Of a stretch of DNA of 64,000 bases, positions 1 to 64,000 are shown one piece after another. How positions within the stretch are numbered: position 1 is the first letter of the stretch; every line of letters begins with the position of its first letter. The stretch comes from Octopus bimaculoides (taxonomy: Eukaryota), in assembly GCF_001194135.2 (NCBI RefSeq), contig NC_068998.1, positions 9,018,483-9,082,482 on the forward strand, given 5' to 3'. The notes under the pieces were generated by a model. It was not told where the DNA came from. It saw only the letters and a list, made by a program, of their open reading frames with translations, and did no database searches. The translations under genes and the position numbers were made by a program.

Positions 1-519
1 GTGATTTTGAACTTGTTGACAGAAGTTGTTATTTCGACATGAAAGGGTTATTTTATTACTGAGAAATTACACAGTATGGTAGAGGAATCATGGTATATAT
101 AAAGAGAGAGAGAGAGGTGAGCGAGAGAAAGTGAGAGATGAGATTGAAACAGTAACAGGATGAAAAAGACATTGTGAAGCAGAGAATTTGAAAGATAAAC
201 CAGTGACATCGATAGATAGATAGAACACTGCAAAAATAGACAAACAAATGGATTAAAAGTTGCATACATATGTATATATATATATATATATATGTAGTGT
301 TATGTGTGTGCGTGTATGTATAATAATATATATATAAATATATGTGCAAACATATATATAATTTTATCTTTAATGTATAATTTGAATTGCTGTTCTTTTT
401 TTTTTTCCTTCGACTGTTGATGTAAATAATTTTAGTTTATTTCATTCCAAAATGTTACTTTGTGTGTGTGTATGTGTGTGTGAACTTTCATGTTTACTGT
501 GTGATTAACCTATCTGCGT

Positions 520-554
<35 letters not shown>

Positions 555-611
555 TACTCATGTATACATACATTTACACACACACGCATGTTTCTTTTGC
601 GTTTTACTTTC

Positions 612-830
612 CTTTTACTTGTTTTAGTCATTTGATTGTGGCCCTGCTGGAGCACCGCCTTCAAGTGTTTTAGGGGTAAGAAATCAACCTCCAAGACTTA
701 TTCTTTCTAAGCCTAGTACTTATTCTGTCAGCCTATTTTGCTGATCCACTAAGTTATGAGGATGCAAAACACACCAACACCGGTTGTCAAGTGGGTGGGT
801 GGTGGCAAACACAGTTACAAAGGCATACAT
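612..830 (-). mobile_element. Family A SINE (CORE-like), 3' half
   Basis: cttttacttgttttagtcatttgattgtggccctgctggagcaccgcc... matches the copies at 16675-16925 and 60931-61130. Confidence 0.85.
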
Positions 831-847
831 ATTTCACCAAGTTGAAA

Positions 848-960
848 TATGTACCTGTTGAGCCCTAGGTCCAAAGTATTTGACCTATCTCCTCCCCTGA
901 AATTACTGACCTTGTGCCAAAATTTAAGACCTTATTAATTATTATTATTATTATTATTAG
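848..960 (+). mobile_element. Family B SINE 3' tail ending in (ATT)n
   Basis: ...cctcccctgaaattactgaccttgtgccaaaattt; same tail at 1262-1305, 19665-19690 and 48930-48970. Confidence 0.65.
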
Positions 961-964
961 TATT

Positions 965-1232
965 AGGTGAGAAAGCAGTCCATGCCATCAAAGTGACACT
1001 GGGGTAAAATATATGAAGCCCAGTATACCCGTCATGACTACCCGTCTGATAAGGGTACACCAGGTACATGCATCACAACCATATGTGCGCGACATACTGA
1101 TCTCATATCAAGATAAACAGCGCATGACCTTGCAGGTGGGGACCCAATTAGAATTTTCTTCAGGTCGAGTAGCCCATCCAGCTCAAAAGGTCCCTGAATA
1201 AGTGTTGTTTAAGGATGTTGAACAAAACACCA
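965..1232. repeat. GC-richer segment, probable interspersed repeat fragment, between two family B tails
   Basis: Abrupt compositional change bounded by SINE tails; single copy in the window; resembles an octopus repeat from memory only. Confidence 0.4.
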
Positions 1233-1685
1233 TTATAAGTACCATTAACTCACCCCACCCCTAATATTGCTGGCCTTGTGCCAAAATTTGAAACCACTAA
1301 CTACAGCATCTCTAAACTTCGNNNNNNNNNNTTCTGGCCTTGTGCCAAAATTTGAAACCACTAACTACAGCATCTCTAAACTTTGAATCGGCCTTCTGAA
1401 TATCCCATATTGTCTCAAAATTCTATTAGAAAGTCTGCTTCCATCTCTTCTACCAACACCCCTATGATGCTCCACCCAGCCTATTTTTAAACTCATTTAT
1501 CAAACAGAATCTGTTAGAGATTATCTCCATTCTGCATTGTCATCACTCTGTAGTTTTGATAAACTTGCCGCAACCTTGTCTGACCCGTTCCTTATATAGC
1601 ATCAATGTAGCCAGTGTCTGTTGTGTATTTTGTTTATCTTCTGCCTGCCTCGCTCATAAAACGGGTTTCCTCCTTTTGTGTCTAC

Positions 1686-1722
<37 letters not shown>

Positions 1723-1760
1723 TGTGAGTGCGAGTGCAAGTGTGCATACATATGTATTGG

Positions 1761-1802
<42 letters not shown>

Positions 1803-2495
1803 TTGTCTCTCTCTGTCTGCCCCTGTTTGCCCCTGTCTGTCCCTGTTAACCCCTGTGGTTGTCTGCATATTTTGATGTGACACACACACCCACGCACACA
1901 TGTACTTGCATGTAGAGACATAAACGCATGCATATACATCTGAATATAAGTGTATACATATACACGAAAATGCATGTTTATTTGTATATATGTGTATGTG
2001 AGTGTATATATAAACACACATGCACGTATATACACATATATATGTACACATACATGTGTACACATACACATTTCTATGTACATACACATACATCACACAT
2101 TCACACAATCTACTGGCACACATATTGTTATGATTAAGCAGTTCTATACACACACACACACACACACATACACACACACACACATACATGCATGCATATG
2201 TCTGGTGATAAGAAGTGGGAGGTAGGTTCATTCCACACCTGATGTATAATGGTAAAGCGAGGAAGGAAGAGGTAATTGTTGAAATCGTTATCTTAATTGC
2301 CAAACTGTGTAATCTTTTGGTAAGCACTTAAACAAATAAAATAAATATCCCCCCCCCCCGCTCTCGCTCTCTCTCTATATATACATATACACATGTACAC
2401 ACACACACACATATACATCTCTATACACACATNNNNNNNNNNGCATGTGCATATATATGTGTATATGTCTATAAACATATATCCATCTAATGTGT

Positions 2496-2552
<57 letters not shown>

Positions 2553-2664
2553 ATTTATGTATGTCTATAAACATATATTCATATAACGTGTATAGACGTG
2601 TGTGTGTGTATATATATATATTTATGTATATGTCTATAAACATAGATTCATGTTTATGTATGCA

Positions 2665-2716
<52 letters not shown>

Positions 2717-3328
2717 CTGTATGTATATATATATATACATACATACATGCACATATACAATACAGACATGTGCACACACACACACACACACATAAATATA
2801 TATATTGAAAACGTTGTTTGAATTTGTAAGTTTCTACTATTTCTTAACAGTATTTCTTTAGTGACTCCAAGTGATGTTTACATCTGATCCGTGTGTCTGC
2901 ATTCCAGAGACGTTTAATCTGTTCAAGACACGATAATGTGAGGTATCATTGACCAATGAACAACCCTAAAAGAAAGGTTGATTGATTCCTCATGTTATTG
3001 TTGTTTGTTGGGGATTTTTTTTTTTAACCCTCGAGTCGGTCATCGCGAAGCAGACCTATGATCATAGGGGGATCCTACAGCAGTGACCATTTTGTTTTCA
3101 TAGTTGTTTTTCATTTTCATCTCTTTGCTGCAAATTTCTTGGCGACCCTGCAGGAAATAAGCCAAATACAATGGTTCAATAAATACAACAAGCACTATTT
3201 TGCATCCAGTTAACCTTTATGCAACTGACCTCAGATGAGGACAGTGGGTCAATGTGGGTTAAAACATGATAATGATGATGATTGTTTTCAATTATGATAT
3301 TGTTAAAATTGATGAGTTTATTAAAAAT

Positions 3329-3372
3329 CTTAATCTGTTTTTTTTTTCTTTTCTTTTTCCTTCTAGGTAAGT
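3329..3372 (+). promoter_or_regulatory. Candidate recursive splice site (ratchet point) 1: CTTAAT branch-like motif, 27-nt pyrimidine tract, AG|GTAAGT
   Basis: cttaatctg-ttt...ttccttct-AG(3365-3366)|GTAAGT(3367-3372). Confidence 0.6.
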
Positions 3373-4125
3373 TACACCGATTCAGAATTGGAATGTTTGT
3401 TCTGTATATTGTGGATCTTTTCATTCTTTGGTTCCTCCTCCAAAAACGATGCTCTTTAAACAGAAGGTTTCAAAATATAAACAGACTTTGGCATATTCCT
3501 GTAAAAATATATATATTTATTTTTTCACAATTGTCAATGTGGAGATATTGTTGAAGGTATGTTAATATTTCTGCCACAACCAATAAACCATTATCGTGTG
3601 TTATTTTCTTCATTTCCCTTTCTGATCTCAATTTGAAATTTGTTGTGAATGAATTTGCCTTCCGGGGTGGCTAATGGGGCCTGATAAAAATAAGTAGGCA
3701 AATATAGTTAAGCACCCGCAAGCATTCCTACAATTGCGTTTAGCTTTTGCAGAGAAAAAGATGAAGAGATGGTTTTGTTATAATACCAGACTATTGTGAA
3801 CATATTGAAATTTTTAAGTATCAATAATAGTAGCTTGATTAGAAATATTTATTTTTTCTCTTTTTTCCTTTCTATTAGGATACGCCTTGTGTGTGTGTAA
3901 ATATGTATACACATGCACACATACTGGCTCTGTCTTCTCTTCTGTTATGTCTTGGGTCATCGTTGACAACAACAGATGATATAATAATAATAATAATTAT
4001 AACAATTACGGAGATGTACTTGCATAGCATGTGACTTGATCTGAGATCGAGTGTTGGAACGAAAACAATTGCAGCGTGGGAGGTGTTTATAAGCCATTAT
4101 AATAATGATGAGAAGATGAAGAATC

Positions 4126-4264
4126 TTTTCTACTAAAAGCACAAGGCCTGAAATTTTCTGGGGGGTGGGTACTAGTCGATTATATTGACCCGAGTACGTA
4201 AGGATGAAAGGCAAAGTTGATCCCAACAGAATTTGAACCGAGAACTTAAAGACAGACAAAATGC
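4126..4264 (-). mobile_element. Family B SINE, degraded with internal deletion
   Basis: ggatgaaaggcaaagttgatcccaacagaatttgaacc matches the core of 25595-25810. Confidence 0.75.
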
Positions 4265-4359
4265 ATATATTCGTGCACCCCCCCCACACACACACACACA
4301 AGTATGGCTGTGTGGTTAAGGTTAAGAAGTTCCTTCCCTCACTTTGTGGTTCCTACTAA

Positions 4360-4620
4360 CTTATGGGGGTGTAAACAAACCAACACCATTTGTCAAGTCG
4401 TTGGGGTGATAAAAACAGATACACAAGGATACCCCTTCACACACACAAACACACACTCACACACACATATGATGGGCTTCTTTTCAGTTTCTATCTACCA
4501 AATTCCGTCATAAGGCTTTAGTGAAAAATACAAAATACATTTGGCCTAAGTGCCATGCAGTGAGACTGAACCCAGAACCATATGGGTAGGAAGTAAATTT
4601 CTTACCACACAGCCACGCCT
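4360..4620 (-). mobile_element. Family A SINE: head, internal (CA)n and part of the tail
   Basis: gggcttcttttcagtttctatctaccaaattc...gactgaacccagaacc...cttaccacacagccac. Confidence 0.85.
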
Positions 4621-6310
4621 CTGCATCTTTTTGTCTTTCTTTTTTTTTCTTTTTTTTTGTATATTTATGGAAAACTTGTAATATGAGGGTCAGATGAATA
4701 TAAAGGAATTTTTTCTGAACAAAAAAATGTCTGAGAGGGCGGGGCTACTATATAGTGATAACATTAACCATTTGACCCCTCCCCTCCTCTGTGTACTCCC
4801 TCATCACTTATCTATCAATTTAACCTTTTCCTAAGGGCACAAAGAGACCTACTGAACCTTTCTTGGAATGCCTCTTNNNNNNNNNNNNNNNNNNNNNNNN
4901 NNNNNNNNNNNNNNNNNNNNNNNNNNNNNNNNNNNNNNNNNNNNNNNNNNNNNNNNNNNNNNNNNNNNNNNNNNNNNNNNNNNNNNNNNNNNNNNNNNNN
5001 NNNNNNNNNNNNNNNNNNNNNNNNNNNNNNNNNNNNNNNNNNNNNNNNNNNNNGGTTTTGACCTTTGTATGTTGTTATGATTCTGTTTTGTTTTGTTTGT
5101 GTGTGTGTTTGCATTTATATATTTTTGTTTCTGTGAAGAAGGTGAAGGTGTGGGCGGGTGTTTGCAGAGTGCTCTGACCTTTTGTCTTTTTTAAGGGCTA
5201 GGCTCACTTATGAATGATATTCTAATTAACATATGTATATTGCATTTGGTGTATATGTTGGTATATGTCACTGTGTATGTGTTTTTAATGCATGTGTATA
5301 TATATATATATATATATATATNNNNNNNNNNNNNNNNNNNNNNNNNNNNNNNNNNNNNNNNNNNNNNNNNNNNNNNNNNNNNNNNNNNNNNNNNNNNNNN
5401 NNNNNNNNNNNNNNNNNNNNNNNNNNNNNNNNNNNNNNNNNNNNNNNNNNNNNNNNNNNNNNNNNNNNNNNNNNNNNNNNNNNNNNNNNNNNNNNNNNNN
5501 NNNNNNNNNNNNNNNNNNNNNNNNNNNNNNNNNNNNNNNNNNNNNNNNNNNNNNNNNNNNNNNNNNNNNNNNNNNNNNNNNNNNNNNNNNNNNNNNNNNN
5601 NNNNNNNNNNNNNNNNNNNNNNNNNNNNNNNNNNNNNNNNNNNNNNNNNNNNNNNNNNNNNNNNNNNNNNNNNNNNNNNNNNNNNNNNNNNNNNNNNNNN
5701 NNNNNNNNNNNNNNNNNNNNNNNNNNNNNNNNNNNNNNNNNNNNNNNNNNNNNNNNNNNNNNNNNNNNNNNNNNNNNNNNNNNNNNNNNNNNNNNNNNNN
5801 NNNNNNNNNNNNNNNNNNNNNNNNNNNNNNNNNNNNNNNNNNNNNNNNNNNNNNNNNNNNNNNNNNNNNNNNNNNNNNNNNNNNNNNNNNNNNNNNNNNN
5901 NNNNNNNNNNNNNNNNNNNNNNNNNNNNNNNNNNNNNNNNNNNNNNNNNNNNNNNNNNNNNNNNNNNNNNNNNNNNNNNNNNNNNNNNNNNNNNNNNNNN
6001 NNNNNNNNNNNNNNNNNNNNNNNNNNNNNNNNNNNNNNNNNNNNNNNNNNNNNNNNNNNNNNNNNNNNNNNNNNNNNNNNNNNNNNNNNNNNNNNNNNNN
6101 NNNNNNNNNNNNNNNNNNNNNNNNNNNNNNNNNNNNNNNNNNNNNNNNNNNNNNNNNNNNNNNNNNNNNNNNNNNNNNNNNNNNNNNNNNNNNNNNNNNN
6201 NNNNNNNNNNNNNNNNNNNNNNNNNNNNNNNNNNNNNNNNNNNNNNNNNNNNNNNNNNNNNNNNNNNNNNNNNNNNNNNNNNNNNNNNNNNNNNNNNNNN
6301 NNNNNNNNNN

Positions 6311-6595
6311 TCATCATCATCATCATCGTTTAACGTCCGCTTTCCATGCTAGCATGGGTTATATATATAAATGTATTTGTGTGTCTATATATATATATAT
6401 ATAAATTTATTTGTATATATATAGGGGTACTGGCATCGGCCACGTTTGGATGATACTTTTTACATGCCACTGGCACAGGGGCCAGTCAGGTGGTCCTGGC
6501 ATTTATCACGTTCATACAGTGTTTTTTACATGCCACTGGAATAGGAGCCAGTCAGGGGGCACTGGCCACAGCTACGATTTTGGTTTTATTTGACT
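6311..6595 (-). mobile_element. Family C element fragments (3' tail catgctagcatggaaagcggacgttaaacgatgatg plus internal ~60-bp units)
   Basis: catcatcgtttaacgtccgctttccatgctagcatggg at 6320-6358; two tttttacatgccactgg...gccagtcagg units at 6455-6560. Confidence 0.75.
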
Positions 6596-6873
6596 CAACA
6601 GGTCGCACACATGCATCATACGGTCTACCTTTCATCCTGAGATTTTTGCAGTTTTTTTTTCTGTATTTTTCGCAACCCTTTTTTTTTATGAGGGGAAACT
6701 TCCAGTGGATAAAACACCATGAAAAGATGGATTAATTAAACTTGCTCACTTCCTGTTTTGTGATATTTACCTAACATCAGATACTATACTGAGAGAGAGA
6801 AGAAGAGATTGATAGAGAGAGGGATGGAGAGATAGGGATGGTACCTACAAACTGGTTGTGCTTGAGAGAAAGC

Positions 6874-6896
<23 letters not shown>

Positions 6897-6907
<11 letters not shown>

Positions 6908-7130
6908 ATAAAAGTGAAAAAACTACAGAAGGCTTGTGTTACATGGTTAAAGTATATATTTAAATTATGTCAGAAAAATGTTATAAAATTTTTTTGGTAT
7001 ATAAACACTGTATTTGGAATGTTTATATACCAAAAGAATTTTATAACATTTTTCTGACATAATTTAAATATATACTTTAACCATGTAACACAAGCCTTCT
7101 GTAGTTTTTTCACTCTTATTATCTTTTATA
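6897..7130. repeat. Long inverted repeat: 111-bp arms (2 mismatches) and 12-nt loop, embedded in (TA)n
   Basis: Arm 6897-7007 is the reverse complement of 7020-7130. Confidence 0.95.
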
Positions 7131-7164
7131 CATCCAACCACGTGCTTTCACATACCAACTTTCT

Positions 7165-7220
<56 letters not shown>

Positions 7221-7791
7221 GATATACATACATACATACATGCATACATAGACTGTTAGTGTTTGAGTGAGAGAGAAAGCGATATACACAAGCTAATTGC
7301 ATTTGAGAGAGAGAGAGAGATAGAGAGAGTGCTTGTGTTTAAGACATACACACATTTTTGTTGGTGAAGATACACTATATTTGAAACACACACACACACG
7401 GATGCACTCTCTTTTGTTGTCCAAAACACATTCATCCAATGCGTTTCAAAGACACACAAGCTTGTTCAAGGCTCACATGTGGGCACTCTATTGTTGTTCA
7501 AACTCTTTTATTCTGCAACGTGTTTCAATTGTGAGTCTGTGATCACACTGTTACACTTCCTCAAAGGAATGTAATCAATTACATGAAACCACAGTGCCTG
7601 ATCTGTTCCTACTTCCTTATTTTTATCTCCTTCAGAAAGATAAAAGGCTATGGATATTCGATGTGGAATTTGAACTCAGAGCCTAAAGTAATGTTGCCGT
7701 AAACCACAAAGTACTTTGCGTGACATTCCATTCCCAATCCTGCCACCCCCAATCCTGCCTTCCACCCAGTATCTTAGTTAATGCAACAGTG

Positions 7792-7830
7792 TATGAGATG
7801 GTATCAAAAAGTTCCCGGACTAGTTCTGTA
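7792..7830 (+). mobile_element. Isolated mariner-type terminal inverted repeat
   Basis: tatgagatggtatcaaaaagttcccggactagttctgta matches the left end of the mariner remnant at 22274-22310. Confidence 0.75.
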
Positions 7831-7945
7831 TTATTTTAGAATGGCATTGTAGGGTAGATGTGAAAGGCCAAATCTGGTTAGTTTGAATATAAGACAAATG
7901 GAATGTTTGGGCTGGACATGGCCAGTTTAAATGCTAAAGAGTTAA
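7831..7945 (+). mobile_element. Right half of a TTAA-ended (piggyBac-like) MITE
   Basis: Aligns with 23035-23104 and ends aatgctaaagagttaa. Confidence 0.7.
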
Positions 7946-7980
7946 GAGCATTTTTGCTTCTTTTCTTTCAGAAAGCAATG

Positions 7981-8062
7981 CTGGAGTATTTGAGGGCCTG
8001 GAGTATTTGAGGGCCTGGAGTATTTGAGGGCCTGGAGTACTTGAGGGCCTGGAGTATTTGAG
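7981..8062. repeat. 17-bp minisatellite (ctggagtatttgagggc) x 4.8
   Basis: Units start at 7981, 7998, 8015, 8032 and 8049; one substitution. Confidence 0.95.
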
Positions 8063-8237
8063 TGACAGCAGGTCACTGCTTACATAGATTAATAATATCT
8101 GGACCCTAGACCTATGGCAGAATCCAGGCAACTTGTCAAGTGTCCCCAAACATTCAGATGGTACTGCTTCCATCAAACTTGGCCTTCTTGGTATTTGAAG
8201 ACAGCATGCAGAGTGGTGGAAGAAATACCATACAGTA

Positions 8238-8345
8238 ATAAGATATTTTCTTATTTCTATACTGCCCACAAGGGGCTACACACAGAGGGGACAAACAAAG
8301 ACAGACAAAGGGATTAAGTCAATTATATCGACCCCAGTGCGTAAA
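8238..8345 (-). mobile_element. Family B SINE 3' tail
   Basis: ctgcccacaaggggctacacacagaggggacaaacaaagacagacaaagggattaagtcaattatatcgaccccag; matches the tail of 25595-25810. Confidence 0.85.
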
Positions 8346-8850
8346 TTTACTGTTGGAGATAAGATATTTTCTGCCAAGTCATTGTCCATATTATAGACAT
8401 GAAAATTGGTTCGCTGTTCTCAGAATTCTCTGAGAATGGGAAGGACTGACTTGTCCCGGACTTGCTAAAATACCTGAGACAATACCTTGCAATTGCTAGT
8501 TAAGGTATTTTCACTTTCTGATTTCAAGAACTGCCAAGGTGGAATTTTGGAATTTTGGCTTTCATCCTACCTGGGTTATATCAAATATAAAGCATCTGCA
8601 AAACACCGGGTCGATTTATTTAATCGACTCTACTCACCCTTAAAACGTGTGGTCTTGGCCTCCTGTGTCTGTTTGTGTGTGGTGTTAGAAATCAGTGCCT
8701 GTTTGCGTAATGGCAGAGATAACCCAGATAAGGGGCCGTTTAACCAGCCATAACAGAGAGAGAGAGAGAGAGACAGGGAGAGAGAGATTGAGATTGAGAT
8801 CATAGAAAAGCATCCTAATGCATTATGACCTGTAATAAACGCTGTGGCTT

Positions 8851-8902
8851 TTCCCAACTGTAATAAAAGCTATCTTAATATGGCTTTTATTACAGTTGGG
8901 AA
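8851..8902. repeat. Perfect 20-bp inverted repeat (hairpin), 12-nt spacer
   Basis: ttcccaactgtaataaaagc (8851-8870) / gcttttattacagttgggaa (8883-8902). Confidence 0.95.
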
Positions 8903-8986
8903 GGCATGAGTGTCACAGGAGATCAGTAGATATGCTGTTGCGTTTGTTTATCGATAGGCTGTCGTTTGTATTGTAATGTGTGTGTA

Positions 8987-9021
<35 letters not shown>

Positions 9022-9081
9022 GCACATACATACTTATGTATGTATATGCATAAATAGATATAGCTATGTATACATAGATGG

Positions 9082-9113
<32 letters not shown>

Positions 9114-9177
9114 ATATATATATATATNNNNNNNNNNNNNNNNNNNNNNNNNNNNNNNNNNNNNNNNNATATGTATA

Positions 9178-9230
<53 letters not shown>

Positions 9231-46599: not shown

Positions 46600-48500
46600 T
46601 CTCTCTTCCCATACACACCCACACACACACATATATAAAGACATATCTTTCTCTACATGCATTTGTGGGTATATCCATGAGTGTGTCTGTCCCTTATATT
46701 TCTATACAGGCATGCAGGATTGTGGATCTATTGAGAAGACCACCGAAACTCTGCGTTTGAAACAAATGCCTTTTGTTCAATCCCAGCTTGAATATATGTG
46801 TGTTAATGGGTTTGGGCGTGGAAATGGTGTGCCTGAATACAAATGGAGAATATAATGTTTGTAAGCATGGTATTGATAAAGTCACAAAAAGTATGGCTTA
46901 TGTAGTTCACTGAGAAATTTTGTCATAAAGGTACAGGAGATTGGTAAAAGTCAAGAACTTTGTACTGATTGTGTCCTTGTGGTTCCATCATACTTCTATA
47001 TAGGGGCAACTTTTTGATCTAAGGTGGACCTAAGTGTTCAGCAAGCGCTGCAACACCAACCTTTTCCACCTGAAGCCAATGTTCATCATCATCTTCTCCA
47101 CCATCACCAGCATCATTGTCGTAATCATTCAACATCTGTATTCCATGCTGGCATGGATTGGTCAGTTTGATAGGGAACGACTGTCCAGTGGACTGCGTCA
47201 AAGTCCCTTGCACCTCCAGTATGTAAGGGACCAATGTCTGTTCTAGCTGTGAGCATTGCTGAATTTATATGTTGATGATATAAATGATTTAAATAACGTC
47301 TTGTGCATTTGTCTCCATTTTCCATTACTCTCATATATATATATATATATATANNNNNNNNNNNNNNNNNNNNNNNNNNNNNNNNNNNNNNNNNNNNNNN
47401 NNTATATGTATGTATGTATGTATGTATGTATACACACACACACAGTTCAAAAGAAAATGGAGATATAGCATTAATATAATTTATTATCTGCAAAAATACA
47501 ACATTTTCTTACAGCTGTTTCGATTAAGCCTAAAAGATTAAATAGCAATAATTAAATCTTTATATTAGGCAAAATCTCATCAGAGGGGTGGAAAAGATTA
47601 GGTTTGATTTTTAGGTGTTGTGTTTGCGAATCACCTCAGCAGACTGAATATTATTTTTGGGTTAATATTGGTATAAACCTGAGCCAGGGGGTCATAGGTT
47701 ATTTTAGTGAGTAATGGATAATGTGAATATAATCAGGGTGGTAATTGGTAAATAAATAAAGGTTAGATAGTGAGTTACAGTAAATAATAATATCATGAAT
47801 GAGGGGGAAAAAAATAAATGAATACTTTTGTAATTTGTTTATAGAATTGAAAGAAATTGATATGAAAATATAGATAAACCATTATTGAACTATTCACGGT
47901 CCTGTCCGTGTTTTAATTATAGTGTTATGCAGAAACACTGTTTATAATGCAGCTGGTCTTGTTTTCAAGTGCAAGGAATATATTAGAATTGTTATTTTTT
48001 GAATGCATTACATTGGAGTATTGACTTGTGACCAAAACTTTTGGTTAATGTCTTTGGTGAGAAAACTGTCGGAAACAAATAAATAAACGGTTTTCTTAAG
48101 TAAATAAATATTTATGCGATTATTTATATGAACTGAATGGAAAAGTAAATACAAAACGAATGAATAAATATTTGTAAGATGAATTTAAATAAAATTTCAA
48201 TGTGTAGATAAACAAAAAAAAAATAAAGCAAAGACAATTTTTTAATTTTTTTTATGAGTTAATTACAAGAAAAATGAAAAGAAGATTGAAATGCAGGATG
48301 GGTTATTACATAGAGTGTAAAAACTTAACAAATGCTAAATTAAATTAGATCAACATCATGAGATTAAAATGGACTAAGCAGAACAGGGGGAGACACATGG
48401 GATAAAGAGTTGCTGAAGAGGTCACAGGATGTGTGGTCACAGAAGGAAAAATATTGATAATAAAACTGAGTTGAAGACCAAATATATAATCATCACGGTC

Positions 48501-48710
48501 AACATCGTCATTGTTTAATGTCCACTTCGCATGCTGGCATGGGTTGGATGGTTTGACAAGAGCTAGTCAGGCAGAAGCCTCACCAGACTTTTGTGTCTGT
48601 TTTGGTATGGATTTTACAAATGGATGCCCTTCCAAACACCGACCACTTCACAGTGTGGACTGGATGCTTTTTACATGGCACCAGCAGTGACAGGGTCACC
48701 AAGTACCTTG
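48501..48710 (-). mobile_element. Family C element
   Basis: cattgtttaatgtccacttcgcatgctggcatgggttggatgg...tggatgcccttccaaacacc. Confidence 0.8.
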
Positions 48711-49732
48711 CAGGACAAAGATCCTTTGAGAGGGGATGGGACGGTGGTGGAGGTGATCTTGTGCCAGATGATGAAAGGTTAGAGTGTGACAGAGAGACAG
48801 CTACAGGTGTCTTGTGTGTGTTTAATTGGGAAAATATGACCACCCCTGTTGTAAATACGCTATGCATGTCTCAATGAATTTTCGAAATAAGAAAGAACTG
48901 AGTCGAATAAGTTTGGTATTGGTCCGAACTCTGAAATTGCTGGCCTTGTGCCAAAATTTGAAACTGTTGCTATTGTTATTAAGTTGGTTTTTGTGACACA
49001 AATTAACTTGAAACTGTAATGAAAGATTTTAATTGAGATAGTTTTAAAATAGAAAGCTTTGTATCAGAGGTCTGGAGGTGGTCTCAGGCGGCTAGCTCTC
49101 AAAAGGTTTGGTCTTATTGTTTACCATATTTCTGCTGGAATGCGCCGGCTTTGTTTGAGTCAGTTTTGAAAATAAAGAAGAATTTATTCGAATAATTTTG
49201 TCATTTAACATATAAAAAAAATTTCGATGGAACATTTTAATTTGGATCATAATAAAACAGGAAGATTGTATCACAGAACTTGGGCAGGGTGTGGCGGTGA
49301 GGGAGGATTCAGGTGAATTAACGACAAAATGGTTTTGCTAAACAAATACAGACAGAAACATACATACACTTTTAGACATAGCTCTTTTAGTATATAATAA
49401 GAAAACAAATATCTACTCTTTTAGGCATGGCTCATTGACATTGAAGAAGGGGAAAAAAAAAAAGAAAAGAGACAAGGCGAGGGTTAAAAGAAGTCTTAAA
49501 TGATCTGATGATAACGATTGTACATAAACAGTGTTCATAACGGAAATCTTATTTCCTCTATTTTTGGCTGAGGTACTTAATGAAGTTCTGCTCTACACGT
49601 TTATGTGTGGGCTGTGTCTTGTGTTCAATTTCAACTATTATGTGTCATTTTGTCCTGCTAATTTGTTAACGTTTGCCCGCTACCCTCTTGAAACAAGTGC
49701 TTGTTAACCTCACTTCATCTCACTGCTGAGAG

Positions 49733-49766
<34 letters not shown>

Positions 49767-49835
49767 GTACATACATACATGCATGCATACATACATACAT
49801 ACAAACACTTCTTTTACTCAAATTTTCACTCTTTT

Positions 49836-49872
<37 letters not shown>

Positions 49873-50854
49873 GATAATGATAGTAAATAATATATAATGT
49901 GTATATATATATGCATATATGAATGAGTACAGGATGTCACCAACAGTGCAAATAACATGAAATATGTAAATGAGAAAAGAATGGAAAATAGGACAAGTAA
50001 ACGCAGAGAGAGCACCCTTCACACACACATACTTTATAAAGGATGTGTATATACATATATACATACATACATCATATATATGTGTATAGCAAGAAAAGCA
50101 GCGAAGAAAACCCCCTCCAGTCCTATAAGTCAGTTTCCTTTCTGTGACTTAAACATTTGTTCCCTCTTTGAGCTGCGCAGCCTTATTTCGTTTGTAGATT
50201 CACATCTTTGTTGAGTGTATTTCTGTCACTATCCTCATTGTGGACATCACCAAAATTGAAGAATATTATGGTTAAAGGCATGAAACACTAAGGACTTCTT
50301 GGTACCATAACTGACGAAGAGCAGTGTCCATGTCTTCTGTGTTGGATTTTCCCTTTGTACCTTTGTTGTGTTCCTGTTTCATTCTTGGAACCACACACAC
50401 GTGTGCGCAATATTGCAGATAAGAATGGAGGCTTATATATCCCAAAATGTTTGTTTATTACTACAGTATTATTGGCACGGAAGCCAGTCAGCGTGATCAT
50501 TGCCAGAGCAGCTGTCTGGCTTCCGTGCCAGTGGCACGTAAATTTGAGCGTGATCGTTACCAGTGTCGCCTTACTGGCACTTGTGCCGGTGGCACGTGAA
50601 AGAACATTCGAGTGATGTAAGAGTTGCTGGATTGGTCACAGTCGTGTGACAAGATTTCGTGATAATGGACGATGTGTGAAGAATGAATATATAGTGTGTG
50701 TGAGTGTGTGTGTGTCTATTTGGTAAGGAAAAGAAAGAAAGAAATGACCATCCCAAAATATAACAGTTTTGACTCCATTATACAAATAAATGTTTAAATG
50801 AAGTTAATGGTCTTTGTGTGTTTCCGGATGTGTCTTTCACACTGCAGTTATTTG

Positions 50855-50887
<33 letters not shown>

Positions 50888-51229
50888 GAAAGTGATAGAT
50901 ACATATATATAGATATATGCGTGTGTGTATACACACACAAAATGTGTTATGAGGGGTGTATGTTTTTGAACAATGAGAAATAAGGGTGGGTATATTATAT
51001 AACATAAAACGTAAATTCCCGATCTCTTGAACATTATTCTACTTCCCTAAAGAGTAGAACAGTAACTTGGTAACAGTTTGGACCAGTTTTAAAGGAAAGG
51101 TGGGCCGATAATCTCAAGAATCAATAGTTTTTCAAACTTGATATACTTTTAAAAGAAAAAGACATTCTGATTGTGTGTGCGTGTGTGTGTATGTATGTAT
51201 ATATATGTGCGTGTATGGTAGGTGTACCC

Positions 51230-51358
51230 AGTTTCTGCCTACCAAATTCACTTAAAAAGCATTGTTTGGACTGGGGCTGCTAAAATAGTGCCATGCAGTA
51301 GGGTTGAACTTGAAACTATATGGTAGCAAAATAAGCTTTGTAACCACACAGCCATTGT
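51230..51358 (-). mobile_element. Family A SINE head, old
   Basis: cagtttctgcctaccaaattcac...gtgccatgcagtagggttgaac...taaccacacagcca. Confidence 0.7.
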
Positions 51359-51364
51359 GTGTGT

Positions 51365-51679
51365 TCTTTTATTCTTCTGTATGTTTCAGCTTTGAGGCTG
51401 CAGTCATGCTGGGGCACCGCCAGTGTAATCACCCTTTTAATTGGCAAATTCTATGGGATGGTGAAGGAGGGAGTTCAATACTGCTGCCCTCTTTTGAGTT
51501 TCCTGCCTTGACATCGGTTCATTTGGGATCTTCGATAGAAAGAAGTCGAGTTGTTTCTTGAAAACATCTACCCCCACTCCACGGAGATCCCTCAGATGTG
51601 TTTGGCTAGGTGTTAAATAGCTGTGGGCCCTTGAATCCCAACCTATTGCAGTACTTGGTCCTTGCCTTAGGACTTTTGC

Positions 51680-51680
<1 letters not shown>
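51365..51680 (-). pseudogene. 3' end of a CR1/L2-type LINE (ORF2 C-terminus, stop codon, 3' tail)
   Basis: HLRDLRGVGVDVFKKQLDFFLSKIPNEPMSRQETQKRAAVLNSLLH...*, then ggcggtgccccagcatgactgcagcctcaaagctgaaaca; clade assignment tentative. Confidence 0.75.
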
Positions 51681-51735
<55 letters not shown>

Positions 51736-52510
51736 CACACAGGTGAGCACATAAGTGCATAACAAGGTAGAAAAAATAGCACTTGGATGCCATATATGTA
51801 TATATATATATATCTGACCCTTCATCCATCTCCTCTTTCTCCAATTTGTTCCCTGTCTTATTCCACTCTCTTTTATTTCCTGCAAAATTGCCTTCGAGGC
51901 ATTCAAAGTGGTTTATTCTGATCACAATGACAACAGCAACAACAATAACAGTTTACAATTACAACAGCAAAATTAAAGGAGGACAGAATGTCTAACATAC
52001 AGAATCAGGACAGCAACTGCAACAGCAACAACAACGAGTGCAAGAACAAGAACCAACATGCAACAAGCACTCCAAACCACCTTCTGGGGCCCATTCCATT
52101 TAGTTTCAAAATCATGTACAGCTGACAATATAAAAGTCTTTCCTCAGAGCCATTTCATTGGTGCAGTGTCTTTCCATTCACCTGACCACCCATCCATCCA
52201 AACCTACCTGGTTCTTTTATGGCTTAGCTTTAAACTGTCAACTGGCTTAATTGGTATTTTAGCACCCACTTTTTCCACCCCCATCCCTTTCCGCCATCTC
52301 TCCTTCCAACTCTCTCAACATGGATGGAGAAAGCTTGAGCAGTCATTCTGTTTTGAATGCCTTATCTACCTACCTGATCTTCTTACCTGCCTACTTACCT
52401 GTCTATCTATCCTAGCTTTGTATTTGTCTATATCTATCTGATTATCAACCTATCCTTACCTACCTGTCTGTCTGTCTATCTATCTATCTATATATATATA
52501 TATCTACCTG

Positions 52511-52542
<32 letters not shown>

Positions 52543-54390
52543 CCTGTCTGTCTATCTATCTATCCATCCATCCATCCATCCATCCATCCACCCATCCATC
52601 CATCCATCTGCCTGCCTATTTATTGTGCTGTCACATGCCTCTACCTGGCCAGGTTATCTTGATTGCATTTTGTGTTTCCCATGTACCCGGCCACTCACCA
52701 TCATCACCATCATCATCCACATAGCACTGCTGCTTCTTTGATTGATTACTCTTCTTAATACATCTGGCTCTCTCTCTCTTTCTCTCTCTCCTCCACCTCC
52801 CACTCTCCCTATCCTCCACCCTTCTCTCTCTCTCCCTCCCTCCCTCCCTCCCTCTACTTTCAGTTTCTGCTTTATGCCTGTTTGTCTCTGCCTCTCATCT
52901 TTATCCCCTTGTGAACCAACATTGCAGCTACAACTGACCACTACCACTACCGCTGCTACTACTACTACTACTACTACTACTGTTACCCCATCACAGCTAC
53001 TGTGACCACAACCATCTCCACCACCATCACTGCCACCATCACCACTACCTCCACTAAAGCACCACCACTACCACCATCATCATCATCATGCTCACCATTA
53101 ACACCAAAACTAAATTGTTTGGAAGGAGTTAGTCTCCACCTTACATGCTGGCTTACTCAGTCACTCCTTCTGCTTTCTTTATCTACCACCATTACCACCA
53201 TCGTTCAGACAGTTTGCTGTTTCCACCATCATAACAACCATTTGCACGTAAAATCTTATATGGACCCCTAAGGGCCATATAAACCCTGGTTAGGGACTAA
53301 TGCTCTGTAGTTACTTGAACCATTAAAAATAGCAGCGAGATCTCCCTTAAATTACAACTTAATGTCTTAGAAACGGGCTCATTGGGTAATGTGGTCCTGG
53401 GTGCCTTGTGTATAGGAAAAAAGGTGGGATGGTCAAGGTTGGAGTATGTTTGATCATAGTTTTGCTTGATTAGGGCTGACTTGGGGGTTACACAATGACA
53501 GCGACCACAACTGCAACAACTCCTGATGTCATGATCCATGTCTGTGTCACCTCCAGCATGCCGCCATCACTGTCTTACAAGTGTTAACACCCCCGTCATC
53601 ATCACCATCATCACCGTCTCCATAAAAGAAGCACTGTAAGCTGGAATATTCCATTAAGCTAAATGGGAGGTACAGCAATGAGGTCAGGCAGGCAGACGGT
53701 AGCATATACTTCTGAGTTGTAAAATTGATGTTTTTTTGTTGTTTTTAATCTCTGACAACTTCCCTTGCCAAATAAGAACAACAATAACAATAACAATCAT
53801 AACAGCAACAATAACAACAGCAGTTTCCAAACTGATTTCAATTGCCACAGCCTTCAAGCAACTTAACGAAAGATAATTAGGTAATCAATACATGATAAAC
53901 GATAGCAATTACCAGTGTATTTAACCACCTTCCCTATGAGAAGACACTGGCGACGCGACTAAGAGACAGGGTAGGAAGTTGCTCTTTTCCAGTCGTATCG
54001 AACAAAGAGCAATTTTCTAGGAGCAGGGGTGGGTGGCATTGTTCAACCAGACATTAAATATATATCTGTATGAACATTGTTGGCAGTCATTGTCTCCCTT
54101 CTGTGTCCCCGAACTAGGACATCTTTATTTTGGCTTTCATTGTCTTGGGTAATCTCTGTAAAAGTCTCTCTGTTCTTTCTACTGTCTTCTGTTTTCTACT
54201 ATTTGTTTAACCTTTACCACACTGTAGGTGCATCATGTCACCGTATGAGTTTTCTCCCTTGTTGTGATAGAGCAGTGGCAAGGGAAACAGTTCCAGAGAA
54301 AATGCAGGGTGCTGAGGGTTAAGTAGCAATTTTATACATGGAAGCATATCTAGCCATGGGGCAGTTATAACCTTCTTTGGAAATAGGTGT

Positions 54391-54680
54391 GGGTTGGTGA
54401 CTGGAAGGGCATCCAGCTGTAGAAAATCTGCAAATCTGCTTTTTCAATGAATTGCATCTGACCATGCAGGCATACGAAAGTGAACTTTAAAATGGTAAAA
54501 CCACACATACACGCACACAATAAGCATCTTTCAGTTTCCATCTAGCAAATTTATTCGCATTATCTTCATCAACCCAGAGCTATAGGGAAAGACACTCGGA
54601 GAAGGTGCCACAGAATGGGATTGAACTTAGAACCATGTGGTCGGAAAGCAAACTTGATAAACCACGTAGCAATGCCTGAG
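54391..54680. mobile_element. Family C fragment (+, 54391-54490) followed by a family A head (-, 54520-54680)
   Basis: ggttggtgactggaagggcatccagctgtagaaaatc; then catctttcagtttccatctagcaaat...gaaggtgccac...gggattgaac. Confidence 0.75.
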
Positions 54681-55279
54681 TAATTATGCAGAGGCCTCAC
54701 ATTCTTGACTAAATGTTTGTTATGATATCAAGGAATATCTGCTTCAGTGGAATCCTCTGAAATTCTTCTATTCCCAGCAGCCTCTTCTGTTGTTTTAACT
54801 CTTTACCCTTCAGTTACATTATTAGATTACAAACGGTGAAATCCCATGGCATGGCTATTGTAGTTTGGTGAATTTCCCGATATCAAATAACCGGTATGTA
54901 GAACGCTTTCAAGATGAACAGACTCGCTCACTGACCAAGTGGATGTAAAACTGTGATTTGCCGATTTCGTATATAAGGCGTTGTTTAATAAATAAAGTTG
55001 CTCTTATTTATTAAGCAATTCTTTCCATCTTATTATTTTAAAATCTGCTGGTTTAGGAGATAGCGGACTTGCTGCCACCACCACCACTGCAGCTGCTGCT
55101 GCCGCTGTCCCTTTTGCTTAATTATGGTTGTGCTTTTTACCTGGTGTCTTTACCTTGTTTTGGTTGAAATACACTGCCTTTGTTCCAATTAATTTCGAAT
55201 ATAATGAAGAACCTAATGAAATAACTTTTTCATTCATTATTATGATGGCATTTGGAACGTAAATTAGAGTGAAATTTTG

Positions 55280-55630
55280 CACCGCTTTGAAGGGTTTTAG
55301 TTGAACAAATCGACCCCAGGCATAATTTTCTGTAAGCCTTAGTACTTATTCTATCGGTTGTCAAGGGATGGTGAGGGACAAATACAGACAGACCCCTCCC
55401 CACTACACACACACATACATATGTTCCCATCTGCCAAGTGGACTTTGTTGATTGAAACGGAAAGAAACCCATTGTATATATATGTATACACACACACACA
55501 CAGTGGGCTTCTTCCAGTTTCAATCGACAAAGTCCACTCACAAGGCTTTGGTCAGCCCGAGGCTACAGTAGAAGATACTTGCCCAAGGTACCATGCAGTA
55601 GGACTGAGCTGGGAACCATGTGGCTGGAAA
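55280..55630 (-). mobile_element. Cluster of family A SINE fragments (tail, partial head, head)
   Basis: gaacaaatcgaccccagg...gtacttattctatcgg; cagcccgaggctacagtagaagatacttgcccaaggtacc. Confidence 0.8.
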
Positions 55631-55631
55631 G

Positions 55632-55705
<74 letters not shown>

Positions 55706-55783
55706 AAAGATAGAAATAGTTCCATGTGTGCATGGGTTTGTGTCCAGACATCATGTGATGGTTATAACATCATCAACTTACTA

Positions 55784-55935
55784 GCAAGGTTGCCTGTTTC
55801 CAGTCTTCCGTGGAAACCGACGAGAGTTGGTGACAGGAAGGGCATCCAATCGTTTAAAAGCTGCCTCCACAAATTCTATCTGACCCATGCAAGCATGGAA
55901 AAGTGTACATTAAATGATGATGACAATGATGATTT
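55784..55935 (+). mobile_element. Family C element 3' part
   Basis: gttggtgacaggaagggcatcc...catgcaagcatggaaaagtgtacattaaatgatgatga. Confidence 0.75.
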
Positions 55936-56377
55936 TGGGTCAGGGTGATTGGGATGATAAACTGATAAACAAGGTGAAACATAGAAAAAAAATATATAAA
56001 ACAGGTGAAAGATAAAAGACACTGCTCTGAAGCTAATCAACAAAGCTGGACCCAGCCGTCTTCAAACTACATATATGCACGGTAAGGACTGAACTTGTGT
56101 ACTGCAAACGAACCACTTAGGAACTTTGCAGTGTTGATGCTTGTGCTGAAAGTGGCATCCGATTCTGTCTAGTCTGTCGTACCTATTTACAGACAGATGG
56201 ACTGAGGCATTTGAAATCTCTCCATATATGGATTGTTTTTGTACCTGCAGGTACATGTCTGTGTTATAAACAATTCGTGTTTGTATTTGTCCGTGTGTTG
56301 TATGTCAAAGCTGTACGCAGTTTATTGCAACATATAGCAAATGGAAAGACATGTTTCTCTCTTTATCTTCCTCTCTC

Positions 56378-56417
<40 letters not shown>

Positions 56418-56959
56418 CCTTATAGCACCACCACCACCTTATCCATCTGCACATTCACCTCCACTACAACCACAACCTCCTCTACCACAGCAACCACCCT
56501 AGCCGCCTGCACATTCACCTCCATCATAACCACCTCCACCACCACATCCACCTCCACCACCACACCTTCCTGCACATTCCCCCTCCAGCAACATAGCCAC
56601 CTCCAACACACCCATCTCTACCACCATGTCTACCCCTGCACCACCTCCACCATCAACACCACCATTAAGTCCACCACTGTCACCAGCAGCGCCACCAGCA
56701 CCACCACCACCTCATTGATTTCTTAGTCCTTGATTATTTGACAACCTTTTGACGCTCTCCTTTCTTTTGGAAGCACTTAACTTCATCATTACCGTCAAAG
56801 CAGCCGTCGTCATCGTTGTCGTCGTCGTCACCGTCAATTGGTATAGGTGTTAAATCAGACCCCCACAAGTAGCCAGAATAGATTGGATACTACTGGTCAA
56901 TAATGTCCTTGAAGCTACATTTCATTGGCCATCTGAAGAAACCAGGCTAAGTCTTTACT

Positions 56960-57694
56960 ATCATCTCTCTTTCTCCTTTGCCTTCTTTCCATCTCTCTCT
57001 CTCTCTCCCTTTCCTTCTCTCTCCCTCCTCACTCTCTTTTACTTTCTCTCTTTGTTATTTTCTCTCTCTCTATTCTCATCCTCTTTTCATATTCTCTTTC
57101 TCCCAATGTCTCTCTTTCACTTTTTCCTTATTTCTGTCTTTCTCTCTCTGTTTTTCCCTCCTTATTTTTCAGTCTTTCTCTCTCTACCTCTCTTTCTCTC
57201 TCTCTCTCCTTATTTCCTGTCTCTCTCTCTCTCTCTTTCTCTCTCTTTATTTCTATATCTTTCTCCTTATTTCTCCATCTTTCTCTCTATCTCTCTCTCT
57301 ATTTCTCTATCTCTCTTTCTATTTCTCTATCTCTCTCTCTATTTCTCTATCTCTTTCTATTTCTCTATCTTTCTTTCTATTTCTCTATCTCTCTCTCTAT
57401 TTCTCTATCTCTCTTTCTATTTCTCTATCTTTCTCTCTATTTCTCTATCTCTCCTTATTTCTCTGTCTTTGTTCACTCTATCTCTCCCTCCCTCTCTCTC
57501 TCCTTATTTCTGTCTTTGTTCACTCTATCTCTCCCTCTCTCCGTCTTTATTTTTGTCTTTCTCTCTCTCCTTATTTCTCTGTCTTTGTTCACTCTATCCC
57601 TCTCTCCCTCCTTATTTTCTGTCTCTTCTTGGATATCATCTTCTTTCCTTCTCTCTTGTCCCACCCCTCCCCTTTAACATTCTCTCTCTCTTTG

Positions 57695-57732
<38 letters not shown>

Positions 57733-57790
57733 CCTCTTTCTCTCTGTGCTTTCATCTCTTATTCTATTATATTCTCTCTTTCCATTTTCC
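56960..57790. repeat. ~0.8-kb polypyrimidine (CT-rich) degenerate satellite
   Basis: Repeated tctctatctctttctatt-type units with very few purines on +. Confidence 0.95.
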
Positions 57791-58227
57791 AGCCACCCTG
57801 TTTCTTTTTCACACGCACACACACGCACACACACAAGCGTATAATCATAGACACACACTGCTACAGTATTGGTATCTCCCCCCCCCACACACACACACGC
57901 TCATATATTCTCTAATTCTTTTACTTGTTTCAGTCATTTGACACTGACCATGCTGGAGCATATATATATGTATATATATATACATACACACACACACACT
58001 TATAGCTCTGCGTTGCACACACAAACGTACAAATATGGACAAGCTCATGACCAAACACACACACACACATACAAAACTTAGCCTTTTGCATTCCATCCTA
58101 ATCCTCTCTTTATCTCTCTTTCTCTCTCTCTTCCCGCTACCTCCTCTTTACCTTGTTAACCCTCCCCTCTCTAGACATATCTCTCCCTCTCTTCCTCTTT
58201 GTTTCTCTCTCTCTCTATCTCTTTCTA

Positions 58228-58258
<31 letters not shown>

Positions 58259-60027
58259 GTCTCTCACGCCCATGTTCCCTGTCACACATAGAAACACAAC
58301 TGCACAGACAAACATTCACACATACAGATGCACACACACCCTTATGCAGTCTTATGTACACAAACACACACTCATGCAGTCCTAAACACACACACGCACA
58401 CACACACACACACATGCACACCCATATTCCCCGTCACACACACAGACACAATCGCAGACAAACACTCACACATACACACACTCACACAGTCCTACACACA
58501 CACACACACACACTCGCACAATTCTTTACCCTGATGTTGCTGTAATTTCTAATAAATTTCCTTGACATTTTTCCAGCTTTGTGCACTTTAAATTTCATTG
58601 TGCCATGGTCTGTGTTTACCCAGTGACGTTCTCCCCTATTCACAGGTGCACACGGTAGCGCCGTCTACACCCGCGCACACCCCTCACACTGCAGATACAC
58701 AGCGATTGCCGATATGGATATTGCAAAAAAAAAGAAAGAGAAAGAGAAAAGAAAAATGTTTGTTATTAAGGCTTTACTCAGAGGAACAGATTTAATATTC
58801 TTTAACAGCTCTGAGTAAACAGAACAAAGCTATCAAGAAATTTCGACAAGAAAACACAATATATGTGTGTGTGTGTGTGTGTAATTATATATATATATAT
58901 GTACACACGCATGCAAGCATATATAGATATATAGATAAATGTCTGTGTGTATACCTGTTTGTGTGCATATTTACATATATATATATATATACACATACAC
59001 ACACATGTATATACATACATAGATATATAGAGTGGTCTCTGTGTGTTTATATATGTATGTATTTGTGTGTAATGTCTGCATGCATACATACACAATTACA
59101 TAAACATGTCTATACCTGTCTGTGTATGTATTTGTGTATAATGTGTGCATATAGACACGTGTGTGTGTATGTATGTATATATATAGNNNNNNNNNNNNNN
59201 NNNNNNNNNNNNNNNNNNNNNNNNNNNNNNNNNNNNNNNNNNNNNNNNNNNNNNNNNNNNNNNNNNNNNNNNNNNNNNNNNNNNNNNNNNNNNNNNNNNN
59301 NNNNNNNNNNNNNNNNNNNNNNNNNNNNNNNNNNNNNNNNNNNNNNNNNNNNNNNNNNNNNNNNNNNNNNNNNNNNNNNNNNNNNNNNNNNNNNNNNNNN
59401 NNNNNNNNNNNNNNNNNNNNNNNNNNNNNNNNNNNNNNNNNNNNNNNNNNNNNNNNNNNNNNNNNNNNNNNNNNNNNNNNNNNNNNNNNNNNNNNNNNNN
59501 NNNNNNNNNNNNNNNNNNNNNNNNNNNNNNNNNNNNNNNNNNNNNNNNNNNNNNNNNNNNNNNNNNNNNNNNNNNNNNNNNNNNNNNNNNNNNNNNNNNN
59601 NNNNNNNNNNNNNNNNNNNNNNNNNNNNNNNNNNNNNNNNNNNNNNNNNNNNNNNNNNNNNNNNNNNNNNNNNNNNNNNNNNNNNNNNNNNNNNNNNNNN
59701 NNNNNNNNNNNNNNNNNNNNNNNNNNNNNNNNNNNNNNNNNNNNNNNNNNNNNNNNNNNNNNNNNNNNNNNNNNNNNNNNNNNNNNNNNNNNNNNNNNNN
59801 NNNNNNNNNNNNNNNNNNNNNNNNNNNNNNNNNNNNNNNNNNNNNNNNNNNNNNNNNNNNNNNNNNNNNNNNNNNNNNNNNNNNNNNNNNNNNNNNNNNN
59901 NNNNNNNNNNNNNNNNNNNNNNNNNNNNNNNNNNNNNNNNNNNNNNNNNNNNNNNNNNNNNNNNNNNNNNNNNNNNNNNNNNNNNNNNNNNNNNNNNNNN
60001 NNNNNNNNNNNNNNNNNNNNNNNNNNN

Positions 60028-60085
<58 letters not shown>

Positions 60086-60930
60086 TATATGGACACTCAT
60101 ATATACATATATATACACACATATACATATACATGATATATATATATATATATATGGTGTATGTGTATACACACACACATACTTGTATTGGTGTGTGTAT
60201 ATAACCCATCTGTCTGAAACACAAACGAACCAGATGAAACACTACAATCTCCAACAAAGCACCATTGCTGTTACGAAAGCAATAAAAGAATTCTAAGGAG
60301 AGCAATTTGCACAGAATGTACCACGCACGTCGTCATCATTGCTGTCGTCCTCGTGGCCATCGTCGTCATCATCACCATTTCCATGAGCGACAAGCTAGAA
60401 TTAGTTACTTTTAAATCCTGAACGCTACAGAATAATAGCGACTCAAGCACCATCAAAAGTGGCACGGACTCGTGTCTCTTTCTACGGTCTACCTTAAATC
60501 TCTCGCAGTCAAAACACGCGTAAACAATACAGTGACCGACATGGATATCACATTTAAAATTACATGAACGTCAGTTTGGCCAGGCTGCCGAGAGAGAGTG
60601 AGAGAATCTGTGTGGTACTTAGTCTTGCTAGAAATAGCAGTCGAATCTCTCTCTTCCTCTCTCTAATCACACTCTGCTGTTGCGAAAGAAGGACACATTC
60701 GTAGTTGTTGGTACACTATATCTGAAGCATAAACTGACTAATGTAGTCCTAGATACATTATGACTGAGTTACATTATGGGTGATGTAATCCTAGATGCAC
60801 TTAGTCTGAAGGATATCAGCTCATGTAACTTCATTTTGTGTGAAGGACACATTGGATAATGTAGTCCTAGATACATTTAGGCAGAAATATACATTAGATA
60901 ATGTAACTTCACAATGGGTTTTTTTTGTTT

Positions 60931-61298
60931 TTTTTACTTGTTTCAGTCATTTGACTGCAGCCATGCTGGAGCACTGCCTTTAATCAAACAAAATCTCCCC
61001 CAGGACTTATTCTTTGTACGCCTAGTTTTTATTCTATCGGTTTCTTTTGCTGAACCGCTAGGTTACAGGGACGTAAACACACCAACATCGGTTGTCAAGC
61101 AATGATGGAAGGGGACGGGGACACACACACACATATATACGATGGGCTTCTTTCAGTTTCTGTCTACCAAATCCACTCACAAGGCTTTGGTTAGCCCGAG
61201 GCTATAGTAGAAGACATTTGCCCAAGGTTCCATGCAGTAGTAGGACTGAACCCAGAACCATGTTGCTGGTAAGCAAGCTTCTTACCACACAGCCACTC
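60931..61298 (-). mobile_element. Full-length family A SINE, relatively young
   Basis: Complete tail, short (CA)n at ~61120-61140, CORE-like block and head ...cttaccacacagccac. Confidence 0.9.
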
Positions 61299-61592
61299 CC
61301 GGGCCTGTTGTTGTGATATTTGTTTGGTTCTTTCTGTTTAATTAGAAGAAATTGTTGTTAAAAGTACATTGAAACTCTTATGATAAAATAGATATCATTT
61401 TTCATGAAATATGTTTGTGGTGGTGGTAGGCGTGGGGAGCAGAGGTTTGAAGTGGGAAGAGTGTATTTCTGTGTGTGAATATGCTTCTGTATGTGTATAC
61501 ATGTGTGTGTATACCTCTATAGTTTTTGAGAAGGCCATTAGAATAAAAATAGATTTATAAGGTATCAGGTTTTGTGTAAACCAGTGTGTGTG

Positions 61593-61656
<64 letters not shown>

Positions 61657-61802
61657 TANNNNNNNNNNNNNNNNNNNNNNNNNNNNNNNNNNNNNNNNNN
61701 NNNNNNNNNNNNNNNNNNNNNNNNNNNNNNNNNNNNNNNNNNNNNNNNNNNNNNNNNNNNNNNNNNNNNNNNNNNNNNNNNNNNNNNNNNNNNNNNNNNN
61801 NN

Positions 61803-61843
<41 letters not shown>

Positions 61844-63198
61844 CATATACACATACATTCGTGGTATTCGTTTGTGAAACACAATAGTGATAAATTCGGG
61901 GCGAATCTTCGGGGACAAGAGAAGTTGCTGCTGCTTGCTTATAATTGAAAATTTTCTTCTGAAGCTTACAATAATGTACTGTTATACTAATAAGATTCTT
62001 ATTAATAAATATATACAATTACCACCATCTACTACTACTAGAATATTTGCTCCTACTATTATTACTACTGCTACTACTACTACTACTACTACTACTAATA
62101 ATAATAATAATAGTAATAGTAATAATAATAATAATGATTCATTGTTTTATTGGCCACAAGGGCTAACAAAAGCAATATGAAATGACAAAACCAGTCAATA
62201 CAAAGGGTTTTAGAAGGTGTAAATGAAATAACAAAGAAGTTGCTGTTTTGAAGATGGTGTTTGGAACTAAAATTAACCTGAAATTTTGGTGGAAGGTTTC
62301 TGTTTCAGCTGCTTTAAAACAGAAAGTGTGTATAGAACAAGGAAACGGTCTCAGGTGGAATGGAATCAAAGGAGTTAGTTAATACAGTGTCTGTGGNNNN
62401 NNNNNNNNNNNNNNNNNGGGGGGGGGTTGTCTGGCTTAGTCACACTTATCCACACACGGACACAACATATGCATAACTCCCTCTCGTTTGCATACATAGG
62501 ACCATCCACACACACACACAGAGCCATCCTCGCACACCCCTTCGGTCTCTTTGACACAGTGGAATTTCCATTGCCAATTTGGGAATTTAGCAGTCAGCTG
62601 TTGTGTGTTCCTTCCTGCAAGTTGAAAAGGATTCAGAGATTTGTTTGATACACAAGCTGTTTTTGGATAACCGTTTAAATAGGCCCCAAGGGAATACCCC
62701 CAGGCCTCTAGTGTAGCATTCATTTCAGCAGGATAATTATCATTTTTTAGTTCAGTACAATATGATCTGGAAATTAATCCCCCCTCCTGCCCCAAATGCC
62801 CATTTGGTACTTAAAAAAATCAGAAACCTACTTTATTCTCTCATCACAGTACCCCACACTGGGTCTATTTCCTGGACCAGGAGACATGGAACTTCAATTG
62901 ACATTACTGTAGTTTACTCAGCTGTAATTAGTATCTGATTGCTGGCACAGCGCTCTTTCTCTCTCTCTCTCTCTTTCTAGGTGTCACATCCTCAGTGTTC
63001 TGCTATAAAATGAATAGATTTCCTCTGAAATAGAGAAATTATGAGTATGTTTTATCTCTCTGCTTTTCTAAGCTTTAGAATAGATTTACTTCAATTCAAT
63101 AACAGAAACTAATTTATAAATTGGATGACTTATGCAACCTACACATAGTTTCAACTGCAAATGATAATAGGCAACAGGTTAATATACATAGATACATG

Positions 63199-63268
<70 letters not shown>

Positions 63269-63599
63269 ATATATGTATATATATATACACACACATGCAT
63301 ATATACATACATATATATAAATACATACACACACATATACACATGCATGTACACGCACGCATATATATGCATATTTATGTGTATGTTGCCTTGTCAGCAA
63401 ATTTCTCTAATTAACCAAGGAAGAAAATTGTTAGGAACAAGCCTTGGCTGTGGAATTTCCAATGTCTTGTAAGATTTTGCTTATTAAGCAGTTCATCTCA
63501 ATTTCCAAAAGAGTTTTGCAAAGGAACATTCTGGCAACTCTAATCAGTTCACACCGTTTTCAAGAAAGCGATTCAGCTGCCTGGAAGACAATGGAAAGC

Positions 63600-64000
63600 G
63601 CCGTTACTATAACGACTACTGTCACCTCTGTTGCTACTACTGCTAATCTCATCACCACTACCACCAATACTTCTAACACTGCTACCAGCACTGGCACTAC
63701 TGCTACTACTACTACTACTACTACTACTACTATCACCACTGCTATCACTACTACCACTTCTACTGCTATTGCTACTAACTATCACCACCTCTACTATCAC
63801 AAGCACCGCTACCACGACCATCAGTAACACTACAGCCACCACTACCAATACTACTACGTCACCACCAATACTACCACTACCAGTACTGCCACCACTACTG
63901 CCATCACTGCTACTACCACTTCTACTGCTATTGTTGATACTATCACCACCATCACCACCACTACCATTACTACTACTACTGCTGTTACTGCAACCACCAC
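63600..64000. repeat. Degenerate (ACT/ACC)n trinucleotide tract running off the window end
   Basis: Direct reading; similar tracts at 52930-53100 and 56430-56715. Confidence 0.9.

What the first reader, a model, noticed from the sequence alone, without database searches (positions are those of the whole stretch)
3329..3372. Candidate recursive-splicing ratchet point 1 (zero-length exon AG|GTAAGT)
Seen: a branch-like CTTAAT, 27 uninterrupted pyrimidines (3338-3364), then TAG immediately followed by the optimal donor GTAAGT. Established: this juxtaposed acceptor|donor is the signature of recursive splicing in long Drosophila introns (e.g. Ubx) and of vertebrate RS sites. Inference: a giant + strand intron is removed stepwise here. 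I know of no description of recursive splicing in cephalopods but have not checked the literature. By rough hand estimate the bare 8-mer AGGTRAGT could occur once or twice per strand by chance in this window, so the conjunction with the tract and branch is what carries the weight.
Basis: partly seen in the sequence, partly recalled or inferred. Interest (0 to 1): 0.78.

Follow-up and report, generated by a model that had tools for sequence, protein, structure and literature searches.

The report
Candidate recursive splice site in octopus
The sequence really does place a very strong splice acceptor directly against a strong splice donor, and a second such site lies 25 kb downstream on the same strand. 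This fits stepwise (recursive) removal of a giant intron in an octopus genome, but I could reach no RNA data, gene annotation or related genomes to test it.

Summary
Observation confirmed base for base: CTTAAT (3329-3334), 27 uninterrupted pyrimidines (3338-3364), TAG (3364-3366), then GTAAGT (3367-3372).

The window holds only three AGGTRAGT. The two on the + strand both sit directly behind pyrimidine-rich acceptor contexts. The second is TTTCAG|GTGAGT at 28571|28572, 25.2 kb downstream. The single - strand copy does not. This association is unlikely by chance within the window (Fisher p = 0.004), though the test is post hoc.

Both sites meet every sequence-level feature published for Drosophila ratchet points: TT at -5/-6, a branch-like A inside -36..-21, spacing within the published segment range, and a downstream donor defining a stop-filled "cryptic exon".

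The + strand is T-rich and pyrimidine-tract-rich, as the sense strand of a long intron would be. No coding exon or protein homologue was found at the site. The window is octopus DNA, and I found no paper describing recursive splicing in molluscs.

Transcription, junction reads, lariats and cross-species conservation could not be tested. The verdict is therefore a well-formed candidate, about 0.35-0.4 likely to be a working recursive site. Chance juxtaposition and an ordinary non-coding exon boundary remain live rivals.

The parts
3329..3334 (+). Branch-point-like CTTAAT. The candidate branch A is at 3333, 34 nt upstream of the junction.
   Evidence: It lies inside the -36..-21 window in which Drosophila recursive branch points map. 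Its use as a branch point is inferred.
3338..3364 (+). Uninterrupted 27-nt polypyrimidine tract with TT at -5/-6
   Evidence: It is one of 30 pyrimidine runs of at least 20 nt on + (9 on -). It is one of only three + strand runs of that length followed directly by AG, and the only one followed by a consensus donor.
3365..3366 (+). Acceptor AG (3' splice site, TAG|)
3367..3372 (+). Donor GTAAGT, which would be regenerated after ligation of an upstream exon (the ratchet-point 5' splice site)
   Evidence: Its approximate 5'ss PWM score is 6.4, within the top 0.4% of + strand GT dinucleotides.
3367..3556 (+). Candidate cryptic RS-exon: 190 nt, length not a multiple of 3, stop codons in all three frames, 31% GC
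   Evidence: No protein homologue for its longest open frame in 1.84 billion representatives.
3557..3562 (+). Downstream donor AAG|GTATGT, which could define the RS-exon
   Evidence: It is the only donor with PWM score of at least 4 within 400 nt (score 4.9, weaker than the ratchet donor). By a rough hand estimate, a donor of this quality within 200 nt has a chance probability of about 0.2.
28542..28571 (+). Site 2 acceptor: branch-like TGTAATAC, pyrimidine tract, and TTTCAG with TT at -5/-6
28572..28577 (+). Site 2 donor GTGAGT, the best-scoring donor on the + strand of the window
   Evidence: PWM score 9.2
28572..28943 (+). Site 2 candidate RS-exon: 372 nt, stops in all frames, ending at AAG|GTAAGC (28944)
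31476..31500 (+). Weaker third AG|GT site (cacag|GTATGT, junction 31494|31495). It lacks TT at -5/-6.
   Evidence: Probably chance: about 0.9 such relaxed sites are expected.
3384..3395 (+). AGAATTGGAATG. This 12-mer is found in the window only here and at 28661-28672, each time just downstream of a candidate site.
   Evidence: Its significance is unknown.

Best explanation
Site 1 (junction 3366|3367) is an intronic recursive splice site, or ratchet point, on the + strand of a long octopus transcription unit. U2AF and U2 would recognise the CTTAAT branch, the 27-nt pyrimidine tract and the TAG. Exon definition would be helped by the downstream donor at 3557. An upstream exon would then be ligated to position 3367, which recreates ...AG|GTAAGT. 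That regenerated donor outcompetes the weaker donor at 3557 and is used in the next step, so the 190-nt stop-filled cryptic exon is skipped. The next segment would run to site 2 (28571|28572, TTTCAG|GTGAGT) or beyond. What is shown: the motifs, their strength and rarity, their restriction to one strand, the absence of coding potential, and the octopus origin. What is inferred: that the + strand is transcribed, and that either site is used at all.
For: - The motif is exactly as described.
- TT at -5/-6 is present at sites 1 and 2; 99.5% of fly ratchet points have it, against 44% of ordinary introns.
- A branch-like A lies at -34 (site 1) and at -24 to -27 (site 2), inside the published -36..-21 range.
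- Both + strand AGGTRAGT lie in acceptor-like context and none on - does (Fisher p = 0.0039).
- The 25.2-kb spacing is within the published segment range of 2.6-63.6 kb, mean 18 kb.
- Sites 1 and 2 are among the strongest + strand donors in the window, with site 2 ranked first.
- The sites are not paralogous copies of a repeat.
- Both candidate RS-exons carry stops in all three frames and have intron-like GC, as described for fly cryptic RS-exons. The site-1 exon (190 nt) would also shift the reading frame; the site-2 exon (372 nt) would not.
- The ratchet donor is stronger than the downstream donor at both sites, which fits the donor-competition model.
- The + strand has T>A skew of -0.05 in 7 of 8 bins after masking. 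It also has 41 versus 17 T/A runs of at least 8 nt, and 30 versus 9 pyrimidine/purine runs of at least 20 nt. From my own knowledge, this is what an intron sense strand looks like in other animals.
- No exon-like ORF was seen anywhere in the window.
Against: - There is no transcript, junction-read, saw-tooth, lariat or conservation evidence of any kind.
- The host gene and its strand are unknown, and the window could be intergenic.
- The statistics are post hoc, on a window chosen because of this motif. By my rough estimate (about 3e-4 long pyrimidine tracts per nt times about 4.5e-5 for the 8-mer), a 2.7-Gb genome would hold some tens of equally good sites by chance.
- GC skew does not show the G>C excess seen on mammalian intron sense strands.
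- The AATAAA depletion on + is fully explained by base skew, so it is not independent evidence.
- The 190-nt and 372-nt candidate RS-exons are longer than the roughly 50 nt typical in flies.
- A donor such as GTATGT within 200 nt is not rare by chance.
- In vertebrates most strong motif matches show no detectable use (my own knowledge).
Confidence: 0.37

Rival explanations
1. Chance juxtaposition with no splicing function. The + strand of this window is rich in pyrimidine tracts (simple repeats, T runs), and one of them happens to abut AGGTAAGT. Site 2 is a second coincidence.
For: The bare 8-mer is not enriched (3 observed, 4.57 expected). The + strand has 3.5% of 18-nt windows with at least 16 pyrimidines, and 138 acceptor-like AGs. 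The finding was selected for this property, so the p-values are inflated. A large genome is expected to hold tens of such sites by chance (my estimate). The relaxed third site is at chance level (0.9 expected).
Against: Two of three perfect 8-mers fall in the 3.6% of AGs with acceptor context, both on the same strand (p about 0.004). 0 of 100 shuffles gave two matches. Both sites also carry TT at -5/-6 and a correctly placed branch-like A, which were not part of the selection criterion.
Confidence: 0.33
2. An ordinary exon boundary rather than a zero-length exon. Either it is the 3' splice site of an expressed non-coding, UTR or poison cassette exon (3367-3556) that merely starts with GTAAGT. 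Or it is the 5' splice site of an upstream non-coding exon that ends in the pyrimidine tract.
For: The acceptor is very strong, and a donor lies 190 nt downstream, a normal exon length. In mammals hundreds of annotated exons begin with a 5'ss-like sequence (abstract of PMC6224609). Non-coding exons cannot be excluded by ORF or homology tests.
Against: All three frames of 3367-3556 contain stops and its length is not a multiple of 3, so it is not a constitutive coding exon. There are no protein homologues for any frame of 2850-3850 (which has reduced sensitivity) or for the 61-aa frame-c ORF (full HMMER). GC is 31%, equal to the intron background. An exon ending in a 27-nt pyrimidine run would be unusual. 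No upstream exon-like ORF is seen.
Confidence: 0.2
3. The pyrimidine tract is the antisense copy of a decayed poly(A) tail of a retroposon inserted on the - strand, as in Alu exonisation. The AG|GT is then a by-product of the element's 3' end. This concerns origin and could coexist with any of the functional readings.
For: Read on the - strand the tract is AGAAGGAAAAAGAAAAGAAAAAAAAAA, an A-rich tail-like run. The window is full of SINE and LINE fragments.
Against: No other copy of 3365-3800 is found in the window. No target-site duplication of at least 8 nt links 3300-3337 to 3365-4880. No RT or other TE protein similarity is found in the region.
Confidence: 0.08

Closest known systems
Drosophila zero-nucleotide ratchet points (Burnette 2005; Duff 2015, read here as bioRxiv 10.1101/006163; Pai 2018, PMC6110457; Joseph & Lai 2021, PMC8605326)
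   Same: Juxtaposed 3'ss|5'ss around AG|GT, and an unusually prominent pyrimidine tract with TT at -5/-6. A branch A lies about 30 nt upstream. More than one site lies on the same strand, tens of kb apart. A downstream cryptic donor defines a non-coding, stop-filled RS-exon, and the ratchet donor is stronger than that cryptic donor.
   Different: The taxon is a mollusc, not an insect. The -3 base is T (TAG) at site 1, whereas CAG is preferred in flies. The candidate RS-exons are 190 and 372 nt, against about 50 nt in flies. No RNA or conservation evidence exists here, whereas the fly sites are defined by junction reads, saw-tooth coverage, lariats and deep conservation.
Vertebrate recursive splice sites with RS-exons (Sibley 2015, as cited in PMC8605326; Blazquez 2018, PMC6224609)
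   Same: The same pyrimidine-tract-AG|GTAAGT core. An RS-exon of ordinary exon length is defined by a downstream 5'ss and carries premature stop codons if included. The setting is very long introns in a large genome.
   Different: Vertebrate sites were found in identified long neuronal genes with RNA evidence, whereas here the gene is unknown. In vertebrates only a handful of fully suppressed intronic sites are established, so the motif alone predicts poorly.
Predicted recursive site in the 230-kb NPF1 intron of the migratory locust (PMC8892266)
   Same: A motif-based prediction in a giant intron of a large invertebrate genome outside Drosophila.
   Different: The locust site was supported by U2AF65 RNA immunoprecipitation. 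Nothing comparable is available here.

Membership tests
Zero-length-exon recursive splice site (ratchet point) | 3' splice site and consensus 5' splice site juxtaposed at AG|GT | tested here: met
   TAG|GTAAGT at 3364-3372 and CAG|GTGAGT at 28569-28577
Zero-length-exon recursive splice site (ratchet point) | Prominent polypyrimidine tract with TT at -5/-6 (99.5% of fly ratchet points) | tested here: met
   A 27-pyrimidine run with TT at 3361-3362. Site 2 has 16 of 18 pyrimidines with TT at 28566-28567.
Zero-length-exon recursive splice site (ratchet point) | Branch point, usually A, 21-36 nt upstream of the acceptor | tested here: inconclusive
   yUnAy-like motifs with A at -34 (site 1) and at -24 to -27 (site 2) are present. 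Use as a branch point can only be shown by lariat reads.
Zero-length-exon recursive splice site (ratchet point) | Lies on the sense strand inside a long intron (over about 11 kb in flies) | tested here: inconclusive
   No exon was found in 64 kb. The + strand has T>A skew and a 3:1 excess of pyrimidine tracts, consistent with a + sense intron. However, no annotation or RNA data could be reached, and AATAAA depletion is explained by base skew alone.
Zero-length-exon recursive splice site (ratchet point) | Split reads from an upstream annotated donor to the site, saw-tooth intron coverage, and recursive lariats | not testable with these tools
   No RNA-seq access. Window ORFs are not on record in the assembly collection.
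Zero-length-exon recursive splice site (ratchet point) | Motif much more conserved across species than other intronic AG|GT | not testable with these tools
   No cephalopod genome is reachable. The exact 24-mer is absent from JGI metagenomes and GTDB genomes. The P0007 gene is not on record.
Zero-length-exon recursive splice site (ratchet point) | Cryptic RS-exon: a downstream donor weaker than the ratchet donor, with non-coding or frame-disrupting content | tested here: met
   Donor at 3557 scores 4.9 against 6.4 for the ratchet donor; that exon is 190 nt, with stops in all frames. Site 2 has a donor at 28944 scoring 7.2 against 9.2; that exon is 372 nt, with stops in all frames. Caveats: these exons are longer than the fly norm of about 50 nt, the PWM is approximate and recalled from memory, and such donors are fairly common by chance.
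Zero-length-exon recursive splice site (ratchet point) | Often several sites per intron, with segments of 2.6-63.6 kb | tested here: met
   Sites 1 and 2 are 25.2 kb apart on the same strand. The distance includes N gaps of uncertain true size.
Ordinary internal protein-coding exon starting at 3367 | An open reading frame from acceptor to donor, and similarity to known proteins | tested here: not met
   Stops in all three frames of 3367-3556. 0 hits for the 61-aa frame-c ORF in 1.84 billion representatives. 0 hits for all ORFs of 2850-3850 (the sensitivity of concatenated queries is doubtful).
Antisense retroposon tail providing the pyrimidine tract (Alu-exonisation-like) | Element body adjacent to the tail, target-site duplication, and other family copies | tested here: not met
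   No in-window copies and no direct repeat of at least 8 nt flanking the region. Genome-wide copy number is not testable.

The most novel reading that the evidence does not exclude
Octopus removes giant introns by Drosophila-style zero-length-exon recursive splicing, with several ratchet points spaced about 25 kb apart in one intron of more than 60 kb. This would be the first case in a mollusc or any lophotrochozoan. It would imply that recursive splicing is either ancestral to bilaterians or arises repeatedly wherever introns become very long.
Probability: 0.3. Interest if true: 0.6.

Novelty: new member of a known kind. Interest (0 to 1): 0.42.

Why it matters
Recursive splicing has been demonstrated experimentally in Drosophila and vertebrates, and predicted in a locust. 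I found no paper in the searchable library that describes it in any mollusc or cephalopod; only incidental co-mentions came up. Cephalopods have very large, repeat-rich genomes and long neural genes, so how they splice giant introns accurately is a real question. A validated ratchet point in octopus would extend the mechanism to the third great bilaterian branch. It would also give a simple motif for finding more sites. The mechanism itself would not be new, and a single unvalidated motif match is only a lead.

Tried and rejected
1. Exact look-ups of window ORFs (82, 209 and 90 aa) in the assembly collection, to obtain the source record, neighbouring genes or orthologous contigs, found nothing on record. 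The same was true for the O. bimaculoides protein P0007.
2. A protein search with all ORFs of 2850-3850, concatenated, gave no hits.
3. A protein search with 94 composition-ranked ORFs from the whole window (4979 aa), meant to find any annotated exon and thus the host gene and its strand, also gave no hits. It failed its built-in positive control: the RT fragment that scored 9e-14 was not recovered. This negative is therefore uninformative, and it lowers trust.
5. Rfam and tRNA scans of the window, looking for intronic snoRNA or miRNA that would give the host strand, found nothing.
6. Exact-match scans of JGI metagenomes and GTDB genomes for the 24-mer across the junction gave 0, as expected for animal DNA.
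7. SINE orientation as a strand indicator gave 12:5, which is not significant, and the element's own polarity is unknown.
8. AATAAA depletion on + looked supportive (53 versus 81) but is fully explained by the A/T skew (expected ratio 0.67, observed 0.65), so I dropped it as independent evidence.
9. The retroposon-tail origin has no TSD and no paralogues.
10. One literature search was badly framed and returned irrelevant papers.

Full report
**1. The observation**

Reading the window confirms every element at the stated coordinates:
- CTTAAT at 3329-3334;
- an uninterrupted 27-nt pyrimidine run at 3338-3364;
- TAG at 3364-3366;
- GTAAGT at 3367-3372.

No AG lies between the branch-like motif and the acceptor. 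The bare 8-mer AGGTRAGT is not enriched: 3 copies on both strands against 4.57 +/- 2.24 in shuffles.

**2. How unusual the conjunction is**

The three AGGTRAGT copies are at 3365 (+), 28570 (+) and 52393 (-). Both + strand copies sit directly behind a pyrimidine-rich acceptor. The second reads TTTCTTTCTATTTCAG|GTGAGT. The - strand copy follows a purine-rich GATA repeat.

- A pattern of 12 pyrimidines plus NYAG|GTRAGT, allowing 2 mismatches, finds these two sites. The expectation is 0.12, and 0 of 100 shuffles reached two.
- I counted all AG dinucleotides. Acceptor-like context means YAG preceded by at least 13 of 18 pyrimidines. On the + strand 138 of 2757 AGs have it; on the - strand 97 of 3702 do.
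- Two of the three perfect sites fall in that 3.6% (Fisher p = 0.0039; Poisson 2e-4 to 5e-3 depending on the background).
- A relaxed scan allowing one donor mismatch adds a third + strand site (cacag|GTATGT, 31494|31495) and none on the - strand. About 0.9 such relaxed sites are expected by chance, so I give it no weight.

These tests are post hoc, because the window reached me on account of this motif. My own rough estimate multiplies about 3e-4 long pyrimidine tracts per nucleotide-strand by about 4.5e-5 for the following 8-mer. That leaves some tens of equally good chance sites in a genome of a few Gb.

**3. The surroundings**

- The window is AT-rich (about 34% GC), carries 22 N gaps (5166 N) and is full of microsatellites.
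- It contains SINE-like repeats, a mariner-like fragment and LINE fragments.
- A repeat in the window is 90% identical at protein level to the repeat-derived C-terminal tail of a UniRef protein from Octopus bimaculoides. The DNA is therefore from that octopus or a near relative.
- The 1.2 kb around site 1 is single-copy within the window.
- Sites 1-3 share only the core AGGTNNGTTA and are not copies of one element.
- I found no exon-like ORF anywhere. No ORF has protein-like composition (best log-likelihood 10.9 bits). None of the acceptor-to-donor ORF candidates looks like a real exon.
- Rfam and tRNA scans were empty.

**4. Is site 1 the edge of an ordinary exon?**

The only good donor within 400 nt downstream is AAG|GTATGT at 3557. 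The resulting exon, 3367-3556, is 190 nt, not a multiple of three, has stops in all three frames and is 31% GC.

- Its longest open frame (61 aa) has no relative among 1.84 billion representative proteins searched with full HMMER.
- A concatenated query of every ORF in 2850-3850 also found nothing.
- A later concatenated query failed to recover a known positive. I therefore treat the negative as weak.

An ordinary coding exon is thus excluded by direct reading. A non-coding, UTR or poison exon is not excluded.

**5. Comparison with the defining features of ratchet points**

The features come from Duff et al., Joseph & Lai and Pai et al..

- **Juxtaposed sites:** met.
- **Prominent pyrimidine tract with TT at -5/-6:** met at sites 1 and 2, not at site 3. 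In flies 99.5% of ratchet points have it, against 44% of ordinary introns.
- **Branch A at -36..-21:** candidate A at -34 (site 1) and at -24 to -27 (site 2).
- **Several sites per intron, with segments of 2.6-63.6 kb (mean 18 kb):** sites 1 and 2 are 25.2 kb apart.
- **Cryptic RS-exon closed by a donor weaker than the ratchet donor, with non-coding content:** 6.4 versus 4.9 at site 1 and 9.2 versus 7.2 at site 2. These come from an approximate PWM that I wrote from memory and used only for ranking. Both exons have stops in all frames. They are longer than the fly norm of about 50 nt.

The features that actually define membership could not be tested. These are junction reads, saw-tooth coverage, lariats, cross-species conservation, and location in a sense-strand long intron.

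**6. Is the + strand transcribed?**

The evidence is indirect only.

- After masking simple repeats, the + strand has T>A skew of -0.05, negative in 7 of 8 bins and zero in one.
- T runs of at least 8 nt outnumber A runs 41 to 17. Pyrimidine runs of at least 20 nt outnumber purine runs 30 to 9.
- TTTTAG and TTTCAG are enriched on the + strand somewhat beyond what the base skew predicts (p = 0.04 and 0.07).

From my own knowledge, this is the pattern of the sense strand of long introns in other animals. Three points count against reading too much into it. The G/C skew is absent. The AATAAA asymmetry is fully explained by the base skew. Replication-linked or repeat-driven asymmetry could give the same picture.

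**7. Mechanism proposed**

An upstream exon of a + strand gene is spliced to 3367, using the branch near 3333, the 27-nt tract and the TAG. Recognition is helped by exon definition across 3367-3556. The junction recreates a consensus donor (AG|GTAAGT), which is used in preference to GTATGT at 3557. The cryptic exon is therefore discarded, and the next intron segment is removed up to site 2 or beyond.

All steps after "the motifs are there" are inferred. I put this explanation at about 0.37. The rivals are:
- chance juxtaposition, about 0.33;
- an ordinary non-coding exon boundary, about 0.20;
- origin from an antisense retroposon tail, about 0.08. This has no TSD and no paralogues.

**8. Novelty**

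Full-text searches pairing recursive splicing with cephalopod, octopus, mollusc or squid found only incidental co-mentions. Outside flies and vertebrates I found a motif-based prediction in locust backed by U2AF65 RIP. If validated, the site would be a new member (new phylum) of a known kind of element, not a new mechanism.

**9. Verdict**

The finding is a correctly observed and well-formed candidate. A second site and the strand context strengthen it, but it is unproven. The decisive data are gene annotation, total RNA-seq and alignments to other Octopus genomes.

Noticed in passing
window 3384-3395 and 28661-28672 (+): The exact 12-mer AGAATTGGAATG occurs only twice in the window. The copies lie 18 nt and 90 nt downstream of candidate sites 1 and 2, inside the candidate RS-exons. 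The flanks are otherwise unrelated. It could be chance (roughly a few per cent by my estimate) or a shared splicing regulatory element.
   Followed up: partly
window 27.9 kb (-), 36.7 kb (+), 48.5 kb and 54.4 kb: A repeat family translating as ...SMLAWVGRFD..LQLDALPNAN... is 90% identical to the C-terminal tail of an O. bimaculoides UniRef protein named Liprin-alpha CC2 domain-containing protein (P0007). That tail is probably a repeat-derived, mis-annotated terminal exon.
   Followed up: partly
window 22483-22907: A mariner-type transposase N-terminal fragment on the + strand (...FCVKIGKSAMETL..SGRPTMS...), degraded by stops and frameshifts. I recognised it from my own knowledge of the motif. 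It gave no database hit.
   Followed up: no
window about 29663-29845 (-); about 35.0 kb (+); about 51.4-51.9 kb (-): LINE fragments. One is a reverse-transcriptase piece (hits to PF00078 proteins at 50-65% identity). The other two are ORF2 C-terminal tails (..LDxFLSxIPxEP..).
   Followed up: partly
window, e.g. 13755-14179, 60921-61339, 35427-35800 and at least 14 other places: A SINE-like family of about 420 bp at 70-90% identity, with 12 copies in one orientation and 5 in the other. It is often flanked by TG/TA microsatellites.
   Followed up: partly
window 62953-62986 (+): A 26-nt CT-rich pyrimidine run followed by TAG|GTGTCA. The acceptor side looks the same as at site 1, but the donor is poor (PWM -1.8), so it is not a credible recursive site.
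   Followed up: yes
window 52370-52470 (-): A cluster of strong donor-like motifs (CAG|GTAAGT, CAG|GTAAGA, CAG|GTAGGT) lies inside a GATA/GACA simple repeat on the - strand. It shows how low-complexity sequence can generate consensus donors by chance.
   Followed up: no
tool behaviour: Long concatenated pseudo-protein queries to the word-indexed protein search lose sensitivity. A fragment that hit at 9e-14 in a 271-aa query was not found when embedded in a 4979-aa query. Negatives from such queries should not be trusted.
   Followed up: yes
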